From assembly GCA_963728565.1 (NCBI GenBank), contig CAVSLC010000028.1, positions 32,001-96,000 on the forward strand: a stretch of 64,000 nucleotides of DNA, in the 5' to 3' direction. A program made the position numbers and the translations under genes. Under the pieces are notes generated by a model, which did no database searches, was not told the DNA's origin, and was given only the letters and a program-made list of their open reading frames with translations. This DNA is from an uncultured delta proteobacterium (lineage in GTDB: Bacteria; Desulfobacterota; Binatia; UBA9968). Below, piece by piece: positions 1-64,000 of this stretch (positions are counted from its first letter, which is position 1; the number at the start of each line of letters is the position of its first letter).

Positions 1-1
1 T

Positions 2-328
2 ACCGGAGCAGACAACGAATCGCACTTCGAAGAAAAAGAAATCAATCTCAAGTTCAATGGCGATATGGAAGTCTCCGAGCTGGAGCCTGCCACGGGAGTT
101 TTTTTTCGCCAAGCTCCGGCCAATCACTTAAACGACTTCCATCCGGCGCCGCGGCGCCAGTACATCATCACTCTGTCGGGCGAGGTGGAGATCGAGATTG
201 GCGACGGCACCGTCAAACGTTTCGGCAAAGGCGATATCATGCTCGCCGACGACACCACCGGCCGCGGTCATATCACTCGTGTGGTCGGCGACCAGCCGCG
301 CGTCTACGTGACCATTCCTTTAAAATAA
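2..328 (+). CDS. Cupin-domain protein (5' end outside window)
   Basis: Frame open from window start (TGADNESHFEE...); FHPAPRRQYIITLSGEVEIE...LADDTTGRGH cupin-type motifs. Confidence 0.8.
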   Translation, partial: TGADNESHFEEKEINLKFNGDMEVSELEPATGVFFRQAPANHLNDFHPAPRRQYIITLSGEVEIEIGDGTVKRFGKGDIMLADDTTGRGHITRVVGDQPRVYVTIPLK

Positions 329-379
329 AGGTATCCCATCAGCAATCTCATTTCAGACGAAGCGCCACAGCGTGGTCGC

Positions 380-1522
380 TTGACGCTCTGCATCGTCCCC
401 TGCTCCAACTTCATGCCATCGATGATGGTGGCAACATTGGGGATCGCCTTGCCTGAAATCAGGCAGTCGTTCTCGCTCTCTGAGGTCGAAGCGGCAAGCC
501 TGTTCTCGGTTCTCATGATTGTCGCGGCCGTCACCAGCACTGTTGCGGGTCGTTTTGCCGACAGGTACGGCCGCAAGACGATATTGATCACCGGCTTGAG
601 CCTTTTGGCCGCCGGTTTTGCCATGGCCGGCATTACTTCTAGTCGCCCCTTGTTTTTCTTGTCTCTCGGAATCACCGGATTGGGCTACGGCTTTACGCCG
701 CCGGCGCTCTACGCCGTGATGTCGGATCTGCTACCGAACAAACGCGGTCTCGGCGCTAGCCTGGTTTCGGTTGCTTACGGCATCGGCGGCGCCATCGGTG
801 CCGTCTTGGCCAGTCGGATCATCGCCGTCTCGGACTGGCGCGCAGCCTTTGTCAGCGTTGGAGTCATTGCCGCAGTGATCATGTTGCTGCAGCTATATTG
901 GATCCGAAATATCCGCTCGATTAAATCCGCGGTCCGCGGCGGATCTTTCAGAGGCGCTCTCTCGCTGCCACTTTTGATTCTCGCTTTGGCCGAGTTCATT
1001 GGCGGATCGGTTTTCTGGAGCTCGGCGGCCTGGAGCCCAACATTGCTGCGCAGCGATAAAGCGCTCACACTAAAAGAAACCGGTTGGGTCATGGGCGTGC
1101 TGAGCCTGGCAAACATGCTGGGCTCGTTCTGCTTGGGCGCTTTATCGGACAAGTTGGGCCGGCGCCGGGTAATCGTGCTGAGTTCGTTTCCCGCGGCGGT
1201 GGCGGCGTTCGTGGTTTATTTTTGGTTGCAATCCCTCCTTGGACTCGCCCTCGGTATGCTTGTGTTTGGCGTGCTCAAGGCTTCGGTGCCGGCCTTGGTG
1301 GTTGCCTTGGCGCAAGAAGCCTCGCCGCCGGCCAGCGCCGGTACTGCCAGCGGCATTATCATGGCGCTGCACTACACCGCGGGAGTGATAGCGCCGCTAA
1401 TTGCGGCGAAATTGATCTCCGGCACCGGAGATATCGTCTTGGCGATGATCCTTTGCACTTCAGTCCCCTTGCTGCTCTATGGCACTCTCATCGCAACGGT
1501 GCGGGGGCGCGGCAACAGTTAG
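380..1522 (+). CDS. MFS transporter
   Basis: About 12 hydrophobic helices; MFS motif A twice (GRFADRYGRK, GALSDKLGRRR); TTG start uncertain. Confidence 0.9.
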   Translation: MTLCIVPCSNFMPSMMVATLGIALPEIRQSFSLSEVEAASLFSVLMIVAAVTSTVAGRFADRYGRKTILITGLSLLAAGFAMAGITSSRPLFFLSLGITGLGYGFTPPALYAVMSDLLPNKRGLGASLVSVAYGIGGAIGAVLASRIIAVSDWRAAFVSVGVIAAVIMLLQLYWIRNIRSIKSAVRGGSFRGALSLPLLILALAEFIGGSVFWSSAAWSPTLLRSDKALTLKETGWVMGVLSLANMLGSFCLGALSDKLGRRRVIVLSSFPAAVAAFVVYFWLQSLLGLALGMLVFGVLKASVPALVVALAQEASPPASAGTASGIIMALHYTAGVIAPLIAAKLISGTGDIVLAMILCTSVPLLLYGTLIATVRGRGNS

Positions 1523-1602
1523 GCGTGATAGTATTAAAAATTTGATACTATCCCAAAGCCGGGGGGTCATCTCGAAGGATTTTCCAGGGTATCCGCAGCC
1601 CT

Positions 1603-1917
1603 TCAGCGAAGCCACGAGAGAGTCAGGACAAGCAACGTACCAGCAAGCATGCCGCTGACTGCGCTTCTGGTGATATAGGCAACGGCAATCGTCAGAGCCA
1701 ATGCCAGGGCTCGCGACGGAGCAAGGTGCAACTCAAACTTTCCATCTGTCATAAAGAGCGTCACTCCGACAATGCTGCAAATAAAAGCGTAGGATAAATA
1801 GCGTAACAGCCGGTCCAAGGATTCAGGAAATCTCCGGCCGACAAAAATCAGCTGCGGCAGGGCGCGCACGGCGAAGGCCATGAATCCCATGATCAAGATA
1901 ATGCCGATGCGCGACAT
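1603..1917 (-). CDS. azlD: AzlD-like branched-chain amino acid exporter small subunit
   Basis: Small hydrophobic ORF (VRALP..., LRYLSYA) overlapping the azlC-like gene; start placed at ATG 1917. Confidence 0.75.
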   Translation of the reverse strand: MSRIGIILIMGFMAFAVRALPQLIFVGRRFPESLDRLLRYLSYAFICSIVGVTLFMTDGKFELHLAPSRALALALTIAVAYITRSAVSGMLAGTLLVLTLSWLR

Positions 1918-2636
1918 TTCCACTGTTCCGCCCCCCAGACCAAAATTGCCACAATACTCGCCGTGACCAACCAACCCCAGCCGGCGCTCGCGAGCGCACC
2001 GGGCACCGCCAAGAACAATGCAGCAAGGCAGACGACCGGCATTGCCCAGCCGCGCATTTCCACCACCAACAGCCCTGCGAAATAGCCCGGCAGAATAAAT
2101 TTCAGCGCTTCTTCAAATCCTGTCGGGAAGCCGAGCGCGACCGCATATCCGAATGCGCTGCCGATAACCCAAACCAAAAAGCTGCTGGCGCCGACGCCCA
2201 GAAAGAAGGCCAAATTTTCATAGCCCTCTGCGGACTCAGTGAACCCCGAACAGCCAGCGTCCTGTCGTTCCTTTTGAAACTGCAGATAAGGCACGATGAA
2301 ACTACTGGCGCTAACCACATGGGACGAAAGCAACAAACTGAGGCGGTTGACGCCGTGAAAGTATGGCGCCAGAGCCGCGCTCATGGGCAGAAAGCGCAAG
2401 TTCATGAGAAAGCCTGCCAGCAGCACCTGGACTGACGACTTGCCCTCCGCCAGCGGTCCTAAAACCGCGAATTGCGCCGGACCGGAGTAGACCCAGGCGG
2501 ACATCAGGACAATTTCAGCGAATCTCATTCCGTGCGCTTGCGCGGCAATGCCCCAGGCGAGAGAGGATGGCACGAAGGCGATCCAGATCGGAATCGCCGC
2601 TTTCATTCCTTGACGAAAACGGAACGCGAAGCGCAT
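1893..2636 (-). CDS. azlC: AzlC family permease
   Basis: MSAWVYSGPAQF and MNLRFLPMSA motifs typical of AzlC. Confidence 0.85.
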   Translation of the reverse strand: MRFAFRFRQGMKAAIPIWIAFVPSSLAWGIAAQAHGMRFAEIVLMSAWVYSGPAQFAVLGPLAEGKSSVQVLLAGFLMNLRFLPMSAALAPYFHGVNRLSLLLSSHVVSASSFIVPYLQFQKERQDAGCSGFTESAEGYENLAFFLGVGASSFLVWVIGSAFGYAVALGFPTGFEEALKFILPGYFAGLLVVEMRGWAMPVVCLAALFLAVPGALASAGWGWLVTASIVAILVWGAEQWKCRASALS

Positions 2637-2753
2637 TGAAACCGCTTAGCTGACGGCGGTTCAAAGATCAACCAAAGGCAGACATCTATCGTCTCGCGAC
2701 AATCATTGGCAACACTTACCGCCGCGAAATCTCGTTCCACCGCGCTGCCTCAG

Positions 2754-2912
2754 TAGCAGGTTGCTGAAAACTCTGGTTGCAGGCTGCTCAAAAAGATCCA
2801 GAGGCGCGCGAAGCACAAGGATGAAAGCGGAAATCTGAAAGCGGAATTCAGTTTTCAGCTTTCATAATTGATCTTTCACATCGCATATGGGTCTTTTTCA
2901 GCAGCCTGCTAG
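2754..2912. repeat. Repeat family A copy (MITE-like), centre replaced by short TGAAAGCGGAA repeats
   Basis: GCAGGCTGCTCAAAAAGATCC ... GGGTCTTTTTCAGCAGCCTGC inverted ends, TAG at both flanks; matches 10309-10463 and 41194-41345. Confidence 0.8.
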
Positions 2913-2914
2913 TC

Positions 2915-4345
2915 ATGTTGAATTCGACTATCGCTTATGCGAACTTGAATTTCCTCATGACCGAACAAGCGACGCACCTGCTCCGCGAGCTGCCCTCGGT
3001 AGACCGGCTCATGAAGCATCCCCATTGCGAAGCGCTGCTGGCCCGATACAACCGCGACTATCTCATTCAGAAATGCCGGGACGCGCTCGATCAAGCCCGT
3101 ATTGAAATCAGGCAGGGTAAAAGTTCCGCCGGAGGCGCAGTTAAAATCGACGCGATTGCCGCACGAGTTGAAGCGCAAATCGCAGCGGAGAGCCAACCGG
3201 GTCTTGTTCGAGTGGTGAACGCCACGGGCACGATCCTGCATACCAATCTCGGCCGGGCGCTCCTATCCCAGGCTGCCATAGACGCGGTTCTCGGCGTGGC
3301 CGGTTGTCCGGTGAATCTCGAATACGATCTTACCGCGGGAAAGCGCGGCCGGCGCGAGGAAACCATTGAAAAGCTGCTGATTGAGCTGACTGGAGCCGAA
3401 GCGGCGACCGTGGTCAATAACAATGCCGCTGCGGTGCTGCTCGCTTTGAATAGTCTCGCCGAAGGCCGGGAAGTCATCGTTTCGCGCGGTGAGCTGATCG
3501 AAATTGGCGGCGCCTTTCGGATTCCGGAGATCATGGCTAAAAGCAACGCGATCTTAAAAGAAGTCGGCAGCACCAATCGCACGCACCCGCAAGACTACGA
3601 GCGAGCCATCAATGAAAAAACTGCTCTGCTGCTAAAAGTGCATACCAGCAACTATAAGGTCGTCGGATTTACCGCCGATGTCGATTTGGCGCAGCTCGTC
3701 GCCATCGGTAAGGAACACAACGTCCCGGTGATGGAAGATCTGGGCAGCGGCGCGCTCATCGATCTCAGCCGCTACGGGTTGCCGAAAGAACCGCTTGTTG
3801 CCGAGCGCATCGATGCCGGCGCCGATGTGGTCACTTTCAGCGGCGATAAAATTCTCGGCGGTCCCCAGGCAGGGCTATTGGTCGGCAAAAAAAGTCTCAT
3901 CGGCAGGATGAACAAAAATCATTTGCAGCGCGCGCTGCGCTGCGGCAAATTGACCTTGGCGGCTTTGGAAGGAACGCTTCGGCGCTACCAGCAGTCGCCC
4001 GATATCACCCGGGAGATTCCGACCTTAAGAAGCTTCACCCGCGGTGTCGATGAAATCGGCGAACTGGGCAAACAGCTGTTGCCGAGACTTCAACGCGCGC
4101 TCGGCGATGGTTACCGCTTAACTCTGGAAGAATCGACTTCGCAGATCGGCAGCGGCGCGCTACCCACTGAAGAGCTGCCAACCGTAGTCATCGCGATTGT
4201 CCATGAGGAGCTCAACGCCAACCGAATCGCCGAAAGCTTTCGCCGCGCCAAGCCGCCGATTATCGGCAGGATTCAAGACGAACGTTTTCTGCTCGACTTG
4301 AGAACGATCTTCGATGCCGAGGACTTGGTTCCGAAGTTTGACTGA
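2915..4345 (+). CDS. selA: L-seryl-tRNA(Sec) selenium transferase
   Basis: VVNATGTILHTNLGRA, VNNNAAAVLL, SRGELIEIGG, PLP motif FSGDKILGGPQAG; true start may be ATG 2957. Confidence 0.97.
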   Translation: MLNSTIAYANLNFLMTEQATHLLRELPSVDRLMKHPHCEALLARYNRDYLIQKCRDALDQARIEIRQGKSSAGGAVKIDAIAARVEAQIAAESQPGLVRVVNATGTILHTNLGRALLSQAAIDAVLGVAGCPVNLEYDLTAGKRGRREETIEKLLIELTGAEAATVVNNNAAAVLLALNSLAEGREVIVSRGELIEIGGAFRIPEIMAKSNAILKEVGSTNRTHPQDYERAINEKTALLLKVHTSNYKVVGFTADVDLAQLVAIGKEHNVPVMEDLGSGALIDLSRYGLPKEPLVAERIDAGADVVTFSGDKILGGPQAGLLVGKKSLIGRMNKNHLQRALRCGKLTLAALEGTLRRYQQSPDITREIPTLRSFTRGVDEIGELGKQLLPRLQRALGDGYRLTLEESTSQIGSGALPTEELPTVVIAIVHEELNANRIAESFRRAKPPIIGRIQDERFLLDLRTIFDAEDLVPKFD

Positions 4346-4435
4346 GACAAATCGCGCGAGACGCAAAGAGATAAACACGAAAGTTGAATCGCAATATTCC
4401 AGCCGAGTCCATGGAAGCACCAACCGAAATGTCTT

Positions 4436-4558
4436 TAGGCTGTTCAAAAAGGTTCAAATGCGAGGCGCGCGAAGAGCGATGAGCGGAAGCGTACTCATGT
4501 ACGTTGACGCGAAATCGCTCGAGCGCAACGAAGCAGATGAGCCTTTTTCAACAGCCTA
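4436..4558. repeat. Repeat family A copy between selA and selB
   Basis: TAGGCTGTTCAAAAAGG ... CCTTTTTCAACAGCCTA inverted ends with central CGTACTCATGTACG palindrome. Confidence 0.85.
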
Positions 4559-4575
4559 AGAAAAGTTGACAAAAA

Positions 4576-6507
4576 ATGCCTTACATCATCGGCACCGCCG
4601 GACACATCGACCACGGTAAAACCAGCCTGATCAAAGCTTTGACCGGCGAGGACACCGACCGGCTCAAGGAAGAAAAGGAACGCGGCATTTCCATCGACTT
4701 GGGTTTTGCCCAACTCGACCTCGGCGACGGCAATCTCGCCGGGGTCGTCGACGTTCCCGGCCATGAGCGCTTCATCAAGAACATGCTGGCGGGCGCGCAC
4801 GGCATCGATCTGGTGCTGTTTACGGTTGCCGCCGACGACGGCGTCATGCCGCAGACCGAAGAACACCTCGACATCGTTCACCTGCTCGGCATCAAGGTAG
4901 CCATCTTCGTGATCACCAAAGCGGATCTGGTTTCGCGGGCGCGCATTGCCGAAGTGGAAGAGGAAATCAACATCTTGACTCTCGGAACCGTTCTGGAAGA
5001 ATCGCCGATCATCGCGGTTTCCTCAGCCACCGGCCAGGGGCTCGGTGAGCTCAAGCAGCTTGTTTCTCAATCGTTGAAGTCCATCGATAAACCGGCGCCG
5101 AGCGGCTACTTCCGCCTCCCGGTGGACCGCGCTTTCGTGTTGCAGGGCCATGGCGTAGTGGTGACCGGCACGGCGCGCAGCGGCGAGATCAGGACTGGTG
5201 ACCGGGTGCGTTGCCTGCCCGGCGAGCAAATTTTTCGCGTGCGCAGCCTGCAGGTGCATGGAGAATCTGTTGAGCTCGCCGGCTGGGGCCAACGGGTGGC
5301 GCTGAATCTCACCGGACCCGATACCGCCGAAGTCGCGCGCGGCCACGTCATCTGTCACGAGAAGATCTCGCTGACTTCAAATCGCTTCGACGCCTATTTG
5401 GAAGTCCGGCCGGCGGCGCGCAAGGGCATCAAGAACCATCAGAACGTGAGGGTCCATCTGGGGACCGCGGAACGGCTTGGCAAAGTCATCATCCTCGGCG
5501 AAAGGGACCATATCGAGCCGAAGCAATCGGCGTACTGCCAGATCACCCTGGCCGAACCGATCCTGGCTTTGCGCGGCGATCATTTCATTCTCCGCGATGA
5601 AACCGCGCAACGGACACTCGCCGGCGGCATGGTGATCAACCCATGGGCCAGAAGACATAAGCGCTCCGACGATCTGCGCGACAAACTCGAGGCGCTACAC
5701 CGCGGCGACATCACCCAACTGACGGAAGCGTTCCTGGAAGAAAGCGAGGCGTTCGCGTTGCCGCTCGAATCCATTTACCAGTTCCTCGATTGCCGAGAGG
5801 AACTGATTCGCAGCTCCATCGACAAAATGAAAAATGTCCGCGCGGTCAGCGCGGAGGGCGAGAAAGTCTACACCACCGAACCGAAATGGCAGCGTCTCAA
5901 AGAGCAGATCTCCAGGATCCTCAAGGATTTCCACGCAACCCATCCGCTGGTTCCGGGCATGGATATGGAAGAGCTGCGCGGCAAGCTCGCCTACGAGCTT
6001 TCGCCCAAAGTCTTCCGGCTGGTAATCGACGGACTGATCGGTGAACGGCTGATCGCCAAGGAGGAAAACCTGCTGCGCTTAGCCCAGCATAAAGTTCAGC
6101 TTGGCGGCCAAGACAAATTGCTGATGGAGCGAATAAAGAAAATCCTTGCCGAACACGAGATGGCGCCGCCGGAGCTGAAGCAGATCGAAAAAGACGCGTC
6201 GGTGCCGCGTGCGAAATTGGCCGAGGTGCTGCGCCTGCTCGAAAGAGAGCGGTCGGTGGTCAAAGTAGCTACCGATCTCTATTTCCTATCCAGTTGCGTC
6301 GACAGGGTTAAGCATCTGCTTTGCACCCACCTCGCCGAGCAGGGTGAAATATCGGCTGCCACATTTCGTGACCTGCTGGGATCAAGCCGTAAATATACCA
6401 TTGCGCTATTGGAACATTTCGATCGAGAAGGCGTGACTCTGAGGGTCGGCGACGTTCGGCGCCTGAAAGCCGCTTCGATAACTGAAAAGCGTGGCTCGGC
6501 GCATTGA
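4576..6507 (+). CDS. selB: Selenocysteine-specific translation elongation factor
   Basis: [23 protein letters not shown] GTPase motifs; C-terminal winged helix [13 protein letters not shown]...RVGDVR. Confidence 0.97.
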
Positions 6508-6541
6508 ATTGAGTTTGCGATCGAACTACACTCAGAGGTCT

Positions 6542-7597
6542 ATGATGCTCGCAAAGAAAAAAGTCGTCCGGCTGACGCAGTCAGTCAAAGCCGCGGGTTG
6601 AGCCGCTAAGCTCGGCCCTGCCGACCTCGTGCAAGTTTTGCACGGTCTGCCAAAGTTCAACCACCCGGACATGTTGGTCGGGACGGAGACCTCCGACGAC
6701 GCCGGAGTCTTTCGCCTGCGGCCGGATCTCGCCATCGTCAACACGGTCGATTTCTTCACGCCGATCGTCGATGACCCGTATACCTTCGGACAGATCTCGG
6801 CTACCAATTCGCTCAGCGACGTCTACGCCATGGGCGGCGAGCCCAAGACATGCCTGAACCTCGTCTGTTTTCCAAAAGGAAAGATGGATATCGAAATCCT
6901 GGGCGAGATTCTCAAAGGCGGCGCCGATAAGGTCAAGGAAAGCGGCGCGGTGATCATCGGCGGTCACAGCATCATCGACGAAGAGATCAAATATGGGCTG
7001 GCGGTTACCGGGACCATCCATCCCGATAAGATCTACCGCAATGTCGGCGTGCAGGAAGGCGACGCGCTGATTCTAACCAAACCTCTCGGCACCGGCATAA
7101 TCACCACGGCTCTCAAGAAAGGTAAAGCTGGCGAACAAAGCGTCGATCAAGCCGTTCGGTCGATGACGACGCTCAACGCCACGGCTTCTGAAGTGATGCG
7201 CAAATTCGCCGTGCACGCCTGCTCGGATATAACCGGCTTTGGCATTCTTGGCCATGGTTTGGGAATGGCCAGCGGCAGCGGTGTGACTCTGGTGATCGAA
7301 TCGGCCAAGCTGCCGCTTCTGCAAGATGCCACCCATTTAGCCGAGAAAGGCTACATCACCGGCGGCTGCAAACGTAATCGCGAGTTTTTGCAGGATAAAA
7401 TATTCATCGAAAACTCGATCCGTGAGGGACTGATCGAAGTAGCCATGGACCCGCAAACTTCGGGCGGACTGCTGATAGCCGTCGCCAACCGACACGCATC
7501 ACAGCTTCTTGAAGAGCTTCAGAGCGCAGGTGTCGACGCGGCAACGCAAGTCGGCTATGCCACCTCGCTCCAAAAAGCCTGGGTACGGCTTGTCTGA
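6542..7597 (+). CDS. selD: Selenide, water dikinase (selenoprotein; Sec at UGA 6599-6601)
   Basis: ATG 6542 reads MMLAKKKVVRLTQSVKAAG-UGA-AAKLGPADL in frame with the 6629 ORF (DDAGV, TVDFFTPIVDDP, NSLSDVYAMGG, DPQTSGGLL); G-U-x-x-K is the SelD catalytic motif. Confidence 0.95.
6623..6647 (+). promoter_or_regulatory. Putative bacterial SECIS hairpin of selD
   Basis: GAC-(CT)-CGTGCAA-GTT-TTGCACG-GTC; perfect 7-bp stem, loop starting GU, 33 nt after the UGA. Confidence 0.7.
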
Positions 7598-7606
7598 ACC
7601 ATCCGT

Positions 7607-7755
7607 TAGCGGGCTGCTGAAAAAGCCCATAGGCTTCGTTGCTCTTCGACCGATTGCGCGTCAACGTGCAGGAGCGCGCCTCCGCTCATCGATCTTCGAG
7701 CGCCTCGCCTATGGATCTTTTTGAGCAGCCCGCCACCGAACCGGCAACCTGCTAA
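7607..7755. repeat. Repeat family A copy after selD
   Basis: GCGGGCTGCTGAAAAAG ... CTTTTTGAGCAGCCCGC inverted ends; internal GCTTCGTTGC and CGCCTCCGCTC blocks shared with other copies. Confidence 0.85.
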
Positions 7756-7800
7756 GCTTCGACACTTCCCCGGTTCGGCTGAGCACCGAAAAATCAGCTT

Positions 7801-8818
7801 TCATTTGCCGCTTGCCAGCACCGACTTGATAAAACCGCTCTGGTCCAACTCGCGCACTAATCGGCTATCGGCGAAATCCTCGGGTTTCGCTCCCCTGGCT
7901 TTTGGAAACTGTTTTTCCAGCTCTTGTAACAAGCTGGCGATCCCCGCCGGATATGGAGGGACACTGAAACCATTTTTGATGCTCATCTCGTATGTCTCTT
8001 CCAGCACTTCGCGGTCGTCGCTGCGAAAATACTTTCCCATGGTCTTCATGGCAAAGGCCTTGTCCTTCTGTCCGCGAACCGCGCCTTCGATATAAGCTCG
8101 GAGAAAACGGCGCACGACATCCTCGTTGCTCTTTAAGATACCTGCGGGTAGTCACCAGACCGTTGACGTGATACTCGACATCGAGTTTTGACAGGTCCAT
8201 CAATTCCTTGAGCTTAACCCTTTTCGCTTGCAGTGTCGCCGGCGGCGAGATCGCCGCCGCATGAACTTTGCCGGTCATCATGGCAGTCACCGTTTCCGCC
8301 GGCCCTCCGGTTTGGACCATGGTGACATCGCGCTCCGGATCGAGGCCATGAAGGCGCAACGCGATGCGCGAGGCCAGGTCCGATTGAGTGCCGAACCGGG
8401 TCGTGCCAAACACTTTGCCTTTTAAATCTTCCATACGGCTGATGTTAGGCTGGCTGAAGATCCACCAGTTAAATTTTTTCGCGATAGTCGCGACAATTAC
8501 CGTATCCGTGCCCGACAGGGCGACCTGGATCGGACCCGCGCCGCCAGCTTGAATGATCGGCAGCTCTCCCGACAACATCGCCTGCAGCGCCAGCGAGCTT
8601 CCGGGAATACTGATGAGTTCGACATTGAGGCCGTTTTTTTCATAGTAATTTCCCTCTTTGGCAAACCAAATAGACATCTGCGCCGCCGATGCCGAGCCGC
8701 CGCCCGTTCGCAAGTTGTCGAGCTTCTTCTCCTGAGCAAACACGTTCGATGCGATCGCAACGAAAATCACAGTGCACATTATCAGCCGATGCATGTTTAT
8801 ACCTTCTCTCCTCATCAT
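7801..8818 (-). CDS. NMT1/SsuA-type ABC substrate-binding protein, one frameshift near 8133
   Basis: Signal peptide and DLKGKVFG motif; removing one base joins ORF 7865-8818 to ORF 7801-8115 (YLKSNEDVVRRFLRAY). Confidence 0.85.
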
Positions 8819-9076
8819 AAAACGCCCGATGATGCATCTATATAAGACAGCTTTAGCCGCTGTTGTCGAGAAAGTCCTTCACTCATGAAAGCGATTCCTT
8901 GTTAGTGTTGTAACAATCTGGATCTATAAAAGCTTGGGTAAAGCCTCGGCCGGCGCTATGGCAATCGATTCGAGGTCCATACATACGAGCTGGGGATCTA
9001 CTTCCGCCTCCAATGAAATCCTATATACTGGCTTTATTGAAGCAACGAACTCACAGCAGACGATAAGGAGACGATC

Positions 9077-9424
9077 GTGAAGAGAACAAGCGCGCTTTGG
9101 CTGATCATCATCGCATTATTTTTAACCGCCTCTTGTGATCAGATTTTTGATCGGGACGGCGGAATTAACTGGCCAGGATCGACTCGGGATCTGGAGGGCA
9201 GCTGGTACGTTAACGGCGACCGGGATCGACGCGCCCAAATAGTCTCAGCGCCCGGGGGCCTCGAAGCTCGCAATGAGCGCGGCCAGGCCAGCCGGTTGGA
9301 TATTACCGGTGGTGGCAGCGTCCGTGCTCTGGATTGGGAAGGTGGTCTGCGAGGCACTGTCCGGCGCGACCAAATCGAGTGGCAGAATGGCACTACCTGG
9401 ACGCGGGAGGCGCGCAACCGGTAG
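9077..9424 (+). CDS. Hypothetical lipoprotein
   Basis: AGGAG RBS; hydrophobic N-terminus ending LTASC (lipobox-like). Confidence 0.7.
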   Translation: MKRTSALWLIIIALFLTASCDQIFDRDGGINWPGSTRDLEGSWYVNGDRDRRAQIVSAPGGLEARNERGQASRLDITGGGSVRALDWEGGLRGTVRRDQIEWQNGTTWTREARNR

Positions 9425-9521
9425 CCAAGCAACACCGCCACTTACCGTGTCCGTTTCCAAGCTGTTCATGGTTGACAGATGCCGGTAAGCGTTAAGGCAG
9501 CATCGTTCGTGGTTTGCGTCG

Positions 9522-10298
9522 TCAATTACCCTGAAGCCGCGTATTAGCCGCGGCGCCAGCAGCCAGCGCGGGTTGCTCATCCGGCAATGCCGGCCACTCG
9601 CGCATCAGCCGGCCGTAGCCGCTGATCGGATATGCCAGCCCCAGTTTCGAAAGCGCGTACCATAGCATGGCGGGATTACTGGCAATCACCATCATTCCAA
9701 GCTCGCGCTCGATTTTCTCAAGAACTTTGATCGGATCAAGCACCGCGCCTTGAAAATAGATGGCATCGACAGGATCCGTCGCCCTGAGATTCTCTTTTGT
9801 CAGTTCGAAGACGTCATCGGGCTCCATTCGCTTGGGTACAGCGAGATTTTCAAAAGGATGCGGCGCCACCGCATCTACTCCTAGCTGCTCCAAATGCCCG
9901 GAAATCAGCTGATTCAAACGCTGATCGAACGGTGTCAATAACAGAACCCGCCGGGCGCGGTAAACCCGAAGCGCTGTAACGCAAGCGTGCAAAGCCGTCG
10001 TGAAAGGAACGGCAAGCGCCGCTGTGAGCGCATCGAACAGTCCGGGATTAAGCACTTCCGTAGGCGCGGCGGTGAGAATAACCCCGTCCCAGTGCCGTTG
10101 TGTGACCAGTTCTTGGAGCCGCTCCACGATGATTTGTTTTTTATCCGCAATTTGATACAGCGATTCGCCGTAGAGCTGCAAACCGACAAAATCGAATTTA
10201 ACTGATTCGGGAATCATCGGAAGAAAGCTACTGTAGTGCGGCATGGAACCGCCCCCGCCGCTGACGAAGCCGATTGTAGCTTTGATTAGTTCAGCCAT
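9522..10298 (-). CDS. Arylmalonate decarboxylase / maleate isomerase (Asp/Glu racemase superfamily) homologue lacking catalytic Cys
   Basis: RRVLLLTPF, IERELGMMVIASNPAMLW...ISGYGRL family motifs; start ATG 10298 (the 10334 start lies inside a repeat). Confidence 0.8.
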   Translation of the reverse strand: MAELIKATIGFVSGGGGSMPHYSSFLPMIPESVKFDFVGLQLYGESLYQIADKKQIIVERLQELVTQRHWDGVILTAAPTEVLNPGLFDALTAALAVPFTTALHACVTALRVYRARRVLLLTPFDQRLNQLISGHLEQLGVDAVAPHPFENLAVPKRMEPDDVFELTKENLRATDPVDAIYFQGAVLDPIKVLEKIERELGMMVIASNPAMLWYALSKLGLAYPISGYGRLMREWPALPDEQPALAAGAAANTRLQGN

Positions 10299-10308
10299 TT
10301 CCAACTCG

Positions 10309-10463
10309 CTAGCAGGCTGCTGAAAAAGACCCATACGCTTCGTTGCCGCTCAATCGCCTCGCTCCGACGTACTGTAAGTACGCCTCCGCTCGTCGAATTT
10401 TCGCGCGCCTCGCACCTGGATCTTTTTGAGCAGCCTGCAAGGCTTTTTTCAGCACCCTGCTAA
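10309..10463. repeat. Repeat family A copy (most complete)
   Basis: CTAGCAGGCTGCTGAAAAAGA ... TCTTTTTGAGCAGCCTGC plus a second end TTTTTCAGCACCCTGCTAA; central CGTACTGTAAGTACG. Confidence 0.9.
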
Positions 10464-10544
10464 TGTTCAGTGTTAACCTCGCGAATAGAAACTTGGTCAA
10501 CAGAGCCCCAATCTCTCTATCTCCTAGTCCCTATCAGTCTCTCG

Positions 10545-11009
10545 CTATTTCGCCTTCGCCTTGTACGCATCGATGGCCTGTTTAAGATCATCGTACTCTT
10601 CGCATCTCCCAAGCATGGGGCAGGCCTTTTTCAGCGCGGCCAGTTGTTTTTCGGCATTGGCCATTTGATTCAGATCTAGATAAAGCTCGCCCAAATATTC
10701 ATGGGCGCTGCGATGGTTGGCATCGATCTTTAGGGCGCGCTGATAGTGCTCCATGGATTTATCGAAGTTACCCGTCTTCCTATAGCTATAGCCGAGCATG
10801 TTATGGGCATCGGCATCATTGGGCAGCTCCTGCACCGCCTTCGTGAGATGCCCCACCGCGGCCTTGTAATCCTTCGCATCGATCGCCTTCCGTCCGGCTT
10901 CCATATTGGGATTCTGCGGTCCGGCCTTGGGCTCGGGCAAGTCGGCGAACGCGCCCGTCTGGGTCAGGACCAGCGTAATCAACGTAATCGCGGCTAATAG
11001 CGATTTCAT
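10545..11009 (-). CDS. Exported TPR-repeat protein
   Basis: AAGGAGG RBS before MKSLL..., signal peptide, TPR motifs (AHNMLGYSYRKTG, AHEYLGELY). Confidence 0.85.
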   Translation of the reverse strand: MKSLLAAITLITLVLTQTGAFADLPEPKAGPQNPNMEAGRKAIDAKDYKAAVGHLTKAVQELPNDADAHNMLGYSYRKTGNFDKSMEHYQRALKIDANHRSAHEYLGELYLDLNQMANAEKQLAALKKACPMLGRCEEYDDLKQAIDAYKAKAK

Positions 11010-11162
11010 AGGGGACCTCCTTGTGATGGATACCGAACTTACCAATGGTGATAGCTGAAAGGCAAGACTTGCTTTTCCAGTTCTTGTAGTTGAGCCCGTT
11101 GTGTCTCCCAGTCTCCAGTCTCTTAGTCTCTTGTTTTTCCGTCTCGCTGTCTCCCGTCCGCC

Positions 11163-12140
11163 TTATCTCCTACGCAGCTCCGCCCTTGCTTCGCGGAGCA
11201 TCGAAAGATCGACTAGACGGTCTACGGGAATTTCGGCGGCAATGCCGGACTCCTGCCTGATTTTATCGAGGATGGACTTCAATACCGGCTCTTCAATGTC
11301 ACCGTCGGCATTCAACACTTGTTTGATCTGCCGGTAACTGTCCGCCGCCACGTTTTGCTCCAGACCAAATTCCTTCTGTATAAATGGAATAACCTCGGCG
11401 TCATTCTTGAGAATCATCTCGTTGCTACGCAAGACAGCGCGCAACACAGCCTTGATCTGCTCGCGATGATTCTGGATGTGGCTCATTCTTCCCACCAGCC
11501 CTCCTTGCACATCGCGCACATCGAAGGTATCGCCGAGATCGACGTAGCCGGCCAAGGTTGCCATGGAAGTATATGGCGCCGTGAGAATCACCGCATCCGC
11601 CGCTTTGCCGGTCAGTGCCGCATAGCTGTTGGCAGTGGTATTGGTGGCTATGTAATTGATCTTGTCACCGGGACCATCGCGGCCGAGCCGTTTCAACACC
11701 GTTTGCGCGCCATAGTGCGCCAGCGAGCCGATGCCGCTGACGGCAACATTTCTAATCTTCGCCGGCGTCATTCCCGGCTGGCCGATCAGACTGAAACTCA
11801 ATCGGGTTTGGATGAATATCAATGCCCTGACCGGCAGTCCTTTCATCGCCGCGCGCAGCGACACTCCGGTCGAGCCCGTGTAATCAACTTCACCCGCAGC
11901 TAAGGCAGTCACGCCGATGGGCGGCCTCATGATGATGACTTCCAGGTCGAGCCCTTCTTTTTCAAAGAGCCCTTTTGACTTGCCGAAATAATAGGGAAGA
12001 TAGGTCAAGGCCTTGGCGGCCACCGTGAGCCTGACTTTTTCCAAGGGCTTCTTGGTTTGTTGCTGGGCGCGCGCTGAATCCGGAATTGCAAGAATCACGG
12101 CGAGCAGTAAGATACTCACCAGGGTCATGGTTGGTTTCAT
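11163..12140 (-). CDS. NMT1/SsuA-type ABC substrate-binding protein
   Basis: Signal peptide; KGLFEKEGLDLEV, ALAAGEVD. Confidence 0.85.
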   Translation of the reverse strand: MKPTMTLVSILLLAVILAIPDSARAQQQTKKPLEKVRLTVAAKALTYLPYYFGKSKGLFEKEGLDLEVIIMRPPIGVTALAAGEVDYTGSTGVSLRAAMKGLPVRALIFIQTRLSFSLIGQPGMTPAKIRNVAVSGIGSLAHYGAQTVLKRLGRDGPGDKINYIATNTTANSYAALTGKAADAVILTAPYTSMATLAGYVDLGDTFDVRDVQGGLVGRMSHIQNHREQIKAVLRAVLRSNEMILKNDAEVIPFIQKEFGLEQNVAADSYRQIKQVLNADGDIEEPVLKSILDKIRQESGIAAEIPVDRLVDLSMLREARAELRRR

Positions 12141-12168
12141 GAACTCTTCTCCGAGACTAAAAAGTTTT

Positions 12169-13587
12169 TCATTTCTTACCCGCCAAACTGGCGCCGAACT
12201 TCTCGAGCATCTTCTTCTTCAGCTCCGGACTGGCGCCCGACACTTTCGGGAATTCATGGATCCACTCATACGGACGACAGGCATCGATGATGCCGCGGGA
12301 TTGAAAGCCGCGCTCCTCCGGCGGAATGATCGGATCGATCGGATTGCTCCAGCAACGGCGCATGATATCGATATCTTTGATCGGATCGGTTCTGGTGCAT
12401 AGCGCCCAAAGCAGTTCGTTGCTGTCCCAAATATCGATGTCGTCGTCGACCACGACAACGTAACGGGTGAGCAGCGCCGCCGCCCGGCATTGCGCCGCGA
12501 TCAACGCCGCTTGCTTGGCATGGCCGGGATAGCGCTGCTTGATGGCAACCACAACCAGCATGCGGGTTTGGTAGTACGCCACTCCTCTGATATCGGGCAC
12601 CCCGGCTTTGTCGAGGTAGTTCCAGATGTAAGCCGCACGGATCAGATTGCTCTCGGCTCCGGGCGCGGGGCGAAACGGCGGCGCTCCTGTGATGATCGGA
12701 TCATCGCGATACATCAATCGCCTCACCTTGAGCATTGGCTCGGAACGGAGGCCGCCCGCATAATAGCCGGTGAATTCGCCGAACGGCCCCTCCGGTATTT
12801 TGGTGCCAGGGATGACTTCGCCTTCAATGGCGACTTCCGAATAGGCCGGGATCGGCAGCCGCGTGTTCTTGCCGAGAATTACTTCGAATGCCTCGCCGCG
12901 CACACCGCCGGCATAATCGTACTCCGACTCTCCGGCCGGAACGTCCATCTGACCGAAGAACCATAGCAACGGATCCGGTCCGAAACTAATCGCCACCGGA
13001 AATGGCTGTCCGCGGTCGAAAAATTTTTGCCGGTGAATGTTGCCGTGGTGCCCCGGCGACATGTAAAGCGCCAGCGTATTCTTGTCGTGCACCATAACAC
13101 GGTAGCAGCCCAAGTTGATCCAGCCTTCCTCGAGATCGCGGCTGATGGTGACATCCAACGTGCCCAGATAGCGGCCGCCGTCGCCTTCATGCCAGAAGGG
13201 CGCGGGCAATGAGAACAGATCGATATCGCCGCCTTCGAAAACATTTTCCAGGAGCGGTCCCGAATCCACAACCCGCGGGGGAATCAAACTCGGCTGGTCG
13301 AGCCGCTCTTTCCACGCGGCAATAAATTGATCGCGCGTGTAGTCGAGCGGCAGGTGATTAGTCAGGCACTGCCGCTTCAAGGTCGGATTGTGAATCCCCG
13401 TGAGCACGCGGCGTCCGGCGGGATAGCCGATGATTTTATCAAAAAGCACCGCCGGCGGCGTTTCTGAACGGGCCGCCACTTCGGCCACCGCGCCGATTTC
13501 TTGGTTCCAGTCTGCGCCTTCCACCACTCTAAGCTCGCCGAACGAGTCCACACCCTGTAACCAGCCGCGCAAATCGCGATAATGCAT
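12169..13587 (-). CDS. UbiD-family (prFMN-dependent) decarboxylase
   Basis: DLRGWL, NLGCYRVMV, EGPFGEFTGYY, VVVDDDID motifs; no ubiX seen in window. Confidence 0.93.
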   Translation of the reverse strand: MHYRDLRGWLQGVDSFGELRVVEGADWNQEIGAVAEVAARSETPPAVLFDKIIGYPAGRRVLTGIHNPTLKRQCLTNHLPLDYTRDQFIAAWKERLDQPSLIPPRVVDSGPLLENVFEGGDIDLFSLPAPFWHEGDGGRYLGTLDVTISRDLEEGWINLGCYRVMVHDKNTLALYMSPGHHGNIHRQKFFDRGQPFPVAISFGPDPLLWFFGQMDVPAGESEYDYAGGVRGEAFEVILGKNTRLPIPAYSEVAIEGEVIPGTKIPEGPFGEFTGYYAGGLRSEPMLKVRRLMYRDDPIITGAPPFRPAPGAESNLIRAAYIWNYLDKAGVPDIRGVAYYQTRMLVVVAIKQRYPGHAKQAALIAAQCRAAALLTRYVVVVDDDIDIWDSNELLWALCTRTDPIKDIDIMRRCWSNPIDPIIPPEERGFQSRGIIDACRPYEWIHEFPKVSGASPELKKKMLEKFGASLAGKK

Positions 13588-13745
13588 TTACCCCTCCTGT
13601 GAAGTTGGCGACGATCTTAGAACGGACTGGACGCCGCTACAACCGAGCAAGGTCATCCCACTTCACAGCAAAGCGCGGATTGTCTATGTTCTAATTAATT
13701 AACAGCCGGCGCCAGCCGTGCAGTGCTGCATGAAAGGAGAATCCC

Positions 13746-15023
13746 ATGCCGCTTAAAAGTCTATTTCGCATAAGCCTTGCGTCGATATCGATGTTGATCC
13801 TTTCATGTTCGAGCGAAACTCGCTCCCAATTTTCTACAAATCACTACGCGCCCGGCACCGGACCGGCGGATAAGCTGCAGTTGCCGGCTCCGTTTGCCAG
13901 TCCTTCCGTTCGCAATACCTCGAAAGTGATCGGCTGGCCTGCTGGCAAAATGCCGGCTGCCGCGCCTGGTTTTACTGTTAGCCTGTTTGCCGAGGGGCTT
14001 AATAATCCGCGCGAGGCTTATGTGCTGCCCAACAAAGACATTCTCGTCGTCGAAGCGGTTCGCGTATTCCCCGATCGCCCGGCCAAGTCGGCAAACCAAA
14101 TCACCCTTTTCCGTGACACGGATGGTGACGGCAAGCCGGAAGTTCGTGAAGTTTTCTTGACCGGCTTGAATATGCCGCACGGCATGCTGCTGCTGGGTGA
14201 GTGGTTCTACGTCGGCAACACCGACGGAGTGGTGCGCTACCCCTACCGCGCCGGCCAAACCAAGATTGACGCACCAGGCGAGAAGATCCTCGATCTACCC
14301 GCCGGTGGACACTACACGCGCCACTTGATCGCCGATCCCGCCGGCAAAAAGATTTATGTCGCGGTGGGCTCCGGCTCCAACGTCGATGAAGACGGCAGAG
14401 ACGCCAAAGATCCACGCCGAGCGGCGATCTTGGAGATGAATCCCAGTGGTAGCGGCATGCGCGTTTACGCCAGCGGCCTGCGCAATCCGGTGGGAATGGA
14501 TTGGGAGCCGAAAACTAAAACACTGTGGACCGTGGTCAACGAGCGCGATCTCTTGGGCGACGACCTGGTTCCCGACTATCTCACCAGCGTCCAACCCGGC
14601 GCTTTTTACGGCTGGCCCTATTCTTACTTTGGCCAACACGAAGACCCGCGCAAGAAAGGTCAGCGACCCGACCTGGTTGCCAAAGCGGTGAAACCCGACT
14701 ACGCCTTGGGCGCCCACGTTGCCGCGCTTGGATTAGCTTTCTATGATGGCAAGTCTTTCCCCGCGCGTTATCACGGCGGCGCGTTCATCGGCATGCACGG
14801 CTCATGGAACCGCTCGAAGATGGTCGGCTACAAAGTCGCGTTTGTCCCGTTCGAGAACGGCAAGCCCGCCGGTCCGATGGAGGATATCCTCACGGGCTTC
14901 ATTGCGGATGAAAGCAAGTTCGAAGCTTACGGCCGCCCGGTCGGCGTCACCGTAGCTCCCGATGGCTCACTGTTGGTTGCCGACGATGCCGGCGGAAAGG
15001 TGTGGCGCGTTAGCGCCAAATGA
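13746..15023 (+). CDS. Glucose/sorbosone dehydrogenase family (beta-propeller) protein
   Basis: GLRNPVG, VNERDLLGDDLVPDY, HGSWNRS, GRPVGV motifs; lipoprotein-like signal. Confidence 0.9.
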   Translation: MPLKSLFRISLASISMLILSCSSETRSQFSTNHYAPGTGPADKLQLPAPFASPSVRNTSKVIGWPAGKMPAAAPGFTVSLFAEGLNNPREAYVLPNKDILVVEAVRVFPDRPAKSANQITLFRDTDGDGKPEVREVFLTGLNMPHGMLLLGEWFYVGNTDGVVRYPYRAGQTKIDAPGEKILDLPAGGHYTRHLIADPAGKKIYVAVGSGSNVDEDGRDAKDPRRAAILEMNPSGSGMRVYASGLRNPVGMDWEPKTKTLWTVVNERDLLGDDLVPDYLTSVQPGAFYGWPYSYFGQHEDPRKKGQRPDLVAKAVKPDYALGAHVAALGLAFYDGKSFPARYHGGAFIGMHGSWNRSKMVGYKVAFVPFENGKPAGPMEDILTGFIADESKFEAYGRPVGVTVAPDGSLLVADDAGGKVWRVSAK

Positions 15024-15289
15024 ACCGGACTGCAAAATCGGAAGTGCTCCGCAACAGGGCTATCTTGTCAGAGCGTCTGGAGCGCGGCTATGACTCCGCC
15101 ACTATAGAAGTATGGAAAAGCCACCGATCAGAACGGACTTCATCGAACATGACTGCGGCTGTAGACGTTGGTACGAATCTGTAGTGGGGCGCCCGGTCGA
15201 AGAGTCAAGGGAAGTAGTCGAATACTGCGCTCTTCACGAGATCGAAAGCGACAGCTCGTGAAATAATCGGCTCGTGAATGGAGAGAAGG

Positions 15290-16384
15290 ATGAGCACAAA
15301 GTGCCGGGCGGCGATTCTGGTAGAGCCCAACCAGCCACTGATCATCGATGAAGTCGAGTTTCCGGATCTGGCACCGGACCAGGTCCTGGTCAAGCTTTTT
15401 GCCAGCGGCGTTTGTCATTCACAACTTCACACGATGCGCCGGCCGGCCCGATCGGCTGATCGCTTACCGGCGCTCTTGGGGCACGAATCTACTGGAGTTG
15501 TCGCTGCGCGCGGCCGCGACGTGCGCCACGTAAAAGAAGGCGATCACGTGGTCACGACGTGGGTGGATCGCGATAATTCCACGACCAATCAGCCGCTGGT
15601 GGCGCACGCACTCAACGATCGCGCTCAGTCGATTGCTTTCTGGAACGGCAAACAGGTATCGCATTCCGCCGCGACATGGGCGGAATACGCCTTGGCGCAA
15701 GAACGCATGGTGGTGAAATTGCCCCAAGATGTGCCCACCGACGTCACTGCCGTGATCGGCTGCGCCGTCATGACCGGCGCCGGAGCAATCGTCAACAACT
15801 TGTGCGTGAGACCGGGCCAATCGGTGGCCGTCTTTGGCGCCGGCGGCATTGGTCTTTGTGCTATCGCAGCGGCGGCTGCGGTCGATGCGAATCCTATCAT
15901 TGCCGTTGACGTGACCGAGGAAAAGCTCGCCTTTGCGCAACGCTTCGGCGCTACCTGCATAGTCAATGGCAAAGAGTTCGATCCGGTTGGCGCAATTCGG
16001 GAGCTCACCAACGGCGGCGTCGACTACGCCATCGACGCCATCGGTTTACCGCAAACCCAGGAGCAAATCCTGCGCGCAGCAAGAATGGGATATTCCGGTC
16101 TTAATCGTGGAGGCACCGCTTTGCTCATCGGCATCACGCCCCCTGGCACCCACGCGACCCTGGATACGAGCCTATTCATCGGCAGCCGAAGCTTCACCCG
16201 CACGAGCGGCGGAGACTGCCGGCCGGATCGCGACTTCCCGCTGTTCGTGCGCTGGTATCGCGAAGGCAAGCTGAAGTTAGATGAGCTGGTGACCCGGCGA
16301 TACAAACTGGAGCAAATCAATGACGCGGTTGACGATTTGGAGCACGGCCGAATCCTCGGCCGCGCGATTATTACCTACGCCTGA
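15290..16384 (+). CDS. Zinc-binding alcohol dehydrogenase (MDR family)
   Basis: GVCHSQLH, GHE, GCAVMTG, VFGAGGIG; structural-Zn Cys cluster absent. Confidence 0.9.
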   Translation: MSTKCRAAILVEPNQPLIIDEVEFPDLAPDQVLVKLFASGVCHSQLHTMRRPARSADRLPALLGHESTGVVAARGRDVRHVKEGDHVVTTWVDRDNSTTNQPLVAHALNDRAQSIAFWNGKQVSHSAATWAEYALAQERMVVKLPQDVPTDVTAVIGCAVMTGAGAIVNNLCVRPGQSVAVFGAGGIGLCAIAAAAAVDANPIIAVDVTEEKLAFAQRFGATCIVNGKEFDPVGAIRELTNGGVDYAIDAIGLPQTQEQILRAARMGYSGLNRGGTALLIGITPPGTHATLDTSLFIGSRSFTRTSGGDCRPDRDFPLFVRWYREGKLKLDELVTRRYKLEQINDAVDDLEHGRILGRAIITYA

Positions 16385-16459
16385 TTGGATCGCACCCACT
16401 CGAGGCCATGTCTTGATCCATACGATATTGCAGCGCCAAAGCCGACTCCAACATTACGA

Positions 16460-17014
16460 TCAACCTTCTTGCAGGATCGCTTCGGCGTCGATGGTGATCT
16501 CAACCATGTTGCCGACGACTACCCCGCCCCGGTCTAAAGCGCTGTTCCAGCTGACGCCGAAGTCGTGGCGATTGATCGCGATGGAGGCGGCAAAGCCCGC
16601 TCTGCTCTTCGGTCCCTTATCCACACCGTCTTCCCACCATGGAGTTTGCCACTGACCTAGATAATGGACGCGCAGCGGCACCGTGCGGGTGATACCCCGA
16701 ATCGTCAACTCGCCCGTGAGAACCGCTTCGTCCGCGCCGGCAAGTTCGACCTGCTTACCCGCGAAGGTAATCTTCGGATGTTTCTCTACGGCGAGAAAGT
16801 CCTCGCTCTTAAGGTGAGCGTCGCGCGCCGCTTCGCCTGTCCAGATTCCAGCAGCTTCGATCGTGACCTCGACCGAAGTCGCGGCCGGGTCCGCCGGATC
16901 GAAAACGAGCGTGCCGTGGATATCCTTGAAATGGCCGCGGACGAAAGTCACCATCATGTGACGCACAGAAAATCCCGCCGCCGTATGCCCCGGTTCGAAA
17001 AACCATTTGGCCAT
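16460..17014 (-). CDS. YceI family protein
   Basis: GFSVRHMMV, RDAHLKSEDF, GELTIRG, INRHDFGV. Confidence 0.92.
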   Translation of the reverse strand: MAKWFFEPGHTAAGFSVRHMMVTFVRGHFKDIHGTLVFDPADPAATSVEVTIEAAGIWTGEAARDAHLKSEDFLAVEKHPKITFAGKQVELAGADEAVLTGELTIRGITRTVPLRVHYLGQWQTPWWEDGVDKGPKSRAGFAASIAINRHDFGVSWNSALDRGGVVVGNMVEITIDAEAILQEG

Positions 17015-17043
17015 AGTCCGCTCCTTTTATCTGCGATCATTTA

Positions 17044-17085
17044 GTCGCACTCCGTTCAACAGTTCAACGGTTCAACCGTTCAACG
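17044..17085. repeat. Repeat family B: tandem 8-mers NGTTCAAC x4
   Basis: CGTTCAAC-AGTTCAAC-GGTTCAAC-CGTTCAAC; followed by a family-A end fragment at 17107-17129. Confidence 0.75.
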
Positions 17086-17201
17086 ACTCTTTTCGTCGAC
17101 GGAGGGTGAGCCTTTCTCAACAGCCTGCTCAGAACAGTCGCACCTTGTTCAGCTAGCACAGTCGTGTAATAGTCCGGCCATCACCCGGAGGAGCCGAAGG
17201 C

Positions 17202-17664
17202 ATGCAGAGCACAGCCGGAATGGCGCAGCATCAACGACCCCGCTTCGCTTACCTGCACCCTATCAGCCTACCGTGCCGCGACGTGGAAGAGTCAAAGCGA
17301 TTTTACACGCGGGTGTTGGGTGGGGAAGTCATCCATAAATGTTCCAGGATTCGCCGAGGTACGCATCGCCGACATCATTTTCGGCATCTCTCAGCAATCC
17401 GGCGGTTGGACGGGGCCAACCGTGGAGTACCCGCATTACGGGCTGAATGTCGACGGAAAGAACTTTGCGCTGGCGCGCCGTTGGCTTGAAGCATGCGGAG
17501 TGCGTCAGCACGGCTGGACGCGAAACTACAAAACTTCGCAGAGCAGAGATGTAGATAACCACATCGAGAGCAGGGTTCCCGCTGAGAACCGGCATCGAGA
17601 GAGGATCCGCAGGTTGGAGGTCTCACGATTGCCGGAACTGATTTTTTATAGGGAAGATTTATGA
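17202..17664 (+). pseudogene. VOC/glyoxalase family gene, frameshifted and apparently truncated
   Basis: ISLPCRDVEESKRFYTRVLGGEV continues in another frame as VPGFAEVRIADII...EYPHYG; C-terminal VOC motif missing. Confidence 0.65.
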
Positions 17665-17683
17665 TAACGATCGAGGAAACGGT

Positions 17684-18688
17684 ATGGCGTTTAGGAAAAA
17701 TCTGCTGGCTTTGAGCTTCGTTCTTGGCTGGATTGGTTGCGCGTCGGTCACGGTCGCCGGCGCCCAGCTCGACACCGTCACTATCGGGTTTTCTTCCTTT
17801 TCAGGATTTTACGGTCCGTTGTGGCTGGCGGTCGAAGATGGTCTGGGTAAAAAGTACGGAGTGGATCTAAGAGCCGTCTACGCAGGCAGAGTCCGTCCCC
17901 AGCAATTGCTTGCCAGCGGCGAGACTCCCTTGGTGATTGCCTCGGGAAGCGGCGCCATGACCTCGCACGTTCTCGGCGTGAAGGACCAGGTGATCGTCGC
18001 GCTGCTCTCCAACAAAATGGGCGGCGGCATATTCTCCAAAAGCGAAATCAAAAGACCCGAAGACCTGAAGGGCAAGCTGATTGCCACCGGACGCCCAGGT
18101 GCTCTTAACGATGTTCTGGTCCGTTACGTGTTGACGCGCAAATGGGGACTCTCTCCCGATCGAGATGTAAAGCTGATGCCGATTGGAGAGCCGCCGCTCA
18201 TGCTGCAAGCTTTGGAACGGGGCGTTGTCGATGCAACTTCGTTGTCGGTTCCAGCGAGCTTCCTGGCCAAGAGCAAGGGATTCTTCGAGCTGGTCAACTA
18301 TGACGCCCTCGGATTGACCTATCCGCAGCATGCTGTAACCACCCTCCGACCGACGATTGCGAAGAATCCACAGATGATCGACGGAGTTTTGAAGGCCCTC
18401 ATCGAGTCCGTTGCGATTTTTAAAAGCAACAAACAAAAGAGTTTCGCTGTCTGGCGGAAATACATGCGGGGCGCGAGCGAGGAGTTTCTCGAGGACACCT
18501 ACCAGCACACCATCGCGGGACTGGAGGAGGTGCCGACACCTTCCGGGCAAGTGATTGCCAGTGCGCTCGACATGATTTCGGCCCATTATCCTCAAGCAAA
18601 ACAAACCGACCCGAATCTCATCGTCGATCCATCGTTCGTCCGGCGAATCGACCAGAGCGGATTTATCGCCGCCCTGTATAAAAAATAA
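17684..18688 (+). CDS. NMT1/SsuA-type ABC substrate-binding protein
   Basis: Signal peptide; IKRPEDLKGK, LSPDRDV, ALERGVVDA. Confidence 0.88.
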   Translation: MAFRKNLLALSFVLGWIGCASVTVAGAQLDTVTIGFSSFSGFYGPLWLAVEDGLGKKYGVDLRAVYAGRVRPQQLLASGETPLVIASGSGAMTSHVLGVKDQVIVALLSNKMGGGIFSKSEIKRPEDLKGKLIATGRPGALNDVLVRYVLTRKWGLSPDRDVKLMPIGEPPLMLQALERGVVDATSLSVPASFLAKSKGFFELVNYDALGLTYPQHAVTTLRPTIAKNPQMIDGVLKALIESVAIFKSNKQKSFAVWRKYMRGASEEFLEDTYQHTIAGLEEVPTPSGQVIASALDMISAHYPQAKQTDPNLIVDPSFVRRIDQSGFIAALYKK

Positions 18689-18962
18689 TTCATACAAATC
18701 CGTGTCGATCCGCAAATAGGTCGCGCCAAGCTGCGCGCCCTGCGCGACGGCGCTGCGATCACGCGCAAAGACTTGGTGGGTTGATTTGGAAGTACCTGTG
18801 CGGGATTAACGAAACATGAATGCCTGGCCTAATGTTTGACATAGTCGGTGTTTTCTTACATGGAGTAGTTGCAGAGACGGGTCACGGGGGCCTCCGCAAG
18901 GCAAGGAAAGTTTTCCCGGATATTGATCCGGAATCATAAAACGGAGATCAAGGAGAAGTGAA

Positions 18963-20018
18963 ATGAATCAAAAGAACACTTTATCGAGGTCGATCGGATC
19001 CGCGACCTATATGTCGATGATCGCCTTGGTTCTCATTATCTGCGGTGCTTCTGCCGGTAAGCTCTTCGCGGCTGCTGCGGCGGATTCCTTCGATCAACTT
19101 TATGAGAAAGCAAAAAAGGAGGGAAAGATTACGCTCTATGCGCCACTATCCCCTAACGCAATGTCGGTGATTCCGCCTGCGTTCATGAAGCGCTTCCCCG
19201 GCGTGACCGTCGATCATATCGACGCCACGAGCGATAAGCTGATCGCACGAGTGCTCGCCGAGCAGAAGGGAGGACGCGTCATTGCCGACGTCATCAGCGG
19301 AGCGCTGAGCTATTTGCCACAGATCCTCGACCTTAAAATTGTCGAGCACGTCGTCATACCCGAGGCGGCGGCGTATCCGGCGCAGCTAAAAGGCGACCTT
19401 TGGGTTGCCACCGATATGCAATTCTACATTGCCGGATGGAACACCAATCTGGTCAAGAAAGGCGAGGAGCCAAAAGCCTACGAGGATCTCGCGAACCCTA
19501 AATGGAAAGATAGCATCATGGGCGAGCCGCGCGACTTCCAAGTGCTAGTCGGTTTTGCCAAACGAAAATACAACAGCGATGAAAAGGCGATCGATCTGTT
19601 TAGGAAAATCGCCGCCAATCAGGTGGAGTTTCATCGCGGGCATTCGCAGTTAACCGAGTTCCTCTTGGCCGGTCAGCGCGCCATCTGTTTTACTTGCTAC
19701 TCACACCATTTTCCTGCGCGCATAAAAAGAGGCGCCCCGATTCAACCGCTACTGACGGAAGGCGTGGGCGAAGTCGGCGGCTCCGTGATGGTAATGAAGG
19801 GAGCCCCGCATCCCAACGCCGCACTACTCTGGGTTCGCTGGGCCGTCAGTGAAGAAGGACAAAAGGTTTATGCTCAAGCGGGTGAGACTCCTGCTCATCC
19901 CAAAGTGGAACCTCTGGAAAAAATCCGGCCTACGACGCCTTACATGCTGACCATCGACGACGTCAGAGAGTTTCCGAGGTACGAGAAAACGTGGAAGGAA
20001 ATTTTTCAGATCCGTTGA
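18963..20018 (+). CDS. Extracellular solute-binding protein (Fe3+/polyamine/thiamine-type family)
   Basis: AKKEGKITLY, WNTNLV, DLANPKWK, APHPNAALL. Confidence 0.88.
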   Translation: MNQKNTLSRSIGSATYMSMIALVLIICGASAGKLFAAAAADSFDQLYEKAKKEGKITLYAPLSPNAMSVIPPAFMKRFPGVTVDHIDATSDKLIARVLAEQKGGRVIADVISGALSYLPQILDLKIVEHVVIPEAAAYPAQLKGDLWVATDMQFYIAGWNTNLVKKGEEPKAYEDLANPKWKDSIMGEPRDFQVLVGFAKRKYNSDEKAIDLFRKIAANQVEFHRGHSQLTEFLLAGQRAICFTCYSHHFPARIKRGAPIQPLLTEGVGEVGGSVMVMKGAPHPNAALLWVRWAVSEEGQKVYAQAGETPAHPKVEPLEKIRPTTPYMLTIDDVREFPRYEKTWKEIFQIR

Positions 20019-20120
20019 ATTTCCGGAGCGGTCTCCCAGAGAAGCGGCCGCGGCAACGTAAGGCACCACTACAATGAAACCTATCGCCGGCTTGCGCCAG
20101 ATACTACCCGACCTCTGGAG

Positions 20121-21110
20121 GTGGGCATGCTGCGCTTGACCTTGGCCGCGGGCCACTATGATCGGACAGAGGCGCTCCGCGACGGTCGGGTCCGGGCAGA
20201 GGGCATCGATTTGACCTACATCATGCTGCGCGTGGAAGAGATTTTCTGGCGCATGGCTCAGCACCGCGAGTTCGACGCCTCGGAGTTCTCGCTGGGCGGG
20301 TATGTAGTGCGCCGCGGTCGCGGCGCCGACGACCTCGTCGCAATCCCGGTTTTTCCGTCGCGCTTCTTCCGGCAGTCGTGCATCTTCGTCCACGAGGGCT
20401 CGGCAATCCGCAGCCCGGAGGACCTTCGTGGCAAGCGCGTTGGCGTACCCGAGTACCAGATGACCGCCGCGGTATGGGCGCGCGGCATCCTCGCAGACGA
20501 CTACGGGATGCGCGCGGCCGACGTTGAATGGGTGCAAGGCGGGCTCGAGGAGCCCGGTCGCCTTCCCTTTGAGCCCGCCGAGCCGCGGGGTGTTAACGTG
20601 GGCTTCGCGCCCGCGGACCGCTCGCTGGCACAGATGCTTGAGAGTGGAGAGATCGACGCGCTGATCACGGCAAGGACGCCCTCGACATTTCGGCGGGGTG
20701 GTACGGCGGTGCGGCGGCTCTTCGAGCACCCATTCGAGGTCGAGCGCGACTATTTCCGCCGGACCGGGATTTTTCCCATCATGCACACCTTGGTGGTCAA
20801 GAAAGAGGTCCTCGACGCCAACCCCTGGGTCGCGTTTACGCTGTTCAAGGCGTTGTCGGAAGCCAAGGAGCTGGCGATGGCCGACCTGACCCAGACAAGC
20901 GCGCTGCCACTCAGTCTACCGTTCCTGGTCGAGCACGCCTACCAGACCATGGACCTGATGGGCGAGGACTTCTGGCCCTACGGGCTTGAGAGCAATCGGC
21001 ACACCCTCGAAACGTTCGTGCGCTACATGCACGAGCAAGGACTCATTCCTGCGCCGATGTCGGTCGAAACCCTTTTCCCCGACAGCACGCAGCGGACGTT
21101 CAGGGTGTGA
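20121..21110 (+). CDS. 4,5-dihydroxyphthalate decarboxylase-like protein (Pht5/OphC family)
   Basis: YDRTEALRDG, FDASEFSL, AIPVFPSR, GVPEYQMTAAVW, TGIFPIMH, WPYGLESNR. Confidence 0.85.
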   Translation: MGMLRLTLAAGHYDRTEALRDGRVRAEGIDLTYIMLRVEEIFWRMAQHREFDASEFSLGGYVVRRGRGADDLVAIPVFPSRFFRQSCIFVHEGSAIRSPEDLRGKRVGVPEYQMTAAVWARGILADDYGMRAADVEWVQGGLEEPGRLPFEPAEPRGVNVGFAPADRSLAQMLESGEIDALITARTPSTFRRGGTAVRRLFEHPFEVERDYFRRTGIFPIMHTLVVKKEVLDANPWVAFTLFKALSEAKELAMADLTQTSALPLSLPFLVEHAYQTMDLMGEDFWPYGLESNRHTLETFVRYMHEQGLIPAPMSVETLFPDSTQRTFRV

Positions 21111-21362
21111 CGCGAAGCGAAAAGCCAATCGAGGTCCGGCTTTGAAGTCTCTACCTGGCAATTATTCCAGCCGCCGACGCTTGCGCTTAACCGATTGCGA
21201 TCACACTAAGCTTGCAGCTTTGCGCCGCTGCGAGTTGCCTTTCGTCCGCGCTGATAAACGGCAAGGGCGTGGTCAAAGAATCCTGGATGATTATGGCAAA
21301 CGCGACATGGATGGCATCAAGGATCCGAACATTTGCGGTCTTAACCATCTTTTCCGCTTTGC

Positions 21363-21616
21363 TCAAAATTTGTCGAACGACTTCGACAATTGCCAGTATG
21401 AACGATCCTTGGCGAGCCGGGAAACGAGCGAATTGTAATTTGGTTGGGTAATTTCACGTTGCCGCCGCCGAGGTTGCGCGGCGGAATGGAGCTCGATCGC
21501 GGTGATTGCTGATGAGAGAAACTCGTGGCTCGTAAGCAAGCCGCGAACTCGCGATGATCCGGCTTCGCGGATGTAGTTTTGACGAGAGCGCTGGTGTCGA
21601 AATAAGCCAGGCTCAC
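21363..21616 (-). pseudogene. VapC/PIN toxin, frameshifted and truncated
   Basis: MSLAYFDTSALVK then, after a shift, YIREAGSSRVRGLL...SAITAIEL; stops after about 85 codons; overlaps antitoxin stop. Confidence 0.75.
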
Positions 21617-21897
21617 CGCTGCTCGCGTTCTTCACTGATCATTTTCGAGATAGATTTGCCTTCGATAGTTACTGGGGCGCGCCACGCGGGCGTCGGCGTG
21701 CCGCTCTTGGGGCCACGCCTCAAGACTCCTTCAGTTTCCAGTTGGCGCAGGATGGAGTTCGTATCTTTCTCCGACTTTAGAGGCTTGATCACAGCGATGG
21801 GTTTGCCGCGTTCGGTCAAGACGACCTCTTTGCCCGCTTTAACGGCTTTAATCGCCTTGGAAAAACTCTGATTGGCTTCCCGTAATCCCATGCGCAT
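21613..21897 (-). CDS. Phd/YefM family antitoxin
   Basis: GLREANQSFSKAIKAVKAGKEVVLTERGKPIAVI. Confidence 0.88.
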   Translation of the reverse strand: MRMGLREANQSFSKAIKAVKAGKEVVLTERGKPIAVIKPLKSEKDTNSILRQLETEGVLRRGPKSGTPTPAWRAPVTIEGKSISKMISEEREQR

Positions 21898-22030
21898 GGC
21901 CGCCCTCAGTCGTAAGTAGTGATGTAACTACAATAATGGGGTCGGGCAAAATCGTCAAACAATGGATGGCGTTCACGGTGGTTGAGGCGTTCTCTGAAGC
22001 AAAGCATTCGGCGATGGCCGAGCTGACGTA

Positions 22031-22089
22031 GCGGTTGACGATTTGGCACACGGCCGAATCCCCGGCCGCGTAATCATCACATCCGCTAA
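22031..22089 (+). repeat. Isolated copy of the 3' end of the Zn-ADH gene (16325-16384)
   Basis: 37/40 identical over the first 40 nt; AVDDLAHGRIPGRVIIT vs AVDDLEHGRILGRAIIT. Confidence 0.8.
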
Positions 22090-22180
22090 ACCGCATCGCA
22101 CGAATCGTTGGCTACAGTTTAGTGCCATGATTCGCGTGCAAGACCCGATCGGCGTCCGCCCCTTCGCTCACCCTCTGGCC

Positions 22181-23329
22181 TTACTCATTACTAACAGTGA
22201 GCCCGTAAAAACGCGCTGTGTTATCGACGAGCAGCTTTCGCTTGCTCGCCTGGCTGATATCTTCCCGCTCGAGAAAGACATCGACCGCGCCGTAGAGCCG
22301 ATCGCCGTGCGGGATGTCGGAGCCGTACACCCAGCACTGGTCGCCGAACTCTTCGATGGCGAAGGGCAGGAGTTTTTCGTCAACCTCGAAGCCAAAGTAA
22401 ATCTGGCCGCGCTCGATGTATTCTTTGGGGAGATGCTTACCGGTATAGCCGCGGTGAAAATCGACTCCGGCACGCGCGCCGGGAAAGCCGCTGTATTCTT
22501 CTATACGCTCCGCCAGCGCCGGGACCCAGGAGCAACCCGCTTCGAGAAACGCAATCCGCAAATTCGGATAGCGATCGGCGATCCCTTTCGAGATCACGCG
22601 GTGAAAGGCGAACTGCACGGTCAGCCAAAAGGAGATTGCCGTCTTGTCGTGGTGCGTGTCGTTCACCTCGCCCAGCGCGCGAAAGCTGTGTCCGGTATGC
22701 ACCGCTACCGGAAGCTCGTTGTCGTTGGCAGCGGCCCAGATCGGCTCCATCGGCGGATCGTCGATGCGCACGTCGCCGGTAACGCCGAGCAGCATCACGG
22801 CCACCGCTCCCAGCTCCTTGCCGCGCTCGATTTCGCGAACCGATGCCTGCGGATCGACCGGATCGATTATCGTGACCCACTTTAAACGGTCGGGACATTG
22901 GCTGGCGAGATCGGCCACCCAGCTGTTGTAGGCGCGCATCATCGCCACCGCCAGCTGCCGATCATAGGTGATTGGATAGGAGAGAAACATCGTCGGATAG
23001 ATCACCTGAACTGCGGTATTCTCCCGATCCAATTGTTCAAGACGAGCTTTGACCGAGCGCATCTCAGCGCTTTCGACCGGATCATAAGGACTGATCCCCG
23101 GAGTGACTTTCGCCGCCAGGCCGTTCTTGCTCAATGGAAAGCCGGCCTGCTGGTAAGGCCCGCTGCGCACGGGAAAGGAGCGGGTATCGATCATCCAGTA
23201 GAGCGGGCCGTCCGGGCCGGTCTCGATGATGGTGGGTCTTCGGTCCTTCAGTTTAGGGTCCCAGTATTTGTCCGAAAACGTGACCTCCGATTCCGATACA
23301 TGTCCATCCGCGTCCCACGCCTTAATCAT
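22181..23329 (-). CDS. Amidohydrolase_2 family protein
   Basis: DADGHVSE, AVHTGH, FLEAGCSW, YGSDIPHGD, NTARFY. Confidence 0.9.
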   Translation of the reverse strand: MIKAWDADGHVSESEVTFSDKYWDPKLKDRRPTIIETGPDGPLYWMIDTRSFPVRSGPYQQAGFPLSKNGLAAKVTPGISPYDPVESAEMRSVKARLEQLDRENTAVQVIYPTMFLSYPITYDRQLAVAMMRAYNSWVADLASQCPDRLKWVTIIDPVDPQASVREIERGKELGAVAVMLLGVTGDVRIDDPPMEPIWAAANDNELPVAVHTGHSFRALGEVNDTHHDKTAISFWLTVQFAFHRVISKGIADRYPNLRIAFLEAGCSWVPALAERIEEYSGFPGARAGVDFHRGYTGKHLPKEYIERGQIYFGFEVDEKLLPFAIEEFGDQCWVYGSDIPHGDRLYGAVDVFLEREDISQASKRKLLVDNTARFYGLTVSNE

Positions 23330-23736
23330 GTGTGCGCCTCTTCATCCAAAATTGATCCTCCCATTCACTGCAGAAACATTTCTATGCTAGCTGTACAACC
23401 CGCGCCCGTTTGGCTCAAGCTTTCCGAAGTGACAAGATTCGCGATGATATCACTACACCTGGTTGACCGCCCGCCGCTCCAGAAGCTGTTTCCAACAGCA
23501 ACGCTATGCGTAGTATCGCGAGCGGAATGAACGATGCTTGAATCATTCACCTCGAGCGTCTTTCCGGTTCGAGCACGGCAATTTCTCGAATTAACAACGT
23601 AGGATACCAAAGACATCGCTTAATCGCTTAGAAGTTGATTCAAGGCTGAACAGCGTTGGCTAAGTAAAAAGATGCCGCGAGCAAACCGTCATTCTCTCCC
23701 TAAGCGTTGACACTATCGCTCGTCAATACAGAGGCA

Positions 23737-23808
23737 GTTCCAGTTGTTCCAAATGTTCCAATTCTTGTAGTCCTTCAATGGTTGCGCTCGATTCAAGCCG
23801 TTGAAGGG
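23737..23808. repeat. Repeat family B copy
   Basis: GTTCCA x3 at 9-nt spacing then TGCGCTCGATTCAAGCCGTTGA; inverted match at 30150-30204. Confidence 0.65.
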
Positions 23809-24578
23809 ATCGAGAATCCATTCTTCAGCAGCGATCGCCGTTGGGAATTTGGCGTTGGGTCGAGCCGTAAAAACCAGTCCCGGCAGCAAAGCGGCGTATC
23901 GCGCAATTGAACAGATCGATGGAGCGTATGCAATGTGGGGACACGATGAGGCTCACGATCTGACTTATCACCGAAAGTGAGCCGCTAGACTAGAAAACAC
24001 TGTATGGTGGGACTAAAATGGCCGCAACTGCCGAGACATAGCGCGCGCCGGGTAAGGTCGTGTTCCCGCCGAAGGCTGAAGCATCTACAAACCGAGGCTG
24101 TCGAATTCTCTAACCTGTCAAAGAAGAAACGCACCCAAATTGACGCTCACCCGCACGGAGATGAGAACTATGTGTGTCTCAAACCTGAGCTTCTGACTCG
24201 GGTCCAGTTCACTCAGTGACTCCGGAGGCACTCACGGGACTCGAAGTTTTGCGGCGTTTGTGAGATAGGAGCCTCACGAGCTGGCGGGTATGATTAATTG
24301 TGGCTGAAAAAGCTGGAGTCAATAAAGCGAACCCCTTCGGAAACCTCTTTCAGAGTTCAGGCCTCCTGCAGTAGGCGCGATTCGTTTGATAGCTCCATTA
24401 GATCACCAAACTTAGCGAATTTAGATCTCGGCCCATCTTCACTGCGAAACAGGAGATATAGACTGCTACCGAGCAAAGATTCGCGTCCTCATCATACACA
24501 CCGAACTCGTCTTCAAGTTCCTTACCATACACCTTCAAACTCTATGAGCGGGAATCTCCACAAGTCACGACGAGGTTC

Positions 24579-24929
24579 CTACGATAAGGTCAGGAATCCG
24601 CGTTGCTGTACGTCTTCAGCCTTTGCCGGCTGCCGGTTCGCGATCTCATTAGCCATGCTGGCAAAGAAGATCGCGAAGAAGATCAGAACATTGACTAGTA
24701 TCAGCCCTCTGGCGACATAGCCCCAGATAAGATGCCTAACATTGAAGGCGCATCTCCAGACGCCATACAGTGACCAAAGGAAGGGGATCAGCAAAATGAG
24801 AAGCAGCTGCTCGCCTCCGGCCCCAGCTTTGTCAGCTAGTTTGATCGCAAAAGCAATTGGAAAGAAAATAAACCAGTAGGTCATGAACAAACTCGCCTTG
24901 CCGGTCGAAACTTTCGAAATGATATTCAT
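24579..24929 (-). CDS. Hypothetical membrane protein
   Basis: GGAG RBS, three hydrophobic segments; no family recognised. Confidence 0.55.
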   Translation of the reverse strand: MNIISKVSTGKASLFMTYWFIFFPIAFAIKLADKAGAGGEQLLLILLIPFLWSLYGVWRCAFNVRHLIWGYVARGLILVNVLIFFAIFFASMANEIANRQPAKAEDVQQRGFLTLS

Positions 24930-24939
24930 GTTGTATCTC

Positions 24940-25200
24940 CTATGGGAGCATTATCGTTGAGCCTGTCGCTCGGTTCATTAGAGCACTGAGCATGCCCGTT
25001 ACGTTTGTTGATATTTGTCTAAGAGCGCTCCCTCTCTTCATCAATACCGCCGACGAGTAAACCCGATGAGCGAGATCGCTCTGAGTTTGCAGGCAAAGGT
25101 GCCGTTCGCGCCTCCAGCGATAAAACTCCCACATTTTCCGAATTTCTCCAGGGTATTGGCTGCCCGATTGCGAGATAGCTCTCGCCTCTACGAACCACGA
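24940..25200 (-). pseudogene. Possible decayed four-helix-bundle protein gene
   Basis: LQTQSDLAHR...NVTGMLSAL resembles the family C-terminus; heavily degenerate. Confidence 0.3.
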
Positions 25201-25559
25201 CGATAGATCTCAGCTTGTAACTACATCAGGATTTCATCGATGAGGGCACCGCTTTCTTCATGATAGTCAAGTTGGGAAACAATCGTCTGCCCAACTGTTC
25301 CAAGCCCCCCGGTGCGTCCAATCGATAAGACAAGGAGATCTTGCCAGTTACACATCGGCAAAGGGAACCAATCTTGTTCGTCTCGTGTTCATTAAGTACG
25401 AGCCGAAACGCGACAATGACCTCCCGTGTCAATCGAAGTGACGGTTTTGACATCGGTTTGTCATGGTCTGAAAATAGCAGTAATTTCGCAATTCTTGCAG
25501 CGTTTCATCATTTTACAGTAGACAAACAGCAATGTTTGAAAACTGAAGGGAGTCGATAG

Positions 25560-26063
25560 ATGCTAGCAGGTTTATACCCGCTGCATGTTGCGCGGAATCC
25601 TTTGCCTAAGTTGCTCCGTTCCTCAGGCCAAGCTGCTGTCGAGTTTACCCTCACATTCCTAATTCTACTGATCGTGGCCTGGATACCGGCAGATTTTGGG
25701 CTTGCGTTCTATACTGGGCAGCTTGCTCAGAACGCGGCACGTGAAGGCGCGAGAATTGCCGCAGCCGATCCGACACTCGTAAGCGGAACGGCAAGCTGCG
25801 TCATGCCTTCTTGTACGGAGAATATCTTCAAGGAAACGGCAGCCAGGCTTTCCTCAGCGCTCCTTCCGGCCGCGACGATCACCCTGGATTTAGATCCTAA
25901 TACCGGCACAAACTGTAACCGCATGGTGACGGTCACGGTATCCGGGACTTACAATTTTTTCTTCTATAAGCTCCTACGGTGGTTCGGGGCTTCAGGAAAT
26001 CTAAGCGATACACCAATAACCCGTCAAACGCGTATGCGGTGGGAGGCTCAGGCGGGGTGCTAA
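25560..26063 (+). CDS. tadE: TadE-like minor pilin
   Basis: Prepilin site G|QAAVEF, hydrophobic helix, AAREGAR motif; four Cys. Confidence 0.88.
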   Translation: MLAGLYPLHVARNPLPKLLRSSGQAAVEFTLTFLILLIVAWIPADFGLAFYTGQLAQNAAREGARIAAADPTLVSGTASCVMPSCTENIFKETAARLSSALLPAATITLDLDPNTGTNCNRMVTVTVSGTYNFFFYKLLRWFGASGNLSDTPITRQTRMRWEAQAGC

Positions 26064-26106
26064 TCTGGGCTGCCAATGATCGGTCCGCACAGATAGGAGG
26101 TAAATC

Positions 26107-26625
26107 ATGAACTCAGTCGGCGAAACCAAAGTGCAGCGAAACAATGAAAGCGGTCAGAGCATCGTCGAGATCGCGCTCATAATTCCGCTTATACTCATTG
26201 CGCTTTATATCCCCGTTGACTTCGGCATTTCTTTTTTCGTAGCGAATCTTACGCAGACTGCGGCTCGGGAGGGAGCACGAGTTGGTAGCGGACTTCAAAA
26301 AAGTGGGGCGAGTACAAACCTAGTCTTCAGTTCCGCAGAAGCAAATACCGTGAAAACAGAGGTTCTGAGCCGATTACCGAGCTATCTAACGAACAAAACC
26401 GTGACGGTGACTTTTTACAGAGGCACGGGCTGTATGGAATTTCTCGAGGTGACGGCACAAGGTCAGTATAACTTTTTCATGTATCAGCTATTAAGGTTGT
26501 TTGGCGGTGACGCTCCTGACTCCGCAATCATCTCGCGAACCACGCAGATGCACTACAAGTATCAGCCCTACGTGAATAACAATTACTGTACTAATGCGAC
26601 CACGTTCGGACCATATTCTGCCTAA
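26107..26625 (+). CDS. TadE/TadF-like minor pilin
   Basis: AGGAGG RBS; G|QSIVEIA, AAREGAR. Confidence 0.88.
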   Translation: MNSVGETKVQRNNESGQSIVEIALIIPLILIALYIPVDFGISFFVANLTQTAAREGARVGSGLQKSGASTNLVFSSAEANTVKTEVLSRLPSYLTNKTVTVTFYRGTGCMEFLEVTAQGQYNFFMYQLLRLFGGDAPDSAIISRTTQMHYKYQPYVNNNYCTNATTFGPYSA

Positions 26626-26638
26626 TTAGGGAGGTGCG

Positions 26639-27658
26639 ATGCAGACTGTAGAGAATGAACGAGGTTATGCGATTATTTTCGTAACCGTCATGATTGTTCT
26701 GCTCCTGATCATGATCGGCATGGCGTTAGATAGCGGGCACCTCGCATACGTCAGATCACAGGGGCAGCCGGCAGTGGATGCGGCGGCTCTGGCGGCGGCT
26801 TCCGCAATACCAAGCGGAAATTGGTCAACCGTTACTAATCGGGCGGCCAAGTTTAATCCGGGCGGGAGTAATCCTGGTACCGGCAACAATTATCTAGACA
26901 GTCCTAATAATGCGATTGATCAGCAAAACGTGACGCTGGTGAAGTATGACAATGCGACTGGGGAATTTACCACCTCCGGGGTCAGCATCGCTAATGCTAA
27001 TGGAGCGCGCGTCGCGTTGGAAAACAAGAACCCTCACGGCGGCTCTGCGGGAGAAGCGATGAAGTCTCCATTGTTCTTGACGCCTCTGCTCAATCTATTC
27101 GGTCAAACCACAGAAGGCACTGCTAACGTGAGCGTCAGCGCGGTTGCTGTCAACCAGGCCCTTCCAGCACTACCAATTGTCGTCGTGGAAAGTGCCTGCG
27201 GTATGGATACAACGCTTGACTTACGGACGGGAGGTAAAGGAAATGCCGGCTGGGAAACTTACCAAATTGAGAACGCAAGCACAGATGAGGTCCGTGCCCT
27301 ATTTGAGAAGCTGCCCCAGTGCGCCGGCCAGCCGGCGATCGATGTCGGCTACTGTGGAAATATCGCCAATGGGGTGAACGCAACGATCTTTAATGAGCAC
27401 CTAAAGCCTATGTTCAAAGCTGACCCCAACCGGTGTTACTTAATTCCAGTAATCAAGAATGGCGGCAACTTGAACCAGTGCCAGATGATCACAGATTGGG
27501 CACGTTTCTGCCCCGATAAGGGGAATAACACAGCAGACGCATTCCCCGGGCAGGGTCAGCTCAAGGGCAGAGTTACTTGCGGCCAGAGTGTTCACGAGTC
27601 ACGGGATAGCCAATGTTTTGTTCAACGCCTGGTGCGAGATAAAACGTCAGGTATGTAA
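26639..27658 (+). CDS. tadG: TadG-like pilus protein with Cys-rich C-terminal domain
   Basis: ERG + hydrophobic helix + ALDSG...QPAVDAAALAAA (Tad N-terminal signature). Confidence 0.85.
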   Translation: MQTVENERGYAIIFVTVMIVLLLIMIGMALDSGHLAYVRSQGQPAVDAAALAAASAIPSGNWSTVTNRAAKFNPGGSNPGTGNNYLDSPNNAIDQQNVTLVKYDNATGEFTTSGVSIANANGARVALENKNPHGGSAGEAMKSPLFLTPLLNLFGQTTEGTANVSVSAVAVNQALPALPIVVVESACGMDTTLDLRTGGKGNAGWETYQIENASTDEVRALFEKLPQCAGQPAIDVGYCGNIANGVNATIFNEHLKPMFKADPNRCYLIPVIKNGGNLNQCQMITDWARFCPDKGNNTADAFPGQGQLKGRVTCGQSVHESRDSQCFVQRLVRDKTSGM

Positions 27659-27688
27659 GGATTCACGGGCGATTGTGGTCGGGGGTCA

Positions 27689-28281
27689 CTCATTAAAAGC
27701 TTGTCAAGCTCTCGTTTAGATGTACCTCTTCACGGGAGGCGTGGGGTTAGTCTAATCACCCACACTGCCGTTGTTTGCGACCAGAGTTCTGTTCGGTCTC
27801 GGTCGACAATTCGGTCAGTCACTCATCCGTGCTCTTCGGCACATTATTGAATTCGACTCTGGTCTCCTAATCAAATCTTCGGATCTCCGGTTTAGGCCGG
27901 GACCATGACCCCAGGAGGATGACCAGAGACGTCGGTAACTTTTTTTCGCCCAGGTACAGCCATAAGTCGTTGCCGAGGTCTGTGACGCTTAAACGACTCA
28001 CTTCGCTTTAGCATGGCGTAAATGACATCGAAAAATAACTTTCCAACGCCGCTTGAGTCACAGGTACAGTAACCTTGCTGGTTGTCTTTCCCTGTCGATC
28101 TTTCTTTACCACCACGGCCTTGCGCTTCCTCAGGTCCACTCCTACATACTCTTTCATGCTGCACCTCCTTTAGGCTTAGGCGACTCCTCACAGAATCAGC
28201 CTGGTATAATGTTGGTCCATTAGAGATCGTCACCGCCCATTTGCGAGGTGCAGCTCACATCCCTAGCTTTTCATTTAATCA
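27689..28281 (-). mobile_element. Internally deleted IS1111-type (IS110 family) element, 593 bp
   Basis: AAGGAGG + MKEYVGVDLRKRKAVVVKKDRQG (28157, DEDD N-terminus) joined near 28030 to C-terminal VIYAMLK... (stop 27892); sub-terminal IRs ATGAAAAGCT (28274-28265) and AGCTTTTAAT (27701-27692), 7 and 3 nt from the ends; TTGACA at 27707-27702. Confidence 0.85.
27810..27930 (-). ncRNA. Putative bridge/seek RNA of the IS1111-type element
   Basis: Stem 27913-27928/27857-27868 encloses GGGGTCA (27912-27906) and AAGATTTGA (27879-27871), matching both strands of the insertion site; GTGC-CGAAGA-GCAC hairpin followed by ATGAGTGA (27826-27819) matching the circle junction; boundaries approximate. Confidence 0.7.
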
Positions 28282-28302
28282 AGTCTTGCGGTGCCACCCT
28301 GT

Positions 28303-28720
28303 TCAAGTTGTTTGCTCGATCTGTTTGAGTCTGCGGCTCACCGTTTCATCGTGAACGCGCGAATGCGCGGCAATCTCATCAAGCCCGTACCTACGATCGT
28401 ATGCCTCGGCTATCGCTCTGTTTCCGCTTTGCAAATATCCGCGCCAGCGTCGGCTTGGCAGCTCTTAACTGTACCGCGGAAATTCTTTAAGATTCCGATT
28501 CGGAGCTGCGTGCTTCTCGATAATGATTCGCTCCCTAAATAGATCTCCCTTTTAGCTCTTCCTATGGCCGCCGCGCCGCTCCGTCTCTGACGAGTTCCGG
28601 GACTGCTTCCTCCGCTTGTGCCGTCACTTGCCGAATTGCGCGAGGATCCGATCGGTGCTTAGAATTCTTCCCGGGCCACTCAGCGGTCTCTCTGTAACTG
28701 CTCCATTTCCAACTCTGAGG
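28303..28720 (-). pseudogene. Decayed 3' half of a Y1 (RAYT-like) transposase with C-terminal HTH
   Basis: Fragments WKWSSYRETA, IYLGSES, EIAAHSRVHDETVSRRLKQIEQ across several frameshifts. Confidence 0.7.
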
Positions 28721-28737
28721 CTCCATATTCCACTCTC

Positions 28738-29745
28738 CTATCTGAACATTTCCCTGAACTTCTTGCTCCAGCTCTCCAGCTCTTCTTTACTCGGCAGCCG
28801 CATTACGACGATTTGATCGTCTTTCACATCTTTTTTGAACTTGTGGTCGGCCTCGGGGTGGAACACGTACTCGCCGTAATTGCCGAAGATGGTTTGCGCT
28901 TCAGGGCCAACAAAAAAATCCGTGAACAGGCGCGCCGCATTGGGGTGCGGCGCTTGCCGGTTGATCGCCACGAAGCTCAGCGAGGACAGGTATTTGTTCA
29001 TGCGCACGTACTCGATCGGTCCCGGATACTGGTATTTATCTTTGATGTAGCCGAGCGCAACCTGCACCTCTCCGGAAGTCAGCGGCTGGATCGTATCCGC
29101 AAGGCTCCGTCCGACCCGCGGATCGTTTTTCGCCCAGCCTTCAACGACCTGCAGCCATTTCGGGCCGATGAGCTTGTCGAGATTGAGAACGAACTGCAGT
29201 GTGGTCACGTGGATCCCAGGATTGGCCATGCCGAACTTGCCCTTCCACTTGGGATCGACCATTTCTTCCCAGGTCTTCGGCGCCTCCGATGTTTTCAAGA
29301 GCTGATGGTTGAAGTTGATGCCGTATGGGAGCACGCGCCAGGGCGTCATCTTTTTGTCCGCGTCGAGAAACTGCTTGGGATAGCCTTTTGCCGCTGGTGG
29401 CTCGAATACAGCAAAGAGATTTTTCTCATCGAGGCTGGCCATGACGACTTCATTGCCGAGGGTCACGTCGAATCCTGGCTTGCCCGCCCGCGCCTCGGCT
29501 AGCGAACGATTGATCAGCTCAGTCGCGTCGCCGCGCCAGTGGCGCAATTTGACGCCGTATTTCTTCTCGAAGGCGTCGCCGATGGCTTTCGCTGAACTGA
29601 CGGTGATGGCGCCGTAGAACATCACCTCGCCTTCCTTCTTCGCCGCTTCGATCAGCTCCGGGGTGATCTGCGCCACAAGGGTGATAGGTAACGTAAAAAC
29701 AAGCACGGCGATGGTCAGCGCCGCCCGCAAAACACGGTGCAACAT
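28738..29745 (-). CDS. Extracellular solute-binding protein
   Basis: AAKKEGEVMFY, APKTWEEMVDPKWKG, APHPNAARLF; GAGGAGG RBS. Confidence 0.88.
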   Translation of the reverse strand: MLHRVLRAALTIAVLVFTLPITLVAQITPELIEAAKKEGEVMFYGAITVSSAKAIGDAFEKKYGVKLRHWRGDATELINRSLAEARAGKPGFDVTLGNEVVMASLDEKNLFAVFEPPAAKGYPKQFLDADKKMTPWRVLPYGINFNHQLLKTSEAPKTWEEMVDPKWKGKFGMANPGIHVTTLQFVLNLDKLIGPKWLQVVEGWAKNDPRVGRSLADTIQPLTSGEVQVALGYIKDKYQYPGPIEYVRMNKYLSSLSFVAINRQAPHPNAARLFTDFFVGPEAQTIFGNYGEYVFHPEADHKFKKDVKDDQIVVMRLPSKEELESWSKKFREMFR

Positions 29746-29864
29746 TCTCTCCTCCTCAAGGGTTTGACCTCTTGTATCGCCGATGGTTTAGCGAATCAAC
29801 GTAGCTCACTGCCTTGAGTCCCTGACTGAACTACGCCAACTCATGAATGGGAGCAGCGGCTGCC

Positions 29865-29980
29865 GGGGCCGGTCCTGCGATACCACATTGTTCAATTCCT
29901 GTGCTCGATGTTTGAGCCTGCGGCTCACTGTAGTTTAATGAAATCCAAAGGGGCGGCAATCTCATGAAGGCGGCGATCGT
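29865..29980 (-). pseudogene. Second remnant of the Y1-transposase 3' end with its uninterrupted terminal motif
   Basis: Aligns with 28282-28385 (EIAAP...TVSRRLK); begins GGGGCCGGTCCTGCGATACCACATTGTTCAA. Confidence 0.7.
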
Positions 29981-30257
29981 CGCCCTTCAAGGAGGCAAGC
30001 AAGTGACTCGGCCCGCTACCTAGAGATGATGTATATCGCCGAGGCGCGCCATCGTGCCATTTCGTTTAATGCGTTTCTTTGCTTCGAATACCCAATGAAA
30101 ACACCGGCGACGAGCGCGCGGTGCGAATAGTCTTCGGCTATCGCTTCCGTCCTCAACGGCTTGAATAGAGCGCAGCGGTTTGACGTTTGCAACGATTGGA
30201 ACTGACTCCTAGAGCATCCCTCAGCAAGGCCATTTTGGCGCAAAGGCGGAAGTTACG

Positions 30258-30676
30258 TTGAACGTTTTTTTCGATTCCTCCGCCCTCGCTAAACGATACA
30301 TCGAAGAGAAGGAGAGCGATCCGGTTCAAGCCATACTCTCTTCTGCTGCAGCGTTAGCCTTCTCGGTCATCTGGGTTCCGGAAATCGTCTCCGCTCTGTG
30401 CTGCCTTCGGCACGAACGCAAACTTTCAACGGAAGAGTACCGAAATGCGAAGGCATCGGTTCTTACGGATGTCGATGACGCAACTGTGGTTGGCATTACT
30501 GAGGAAGTGATCGCTCACGGCGTGGCACTGCTCGAGCAGTTCTCGTCCGTAGCGCCGATGCGTTACATATCGCCTGTGCCTCGGAAAGGGCGATTGACCC
30601 ATTCGTTTCTGCCGACGACGGTCAGGGTAAAGCCGCGAGACGGCGCGGTCTGAGAGTCGAAGAAATAGGAGTATAG
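30258..30676 (+). pseudogene. VapC/PIN toxin, frameshift near 30545; antitoxin reduced to a short tail
   Basis: VFFDSSALAKRYIEE; shifted frame RSADALHIACA...FVSADDGQ; upstream SLSKAILAQRRKLR fragment follows a family-B repeat (30150-30204). Confidence 0.75.
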
Positions 30677-31169
30677 CCCAGTGGCCAACCCGAGCCGGCG
30701 CTAAATCGACCAGTTCTACTGGCAGTCCAGCCACACGTCCTCGCTGGGTATTTAGTAGTGCTCCGCTGTGCAATTCGCGGTTGAGTCTAGGAAAATCCCT
30801 GATCACTATCTCCTGAAATTTTTTAGAGATCCCGGGACATCAGGCTACCAAACCAGGTTGTATAGATTGTGGCGTAGCGAGTCTGCTCGCGAACGTCTCT
30901 GCCGAACTCCACGGTAATAGGATGCCCGTCGGTGTGATTGGCCACGTAAACCAGATTGGCAAAACGCGTGGCTGGTGAGAAATCGGATTGGCCGCAGCAA
31001 GAATCACCTGAACAATTTCTTTTCAAGCATCTGGTCTCATCTCGGTCCCAGAGAAGTTGAACGGAAGACACACCAGGGTCTACCATCCGTAGACCCTGTC
31101 CTGCTGCTCCACGACTTGCCGTGCTATATTCGTTTCACAAACCGAGGGAGCGATGGCCGCCGAGACTAT

Positions 31170-32234
31170 CTATCGGGGAGGAAGCGGACCGGCGCCGGAG
31201 AGCTTCTTCACCAATTCGTTGACCTCCGGATCGCGCGGAATCACTCGGATTCTTCTTTCCAGCTCCTCGGCAGACAGAAAAAGCAGATCTTCATTGAAAA
31301 GCTTTTTGTAATCACGGGCCAAGTCAGGGTCGGCGAACATTTTTTGCATTGACTGCTTTAGGATATTTACCCGATCCTGCGGGGTCCCCGGCGGAAATAC
31401 GTACGGCGCACCTGAGCTTCTAAAAGCGCGAAACACCTCCAGAAGCTTGTCTTCGATAGGTGATTTGACGAAACTCTGGAGCGGCCGCAGGCTGGCAAAG
31501 CGGGGATGGGGATGCTTGACTCCCTTCGGAATCTCCACGATGGTGTGGAAATCCATCAAATTCTTCTCCAACCAATCGGGATTCCGGAGCAACACGGTGG
31601 TTGTGAGATTTGACCTTGCGTCGATCTCTCCACGCAATAACGCGACGTCGACTTCAGGGCCTTGGTAACCGCTCACGAACTTGGGCTCCTTTAAACCCAT
31701 CAGGTACGCGAAAAACCGGCCCGCAATATAGCCGGAATGCCCCACATTCTGTGCGCCGAACCTGATACCCTGAGTGGCTAAAACCTTTTCTAGAGTATCC
31801 AAGCCGAGCTCTTTCCGAGTATAGAAAACTTGATGGTTGATGTAGTCGAGCGCCCCGAGGTAAACAAATTTATCGATGTCGTACAGGATGCCGGTTTCAC
31901 CGAGGAGGTTCTGCGAGACGATGGTGGCGCTCATGGACCCCAGCGTGAGCCCGTCCGGCCGGGCTGTTCGGAACATGTAATTCGCCGCCTTCCGACCGCC
32001 GCCCCCTTCCATGTACTCGACGACCACCGTCGGATTCCCGGGAATATATTTGCTCAGGTACGGAGTCATCGTCCGCAGACGCACCGCCGTTGCGCCCGCA
32101 GCGTCGGTTCCAAGCACGACAGTGAGCGTCTTACCCTTGTAGAATTGCGCCTGGGCAAGCGCCGCCGTAGGTAAAAAAGCCAACAGTGCCAGCGATGCTG
32201 CCAGAGCCAGTGCAGCATTCTTAGTACGTTTCAT
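31170..32234 (-). CDS. TctC/Bug-like tripartite tricarboxylate transporter substrate-binding protein
   Basis: FYKGKT, IPGNPTVVVEYMEGGGG, PDGLT, PPGTPQDRV. Confidence 0.85.
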   Translation of the reverse strand: MKRTKNAALALAASLALLAFLPTAALAQAQFYKGKTLTVVLGTDAAGATAVRLRTMTPYLSKYIPGNPTVVVEYMEGGGGRKAANYMFRTARPDGLTLGSMSATIVSQNLLGETGILYDIDKFVYLGALDYINHQVFYTRKELGLDTLEKVLATQGIRFGAQNVGHSGYIAGRFFAYLMGLKEPKFVSGYQGPEVDVALLRGEIDARSNLTTTVLLRNPDWLEKNLMDFHTIVEIPKGVKHPHPRFASLRPLQSFVKSPIEDKLLEVFRAFRSSGAPYVFPPGTPQDRVNILKQSMQKMFADPDLARDYKKLFNEDLLFLSAEELERRIRVIPRDPEVNELVKKLSGAGPLPPR

Positions 32235-32324
32235 TTAACGCCTCCTTGATAAATATTCGATCTTCACGCTGGGAACAATTAATTTAAGTCTTCATTCGGT
32301 TATCCGAAGCCATGGATTTCGGCT

Positions 32325-33292
32325 GGGGCCAGGCTTTCTATTCTAGACAATCTTCCACGTATCCGGGTGCTTTGCTTTCTCCACTCTTCCTCCTCGGCAA
32401 TGCGCTGCGAATACCGCAACGCTTGGCAACATCCTTGAGCTTATAACCCAGCCGCCGGATCAGGACGTAACCGACCAGCGCTCAATGCCGTGACATCTGC
32501 CAACTCCGGTCCACTCCCGAAAGCACCTCCGGATCGACCTCAAGCGCTCGCGCAGCGTGCCGAAAGGCAATCATCGCTGTTTTCTTGGATCGCGCTGTTT
32601 CCGGCTCCTCGTCCACTCGGGCTGTGAGCTTTTCAATAAACCGCTCTTCTCCCAACAACCGCTGGTCTTTTACGGCGTAATATCCCTGCCGATGCCCATC
32701 CCGGAGGCCTTCCTGGATAATCGCTGGTACGATCGGCGCCCGCCCAGCATGTTCAGGACCCGGCTTGTCTGTAGCGCTTCACTGACTCGAACACCGCAGT
32801 ACTCGGGATGGCCGCTGTACGCATAGTCATCGAGCCGTTGGACAAGCTTGGCTCTGATCGGATTCAGATGAATGTAGCGAACCAGAGTTAATAAATATTC
32901 GTCTTTTTCACACACGATCGCTTTATAGCGGCCTTGAAAGAGATGCCCCATCTTGTGGTGCTTGCGGTTAAAGTACTGCGTATAGGATTGTTGCAGCCCC
33001 TGCATGATTTCGAGAGCGGCTCGGAGCCGGTCTCGAGCAGGAGGTCAACATGGTTCGACATCAAGCAATAGGCATAAACCGTCACGCCGAATCGTTTCCG
33101 ATAGCGCGCCAGTCTCTCCAGATAGGCCTCGTAGTCGCGACCATTTGAGAATATCTTCTGCCTATAGTTACCACGTACGATCACGCGATAGAGAATCCCC
33201 GAGGCAAACAATCGCGGCCGTCGCGCCATTCAATGCGTCTGTCAAACCTACCGCGCCGGCGTCGAGATTCACAAGACTTAAAAGCCTGACCC
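32325..33292 (-). mobile_element. Decayed Y1 (RAYT-like) transposase element with inverted terminal motifs
   Basis: MARRPRL...RGNYRQ, AYCLMSNHVD (HUH damaged), GHLFQGRYKA, RYIHLNP; several frameshifts; bounded by GGGGCCAGGCTTT (32325) and AAAGCCTGACCC (33281-33292). Confidence 0.85.
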
Positions 33293-33306
33293 GTACGGCC
33301 CACGCA

Positions 33307-33405
33307 GCGCTTCGTCGCAATCGTTTTCAGCCGTTCAACAGTTCAATCGTTCAACGAAAGAGAAAACCTCGACGTTTCCAGAACTTCCCGAAACTTCGAA
33401 ATGAG
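33307..33405. repeat. Repeat family B copy
   Basis: CGTTCAAC-AGTTCAAT-CGTTCAAC then a tail resembling those at 36845-36875 and 51808-51828. Confidence 0.65.
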
Positions 33406-33451
33406 ATGCCACGGCAGCTTTTAACTGTCAGATTTTCTGCAGTGAAATCTT

Positions 33452-33645
33452 TTAGGATGGGAAGTGCTCGACCATGACTTGAGGGACCTTGTTATAGTGC
33501 GCATATGTGGTGATTATCTGAAGACCATGTTCCATGGCGCTGGCGGCGATCCAAATATCGTTTGTCGGGATGGGGGTTTCCGCTTTCCAAAGGGAATTTA
33601 GAATAACCCCGTATCTTTCCGCGGTTTCTTCCGTCACGTCGACGT
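33452..33645 (-). pseudogene. VapC/PIN toxin C-terminal remnant
   Basis: VTEETAERYG...PIPTNDIWIAASAMEHG. Confidence 0.75.
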
Positions 33646-33853
33646 CTGCCGGAATGGGAGTAATTCGAGCTGCTCCTTTCTCCAGGAGCGGACTCGCTCC
33701 TTGCATCTGGTTCTTGGGCGCCGCTCGCTTCCACCTTCTCACTGGGCGCATTGTTGACGGGCGAGCGGCGCTGTAATAGCTTCGGTGTGTAGCGCATTCT
33801 CGCCGGCCACCTGCTTGCCGGTAGCATACTGATTGTGCAAAAGAGGAGTTCTC

Positions 33854-34972
33854 ATGGCGATTATCGATTTGGATTCCCACTTTCGCGACGGCTGGCTGCT
33901 CGACGAGATTTATCAGTTGCCGGAGCCGTTTGCGCGCCACTCGCCGAGGCGCATCGGCGCGGGCAAATATTTTTATTCCAGGTTCGAGCACGACCTCTCT
34001 CCCATGGACGATCCCGTAGCCAATGCGAATTTCAAAAAACCGGTGACCCATCAGGTTTTTTATAACCCTGAAGCAAACCAGCGCGGCAACGAGGTCATGC
34101 GCTGGCAGCAGGGCGGCTACGACATGGAATACCGCCTGAAGGACAATGCCCGCGAGAACATCGACTTTCAATTGATCTTCCCTACCGGCATCGACATTCC
34201 GTCGCAGAATGCCGGCCCGCTCGGCGCGGCCGTATCGCGGTCATACAACGATTGGGCACATAAGCTCGTGGGCGGCTATCGCGATCGGCTCTCGCCCGTC
34301 GCCATGATGCCCGCCGGGTGTCCGGAAGAAATGGCCAACGAATTACGCCGTTGCGTCAAGGATTTGGGCTGCAAAGCCGCCCACCTTGTCAGTTACACCA
34401 AAGAGCGGCAGATGGATGATGCGGTTTTTTTCCCGTTCTATGAAGCGGCGCAGGAACTCGATATCCCGCTTTTCTGCCATCCGAGTACGCTCGGCGATGT
34501 CGGCACACTGATCAATCGTCAAAGTCATTTCTTTCCGATGCATATTCTCGGCCGGCCGCTCAACTGCGTCGCGCCGCTGGTGGCGATGGTTCTCGGCGGG
34601 ATTTTCGAAAAGTACCCGAAATTGAAAGTCGTCTTCTTCGAAGTGACCGCCGAATTCCTGGTGTTCTGGATGCACCGCATGGATGACGATTACGAAGTCA
34701 TCAAGGATGCCGGCATGTGCCCGCAGCTGAGCATGTTGCCGTCGGACTACGTCAGGCGGAACTGTTACGTTACCTGTGAAGCCGATGAGAAATGTCTGCC
34801 CTTGGCGTTGGCCGAGGTCGGCGACACCCACGTTCTGATGGCGACGGACTATCCCCACTTCGATTCGACCTTCCCCAAAACGGTAAGCGGTATTCGCGAG
34901 CGGCCGGATATTTCCCCGAAACAAAAGAAACTGATCCTCGAAGAGAACGCGCTCAATCTGATCCATATGTAG
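33854..34972 (+). CDS. Amidohydrolase_2 family protein
   Basis: IIDLDSH, LFCHP, ATDYPHFD, ENA; GAGGAG RBS. Confidence 0.9.
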   Translation: MAIIDLDSHFRDGWLLDEIYQLPEPFARHSPRRIGAGKYFYSRFEHDLSPMDDPVANANFKKPVTHQVFYNPEANQRGNEVMRWQQGGYDMEYRLKDNARENIDFQLIFPTGIDIPSQNAGPLGAAVSRSYNDWAHKLVGGYRDRLSPVAMMPAGCPEEMANELRRCVKDLGCKAAHLVSYTKERQMDDAVFFPFYEAAQELDIPLFCHPSTLGDVGTLINRQSHFFPMHILGRPLNCVAPLVAMVLGGIFEKYPKLKVVFFEVTAEFLVFWMHRMDDDYEVIKDAGMCPQLSMLPSDYVRRNCYVTCEADEKCLPLALAEVGDTHVLMATDYPHFDSTFPKTVSGIRERPDISPKQKKLILEENALNLIHM

Positions 34973-35062
34973 GTCGATGAAACAATCCAAACCCCAGACC
35001 ATGAACGGCTACGAACATGGCTCGAGCTTCGGATTCGTGGTGAACTTCTCATCGGAGAGCTT

Positions 35063-36071
35063 GTGATGATTCGTCAATCGATTTTTGCCTTGTTCATTAG
35101 CCTGTCGATTTCGTTCAGCGCCGCAGCACAGGACGCCAAGCTCGTCGAGCAGGCCAAGAAGGAGGGCGGTAAACTGATCGTCTACGGCTCGTTGGAGTCA
35201 TTTACCGTCGAGCCCATTGCCGAAGCTTTTCAAAAGAAGACCGGCATCGCGGTGGAATACTGGCGCGCTTCAGCGACCAAGGTGATGGATCGGGCGCTGA
35301 GCGAATCGCGCGCCGGCAAGCCGCTCTTTGACGTGATGTTGAACAACAGCGGCGCGATGCACGTGCTCAAAAAGGAAGGTTTGTTTATCCCCTACAGTTC
35401 TGCGGCAACCGCGGCCTTCCCCAAAGAAATCACCGATCCGCAACTGGGCCCCATTTACCGCAATACTCCCATTGGTATCGTCTACAATACCGGCGCGATT
35501 AAACCCGCCGATGCGCCCAAGTCCCTCGAGGATCTGCTCAATCCTAAATACAAGGGCAAATTCGTCATGCCCGATCCGACGCAACACACAACGACCCTGC
35601 AGTGGCTCGCCAGTCTGTATAAAATAATGGGTAAAGAGAAGGCGGAAAAGTTCACCCGCGAGCTCGGCCGCCGCCAAGCCGCTTCTGGTGGAGTCGCTGG
35701 CGCCCGCGGCTGAACGGGTATCCACGGCGGAGACTCCCCTCGGCATCAGCTTGGTAAGATACGTGGTGACGTTTTCGGAGAAGGGCGCGCCGGTCGACTA
35801 CGTCAGGCTCGGCAAGATGCTGAGCCTGGGGCAATACATCGCGCTCAGCAGCAAGGCGTCACGACCTAACAGCGGCAAGGCGTTCATCGATTTTTTTCTC
35901 GGCGATGAGAGTATGCGCATGCTCGCCAAACAAGGGGAATTTGTAAATCGCAAAGGCATCTATCCTTCGCTGCCCGATGCGGACAAGATCCAAGCCGTGG
36001 AGATGGATGACTTCGATGCTCAGGGATTCAAGGAAAAAACCCAGGAGTACCAGAAGATTTTTCTCAAATAG
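35063..36071 (+). CDS. Extracellular solute-binding protein, frameshift near 35667
   Basis: AKKEGGKLIVY, DLLNPKYKGK; removing one base joins ORFs 35063-35713 and 35688-36071. Confidence 0.85.
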
Positions 36072-36083
36072 CAAAAGGGCTAG

Positions 36084-36328
36084 CCCGGATTATTCATGTT
36101 CAGAGGACAACTACGACTCTGTGTCGATCGAAGGGCGAGCCTGGAGGAGTGAAGACATCCGGACGAACAGCTTCAATGAAGCCTTTGGTGCTTGATTCCC
36201 TACTCGCACTTTTCCTCAGGCGTCCGCTCCACAACTGAATTATGCAGGCCGCTCCAACGCACAGGCCCATTTGGCTTCGTTCAAGAGGGCTCGCCGTTCG
36301 ATCCACCGTCATCAGTGAATAATTCGAG
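36084..36328. mobile_element. 245-bp MITE-like element
   Basis: Terminal IRs CCCGGATTATTCA / TGAATAATTCGAG (11/13), CTAG on both sides, second internal IR pair 36123-36141 / 36287-36306. Confidence 0.7.
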
Positions 36329-36347
36329 CTAGATCGTTTTACGGAGA

Positions 36348-36723
36348 ATGATCATGAACGCACCTCTCAGAGTAAGCGGTATCGATCATGTGGTCTTTCA
36401 CGTCAAAGATCTCGCGCGCGCCAGAAAATTCTAACGTCGATTTCCTCGGACTGGAAATCGACCACGAGCGGGATTGGCAGTGCTTTCTCAACTGCGGCAA
36501 ACAGAGCATCGCACTCTTTGAAGTCGACGACGGCGAAGCAGTGCATGGCGGCAGCGAGGTCAATCCTATGGCGCTGCGGCTCGGCTCGGGCGAATATGAA
36601 CGGGTCAAGGCGACACTGGAGGGCGCCGCCATCGAAGTCCATGGACGCAAGAACGATCTGCATTGCATCTACTTCCACGATCCCGATGGCCATCAGCTGC
36701 AGTTCTTAATGCCCCACGAGTAA
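36348..36723 (+). CDS. VOC/glyoxalase family protein, frameshift near 36433
   Basis: IDHVVFHVKDLARARKF joins VDFLGLE...IYFHDPDGHQLQ. Confidence 0.75.
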
Positions 36724-36737
36724 CCGGCGGCTCTTTG

Positions 36738-36875
36738 CCGGATCGAGCCGTTCCAATGGTTCCAATCGTTCCATCGCTTCGCTCCGTTCAAAACGTTCAA
36801 CCGGTCAAGTCGTTCATCGGTTCGATGTTCAACGTCGGAGGGGAACTTCCACGTTCGAGAATTCCGGAAGATGAG
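36738..36875. repeat. Repeat family B copy
   Basis: GTTCCA/GTTCAA units; first ~60 nt repeated directly at 38236-38295. Confidence 0.8.
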
Positions 36876-37109
36876 ATCTTCGGATCTACGTGCCAGATGA
36901 GGTACAAAGTCGCCTGGCAGCCACCGTTTTACTGGGTTGTAACAACTGTCGATGCTGTGCGATCGCCTGGCTCGCCTTGGATGAAGTGGTCAGCGTGAAC
37001 CGCCGCCGACTTTTACGTCGGCGATAAAGCGCGCGAGGTAGGAAGAGCGGATCACTGGAATCGAGAGCCTATCCGAAACGGTGAGCCCATTGTCCGGCTG
37101 ACCGGGCGA

Positions 37110-38015
37110 CTATTTTTTTTCCGGCGAGTAGTAGGTTTCCAGCAGGCGTCGGCTGATCGCCGACTCGCCACCCGGCAAAGCATCGAACTTTGTCGTACCG
37201 TCGGCTTTTTGCAGGATGGATTTTCCTTCGGGATCCTGATGCATCGACAGCAGAACCTTTTCCAAACCTTTGACCACCGACGATGCGAGATTTTTCCGAA
37301 CAGAAACAAGGTGGCGCGGCAAGCTAGCCGTTTCCCCCAAGATGGTGATCATCGATTTTTTACTTTGATCCAGTGCGGCATAATCATCGTTGCTGAACGC
37401 CCCGGCCGCGACCTTTTTGGTGAGAACCAGGTCCATGAGTTTGTCCTGAGAAGCAGCAAACACATAACCGATTTCGCCCGCAGCAACATTGGCGTCGGTT
37501 CTAGCGATCCGTGAAACCGTGAATCCCTTCCTCGTAAGAAGTAACTTCGGCAGGAAGTGGCCCGAGGTTGATTCCGGATCTTCAAAAGCGATGATCTTTC
37601 CTTTGAGGTCTTCAAGACGCTTAGTGTCACCGTCGGCCCTGGTGAAAATCAAGGCGTGGTAGTCGGCCATACCGCCTTTCCAACGCCTGAGAAGCAATTT
37701 TCCGGCGCCGTAAACGTGATTGATCGAATATGTCGGATAGGGACTCTCCATGTAAAAATCCGCCCTTCGTTCCGTGAGCATGCTTGCAAGCCGGGAATGC
37801 GTGGAAGCAATCATGACGTTGCTATCGATCTTCGATGAGGCGGACATTTTTCTTCCGACATAGCGCACGAAATCTCGAAAATGCGCCTCGACCTCCTTCT
37901 GATTTGTTTCCGCTATCATTCCTAGAGTAATCGTCTTTGCTTCCAATCCATGCTGCATCTGCGCCGACGCGCCCGAGCCCAGGATGAGCTCAAAAAAGAG
38001 AATGATAGATGCCAT
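37110..38015 (-). CDS. Phosphate/phosphite/phosphonate ABC substrate-binding protein (PhnD-like)
   Basis: DLKGKIIAFEDPESTSGHFLP motif. Confidence 0.85.
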   Translation of the reverse strand: MASIILFFELILGSGASAQMQHGLEAKTITLGMIAETNQKEVEAHFRDFVRYVGRKMSASSKIDSNVMIASTHSRLASMLTERRADFYMESPYPTYSINHVYGAGKLLLRRWKGGMADYHALIFTRADGDTKRLEDLKGKIIAFEDPESTSGHFLPKLLLTRKGFTVSRIARTDANVAAGEIGYVFAASQDKLMDLVLTKKVAAGAFSNDDYAALDQSKKSMITILGETASLPRHLVSVRKNLASSVVKGLEKVLLSMHQDPEGKSILQKADGTTKFDALPGGESAISRRLLETYYSPEKK

Positions 38016-38159
38016 GCGCAGGCTAGCTGGGTATTTTGTTAACCATTATCGCCACGACCAGCGTTCTCGGCGTCAGGTATGATACAAACGCAAAGATCTT
38101 GCAAGAAAAAACACGGCGCATGCGCCTTTCTGGGTCGCGATCAGGGATGGAATAGAAGC

Positions 38160-38350
38160 GGTTCCAAAGATTTCACAGGTTCCAGGTGTTGCACATGTTA
38201 TAAATGTTTCCAATGTTCGAGCGCTGCGCTCTTCTCCGGATCGAGCCGTTCCCATGGTTCCAGTAATTCCATCGCTACGCTTCGTTCAAAACGTTGCAGA
38301 TCGGCCGTTCAATGTTCAACAATTCAATGGTTCGGCCTCCCGGAAACCTC
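38160..38350. repeat. Repeat family B copy (long)
   Basis: Multiple GTTCCA/GTTCAA units; CCGGATCGAGCCGTTCC...CGTTCAAAACGTT shared with 36738. Confidence 0.8.
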
Positions 38351-38432
38351 ACGACAGGCTTCACTGGCGAACTCACTTCCAGCTGACAGTTCAGTCGATG
38401 CTTAGATAATCCAGCAAGACGCTAAACAACCG

Positions 38433-39270
38433 TCACTCCTCGACGGCGATGAAACGGCAGGGCGATGCGCCTCCTTGCTTGATTAAAAGAGGAAGAATGA
38501 TCATCTTCACCCGCGGCTTCGAGATCTTGTCGCAGTCGACCAGGCATTTGCAGCCGGCGATGGATTTTTTGATCAGCGCGCCGTAGCTACTCGGATGCGG
38601 GCTGCCATGCCGGTGAGCGCCTAGATCCAGTACGCGTTCCCGGGCTTCGGCCGAAGGCCATGGCTTGGGGTGCGGAACCATGGGACTCTCGCCGCGAAAC
38701 CAGTTGTTGCCCTGTACCCTGGGCGGATTTACCAGACCGCAATCCGTCATAAAAAACCCGCTGTCCATCTCGTCCATTTTCTTGGCCAATAACGATGCAG
38801 CGTCGAAATGGATGCTTGGAGTCCTTTTGTAGTAATCGATGCCAAGCTCGTAGGCGCGCTCGCGCGTGCCCCAACCTGTGCGAATCAGCACCTCGTCGCC
38901 TTTGCGGAAATCCGCGCCTTTGATCGCCTTGTCCATTTCCTCGACGGTAATCTCGTGCTGTTCAGGAACTCTGATGTCCAGGATCGCCGTGTCTCGAAGA
39001 ATAAGTCGATCGAGCGGAATCTGATCCAGTGTCCATGAAAACTTGGGGTCCGGTTGCAAAGGCGTCGGATCAAACGGCATACGCTGATGCGGGACCATGA
39101 AGGGACTGCCGGTTTCGCCATCGAGCTTCATTCGCGTCATCCTGAGACCGTGCTTGTCGTAATACATGTACTCCCAGAGCCGCACGGAGGAGTTCGTAAA
39201 CGGCAAAATTTCTCCGTAGCCCGCGCCTTCCCATATCGGCATGCGTTAAATCGATCATTTTCATGGTCAT
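38433..39270 (-). CDS. Cyclase (kynurenine formamidase-like) fold protein lacking metal ligands; +1 frameshift at 39243
   Basis: MKMIDLT/MPIW, LDQIPLD, GDEVLIRTGWG, LPLLIKQGGASPCRFIA; ATGA overlap with upstream gene. Confidence 0.8.
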
Positions 39271-40034
39271 TCCTCCACGGCTACGACTCTGCAAGTCGAG
39301 CCTACGCCCCGGACAACGTTCAATGGCGACACGATCATCTTGATCCGCCGGCTTGTGATTTGGCCGCACCCGATAAGCTTGCGCACGGTCATGATGCCCA
39401 TTCGGGCAAATTCCATGTCTACGGCAAAATCCTTTTTAGCCTTCTCGCTGTCGTAGAGATGCAGATACATGCGCGCCTCAGGCGACTCGGCGGACGGCGG
39501 CGGCAGGATCGAGAACCATTCCGGAATGATATGGCTCTGCGGCAGCCCGAGCACTGCCGTGTCCACCAACAACAAATCATTGTCGTTGTCACGCATCGCT
39601 CGCGCCAGATATTGGGCGGCCTCGAGAGAGAAATGCGGGCTGCCAAGGACGTACTCGTTTCCCTCCGCCTGATGGTGCGGCTTGTCACCCCAACCGGTGA
39701 CAATCAGAAGCGCGTCCCCCTGCGCCGGAGTTGCGCTATCGAACGCCTGCTGCGCGTCCGACTTGTTTATTTCCTCTCCAGCGCCCTTGTTGATGTTGGC
39801 AATCGCCGCCGGCCGCAAGAAGAACTTCTCGACCGGCACCTGATCGAGCCGGGTAGTCTTGCGGAAATCGGCGAACAGCGCCGGCAATGCCAGGCTTGTT
39901 CCCGAATCGCTGCCCACGACCATGCCTTTTTCCTGGTGGTTCTTGGGCCCGAGAAAAAACTTGATCGCCGTCGGCAATCCCTCGTCGGGCATCCATCGAT
40001 GGTTCAACGGCATCGTCAGATCGACAAAATTCAT
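39267..40034 (-). CDS. Cyclase-fold protein lacking metal ligands
   Basis: FVDLTMPL, LDQVPVE, GDALLIVTGWG, SPLNVVRGVGSTCRVVA. Confidence 0.8.
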   Translation of the reverse strand: MNFVDLTMPLNHRWMPDEGLPTAIKFFLGPKNHQEKGMVVGSDSGTSLALPALFADFRKTTRLDQVPVEKFFLRPAAIANINKGAGEEINKSDAQQAFDSATPAQGDALLIVTGWGDKPHHQAEGNEYVLGSPHFSLEAAQYLARAMRDNDNDLLLVDTAVLGLPQSHIIPEWFSILPPPSAESPEARMYLHLYDSEKAKKDFAVDMEFARMGIMTVRKLIGCGQITSRRIKMIVSPLNVVRGVGSTCRVVAVEE

Positions 40035-40076
40035 ATTCCCCTCCACCTTTCTCGCGGCGCTGCTCCGGCAAATCCG

Positions 40077-41178
40077 TCACGCCGCCAACACTCTGATTCT
40101 ATCGGCCGGCATCTCCAGCCAAACGCTTTGTCCCTTGTCCAGCGGCGCAACGTATGGGTTGGTGTCGGCGCGCACATGATACTGACCGACATCGATGTCG
40201 TACTCGATGCGATTACCGGTAAACACAACCGTGCGCACCTGACCCGGCAGTACATTGACGGGCGACCCGCGGGCCGCTGTATGGATCGTTACCGCCTCGG
40301 GGCGAAACATGAGCGACACCCGTTGTCCTTGAACGATCCCGTTCGGTAATGCGCAGCGCAGCTTTCCCAGCGCGGTTTCCACGATTCCGCGCTCGCCGGC
40401 GGTCGCGTTATCTACGACCCGGCCCTCGAGCAGGTTGGTGGTGCCGACAAAGCCGGCGACGAATAGATTGGCCGGCTCCTTGTAGATGTCCATGGGCGGA
40501 CCGAGTTGTACCACCCGGCCGCCGTGCATCACCGCCATGCGGTGCGACAACACCAAGGCTTCCTCCTGATCATGAGTCACGTACAAGGCCGTCAGCTTCA
40601 ATCTCTCGAATAGACCGCGCAGCTCGTGACGCATCTCCACCCTGAAGCTTGGCGTCCAGATTACTTAACGGCTCATCCATCAGGAGCAGTTGCGGTTCGG
40701 CCACCAGGGCGCGCGCCACCGCCACACGCTGCTGCTGTCCGCCGCTCAACAAGGAGGAAGGCCGAGCTTCCAGATCATCGAGTTGAACCAGATGCAGAAT
40801 CTCCTTGACTCTCTTTTTGGTCTCGTTCCTGGGCAGCTTGCGCCGTCCGTGAACCAGCGGATAGCCGACATTCTGCGCAACGGTCATATGCGGCCACACG
40901 GCATAGGACTGAAACACCATGCCGATTTCGCGCTCGTGCACCGGCACCATGATGCCCTTCTTACTCGAAAACACCGGCTTGTCGTCGATCCAGATTTCTC
41001 CGGAATCCGGCGTTTCCAGTCCGGCGATACACCTGAGAGTAGTTGTCTTACCGCAGCCGGAGGGTCCCAGCAGCGAAAAGAATTCTCCGGTTTTGACCTC
41101 GAAGCTGACATCGTGCACGGCCTGCACCTGGCCATCACCCGTGACGAAAGTTCGGGTCAGTCCTTCTACCGTTAACAT
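40077..41178 (-). CDS. ABC transporter ATP-binding protein (PotA/FbpC type), frameshift near 40643
   Basis: GPSGCGKT, LSGGQQQR, DEPLSNLD joined to YVTHDQEEA and a TOBE-like tail. Confidence 0.9.
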
Positions 41179-41193
41179 CGACGACGACCTGCC

Positions 41194-41345
41194 TTAGCAG
41201 CCTGCTGAAAAAGACCCATATGCTTCGTGCGCTCGATCACCTCACTCCGAGGTACTGTGAGTACGCCTTTGCTCGTCGAACTTCGCGCGCCTTGCCTTTG
41301 GATCCGTTTGAGCAGCCTGTAACAGAGTTTTCAGCTGCCTGTTAG
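41194..41345. repeat. Repeat family A copy inside the ABC operon
   Basis: TTAGCAGCCTGCTGAAAAAGACCCAT ... GAGCAGCCTG ... TTTTCAGCTGCCTGTTAG; its end coincides with the SBP stop codon. Confidence 0.85.
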
Positions 41346-42505
41346 GGCATCAATGGTTGCAGTGCCTTTCTGATCTTATCGCGTTGCCCGGCGAGCACCT
41401 CCTCGGGACTCCATTCCAGTATTTTGGCTTGGGGCATCGCCTTGAGTGATTTGGCGAGCTGCGATCTTGGATCGACAAACGTGCCCTCGCCGTTGACCCG
41501 TTCGACTATCGGCAAGCCATCCTCGAGAATGAAAGCCAGATAGAGTAGCGCCAGATTGGGGCTCTTGGCGCCTTTGGGGATCGTCAAGCCGATCGAGCCG
41601 AGCGCCATCACGTCTTCAAAGAGCTTGTTTTGTATCGGGTAGCCCTCCTTGCGTAGACCTTCGGTGCCGCCAATGTTTCCGGTGGCCGCGGCGACTTCGC
41701 CCAACGCCACGGCCATGCGCACATCACCGCTGCTTCTCTTGATCAGCGGCTTATTGGCAAGCAGCATTTGCAGCACCTTCTTTTGCTTTTCTATGTCCCA
41801 GTGACCGCCGACGCCCATATCCGTGAGCGGGCTGGCAGGACCAATCGTATTAATGGCAAAATTTCCCTTCCATTTCGGATCGGTAAAACCTTTTCCTTCG
41901 GCAAACTCCTCATACGTCTTCGGCAGGTCATTGGCATTGGTCTTTTTCGTGTTGTAAATGATGCCCGATGCCAACGTGGTCACGTCAACCGAAAACGGCC
42001 GCTTCCACGCGGCCACATTGCGCAGAACTCCTTCGAGACCTTTGAATTTCGGGCTGAATATCTTAACCAGCGGCGTCTCGATATCCTCGAACAGCGCCAG
42101 CCGATCGGGCCGGCCGGCGATATCCGCCGCGCCGGCGTACAACAAATCGGCATCGATGCGGCCGACCCTCGCCTCGGTCAAGAATCTGAGCAAAGAATCC
42201 GGATTGGTCACGGGCGTAAGATGAACCCGCGGCGTGAAACCGAACCGTTTTTTGAACGCCGCTTCGAACTGCTCTCCGACTCCTCTCTCGCCCGGCACTT
42301 CCCACCACAGCCGCAACTCAGCCTCGCGTTTGGCCTTGTCGAGAACCTCTTCATAGGTCTTGCCGAACACTGATTGAGCCAGCACAACTTTTGTTGAAAG
42401 GGAGAGTAGCGCACCAATCAGCGCAAGAAATAACAACGAGACAAACGTTTTACTTGGTCTATCGACCCTGCTCATGTCAAACTCCTTTCGAATTTTTAGC
42501 CGCAC
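41342..42505 (-). CDS. ABC transporter solute-binding protein
   Basis: AKREAEL, IIYNT, DPKWKG, AKSPNLALL; lies between permease and ATPase; start uncertain. Confidence 0.85.
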   Translation of the reverse strand: MRLKIRKEFDMSRVDRPSKTFVSLLFLALIGALLSLSTKVVLAQSVFGKTYEEVLDKAKREAELRLWWEVPGERGVGEQFEAAFKKRFGFTPRVHLTPVTNPDSLLRFLTEARVGRIDADLLYAGAADIAGRPDRLALFEDIETPLVKIFSPKFKGLEGVLRNVAAWKRPFSVDVTTLASGIIYNTKKTNANDLPKTYEEFAEGKGFTDPKWKGNFAINTIGPASPLTDMGVGGHWDIEKQKKVLQMLLANKPLIKRSSGDVRMAVALGEVAAATGNIGGTEGLRKEGYPIQNKLFEDVMALGSIGLTIPKGAKSPNLALLYLAFILEDGLPIVERVNGEGTFVDPRSQLAKSLKAMPQAKILEWSPEEVLAGQRDKIRKALQPLMP

Positions 42506-42514
42506 CGGCTATCT

Positions 42515-44239
42515 TTAGAGATCTTCCCAGCCGGCTTTTTTTCTTTGTCGTTTGTCGAAGTAGCGCGCGACCATGGTAACCAGAAAGAATCCGCACATAT
42601 AAAGCGTTCCTAGCGCCGCGGTACCGGATATATCAGGAACGTTCCACAAAACCCACATGGCCGACGGTAGAATCATGTTGCGCCCGGTCATCAGAAAAAT
42701 CGCGAAAGTAAAATCGCGCAAAGTCGCGGAAAACGCCCAGAGCCAACCGTTTAGCAACGCCGGGAAGAGCAGCGGCAGTGTCACCGTCCGCACGGCGCGG
42801 ACGGTGGTCGCGCCGGTGACTCTCGCGGCTTCCTCGAGTTCCTTGTGTTGCTGCAAAAGAGCGGCGCTGAGAACGCGGGTGGTAAACGGCAGATGAGCAA
42901 CGATATGCGCCATAATTAAAACCCAGATACTGCCGTGAATCGGCGTCATGACGTAAGTCAAAAATACCGCCAGGGCCAGCACTACGTTGGGAATCCCCAT
43001 GGGCGTCATGGCGAATACTTCCACCCAGCGCATTTTGCGCTTGACCGAGAACCAACTGGCACAAAAAGCAATAAGCACCGACACTGTCGGGGCGATAACA
43101 ACAAGGATCAGCGTATTGACCGCGCTCTGCCGCACTTGAGGATTCGTCAGTGTTCGAAAATAGCTCTGCAAGCTGATCTGGCTCAGCGCTTCGAGCGAAG
43201 GCGGCTGATAAACTTTGACAAGGCTGGCCCACATCAGGATGAAAATCGGCAAAGCATAAGAAACAATCACCAGCATAACGAATCCCAAGGCGATATATTT
43301 CCAGGGACCCAACTTGAGCTGGCGCGGGCGAAAAGACTTGCCCGTAACCACGCTAAACCTGTCCTGTTGGCGCGTTAGCCAAAAATAAAGAAGCATCAGC
43401 AACAGCGCCAGCAGCAGCAAAACCACACCGAAGGCCGCGGCCAAACCGTACATCGGTAAACCGTCTTCCGCTTTGGTGAGCAGATAGATGTGAACGCTCA
43501 GCACTCGTATGCCACCAGGCACTCCGATGGCAAGCGCCGTCTCCATAACCTGTACGAGAACCATTCCGAAATAGATCAGCGCCGACAAAATACCCGGCAG
43601 CAGCAGCGGCAGAGTAATCTTGCGCAAAACCGTAAGGCGGCGGCTGCCGGCAGTCTGCGCCGCCTCCTCGAACTCCGGATTCATCTGTCTGAACACCGGG
43701 CTGAGCATCAAAAATGCGTTATTGCTGAGACCGATGCCGGTGACAAAGATCATCGCCGGCATCGTATAGATGTTCAGTGGACCGCTGGGAGCTTGAAGAC
43801 CGAGCCCGCTGCGCAGAAGATGATTGATCCAGCCAAGGCCGGGCGACAGCAGGAGTACCCAACCAAAAGCTTTCAACATGGTGGGCACCGCAAGCGATAC
43901 CAGCATCGCGGTGTAGATTACCGAGCGAAACGGAATATCGGTCCGCTCAACCAGAAACGCAATCGTCGCACCCAAGCTCAGAGATAAGATAAGCGCGCCG
44001 CCGCCATAGATCGCAGTATTAACCAAGACCTGAAACATTCGCGGACTTGAGAAAATCGCCCCGAAGTTGTCCAGCGAAACGCCAGGATCCAGAGGCAGCG
44101 CCGTCGGCGGTCGAAGACTCGTAATGAATAAAATAATAAGTGGCGCACCAAGCAGCACAAGCACGATAGCCGCTATCACTGCCGTGAGCAGACGCCCCTG
44201 CGTTCTTGAAGCTCCTCTGCTTTGCACAAATGCGTTCAT
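42515..44239 (-). CDS. ABC transporter permease with two fused TM domains (FbpB type)
   Basis: Two EAA loops (FEEAAQTAGS, LEEAARVTGA). Confidence 0.92.
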   Translation of the reverse strand: MNAFVQSRGASRTQGRLLTAVIAAIVLVLLGAPLIILFITSLRPPTALPLDPGVSLDNFGAIFSSPRMFQVLVNTAIYGGGALILSLSLGATIAFLVERTDIPFRSVIYTAMLVSLAVPTMLKAFGWVLLLSPGLGWINHLLRSGLGLQAPSGPLNIYTMPAMIFVTGIGLSNNAFLMLSPVFRQMNPEFEEAAQTAGSRRLTVLRKITLPLLLPGILSALIYFGMVLVQVMETALAIGVPGGIRVLSVHIYLLTKAEDGLPMYGLAAAFGVVLLLLALLLMLLYFWLTRQQDRFSVVTGKSFRPRQLKLGPWKYIALGFVMLVIVSYALPIFILMWASLVKVYQPPSLEALSQISLQSYFRTLTNPQVRQSAVNTLILVVIAPTVSVLIAFCASWFSVKRKMRWVEVFAMTPMGIPNVVLALAVFLTYVMTPIHGSIWVLIMAHIVAHLPFTTRVLSAALLQQHKELEEAARVTGATTVRAVRTVTLPLLFPALLNGWLWAFSATLRDFTFAIFLMTGRNMILPSAMWVLWNVPDISGTAALGTLYMCGFFLVTMVARYFDKRQRKKAGWEDL

Positions 44240-44513
44240 GTATTTGTTCTGATCACCTCAGGCGATATCAGTCTTTATCGCTTTTGAAAATAGTTACGGA
44301 GAATCATGACTAACCGGCTGAAGTTCCTATCAAGGAAGTAGAGAGAAACATATCGATCTCCCTTGCGTTCGATTAGCGCTGTTAATGATGGTTAATGATC
44401 GGAACGAATGACTTACGGGAACATAAACATGAAAAGAGTTGTTAGTGACTCCTGGGAACGCTTTCGTTCGATGATTGATTTTCGCTGAACCCTTGATCGC
44501 TCGCAGCAATTCC

Positions 44514-45062
44514 CTACAGCGGCAGAACCGGCCGGCCAGGCGGCGTTTCCACCTCGAAAGCGTTGAGCGAGCACGCAAGCCCCACATAGGCGCCGAGGAT
44601 GCCGGTCAACTCGACTAATCGATGAACACCGAGACGCGCTTTTAGCGCATCGAACGTCGCGGGCGTTATCCGGTGCGGCGGCCGGAGAAGCTCCTGGACA
44701 TAACGCACCACCTCCGCCTCGAGTTCACTGAGTCCGGCCGGCGCCTTGCGATTCTGAATGATCTTGATGCATTCTTGCCGGACTCCGGCTTTGAGCGCAT
44801 CATCCGCATGCGCCGCCCACTCGAACGCGCAGTCCATCTCCCGGGCCACGGTACAGATCGCCAGCTCCTTTACATCCTGGGGAAAATCCGTGCTGAAAAG
44901 CGCATAGCCGATCAGGTGTGCGGTGCGCGCCGCCAGGTCGGGAGCATGAAGGAGGAAATTATAGGGAGCGCCGATGCGCTTTCGGCTGGCGATAATCGAA
45001 TCGTAGAATTCCCGCTGGTGTTGCGGAAGTTCCTCTCGGTGGGTGATCTCGGGTACTCTCAC
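44514..45062 (-). CDS. Carboxymuconolactone decarboxylase / AhpD family protein
   Basis: GAGGAGG + GTG 45062; ELAICTVAREMDCAFEWAAH...AGV. Confidence 0.85.
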   Translation of the reverse strand: MRVPEITHREELPQHQREFYDSIIASRKRIGAPYNFLLHAPDLAARTAHLIGYALFSTDFPQDVKELAICTVAREMDCAFEWAAHADDALKAGVRQECIKIIQNRKAPAGLSELEAEVVRYVQELLRPPHRITPATFDALKARLGVHRLVELTGILGAYVGLACSLNAFEVETPPGRPVLPL

Positions 45063-45191
45063 GATTGCCTCCTCTAATAAGCACACCTGGACGCTAAACT
45101 TGTTCTTCTTTTTCTTGGCGCCTTTGCGCCTTGGCGGGCGACACTTCCGAACTGCGTGTAATTCGTCCCTTCGTGGTGAGTCCCGCATTAC

Positions 45192-46397
45192 CTAGGTCAG
45201 CAACTCGATCGCCGTCGCGGCGTAAATCTTCGCCGCATCGCGAACGTCTTGTAGCGGGACGGCCTCTTGATCGGTGTGCGCAAAGCGCAAATCGCCGGGA
45301 CCGAACATAATCGTTTCGATGCCATTGCGATTGAGAAATCCGGCGTCGAGAGCGGCGGGCGAATAAAACAATTCGGATTGCTTCTTGGTCAACTCGCGAC
45401 TGGCGCGATCGATTGCCGCCACGATGGCGGCGTCCCGGGCGACCTCGGCGGGATACATGAAAGCGCCGCGCGTGACCGCGATGGACCAGCCGCGCAAATC
45501 CCGGAGCGCTTCTTGAATTTCTCGAAACGCCGCATCCGGATCCTCACCGGGTAACAGCCTGCGATCGAGCACGGCGCGGCAAACATCCGGGATCGTATGG
45601 CTTATGTCCGGTCCGCTTGTGACTTGTGTCACCGTCAAGGTCGCGTTGCCGAGACCATGATGAGCGGCCTTGAGCGGCAGTCGATCCAACCGTTCCATCA
45701 CCCGGCGAAATCCGTCCACGGCGTTGATGCCTCGTTCGGGCATGCTGCTGTGGGCCGACTTGCCGCGCACGATGATTTCGACATCGATCCGGCCCTTGTT
45801 GCCGAGGCAGATTCGATTGCCGGTTCCCAGACCGATGATGGCCGAGTGTGCGCTGACGGTATCATTTTCTAAAATAAATCTTGCCGCGTCGTGACGGCCG
45901 GTCTCGCCCGCCAAGCTCACCGCCATAATTAGCGGCGCGCGCAAGTTTAATTGGGCCCGCGCTACAATTGCCGCGGCGTAGATCATTGCCGCCAGCGCTC
46001 CTTTTTGTTCGCATGCGCCGCGGCCGAGAGCGCACTGCGCCGCAGCGCCGAACGCCTCACCGTCTACGACCGCGCCGGAGAACGGTTGTTTCATCGAAGC
46101 GGCCGGAAAGGTCATGGCGTAGCCCATCAGCAGCAATCCCGCGCCGATTTCATCGCTGGCGCCGCCCAGGCGCCAGATCAAGTTGCCCATGGCGTCGATG
46201 GCGCCGGCGCTTCCGGTCAACTCCGCCAAACGCGGCCCAATCATTTCCGCGATGAACGCTTTTAGCTGAGGGTCGGCTTCGAGCCGTTCGGTCTGCACTG
46301 AGGGATAACGCAGCAGTTCGACAAGCAGCCGGTCGATCTCTGGGTCATCGGCAACTTGATCCAAGGCAGTGAATGCGTGCGCGGAAGTCATCATCAT
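45192..46397 (-). CDS. M20 (ArgE/DapE-like) peptidase homologue with altered metal site
   Basis: GRGACEQKG, GKSAHSSMPERGINA, DRRLLPGE, FGPG...AHTDQE. Confidence 0.85.
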   Translation of the reverse strand: MMMTSAHAFTALDQVADDPEIDRLLVELLRYPSVQTERLEADPQLKAFIAEMIGPRLAELTGSAGAIDAMGNLIWRLGGASDEIGAGLLLMGYAMTFPAASMKQPFSGAVVDGEAFGAAAQCALGRGACEQKGALAAMIYAAAIVARAQLNLRAPLIMAVSLAGETGRHDAARFILENDTVSAHSAIIGLGTGNRICLGNKGRIDVEIIVRGKSAHSSMPERGINAVDGFRRVMERLDRLPLKAAHHGLGNATLTVTQVTSGPDISHTIPDVCRAVLDRRLLPGEDPDAAFREIQEALRDLRGWSIAVTRGAFMYPAEVARDAAIVAAIDRASRELTKKQSELFYSPAALDAGFLNRNGIETIMFGPGDLRFAHTDQEAVPLQDVRDAAKIYAATAIELLT

Positions 46398-46416
46398 CGG
46401 CGCCTGCAGCGCGCCG

Positions 46417-47589
46417 TCACCAGGCTTGCTCTAGCACTTCGAGAACCTGTTCCGCGGCGGTTACCGGTTTGGGATTGGTGTGAATGCTGTAATCATCCAA
46501 AGCATCGCGGGCGAGCTGTGTGAGACCCTCGCGCGGCACTCCCAGCTCACGCAGTCGCAGCGGCAGCCCCATCCTTCGGTTCATGGCAAAAACATGCTCA
46601 GGAACGGCCGCCGCAAGAGCGTTTTCATCTGCGCCTTCGATACCGATCTCGCGCGCCATCCGCGCATGCGCTTCCACCGTAGCGTCGAGATTCCAGCGCA
46701 TAGCGTAGGGCAGCATTAGAGCATGAATCTCGGCGTGCGGCGCTTTATAGCGGCCGCCGATCACGTGAACGATCGCATGATGAATGCCGGTCCAAGCGCT
46801 GTAAACCCCCATGCCGGAAAGACAGGCTGCCACCTGAACGTGACTCAACGCTTCGAGCTCCCGGGAATTTTCCACGGCGCGCGGCAGGTAACGCGCGATC
46901 AGCCCAATACCCCTGAGACAATAGGCGTCGGTGAGCGGCTGGGTTTCGGTTGAGTACACCGCCTCGACACAATGGGCCAATGCATTCATTCCCGAGGCCG
47001 CGAGCAATCTTGACGGCGCGGTCGCCGCTGCCTCGGGATCGAGAATTACCACGCGCGGGGCAAGTTTAGGGTCGGCGACGATATACTTCTTGCCGCCCTC
47101 GCTGATACCTGCCGAGTAACTGTACTCTCCGCCGGAGAGTGTCGTCGGGATCGCGATATGCGGCAGCTTCGGCGCCGGCATGGGCGGTACTTGTTTCTGG
47201 TTAGGCGGCGTAAAGCGCACGCCCAAGCGCGGCAAAGAGCCGCCTTCGGCCAGCAAAGCCGCGACCCCCTTGGCGCTATCGATGGCGCTTCCGCCACCCG
47301 CACTGACCAGCACATCGATGCCCGCTTCGCGCGCGCTCTCGACGGCTTTGGCAATCGACTCCGTCGGCGAATGCGGTTTGACCTGATCGAAAACCGTGAC
47401 GCATTTCGCTCCGAGTCCGCACTTGATGCGATCGAGCAAGAACGTTTTAGCGACCGACGGCGAGATCACGAGCATCGCGCGCGTTCCGCCAAGCCCGTCG
47501 ATCTCACCGGATAATTTTTCAATCGATCCCGGCCCGGAAACGATGCGCTCGACCCGCGGATTGTTAAAAATAAAAGTTGAAGCCGCCAT
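46417..47589 (-). CDS. Iron-containing alcohol dehydrogenase family, maleylacetate-reductase-like
   Basis: GGGSAIDSAK, IPTTLSGGE, MNALAHCVE, HHAIVHVIGG, PHAE. Confidence 0.9.
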   Translation of the reverse strand: MAASTFIFNNPRVERIVSGPGSIEKLSGEIDGLGGTRAMLVISPSVAKTFLLDRIKCGLGAKCVTVFDQVKPHSPTESIAKAVESAREAGIDVLVSAGGGSAIDSAKGVAALLAEGGSLPRLGVRFTPPNQKQVPPMPAPKLPHIAIPTTLSGGEYSYSAGISEGGKKYIVADPKLAPRVVILDPEAAATAPSRLLAASGMNALAHCVEAVYSTETQPLTDAYCLRGIGLIARYLPRAVENSRELEALSHVQVAACLSGMGVYSAWTGIHHAIVHVIGGRYKAPHAEIHALMLPYAMRWNLDATVEAHARMAREIGIEGADENALAAAVPEHVFAMNRRMGLPLRLRELGVPREGLTQLARDALDDYSIHTNPKPVTAAEQVLEVLEQAW

Positions 47590-47598
47590 TTTGCCCGC

Positions 47599-48657
47599 CT
47601 ATTTCAGAATTTCTTTAAGCCGCGCGATCAGAGGAGGGTCAAGACGAAGAAGCTCTTTGACGTTGCGCTCGAGATCTTCGCCCGATCCCGGATTGATTTC
47701 CAAATTGGCTTTGGCCGCCTCCTTGAGCAATTCCGGATCTTTGACAGTCTCCATAAAAGCGGTGCGCAGGATCTCCACCCGATCCTTCGGCGTCCCTGGA
47801 GGCAACACGTAAGGACGCACCGCGGCGCCATGAGCTTGGGCCACTGCTTGCATCAGTTTTCGCGCCTCGTCTGTCTTGGCGATATTCATAGTCAAAGGCA
47901 CCTTAGGAAGATCCGGATGAGGTTTGGCACTGACCTGAAGCACAATGATCACCTCGCCGTTATCGAGCTCTTTCCTCCACGTCGAGCGAAACGACTGCCA
48001 CGAATTGCTCAGGCCGCCGACCTCGTCGCTGTTGAATGCCAAGCGAATCGGGGCGGTCCCTTTATAACCCGAAACCACCTGGATCGGCAGGCCGAGAGCG
48101 ACTTCGGCAACCTTGGGAATATCATAAGTGCCGTCACCTGCCGCTATCGCGCCGAACTTGACCGCTGTCTTCGATGCCAACCATTGCTCGAGGTTGGTGA
48201 TGCCCGTGGTCTTGGCTACGCCAAAGACAAAATTGTCCTGAGCAGGCACCCCGACGTATTCGAATTTGAGCGCATCGAATTCAATGCCGGGCTTGCCGAG
48301 GAGCTGTTGAAGAAATTGTCCGCCAACGAAATGGCCGATGGTGAGACCGTCGGGTTTGGCCACCTTGAAGAGATGATTCGCCGAAACCAATCCGCCCGCT
48401 CCCGGCATGTTGTCAACGATGATGGCAGGTTTGCCGGGAATATGATTGCTGAAATGGCGCGCGATAAGACGTGTGTAGGTATCGTACCCGCCACCTGGCG
48501 AGGTTCCAACGATGATCCGGATTGTTTTTCCCTCATAGAACGGCGCCGCGCCATGAACGCGCTGGTCATTGACACCCAACGCAATCAACAGAACAGCGCA
48601 AGCGGTCGTTAAACCCCGAAACCTCACCGGCAAACGTCTCAGAATTCTGACTGGCAT
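47599..48657 (-). CDS. TctC/Bug-like substrate-binding protein
   Basis: FYEGKTIRIIVGTSPGGGYD, NMPGAGG, KPDGLT, PPGTPKDRV; start uncertain. Confidence 0.88.
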   Translation of the reverse strand: MPVRILRRLPVRFRGLTTACAVLLIALGVNDQRVHGAAPFYEGKTIRIIVGTSPGGGYDTYTRLIARHFSNHIPGKPAIIVDNMPGAGGLVSANHLFKVAKPDGLTIGHFVGGQFLQQLLGKPGIEFDALKFEYVGVPAQDNFVFGVAKTTGITNLEQWLASKTAVKFGAIAAGDGTYDIPKVAEVALGLPIQVVSGYKGTAPIRLAFNSDEVGGLSNSWQSFRSTWRKELDNGEVIIVLQVSAKPHPDLPKVPLTMNIAKTDEARKLMQAVAQAHGAAVRPYVLPPGTPKDRVEILRTAFMETVKDPELLKEAAKANLEINPGSGEDLERNVKELLRLDPPLIARLKEILK

Positions 48658-48955
48658 TTTTTCATTGCTCCTTTCACAATGTTTTATCGACAGAACAACG
48701 AGCTGCTGCGACATAGCCGTGATCACAAACGACCGGATTGTCGAGCAACCGACAACGACCCAACTCTCGTTAGCACTTGCCGTACATTCCGCCGTCTACG
48801 ACGAGCCGCTCGTGGTGTCAAGGGATACCTTCACGTCTCAGAAGGAATCTTAGTCAGGCGTCAACCAAAGGAGCTACCCTGAATGGTGATCTCTTGCTAG
48901 GGCGATAGCTGATTTGGTAACAATCTCGAAGCATTTTCGCGGGGAGTGACGAAGC

Positions 48956-49693
48956 ATGAAACTCGCTGAACTTCACTGGCCGGAAGTGGAAAAGCTCGAC
49001 AGAGAAAAAATAGTCGCCGTGATTCCAGTGGGGTCGATGGAGCAGCATGGCCCGCACCTGCCCTTTCAGGTCGATGTTTTTTGCGCGTCGCGCCTGGCCG
49101 AGGATCTCGAGCAGAAAATCCCTGACGTCCTGCTGGTGCCGTCGCTTTGGGCCGGTGTTTCGGCGCACCATATGGATTTTCCGGGCTCCATCACTTTGCG
49201 CGCCAGAGTCTTCATCGACGTTTTACATGACATCTGCGGTTCGCTACATCATCATGGCTTCCGCCGAATCGTGCTGTTAAACGGCCACGGCGGCAATCGC
49301 TCTAGCCTGGAAGTATTGGGACAAGAACTCTTCGTCGAGTTCGGCTTGACCGTGAACACATTGGCTTATTGGGACTTGGTGCCGGATCTCGTCAAGTCGC
49401 TCAAGAAAACCAAATCGAGCGGCATGGGCCATTCGGGCGAGCTCGAAACATCGCTGATGCTTTACCTCGCGCCCAAGTTGGTCAATCGGCAAGCTATCCC
49501 GCAGGGAGTTCTCGGCATCGAACCGGCCGGCCCCACGAGCGGGATCAAACGTTACGTCAATATGAAGGAGCATTCGGCGCAAGGTGTGATCGGCATGCCG
49601 TCGGCGGCCAGTCCGGAGATCGGCAAGGAGCTATACGAGGGCGCGCTCAACGCGCTCGAAAAAGCGCTTCGCGCCCTCCAGGCAGACCATTGA
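48956..49693 (+). CDS. Creatininase family protein
   Basis: PVGSMEQHGPHLP..D, HHMDFPGS, NGHGGN, HSGELETS. Confidence 0.92.
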   Translation: MKLAELHWPEVEKLDREKIVAVIPVGSMEQHGPHLPFQVDVFCASRLAEDLEQKIPDVLLVPSLWAGVSAHHMDFPGSITLRARVFIDVLHDICGSLHHHGFRRIVLLNGHGGNRSSLEVLGQELFVEFGLTVNTLAYWDLVPDLVKSLKKTKSSGMGHSGELETSLMLYLAPKLVNRQAIPQGVLGIEPAGPTSGIKRYVNMKEHSAQGVIGMPSAASPEIGKELYEGALNALEKALRALQADH

Positions 49694-49713
49694 TTTGTGA
49701 GCGCATCGCCGTT

Positions 49714-49950
49714 TCAATTCTTTAAAAACTCGGCGTATTTTTCACCGAGCTGCTTGTAAACGCTTTCGCTGCGCTGGATCTCTTCGACCAATTTGATTTT
49801 ATCGGCGTCTTTCAACGGCGGATGAACTCCCCGTAAATTGAACTCGCATCCTTGGCGAGCGCTTCCATGCTCTCTCGGCTGTACCAATGGCCGATCGATA
49901 ATTTGGCCGACGCGATTCTTTGGCCGAAATAGCGCCGTGTTTTTTGCGGC
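49714..49950 (-). pseudogene. 3' remnant of a solute-binding protein gene
   Basis: VHPPLKDADKIKLVE...KYAEFLK resembles the C-terminus of 35063-36071 (IYPSLPDADKIQAVE). Confidence 0.55.
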
Positions 49951-49953
49951 GTT

Positions 49954-51027
49954 CTATTTGACCCTTAATATCTTTTTTACCTGATTTACCACCTCGGCTG
50001 GCTGCACCATGATGCGCTCGGCTAAGCTCTGTAGCTCTTCGCCTGAAACCGGCTCAATCACCCAGCCGCCTTTCTGTGCCTCGGCAATGAGCTCGGGATC
50101 GCCGAGCGCTTTCGCATAGGCGTCGCGGAGTATTTTCACTCGATCCATAGGCGTACCTGGAGGAGCCATCATCGGGTGACCGAAGCCCTCTCCCGCCGCC
50201 AAAACCTCCATAGCTCGGCGGTTGACCTCCGGAGTTTTGTACCGATCCATCAGCTCGAATATCGTCGGCGTCTCTGCGGCGCGCGGATCGCGCTTGCGGC
50301 CGGTCTGCAGCAAGTGGCGGTCGAATCCTTTTGCGTGCCACGAAAGAAACGGCTCTCTGCTAAAGTGGGCTGTCAGTCCAAGATCCCGGCAGACGACTTC
50401 GCCCCTAACAACAGCCAGATCAACCTCGTTGGCGCCCTGATAACCCAAGACCAATTCGAACTTTGCGCCCAACGCTTCTTCCAAAGCGACAATCAGGCTC
50501 GAGCTTTCCCAGCCGGTGCCGCCGCACTTGGGCGGAACCTTGCTTTTGATGACATCGTCAATGGTCTTATATGGAGTGTCCGCCCTGATATAGAGAATCG
50601 CGGGGTTTCGGTCGGGAGAACCGAGCCAGAGAAATCTCCGCATCTGAAATTTGACTTCGTCGTTGCCGACGAATTCGCCCATGTAGATTTGCTGCGTCGG
50701 CATGCCGACTGTGAGACCGTCGGGCTGGGCAAGATTATAAACGTAGTTGGTTGCGATTACCGATCCCGCGCCCGGCATCGCCTGGACCACGAAACTCGGA
50801 TTGCCCAGGATGTATTTCGGCATATAGCGCGCGAGAAGCCGCGCCCAATAGTCATAACCTCCCGAAGGACCTACGATCACTCTGACCGTTTTACCTTCAT
50901 AGAAGGGTTTGCTTTGGGCATGGACGGCGACGGGATTCATAACCTCCAAGTTCGCTACGGGTCCCAACCGCGTTGAGGTGCAGAGCCAAAGAAGCAAAGA
51001 TAGCAAGACGAATGACTTCGATTTCAC
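49954..51027 (-). CDS. TctC/Bug-like substrate-binding protein
   Basis: FYEGKTVRVIVG, MPGAGS, PDGLT, PPGTPMDRV. Confidence 0.88.
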   Translation of the reverse strand: MKSKSFVLLSLLLWLCTSTRLGPVANLEVMNPVAVHAQSKPFYEGKTVRVIVGPSGGYDYWARLLARYMPKYILGNPSFVVQAMPGAGSVIATNYVYNLAQPDGLTVGMPTQQIYMGEFVGNDEVKFQMRRFLWLGSPDRNPAILYIRADTPYKTIDDVIKSKVPPKCGGTGWESSSLIVALEEALGAKFELVLGYQGANEVDLAVVRGEVVCRDLGLTAHFSREPFLSWHAKGFDRHLLQTGRKRDPRAAETPTIFELMDRYKTPEVNRRAMEVLAAGEGFGHPMMAPPGTPMDRVKILRDAYAKALGDPELIAEAQKGGWVIEPVSGEELQSLAERIMVQPAEVVNQVKKILRVK

Positions 51028-51051
51028 CAGGCACCTACTCTCGTTGTAAAG

Positions 51052-51699
51052 TTACGGCCGACGCGGGTCTTTACCGCTGGCTTCGGGTCCATCGTACACG
51101 GTGTCGACCTCGATCATTTCGTAGGATGCGACAAAGCGATGCTTGTTGTCGCCGGAGTACGCCTGGCCGCAGTAATGCGCAGGTCGGAGCTTGTTTAAAA
51201 TCGCCCAGCCATCTTGATCGATGCAGTCCTCATCGACTGAAGCAGCAACAACCCTCCCGACCACCATCAGCCGGGTGCCAAACCACTCTTTGGTCCACTC
51301 GACGCGGCATTCAAAATGGCTTTTGTACTCGGCAATGCGCGGCGGCTTTACCACTTTTGACGGCAAGGCCGTGAGACCGGCTTTTTCGAGCTCGTTGACT
51401 CCGGGAGCAAAAGGCAACCCGAGTGTTCTGACTTTTTCCAAGATCTCGCGATCGAAAGACGGAATATTGACCACGAACTCGTCCGTTGCGAGAACGTTTC
51501 GATAGGTGTCCTTATGCGAGTCAACGCAGAACGCGATGCAGGTGGGCTCGTGATGCACTCTCACGCAAGTTGCAAAAGATGCCGCGTTGACTCGGCCGGC
51601 TGGATCGACAGTCGTTATCGATACCACGCAAGCGACCGGGATAAACAGTCTGTCATAGTGCTCTGCCGGCACATCGACTTTGTTAATGCCAGATTTCAA
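51052..51699 (-). CDS. Flavin reductase-like (DIM6/NTAB) protein
   Basis: GRVNAASF, KDTYRNV..TDEFVVN, VKPPRIAE...FEC. Confidence 0.88.
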   Translation of the reverse strand: MKSGINKVDVPAEHYDRLFIPVACVVSITTVDPAGRVNAASFATCVRVHHEPTCIAFCVDSHKDTYRNVLATDEFVVNIPSFDREILEKVRTLGLPFAPGVNELEKAGLTALPSKVVKPPRIAEYKSHFECRVEWTKEWFGTRLMVVGRVVAASVDEDCIDQDGWAILNKLRPAHYCGQAYSGDNKHRFVASYEMIEVDTVYDGPEASGKDPRRP

Positions 51700-51965
51700 A
51701 GTCGCCTCCAGTTCGTTTGATTGCGCGATCCTATATAAATTCCGTTCGAATTACACGCTTTCAACTATCTGGAGCATTGGCGTTCAACGTTCAAGCCGCC
51801 GTTCAACGAGAATTTCCCGAAATGACGAGATAGGCCCAGTGAAGTCACGATCGAATTGGGATAGCACTGATTTGACCGGCAGAGGGCAACCTGCTAGGCA
51901 GTTCCGGAGAAAAGATCCATAAGCAAAGCCGCCAAACAAGCGATACGACACGCTGGAGTCAGCTC

Positions 51966-52933
51966 ATGAGCTCGGCATTTGAATTCGGACTACTACTACA
52001 CACCCGCGGCATGCTCGGAGACAAGGACAGCCCGCCGAGTTTCGACGAGCTCTGGGAGGACGCCGCTTACGCCGAGCAGATGAACTTCGACCAGATCTGG
52101 TTGGGCGACAGCGTCTGCATTCTCAACCGCGCGCGCGGTGACTGTCTGACGACAATGGCGGCGCTGGCATGCAAAACCAATCGCATAAAGATCGGCACCG
52201 TTCCATTGATCGCCGCTTTGCGCAATCCCGTGTTGTTGGCGCATTCTCTTGCCACGCTTGACGTCATATCCAAGGGCAGAATTTCGGTCGCGGTGAGCGT
52301 GGCAGGGACGGCGGAGTACAATCATCGTGAGTTCATTGCCTGTGGCGTGCCCTTTCACCAAAAAGCCGGGCGCCTGAGCGAATCGCTCGTACTCATGCGC
52401 CGTCTCTGGTCGGAGAAATCGTTCGCGTTCGACGGCAGGTATTATCAGTTCAAGGAAATCGGCGTGCTCCCCAAGCCGATCCAAAAGCCTGGAATTCCGA
52501 TCTGGATTGCAGCGGCGAAAAAAACAATGCGCTGAGAAGAGTGGCAAAATTCGCCGACGGCTGGGTAACCATCGCTCACAACCTGGAGGATTTCGCCAGC
52601 CGTCGTCGAAAGATTGATCTCTATGCCGCCGAGCTCGGTCGCCGACAGGACGTGCGCGGCTCGTTACTTTTCGCTTCGCTCAACTTGGGCAGAGACGGGG
52701 AAGCCGCAAAGGAGGAAGGTTGGAGTTGGATGGAGCGCTTCTTCGGGCGGCCGCGCCGGGAAATTACCAGTCAAGCGACGATCTTCGGTACCGTGAAAGA
52801 CTGCGCGGCAATTCTCGACCGATATATCGATGCCGGTCTTACCGGCCTGATCATACGCATCGCCTCCGCGGATGAGAAAACCCAAATGCAGCGGCTGATC
52901 GAAGAGTTGAAGCCGGCTCTATCGGCCCGATGA
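51966..52933 (+). CDS. LLM-class flavin-dependent oxidoreductase, frameshift in A-run near 52522
   Basis: FDQIWLGDS, RNPVLLAH..ATLDVISKGR, PKPIQKP.IPIWI, then ALRRVAKFADGW. Confidence 0.85.
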
Positions 52934-53036
52934 GCAATTTCTTACTGACTGTCAAGCGGCTGCATACGTTGCAACGGCATGAGAGCGCGCGCTCCATCCA
53001 ACCTTAAGCAGTGAGTCCGGTTAATCCTCAATCATC

Positions 53037-53410
53037 ATGATCGAAGTCCGCAATTTACAGAGAATCTTCCATGTCGGGCAGCGGCAAGTAGAGGCGCTAC
53101 GCCGGGTCAATCAGGAAGTCCGCGAAGGAGAATTCCTTGTGCTCCTCGGATCCAGCGGTTCGGGAAAGACAACATTGCTTCGCTGTATTGCCGGCCTGGA
53201 AACTCCCGACGACGGCGAGATTCTCATCTCGGGGCAACCGGTGTTCTCCAAGAAAGACCGCATCTATGTGCCGCCCGAAGACCGTCAAATCGGCATGGTG
53301 TTTCAATCCTATGCGATCTGGCCCCACATGACCGTATTTGATAACGTCGCCGTGCCCCTGACCTATGGGCGCAAACGAATCAAAAAACATTTGGTCCGCG
53401 ATCGAGTTCT
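53037..53410 (+). pseudogene. Truncated ABC ATPase (N-terminal third only)
   Basis: GSSGSGKT, GMVFQSYAIWPHM; breaks before the LSGGQ signature; paralogue of 40077-41178. Confidence 0.8.
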
Positions 53411-53735
53411 TGCCGCTCATGGCATGGGGTTATCTGCATACCGGCTCTGTGGTATTTATCGCATCAAACATGGTGGCGGCGGCCAGGCCTCGAAACCCCG
53501 CCGGACCGCTTCGTCTCAACCGGACCTTACGCTTATACCCGCAATCCGATGTATCTCGGTCATCTGATGTACCTTCTCGGACTGAGTTTGGCATTACGCT
53601 CTTGGCTCGGCGCTGTGGGCACGATCGGCGTTGCGTTGCGGTCTCGCCGTTGAGTCATGGGCGATGAACAAGTTAGCAACCAGGCTCGGCAAGCCTTACC
53701 TGGAGTATAGGAGGAAAGTGCCACGCTGGATTTGA
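53410..53735 (+). pseudogene. Isoprenylcysteine carboxylmethyltransferase-family remnant
   Basis: VSTGPYAYTRNPMYLGH and GKPYLEYRRKVPRWI with frameshifts and an internal stop. Confidence 0.7.
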
Positions 53736-53977
53736 AAGAACAAAGCTGGGGATGAAAACGAAAGCGGAAAAGAAAGACGCGGGGGAGAGGGTGTCGTGCA
53801 GAAGGCGACATCAAGCGAAAGAGCGAAAAAACTTAAAGAGCGGAATTGCCTTTGCGAAACCCGACTGTTCAGATTTGATATGGACGATGATTTTATGATC
53901 GCAGAATCTTAGAGCCTTCGGAGCGTGACCGATGGCGCGTTAACATGGTCAGCACCTCTAAATCTAATCGATGGTGT

Positions 53978-54008
53978 GGTGAGAGGGCGGCTTGAGCCGC
54001 CTCTCACC
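53978..54008. terminator. GC-rich hairpin, probable terminator of 54063-54560
   Basis: GGTGAGAG(G)GCGGC-TTGA-GCCGCCTCTCACC; no clear U-tract. Confidence 0.5.
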
Positions 54009-54062
54009 GGTGAACCTATGGAATGATTCCGAATCGACAAGCGCACAATTCAACTACAAATC

Positions 54063-54560
54063 CTAACGATCGAAACGAGGATTGTTCCACCAGCTGTACC
54101 GGCTGTCACGGTGGTTGTTAGACCATCCACTCCGGCCGTGATCCCAACGATCGCGATCGTTCCAAGAACCGTACCTTCCCTGGTTTCCGCGATTGTACCA
54201 ATGATTGTCATAGCCGAACCTGCTTAAATCACGGCGCAGTTCAGAATGGTCGCGCCTTAGTTCGCGCCGGTCCCGCTCTATTTCTCTCAAGTCGCGCCTG
54301 ATTTCATATTTTCCCCGGGCAATCTCGTGCCGCGGGGCTCCCCGGCGTATGTCGCTCCGCAGCTCGGCGCGATCACGCCTGAGTTCAGCGAAGTCTTTGC
54401 GCAACTCCGCGCGACTCCTTTGAACATCACGGTGACTCTCCCGGATTGCGCCGCGCCCGGCACGATGCGAACGCCCGCTATCCGCGGAAGCCGAGTCGCT
54501 GAGCAGTAGCGCTAAAAGGAACCCAACCCCCAGCCAGACCAGAGCTTTACCAGTTTGCAT
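54063..54560 (-). CDS. Exported Arg-rich repetitive hypothetical protein
   Basis: AGGAGG RBS, signal peptide (ASA-D), ELRRD heptad repeats, W/N/R/G-rich tail. Confidence 0.75.
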
Positions 54561-54580
54561 GATTTTTCCCTCCTAAGCGC

Positions 54581-54609
54581 TTAGACGTAGCCACATCGTG
54601 AATGTTAAC
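54581..54609 (-). promoter_or_regulatory. Possible ECF-sigma promoter
   Basis: TAAC-N16-CGTCTAA about 20 nt upstream of ATG 54560. Confidence 0.4.
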
Positions 54610-55263
54610 TGGCAACGAACCCGATACGAAAATAACTACGGATCCGAAAGGAAATGTCTTACCAACTATCCTGTAATCCCGTGTGTAATACCTCTTACGC
54701 GCCGGCCAAAGTCGCTAGAGTTTCGGTTATAGAATAAAGCAGCCGATCTAGAATAAGCCCTGACACTCACGAGACCAGACCCACTCACCCGTTCAGGAGA
54801 CATTCGCCCCGGCTGCTTTCTCCCTCCGACAGAAACACCACCAATACTAAACACGCCTAGAAAAGACCGAGGCGGCTACAAAAGCGTCACGTGCTCACGC
54901 TCATGCCTGACACTAAGTAAACCCAGTCGAGGATTGCTCACGATATGAAAGGACTTGGGCGATGTTCCTCAGTCGATCAAACGGAGCAGGCGAGAGATTT
55001 CAATCGATCTCCGAAAAAGTGACCTGTGGGGACTTCAATCTAGCCGGTATCAAATCGATCAAGGAGCGGAGCGCCATCGCTGAATTCGATGCAGATCTTA
55101 GCCAAAAGCTATCGCGGCGAACCATCTGATAGCAGAAGAGTAGAATTGTTTAAGTCTTTCGAGCCGGTAGTGACACTGGGGGAGATTCAAGCCATCAAAG
55201 GCGCTACTAATTCGTTCGGTTTATGCGCTCGAATCGTCGCGCGACACCACCAAGCCGATTGTG

Positions 55264-56010
55264 CTATGCCACGGCGCTTTTGTATGCATGGCCGTTGCCA
55301 TCTACGGCGCAAATCTCGGCCACTGCGTCTCGATAGCACAGCCAGCTCATCAGTGCTTCTTGCATGGCTCTGACCACCGTCCCGCGCCTTGTCGGCTTGA
55401 CATGGTCTAGAATCGCGGCCCAGGCGGCAGTCCGGTGGTTTCCTTCCACCTGCCGATGCGCTTGGGTGAGCGCCAGATGTTCGATCGGCAGGCCGTAATG
55501 CTTGACCAGCGGATGCTCTTCTAGAGGCGGCGGCTCGACGGCCGCTGTCGACTCAATCGCTCGCCGTTCGTCTTTCGATCCTTCGACAAAGATCGTGACG
55601 ATCGCCGCAGCGATCTCCCAGCCATAGAGCTGAGTTGCGTTGTCGAGGTATTGCCGATAGCTCTTTGCCGCCGGCAACAGCGCTACGTTAGCGAAACGGC
55701 TTAGATCCATTCCCAGGCCGCGCGCGTATTCGAGAAAGAGCTCGGGATGGGGTCTACCGGCGACCAGTCCACCGGTCTCTTCTTCGTAAAGATTCTCTGC
55801 AAGACTGCGCCGAACTTGCGGGATCGGACAGCGCACATAAGCGCGCCCGACCATCACAGGAAAATCGCGGACGTAGGTGGCATATTCCTGTTCGAGATGA
55901 TGATGGAGAAGATCTTTCCGAACCCGCCCGGAGGTAAATGCCGGCCACGCCCAATGGTCCTTGCCTTCCATCACAACTAGGAGCTGTTCGCGAAAAGTTG
56001 CTCGATCCAT
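55264..56010 (-). CDS. PqqC/CADD/TenA-like heme-oxygenase-fold dimetal enzyme
   Basis: ENLYEEETG...HPELF, FVEG, HRQVEGNH ligand pattern. Confidence 0.8.
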   Translation of the reverse strand: MDRATFREQLLVVMEGKDHWAWPAFTSGRVRKDLLHHHLEQEYATYVRDFPVMVGRAYVRCPIPQVRRSLAENLYEEETGGLVAGRPHPELFLEYARGLGMDLSRFANVALLPAAKSYRQYLDNATQLYGWEIAAAIVTIFVEGSKDERRAIESTAAVEPPPLEEHPLVKHYGLPIEHLALTQAHRQVEGNHRTAAWAAILDHVKPTRRGTVVRAMQEALMSWLCYRDAVAEICAVDGNGHAYKSAVA

Positions 56011-56053
56011 GTTGCTCCCCCTTTTGCGAATGAATTCTCGCGAGGGTAGCTAG

Positions 56054-56069
56054 AGCAACTAGCATGCCG
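56054..56069 (-). promoter_or_regulatory. Possible sigma-54 promoter
   Basis: CGGCATGCTAGTTGCT (GG-N10-GC) about 45 nt upstream of ATG 56010. Confidence 0.45.
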
Positions 56070-56273
56070 GCCAAACCGGATCGTAGTTGTAATTTATTCG
56101 CGAATTTCAGAGTTCAATAGCAATGTTGTCGGTGGTTGTCCGGATAAATCGCTACCGGGACGAATGGCTGGGCGATCTGAGCGAGATCTGCGCCGGGCAC
56201 AGACGAGAAATGCGTCAGAATTGGCATGCTCGCGGGCAGATAAGCCAGGGAAGACCGAATCCGATATTTACCG

Positions 56274-57626
56274 CTATCGTGTTTTGGTCCGCATTGTCAC
56301 GAACTCTTCCGCAGCTGTCGGATGGATTCCGATCGTCGTATCGAACTGTGTTTTGGTCGCTCCACAGTTGACCGCAACGGCCAACCCCTGAATGATGTCT
56401 CCCGCATCCGGCCCGACCATGTGGCAACCAAGCACTCGATCGCTGACGCGGTCGACTACTAATTTCATCATCGTTTTCTCCGCGCTTCCGGTCATCGTGT
56501 GCCGCAACGGCCGAAATGAACTCATGTAAATATCGACCTCGAATTCACGGCGGCGCGCCTGCTCCTCGCTTAACCCGACTGTGCCGCAATTAGGCGCGCT
56601 GAAAATCGCAGTGGCGACGTTCTCATAATCGAGCATGATCGGTCTGTTATTGAAGAGGGTATTCGCCACGGCGGTGCCCTCGGCGATGGCAACTGGCGTG
56701 AGCATTAAGCGGTCCGTGCAATCACCGATCGCGTAGATACTTTCAATGCTCGAGCGCAAGTACGGATCGACAACAACCGCGCCGCTCTGTCTCAGTTCGA
56801 CCCCGGCGTTTTCCAGGCCCAAATCCCGAGTCTTCGGCACGCGGCCGGTGGCATAGAGAATCTGGTTGGCGTTGATTACGCTGCCATCGATCAGCGTGGC
56901 ATTCAGTATGTCCCCGTGCTTTTCGATTTGGGCGATATCGGTTTTGAAGCGAAGATCGATCCCTCGCTTGAGCATCTCATCCGCAAGCGTGAGCCGGATA
57001 TCGTTGTCGAAGCCGCGCAGAAACAAATCGCCGCGATATAGCTGCACCGTTTCCGCGCCGAGCCCATGAAAGATTCCCGCGAATTCGACACCGATGTAGC
57101 CACCTCCGACGACAATCACTTTACGCGGCAGCTCGGCAAGGTAAAAAGCTTCGTTTGAGGTGATTACGTGCTCGGATCCGGGAAATGTCGGAATCGAGGG
57201 CCAACTACCCACGGCGATCAGAATATATTTCGCCGTGTAACGCTTGCCGTTTACTCCGATGGTGTGCGGATCGAGGACTCGCGCGTGGCCTTCGATTATT
57301 TTTACGCCGGCGTCATCGAGCAGCTTGCGGTAAACGCCATTGAGCCGGTGAATCTCGTTATCCTTATTGGCAATCAGTTTCGCCCAATCGATGCTCTGTG
57401 GGCCCACTGTCCAGCCGAAACCGGCAGCGTCTCTAAAGTCGTCCGAGTAATGAGAGGCGTAAACCAGAAGTTTCTTTGGGATGCAGCCGACATTCACGCA
57501 CGTGCCGCCGAGAGCACTTTCTTCCGCAACCGCCACCTTCGCGCCAAATGCTGCGGCAACGCGGCTGCCCCGGACACCGCCGGACCCGGCTCCGATCGTA
57601 AACAAATCAAAATCGTACTGGGCCAT
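56274..57626 (-). CDS. gor: Glutathione-disulfide reductase
   Basis: [46 protein letters not shown]. Confidence 0.93.
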
Positions 57627-57769
57627 GAAAACCGCCTTTCAAGGATGTCCGGATATGATAAAAGGTCCAGCCCCATTCCTCAAACGGTAAGACTGCTTCA
57701 CTGTAACGTCTTTGACACTTTACGGAATTTGATCGAGAATGCCGCACTTGCTCGATTCTCGTTTGCCAC

Positions 57770-59023
57770 TTGACCATGTCACCACCCTCCCAGAGAACAA
57801 CCGGAAGCCGACGTTTACTCGCAGCTATGAGCGCGCTGCGCCATCGCAACTATCGTCTCTACTGGTTCGGCCAGCTTTTTTCCGTGCTCGCGCAAAACAT
57901 GGAAGCTATCGCCCAGAGTTGGCTAGTGCTTGAAATCACCAACTCGCCGCTTCTCCTGGGCCTCACCGGATTAACCTTCTCGATTCCCACGATCGCGCTG
58001 ACACTGCTCGGCGGGGCGGTGGCCGATCGCACAGACCGCAAGCGGATAATGATTTTGGCGCAGATCGGTTCGGCCGTGATGTTTCTGTTACTGGCGATTC
58101 TGGTCGTATCTGAACGAGTGGCGCTCTGGCATGTCATGGCTCTGGCCTTCCTCTCGGGCTGCCTCAGGGCTTTCGACCGGCCGAGCCGGATGGCGCTGCT
58201 GCCGCAGATGGTGCCGAAACACGATATTCCGAACGCCGTCGCAATTGGCGGCACCATCTGGCAGCTAAACAAGCTTGTCGGCCCGGCGCTCGCCGGCATG
58301 CTGATTTATCTGATCGGCATCGGCGCGACTTATCTGTTCTGCTTCGCCGGTTCAGCAACCGCCATCTTCCTTTGGTTCGGCATCCGCTTGGATAGCCAGC
58401 GGATCACCGCCTCTGCGGGCGGCCTCCTGCAGAATATGCTGGACGGCTTAAACTTTATTCGCAAGGATGAAATTTATTACACCTTCATCGGCATGACGTT
58501 TTTCAACAGCGTCTTCGGCATGTCTTATATGATTTTGATGCCGGTATTTGCGCGCGACATTCTATCGGTGGGGTCCGAAGGCTTCGGTTTTCTGCAGAGC
58601 GCAGGGGGCGCCGGCGCTCTTTGCGGAGTTTTACTGGTCGCTTATTTCGGCCGAGCGCGCGGGAAGGGCAAACAGGCAATCAGCGGCGCTCTGGCTTTCG
58701 GCGCGCTGCTGATTGTCTTTGCGTATTCCAATTCGTATGCGCTTTCGCTTGCAATGGCGTGCTTGCTCGGAGTGGCAAGCCAGTTCTACATGACGACCAT
58801 TCACGCGATCCTGCAAGTCAACCTTCCCGATCAACTGCGTGGGCGCGTGATGGGCATTCATGGATTGGCCTGGGAGCTCATGCCTGTCGGCGGCATGATC
58901 GGCGGGGTTATCGCTGAAGTTAGTGGCGCGCCGGCGGCGGTCGCCTTTGGCGGCGTGATGGTTGCCGGGATGGCACTGGCAGTGGCGATATTCCTGCCGA
59001 GTATCCGGCGGTTGGAACAATAA
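57770..59023 (+). CDS. MFS transporter (MFS_3/EntS-like)
   Basis: ALRHRNYRLYW.GQ, GAVADRTDRKR, LRGRVMG; start may be ATG 57827. Confidence 0.9.
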   Translation: MTMSPPSQRTTGSRRLLAAMSALRHRNYRLYWFGQLFSVLAQNMEAIAQSWLVLEITNSPLLLGLTGLTFSIPTIALTLLGGAVADRTDRKRIMILAQIGSAVMFLLLAILVVSERVALWHVMALAFLSGCLRAFDRPSRMALLPQMVPKHDIPNAVAIGGTIWQLNKLVGPALAGMLIYLIGIGATYLFCFAGSATAIFLWFGIRLDSQRITASAGGLLQNMLDGLNFIRKDEIYYTFIGMTFFNSVFGMSYMILMPVFARDILSVGSEGFGFLQSAGGAGALCGVLLVAYFGRARGKGKQAISGALAFGALLIVFAYSNSYALSLAMACLLGVASQFYMTTIHAILQVNLPDQLRGRVMGIHGLAWELMPVGGMIGGVIAEVSGAPAAVAFGGVMVAGMALAVAIFLPSIRRLEQ

Positions 59024-59055
59024 CTCCGGTGTGTTAAGCAAGCCGAACAAGTGAC

Positions 59056-60039
59056 ATGGCGGAGAAGAAAGCCAAAAAGAAATCCGGCGCACCGCGTAAG
59101 CGACGTAAGCTGGCGGGCAAATCCACCGGACTGATGCCGAACGAACTTGCCGGCACAGCTCCCCCGGCTATTGAAAGTCTGCAACGCGCCGTCGAGGAAG
59201 ATGGCGGCAGAGTAATCAGCAGTTATCGCGAGCCGTTTGGCGGCCAATGGTTGATCATGGCTTCGTTGCCGATCCAGCAAGTCGAACCAACGCCCTATCA
59301 ACGCAATCTTTCCGATACTCACGTGCGCAAGCTCGAAACCGTCATCGCCAAGCTCGGCCGCTTCCTCGACCCGATCATCGTCGTGCGCGGCGAACCGAAC
59401 CAAGACGGAGTTCGCTATTGGACGCCCAACGGCAATCATCGTCTATCGGCGCTGCGCACTTTGGGCGCCAAGTCGGTCACTGCGATAGTAGTGCCGGAAA
59501 CTTCAACCGCTTATAAAATTCTCGCCTTGAACACGGAAAAGAGTCACAACCTCCGAGAACGAGCCCTTGAAGTGATCAAGATGTATCAAGAACTGGCGAC
59601 ACTCGATGAAGCGGCCGAAGATACTTATGCGCTTGAGTTTGAAGACGCCGCGCTCATCACCTTGGGCTTGTGTTATCTTGAACAAGGCCGCTTCAGCGGC
59701 GGCGCCTACCACCCGATTCTTCGGCGCGTTGATGGTTTTATCAAGAAGCCTTTGCAAGCGGCCTTGGAAATCCGCCGTGAGCGGGCCAAAATGGTGATGG
59801 ATTTGGACAAGAGGGTTTGCGAAAGAGTCGATACCCTTAAAAAGAGAGGTCTAACCAGCCCATATCTTAAGAGCTTCGTTGTCGCCCGCATCAATCCAAT
59901 CCGTTTCCGGCCAAAAGACGCTGCGCCGCTCAGCTATAATGAAGTGCTGGAACGCATGATCAAAGCGGTCGATAAATTCAACCCGGAAAAGATCAAGATG
60001 GAAGATTTGGCGAAGTCAGGTGGCGTGCCTGAGGACTAA
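59056..60039 (+). CDS. ParB/Srx N-terminal domain protein
   Basis: PTPYQR, FLDPIIV, NGNHRLSAL, LALNTEK. Confidence 0.75.
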   Translation: MAEKKAKKKSGAPRKRRKLAGKSTGLMPNELAGTAPPAIESLQRAVEEDGGRVISSYREPFGGQWLIMASLPIQQVEPTPYQRNLSDTHVRKLETVIAKLGRFLDPIIVVRGEPNQDGVRYWTPNGNHRLSALRTLGAKSVTAIVVPETSTAYKILALNTEKSHNLRERALEVIKMYQELATLDEAAEDTYALEFEDAALITLGLCYLEQGRFSGGAYHPILRRVDGFIKKPLQAALEIRRERAKMVMDLDKRVCERVDTLKKRGLTSPYLKSFVVARINPIRFRPKDAAPLSYNEVLERMIKAVDKFNPEKIKMEDLAKSGGVPED

Positions 60040-60565
60040 TAGTGAGAGTTGCTAATGCAGGAAATTGTTGCTCGTGCGCATATCCTTGCGACTCATTCTC
60101 GACAGTTCGTTGAGCAACAGTAGCGGTAGTGGCTCCTCTTTGCTCGCGGGTTTGCTTTGCAGCGTAAACTGCCACAGTACAAAATATGGTTCCCGCTTGG
60201 GAGAAATTCTGGAGAAGGATTCGGGACTGAGCTAGCGTCCGCTATTTTGCGTTAGATGGTCAGAATCGGATAAAACTCGGCGAGTAGTATAATCATAAAA
60301 ATCACCAATGTGGTTTCGCAGAGCCGGTAATATTTTCGAGATAAGTTAACCAAACGTGTGATTGCCGGCACGCCGACGCGAGATACCAGCCGCGAGAGCA
60401 TTTTCACCGCATCGTGGTCATAAAAGTAAAGGCAGTCAACCCAACGGGCAACCCCGTTATAAGCGAAAGATCCAATTGCCAGGGACGGGTACATGACACG
60501 CGAAGGATTTCCCGGCTCCCTGCACCACAGCAGCCGTCACAGTCGTAATACGAGGAGGATAAATC

Positions 60566-61302
60566 ATGCCTGAGATTGAGAAAGAATATCTTGTCGGAAC
60601 CGTCAGACCCACTAACCGGCCCGAGGCAGGTCAGGAGATTGATCTCGACGAAAGGATTCCGGCGAAGGTAAAATTCGTTAGCTTGACGATGAATTTCACA
60701 CGCGGCACCGAGGAAGAGTTCAAAACGTCGATGCCCGGCTACGAGGCGAAAGTCTGCCGAGCTGGCGAAGATGGGCGCCGCATCTAGTGCGCCCGAGCGG
60801 GGCACCGCCGTTTATGCTGCTCGGTTACAAAGGCGAGCATGAAATCATTAGCAGTTGGGAGAAGAAATACGGCGTTCAGATGTTTACTTCGGGGCAAAAC
60901 CATGTGCGCGCGCTACGGACCATGGGAATAAAGAAGTTCGTCGGTGCCAGCTACTTTCCCGAGAAGATGAACGCTATTTTCGACCGGTACTTTACCGAAG
61001 CAGGTTTTCAGGTACTAGGTATGGAAGGCATCGATTCTCCGTTCGCCGAAGTCCCGAACGTTCCACCCGATAACATTTTCCAATTCATGAAAGGCATCGC
61101 CGCTAAACACAAAGACGCCGACGGCATCTACATGCTCGGTTCGGCCTGGCGGACGCTGGATATTATCGATCCGTTGGAGAAGGACCTGGGGTTACCGGTT
61201 ATTCACGCAGGACCGGCACGATGTTGGGAGACGCAGCTACGACTCGGTCTGCGCTATCCGATGCCAGGATATGGAAGATTGCTGGCGGAGATGCCGGGGT
61301 AA
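60566..61302 (+). CDS. Arylmalonate decarboxylase / maleate isomerase homologue lacking catalytic Cys; frameshifts near 60755-60781
   Basis: GAGGAGG RBS; LEKDLGLPVIH, PGYGRLL; ORFs 60566-60787 and 60787-61302 join after removing single bases. Confidence 0.75.
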
Positions 61303-61549
61303 TCGCTAGGTGAGCAGAAAAGTTGCTTCGGAATCAAATCACGATACCGCGGGCCAGAAATGGAAAGAACGCCTGTTTTGTGCTTATGTTTACAAATGCC
61401 AAAATAACGGAGCAGCCTCCAACAGCCATCCTAAACGATATGGGCAATTAGGCATGGTGCATAGGGGCGGTTGGTAGGAATAATCTATTAGCCCACGAAC
61501 GCCAAGTCTAAATCACAGAATTTTCCAAAATACAGCGATAATCGCTGCT

Positions 61550-62538
61550 TCAATTAGCGCGACCCAGCTCCTCGTCGACTATCTGGGAGATTGCTTCAAC
61601 AGACTGCACACCCGAAAGCTCACGGCCGTTTATGAAGAATGTTGGAGTTCCGGTTACGCCTAAACTAGTGCCCTCGTTCACATCCTTTTGAATCGCTTCT
61701 TTATACTTGCCGCTAGTCATACATTTATCGAATGAGTCCTGCTTTAACCCGAGATCCTTGGCGTAAAACTTCAAATCTTCTAGGAGCCGCGTTTGGTGAC
61801 GATGCATAAAGCTTGTCATGATACTCCCAGAACTTGTCCTCATCGTCCGCGCAGCGAGCCGCCTCCGCTGCCTGCCGGGCGTGCGGGTGGATCTGATCTA
61901 ACGGCAGATCCTTGTGAACTAGTCGAACCTTACCGTCATAGCGTTTAAGCACCTCCTTAAAATTTGGCTGAACCGCTTTACAATACGGACACTGAAAGTC
62001 CTCAAACTTTACAATCGTGACTTCCGCCTTTTCGGAACCCTTGGAGGGGGCGCCATTGAGAGATAAATCTACTCGTACGAGCTCTGGAGGCTTTAAATAA
62101 GTAGTCACCTCTTCCGTTGATACGCAGCGTTTTAAAATATTCGATTTTCCGCTCGGTGATTTTCTGCTCGTGCAAATATTTGCGCATCTGATCGCGAACC
62201 TTCTCGAATTCGACCGGAATCCGCTCTTTGTTCTTCTCGTACAAACCCCGCATCTCCTCTTCCGAAGGCGGCTTAACTGAACTGTTGACCTCCTGTTCCA
62301 ACAGAGTTGCCACAGACACGCCTCGCTTCTTCGCCTCTTGTGTTACCAGCATCGCTCCGATGTATTCGTCGAGTTTCTCCTTCTCTAACTGATATAGTTG
62401 TTGACGTAGGGCTCGGAGCTGCTTCCCGCCTGACTTATCGAGATCAACGCGCGTGACGATAGTTCCGTCGATCTCCGCGACAGTTTGCGAGTCTTTGCTT
62501 GGCTGACAACTAGATGACGGCCCAAAGTAATAAGGCAA
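61550..62538 (-). CDS. DsbA-family thioredoxin protein with N-terminal SurA-like segment, two frameshifts
   Basis: VAEIDG..., FEDFQCPYC, AAEAARCA, GVTGTPTFFING spread over three overlapping ORFs. Confidence 0.85.
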
Positions 62539-62673
62539 GCAGAAATAAAACGGTAATTCTATGCATGATGTAAAGTAGGAACGTGCGAAGTGGCACGGAT
62601 GCGGAACTGAACCACTCCCGTTTATCTATCGGGAGGTGAGAGTCTTGTTCAGTTTGAGGATTCAGTTCACGAG

Positions 62674-63693
62674 TTAATATCCCTTGCCGGGTTCCCGTAC
62701 TAGCCTATGGTTAAAGCATAGATTGCCATCGATAAACTCGTTGGCGTACTTCGGATCACAGACTACTTTAGCCGTGATAGTTTTCGGATTGCCAGTCTTG
62801 GAAACTGCCGTCGGGTAAATTTTAGCCCAGTTCGTTACCTTGGTAGGGTTGCTCGGGTCACAGTTCCCACCGCCGCCAATTACGGGCACAAGCCACCACC
62901 TATCTGGATGATCTTTCATAAAGAAATCTTCGGCTCTCCCTAATGCGCTATTTGCCTGGCCCCTATTTTGACAAATCGGTGTGCCGATCTCGATTGAACC
63001 TAGATTTGCCCCGCCACCCGAGCATTCCTCGGCGACCTTAAACAGTGCCTTGATATCCTTGGCACCCGATGAACAGTCCAGAAAAGTCGTCCAGCAGGAG
63101 TTTTCACTATTGGTATCATCCTTTTGGTCGGGGTGTTGCATCTTTATCTGGGTAGTTTTTTCTTCCCCCGTGGCCCCGCAGACGTTTGACCATAGCGCTA
63201 TGGGGATCGCGGGCTTAGCTGTTATGGTAGCCACTGCGCTGACGTTCACGTTCTGGGTCCCCGGTGTGCTCATTCCAAGGAGATTCATGAGCGGCGTTAA
63301 GAACATCGGCGTTGTAATGCCGTGCCCGCCCTCGCGTGCGACTCTGACGCCATTGGCCGTCGCGATCGGCTCATTGTAGCGCTCAACAGTATTGGTGGTG
63401 AAGCTGTAATAAACATAACTCACGTCGGTCGATTTGAGCGCGTCGGCACCGCTCGCCACATAATCATTGGTTGCATTAAACGCGACAGCGCGTGCACTGA
63501 CCTGATTCGGGTCTCGCGACGGCAGCGCAGATACGGCGGCCAGCGCGGCCGCGTCAACAGCCGATTGTCCTTGGTTCCGCGTATAGGTTAATTGACCTGT
63601 GTCCAAACCAAGCCCGACCATGACCATGAGAAGGACAATCATTAGCGTTACCAGTACGATGACGGATCCGCTTTCGTCTTTTATACGTTGCAT
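62674..63693 (-). CDS. tadG: TadG-like pilus protein with Cys-rich C-terminal domain
   Basis: ESG + hydrophobic helix + GLDTG...QSAVDAAALAA; paralogue of 26639-27658. Confidence 0.85.
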   Translation of the reverse strand: MQRIKDESGSVIVLVTLMIVLLMVMVGLGLDTGQLTYTRNQGQSAVDAAALAAVSALPSRDPNQVSARAVAFNATNDYVASGADALKSTDVSYVYYSFTTNTVERYNEPIATANGVRVAREGGHGITTPMFLTPLMNLLGMSTPGTQNVNVSAVATITAKPAIPIALWSNVCGATGEEKTTQIKMQHPDQKDDTNSENSCWTTFLDCSSGAKDIKALFKVAEECSGGGANLGSIEIGTPICQNRGQANSALGRAEDFFMKDHPDRWWLVPVIGGGGNCDPSNPTKVTNWAKIYPTAVSKTGNPKTITAKVVCDPKYANEFIDGNLCFNHRLVREPGKGY

Positions 63694-63714
63694 AAACTTC
63701 TCCAGATCACCGCG

Positions 63715-64000
63715 CTATGAATGTGTGCCAGTGGCTGTAATCGCCGTACACAGGCCCGTATTGGTAGTTGGCTGTAACTCGTACGACATTCTGGTCGTCC
63801 GCCTAATTGCAATCGGATCCGGAGGTGTGAAACCTATCAGCCCGATCAAGCGATAGAAGAAAAAGTTATAAGTTCCTTGAGCTTGCACCTCAACGAATTT
63901 CGCACAAGTCGCGGCTCCCGTCGCATAATACTTGACGGTCGCCTGCTTAGTTGCTGGCGAGCCCGTCACGAGACGCTCCGGCAGGTTATCGTAAACCTGA
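63715..64000 (-). CDS. TadE/TadF-like minor pilin (5' part outside window)
   Basis: FVEVQAQGTYNFFFY...RTTRMSYELQP aligns with the C-terminus of 26107-26625. Confidence 0.8.
   Translation of the reverse strand, partial: QVYDNLPERLVTGSPATKQATVKYYATGAATCAKFVEVQAQGTYNFFFYRLIGLIGFTPPDPIAIRRTTRMSYELQPTTNTGLCTAITATGTHS

Follow-up and report, generated by a model that had tools for sequence, protein, structure and literature searches.

The window analysed here, a 64,000-nt stretch of contig CAVSLC010000028.1 (assembly GCA_963728565.1, an uncultured delta proteobacterium), contains at 27689-28281 a segment that a preliminary description had taken for a non-autonomous guide-carrying element, mobilisable in trans. 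This raises the question of whether the segment is a mobile miniature element or the immobile remnant of a larger one. We found it to be a 593-bp internal-deletion derivative, on the minus strand, of a ~1417-bp insertion sequence (IS) of IS1111 type (IS110 family), and we consider it probable that it is a one-off derivative of such an RNA-guided IS, lying at a near-cognate target and most likely immobile now. The earlier reading holds in that the recombinase is missing and both the ends and a guide for its own site are readable, whereas mobilisation does not go beyond a possibility. Its features are collected in Table 1.

Table 1. Features of the element and its flanks, listed along the minus strand from left to right (positions are those of the window).
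Feature	Position	Strand	Basis
Left target half, cgcaagact	28282..28290	-	sequence read
Whole 593-bp element	27689..28281	-	element nt 1-253 and 255-593 correspond to the ends of full-length copies, 93-97% identity
Left terminal extension of 7 nt, TGATTAA	28275..28281	-	sequence read
Left sub-terminal IR, ATGAAAAGCT	28265..28274	-	9/10 complementary to 27692-27701
Residual ORF: 43 transposase N-terminal codons, 6 out-of-frame codons, stop	28008..28157	-	ORF reading; Pfam DEDD_Tnp_IS110, E=0.06
Deletion junction	28028..28030	-	alignment to full-length copies
Last ~45 transposase codons and stop, out of frame with the N-terminal piece	27892..28027	-	alignment to full-length copies
Predicted target-binding stem-loop: outer stem, guide-bearing internal loop, inner hairpin 27882-27904	27858..27927	-	RNAalifold, 20 homologues
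Predicted 5' guide GGGGTCA; its top-strand complement TGACCCC spans core and right target half	27906..27912	-	
Predicted 3' guide AAGATTTGA, equal to left target half plus core	27871..27879	-	8/9 match here, 9/9 in L005
Predicted second (donor-type) loop: hairpin 27828-27843, then ATGAGTGA (27819-27826)	27819..27856	-	
CTCTGGTC, predicted partner of the target-loop outer stem's 3' strand in an alternative helix	27779..27786	-	pair counts
TTGACA, candidate -35 of the junction promoter	27702..27707	-	sequence read
Right sub-terminal IR AGCTTTTAAT (27692-27701) plus 3-nt extension GAG (27689-27691)	27689..27701	-	sequence read
Right target half, tgaccccc	27681..27688	-	sequence read

On the minus strand, the left end of the window copy reads gcaagact followed by TGATTAA-ATGAAAAGCT, and the right end AGCTTTTAAT-GAG followed by tgaccccc. 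Reading the minus strand of 27400-28600 bore out the earlier claim that the inverted repeats (IRs) match at 9/10 positions and lie 7 nt (left) and 3 nt (right) inside the ends, which holds if the common TGA is counted with the left end. As this TGA, the core, is present in both the left extension and the right flank, the element boundary is ambiguous by 3 nt, and since the two junctions share TGA alone, there is no target duplication longer than 3 nt. TTGACA lies 13 nt from the right end, so that joined ends would place it 16 nt before TTAAAT with the IRs 10 nt apart, exactly the geometry put forward previously; most relatives carry TTGACA at the same distance from their right end. Scanned for promoters and terminators, the linear element showed no promoter-like site and no terminator.

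The ends are well conserved among relatives. The left extension TGATTAAATG is present in 13 of the 15 loci where a sequence pattern located a left end, the exceptions being a second copy in the same genome, on contig C15 (TGACTTAAATG), and locus L008 (TGATTAAATGAG); the left end of locus L055 is a further variant, TGATTAAGTG. In the right IR, the A at 27694 is a C-to-A change private to the window copy, since relatives read GCTTTTCATGAG. The IRs of the intact relative L005 (ATGAAAAGC/GCTTTTCAT) match at 9/9 positions. With such IRs the family falls towards the lower limit of the lengths published for the IS1111 group, usually 11-13 bp (PMC11187229) or 7-17 bp (PMC11208160).

Between these ends, comparison with full-length relatives, namely the C15 copy and L005, indicates that the window copy lacks element nt 254-1078 (L005 numbering), i.e. 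~825 bp of the transposase gene. What remains of the 5' part starts with an ATG at 28157, preceded by the ribosome-binding site (RBS) AAGGAGG at 28170-28164, and reads MKEYVGVD...ESYFS, where YVGVD has the first D of the DEDD motif. The 3' remnant of ~45 codons runs from 28027 to 27895, and its TAA stop (27894-27892) lies inside the hairpin loop of the predicted target loop, in line with the overlap between this loop and the last transposase codons noted before. An RBS and ~42 N-terminal codons joined near 28030 to the transposase C-terminus had been described, and we count 43 codons and place the junction at 28028-28030. Microhomology or a TGA core at this junction was considered and rejected, as neither is evident in the sequence. 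Pfam gave a weak match for the N-terminal piece (DEDD_Tnp_IS110, E=0.06) and none for the C-terminal piece, so that the assignment to the IS110 family rests on the 93-97% nucleotide identity to full-length copies; by way of the IS110-family gene of the parent and relative, both peptide fragments have the family origin whose absence would have spoken against the preliminary description.

A parent, the second point on which that description could have failed, was found by BLAST in the source genome, which is a metagenome-assembled genome of 28 contigs and 4.53 Mb (80.55% complete, 5.84% contaminated). The sole longer copy, of ~1.4 kb, is located on contig C15 (~23358-24773) and is 93% identical to the window copy over element nt 4-254 and 97% over nt 255-593, with ~820 bp in between. 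It encodes the domains DEDD_Tnp_IS110 (PF01548, 4.5e-21) and Transposase_20 (PF02371, 6.8e-15), and its transposase frame is broken into ORFs of 277 and 85 aa by a 4-nt deletion (agcgg[cagg]atcacc, compared with L005). Compared with L005, its left extension is also longer by a C, and its right IR region by 3 nt. Two further PF01548 matches are present in the source genome, one in a broken gene and one in the only other open IS110-family gene found, at C15:35474-36490, which codes for 338 aa that are 27% identical to the L005 protein.

L005, found by scanning species-representative genomes, is an intact 362-aa transposase ORF in the same-genus genome G006. Its product matches NF033542 ('IS110 family RNA-guided transposase', 2e-67) and includes the DEDD/RuvC-like PF01548 (3.5e-20) and PF02371 (6.4e-24); the ORF is flanked by 125 nt upstream and 203 nt downstream, the longer non-coding region thus lying downstream. 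A scan for metagenome relatives with this protein gave 20 loci at 34-92% identity. Taken together, these alignments establish that the window element descends from a ~1.4-kb element encoding a predicted DEDD transposase of 362 aa, and that it has retained both ends and the complete predicted guide-RNA region.

As the deletion junction is supported by a single assembly only, we considered that the true locus may be full-length, with 825 bp lost in assembly. Positions 28028-28030 are not spanned by any independent contig; in the sequencing runs X1 and X15, contigs over 27964-28027 run on at 28027 into full-length transposase sequence, and the genome is metagenome-assembled with the contamination given above. 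However, the X1 and X15 contigs may stem from other full-length copies, and the junction has no repeat or shared word able to collapse an assembly graph. Moreover, both halves differ by 3-7% from the C15 copy, and are therefore not that copy mis-joined, and L055 shows the same kind of deletion on an unrelated contig. We thus regard an assembly artefact as very improbable.

As regards family placement, the protein of the intact relative contains the motif GLVPSIYSSG (compare GL-P----S(T)G of the IS1111 group), and in a pairwise comparison it aligns with IS4321/IS5075 at only ~25% identity over residues 5-282 (77% of its length, E=9e-9). Its C-terminal half matches IS621 (E=3.6e-15), the structures in the PDB being from the IS110 group only. 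Among plasmids no close relative was found: the best protein match is 40.7% identical, and the DNA gave three weak matches. By its architecture, that is the IRs, the 7/3-nt extensions, the 3' region and the guide order, the element with its predicted guide RNA is of IS1111 type. The first three of these, together with a junction promoter, are described for the IS1111 family by Siddiquee et al. 2024 (PMC11187229), who also report that in its seekRNA the complement of the top strand lies 5' of that of the bottom strand; the hallmarks invoked in the preliminary description are therefore in print (see also PMC11208160).

The non-coding 3' region probably encodes this guide RNA. We aligned 20 of 21 homologous 3' regions (L049 was dropped, being identical there to L048), and both RNAalifold and pair counts support an outer stem and inner hairpin in the target loop as well as the hairpin of the second loop. 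Overall, 96.9% of the cells are paired, and both partners have changed in 4 pairs and 19 cells (for instance CG 11 / UA 8 in the outer stem); the covariation score was reached by 0/500 shuffles, and slid controls were 29-45% paired. The fold and covariance alignment that had been proposed as a check thus support the target-loop stems through compensatory changes. The variable alignment columns fall in the hairpin, in the 3' guide and immediately 5' of GGGG. Folded as a single sequence, the 257-nt 3' region gives z = -3.45. An alternative helix, formed by the 3' strand of the outer stem with CUCUGGUC 75 nt downstream, is 93.8% paired and has one covarying pair (GC 10, AU 7, GU 2). A conserved outer stem of the second loop (GTCGAATTC/GAATTGTCGAC in the window copy) was considered and rejected, as relatives read GACCGATTGGTC. 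An Rfam scan of 27000-29000 at E<=1 gave nothing but a chance sR14 match (14.6 bits; gathering score, 38), and hence no curated RNA family for the guide region.

In the target loop, GGGGTCA and AAGATTTGA occupy the two sides of one internal loop, with the top-strand complement first. Their positions, those of ATGAGTGA and those of the stem strands (27928-27913/27868-27857) had all been given correctly. The 5' guide is nearly invariant, (N)GGGGUCA, and among the 28 loci with a right end located by a sequence pattern, 22 have TGACCC next to it; the sole variant with a shorter G run, L033 (CUGGGUCA), is flanked by TGACCCA. All located insertions have one orientation: the left side reads YY followed by TGA and the right side TGA(C)CC, TGA alone being common to both. 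The site of L005 (caaaagatt to the left and tgaccccgg to the right, i.e. AAGATT-TGA-CCCC) is perfect for both guide segments. That of the window copy, AAGACT-TGA-CCCC, has the single mismatch reported earlier, or matches at 6/6 if an rU:dG wobble is allowed with the RNA on the bottom strand, and that of the C15 copy, CATACT-TGA-CCCC, has three. Identical left flanks recur at other loci: CAACAAAAGATT-TGA at L053 and L088, as in L005, and AGACT-TGA at L047, as in the window copy. Mononucleotide shuffling of the 257-nt 3' region (20000 shuffles) produced the two target matches together 9 times, and once in the right order within 80 nt.

A further indication comes from the more variable 3' guide. 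Among the 11 elements for which both this guide and the left flank are available, its 7 nt fall into the classes GAAGAUU, GAAUACU (L042, with flank TATACT) and AAGUGCC. Matches between guide and own flank exceed those in permuted pairings (P=0.006, or 0.034 with wobble), although these values overstate the case because the 11 elements are kin. Most of the signal lies at positions -1 and -2, where UU/CU goes with TT/CT and CC with CC/TC; the largest class, AAGUGCC, is found mostly at AAGACC flanks and fits them only with wobbles or a bulged U. The 3' guide therefore tracks the left flank modestly.

Concerning the second loop, ATGAGTGA is identical to the final 5 nt of the right end followed by the TGA core, and arose in 82 of the 20000 mononucleotide shuffles of the 257-nt 3' region. 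It is nearly invariant in the family, as are the ends, which places the corresponding RNA motif AUGAGUGA beyond the reach of a covariation test; it fits a candidate donor guide. For the opposite side, AAUUCA (one extra base) and AUU[C/U]AAUAA were compared with TGATTAAAT, and neither is convincing, in columns that hardly vary; we agree with the earlier judgement that the right donor guide is only partial.

If the family follows the published IS1111/IS110 mechanism, the parent would excise and circularise, its joined ends (...TTGACA-N13 + TGATTAAAT...) creating a promoter, and the circle transcript would comprise the transposase mRNA with the guide RNA in its 3' part. In the first internal loop, GGGGUCA would pair with the top strand of TGACCCC and GAAGAUUUGA with the bottom strand of AAGAYT-TGA, while the second loop would carry AUGAGUGA, matching the right end plus core. 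Recombination would then take place at the common TGA, without duplication.

Retaining ends and guide and lacking the enzyme, the window copy would depend for any movement on a transposase from elsewhere. The source genome yielded no intact cognate transposase; as this genome is 80.55% complete, an intact helper may be unassembled. BLAST showed the window mini to be single-copy there, and an nhmmer profile of the 3' region found two copies only, those of the window and of C15. The other 593-bp copies that the preliminary description suggested looking for were found neither by BLAST in the genome, nor in the metagenome, nor in 89 further family genomes: the 24-mer spanning the deletion junction has 0 matches in metagenome contigs, and a second copy with the same deletion is absent from the 90 family genomes (the tally includes the source genome itself and the unpublished G068, which no other claim here uses). 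No mini, be it that of the window or those at L055 and L008, was seen at two sites. Of 24 sequencing runs listed, the contigs of four were examined; within the parts of the element that these cover, they show no circle junction, empty site or deletion junction. The right junction of the window insertion appears in one soil DNA run, and the contigs of the four runs also contain full-length copies elsewhere. RNA-labelled contigs over the guide region stem from full-length copies or from relatives of another guide class, and are no evidence that the window copy is transcribed.

These data bear on the possibility that the element is an active MITE with its own guide RNA, mobilised in trans, which reached its site already as a mini. 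Both ends, the IRs, the -35/-10 geometry of the junction and both RNA loops are intact, and near-identical 3' regions are found in full-length copies in soil runs. A mini-IS of ISEc11 made of only its 50-bp and 46-bp ends has been reported to move with transposase and seekRNA supplied in trans (PMC11187229). There are also two more independent minis, L055 (756 bp, with both ends and flanks that fit its guides) and L008 (~340 bp), which hint that such derivatives persist or recur, and the left breakpoints of the three minis lie within about 30 nt (element nt ~225-253). Private substitutions at family-invariant positions number 17/327, mostly alignment noise at the junction, as against 0-18 in other copies. 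Since the cis-acting parts look usable and there is no clear excess of such substitutions, recent activity is still conceivable. The element also has the both ends, missing transposase gene and small size of a MITE, but neither several copies at different sites nor other evidence of mobilisation. Mobilisation in trans is thus not supported, with one copy, a junction absent from the contigs and from the 89 genomes, and a frameshifted cognate transposase. Weighing the single copy, the junction seen nowhere else, the broken transposase in the same genome and the private right-IR change, we prefer to view the element as a fossil, and consider an active mini unlikely.

A broader proposal, which we rate lower still, is that IS1111-type elements of this soil lineage may repeatedly yield transposase-less, guide-carrying MITEs with both ends, which would be moved by a relative's transposase and could compete for it or redirect it. 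If this were true, the clustered left breakpoints of the three minis would mark a cis-acting left-end region, and the many guide/right-end remnants would be a by-product, as the 3' guide DNA mimics the left junction (12 common nt, AAGATTTGATTA).

The window element might instead be an orphan guide locus, kept by the host or by another element for its RNA, for instance so that a guide for related transposases is supplied or titrated. Relatives commonly contain guide or right-end pieces that have no transposase gene: the mini DNA is matched in 18 of the 90 family genomes, as against 3/90 for the transposase, and 16 loci with 1.5 kb of upstream sequence have no tblastn match, 4 of them with both loops intact. 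However, truncation points vary and many remnants are without the target loop, as decay predicts, the linear element has no promoter-like site, and elements unable to excise would pile up as fossils anyway. Retention for the guide is accordingly highly unlikely in our view, and as matters stand the window element is most likely a well-preserved but ordinary decay product.

Regarding genomic context, synteny with five genomes of the same genus breaks off at 27667, 21 nt past the right end, which indicates that the target-bearing sequence is itself an insertion relative to these genomes. The last ~100 nt of the left flank form a repeat present in three copies in the genome, and at the copy on contig C1 this position borders on another IS110-family element, oppositely oriented. 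Two perfect empty targets are present in the source genome (C7:33788-33806 and C7:34786-34804), both being 28-nt inverted repeats around a gene for 319 aa with a Y1_Tnp domain (2.7e-12), a DnaA-C-like helix-turn-helix (HTH) and a below-cutoff match to a REP-associated tyrosine transposase (RAYT) model. A relationship between the HTH fragment left of the window element and this RAYT protein was considered and rejected, no similarity being detected at E<=1.

The locus adds an unnamed IS1111-type family of uncultured soil bacteria, with a readable predicted guide-to-target code (AAGAYT followed by TGACCCC), and the window element offers a natural example of the minimal cis set of ends plus guide. 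We found no report of a natural guide-carrying IS1111 mini in the literature searched, supplements aside. Were such minis shown to move, that same literature would hold no earlier natural example of a non-autonomous IS1111 derivative carrying its guide, and the minis would provide compact substrates for bridge/seekRNA recombination assays.

The sole natural precedent that we found in the super-family for a transposase-less module carrying a small RNA is MITEPpu9/ssr9 of ISPpu9 (IS110 group, PMC12288879), which is similarly small, has IS-end-like borders, carries a gene for a small RNA and, according to a proposal made there, moves by borrowing the ISPpu9 transposase. It differs in kind from the window element: Ssr9 is described there as dispensable for transposition and not a guide, and MITEPpu9 is present in eight copies with circles detected, as against one copy and no circle evidence here. 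The predicted guide RNA resembles the IS621 bridge RNA (PMC11208160; PDB 8wt6) in having target and donor internal loops, with each strand including the core. Unlike in IS621 as described in that paper, it lies at the 3' rather than the 5' end, its guide order is reversed, the sub-terminal IRs are long, and the right donor guide is not convincing. Going by the descriptions in the respective papers, a target in repeats or ends of other mobile DNA is shared with ISPa11 (REPs) and IS4321/IS5075 (terminal IRs of the Tn21 family), from which the present target differs in sequence and in being low-copy (two empty sites in the source genome, none in G006).

The closest likeness is to ISEc11, ISPa11 and ISKpn4, as described in PMC11187229, which share the sub-terminal IRs with 7/3-nt extensions, the lack of a target duplication, the long non-coding region downstream of the transposase gene, the top-then-bottom order of guide complements overlapping at the crossover, and a -35 in the right end with a -10 in the left end. 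Compared with what that paper gives as usual for the IS1111 family, the IRs are of 9-10 instead of 11-13 bp and the transposase of 362 instead of 330-350 aa. The window copy further differs from these three elements in being without a transposase gene. In having ends and no such gene it resembles the synthetic mini-IS of ISEc11 (PMC11187229), which consists of ends plus cargo, while the window element, known from its sequence alone, is natural and carries its predicted guide gene in cis.

In related genomes, pieces made of the guide region and right end of the element and lacking the transposase gene are far more frequent than the gene itself. The DNA of the 593-bp mini-element (the window copy) was matched in 18 of the 90 family genomes, a tally including its own genome (G000) and G068, flagged as unpublished, and the transposase protein was matched at E<=1e-60 in just 3 of the 90. 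By tblastn, no transposase match was found at 22 of the 25 loci examined, 1.5 kb of upstream sequence being present at 16 of these 22. Truncation points differ between loci. At ~1440-1700 of locus L078 (genome G065) the start of the remnant falls precisely on the 3' guide (ctctc/GAAGATTTGATTAGGAG). Where a copy is perfectly targeted, its left junction has 12 nt (AAGATTTGATTA) in common with the DNA encoding the 3' guide, a likeness that could lead to 5' deletions or small circles, although this is only an idea drawn from a single case.

Two more independent derivatives without transposase were observed, at loci L055 and L008. In that of L055, the N- and C-terminal parts of the transposase are fused in frame, and the guides fit its own flanks (gtcatgcc, tgaccccc). 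Counted along the element, the left-hand breakpoint is at nt ~253 in the window copy, ~249 in L055 and ~225 in L008.

Concerning the guide RNA, two segments of the window copy can form an alternative 8-bp helix, a competitor of the outer stem in the target loop (the stem-loop carrying both guides). This helix is kept across 20 homologues, with one pair covarying, and could switch the RNA between its precursor and mature forms.

Elements with an AAGUGCC guide on metagenome contigs (L043, L046, L048, L049) are inserted between AAGACC and TGA, a flank that matches the guide at 3-4 of 7 positions, at 5-6 of 7 with wobble, and would match it fully if one U were bulged. The flank of the frameshifted parent on contig C15 fits the guide of locus L042 (GAAUACU) better than the parent's own (GAAGAUU). 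An uninterrupted copy of the parent's 23-mer site lies 3 kb downstream of it and adjoins a truncated RAYT-like fragment.

The window copy is intergenic and disrupts neither neighbour gene. Its left flank is a ~100-nt repeat coding for an HTH-like C-terminus and present in three copies, 74-80% identical; at the C1 copy, a different, broken IS110-family element adjoins the same position in opposite orientation. Synteny with five same-genus genomes ends at window 27667/27668, leaving 21 nt up to the right end of the element, and the 1.5 kb past this break in two of them (G006 and G005) has no match anywhere in the 64-kb window.

Locations of elements, repeats and neighbouring genes
Feature	Location	Strand	Remarks
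Remnants, related genomes	L015-L020, L028, L031, L033-L035, L037, L078, L079, L082, L084, L086, L087, L090, L093
L055 mini	L055:169-924 (metagenome contig)		756 bp; both ends and both RNA loops present
L008 mini	L008:~1488-1826 = G006:C5:~18613-18951		~340 bp; target loop missing
Alternative helix	window 27855-27862/27779-27786
Frameshifted parent	G000:C15:23358-24773		target TAGCTAACTCCATACT/TGACCCC
Uninterrupted 23-mer	C15:27709-27731
Left-flank repeat	window 28282-28385; G000:C1:8610-8712; window 29872-29969
TadE/G-like Flp pilus assembly protein	window 26639-27658	+
Extracellular solute-binding protein	window 28738-29745	-
~1-kb unit	G000:C7:33776-34816 (L062:1288-2306)
RAYT-like fragments	window ~32727-33229; several places on C15

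In G000, just two empty sites match the target of the IS perfectly, and both lie inside the 28-nt inverted repeats of a ~1-kb unit on contig C7. These repeats bound a 319-aa gene that is Y1_Tnp/DnaA-C-like, of the REP-associated tyrosine transposase type.
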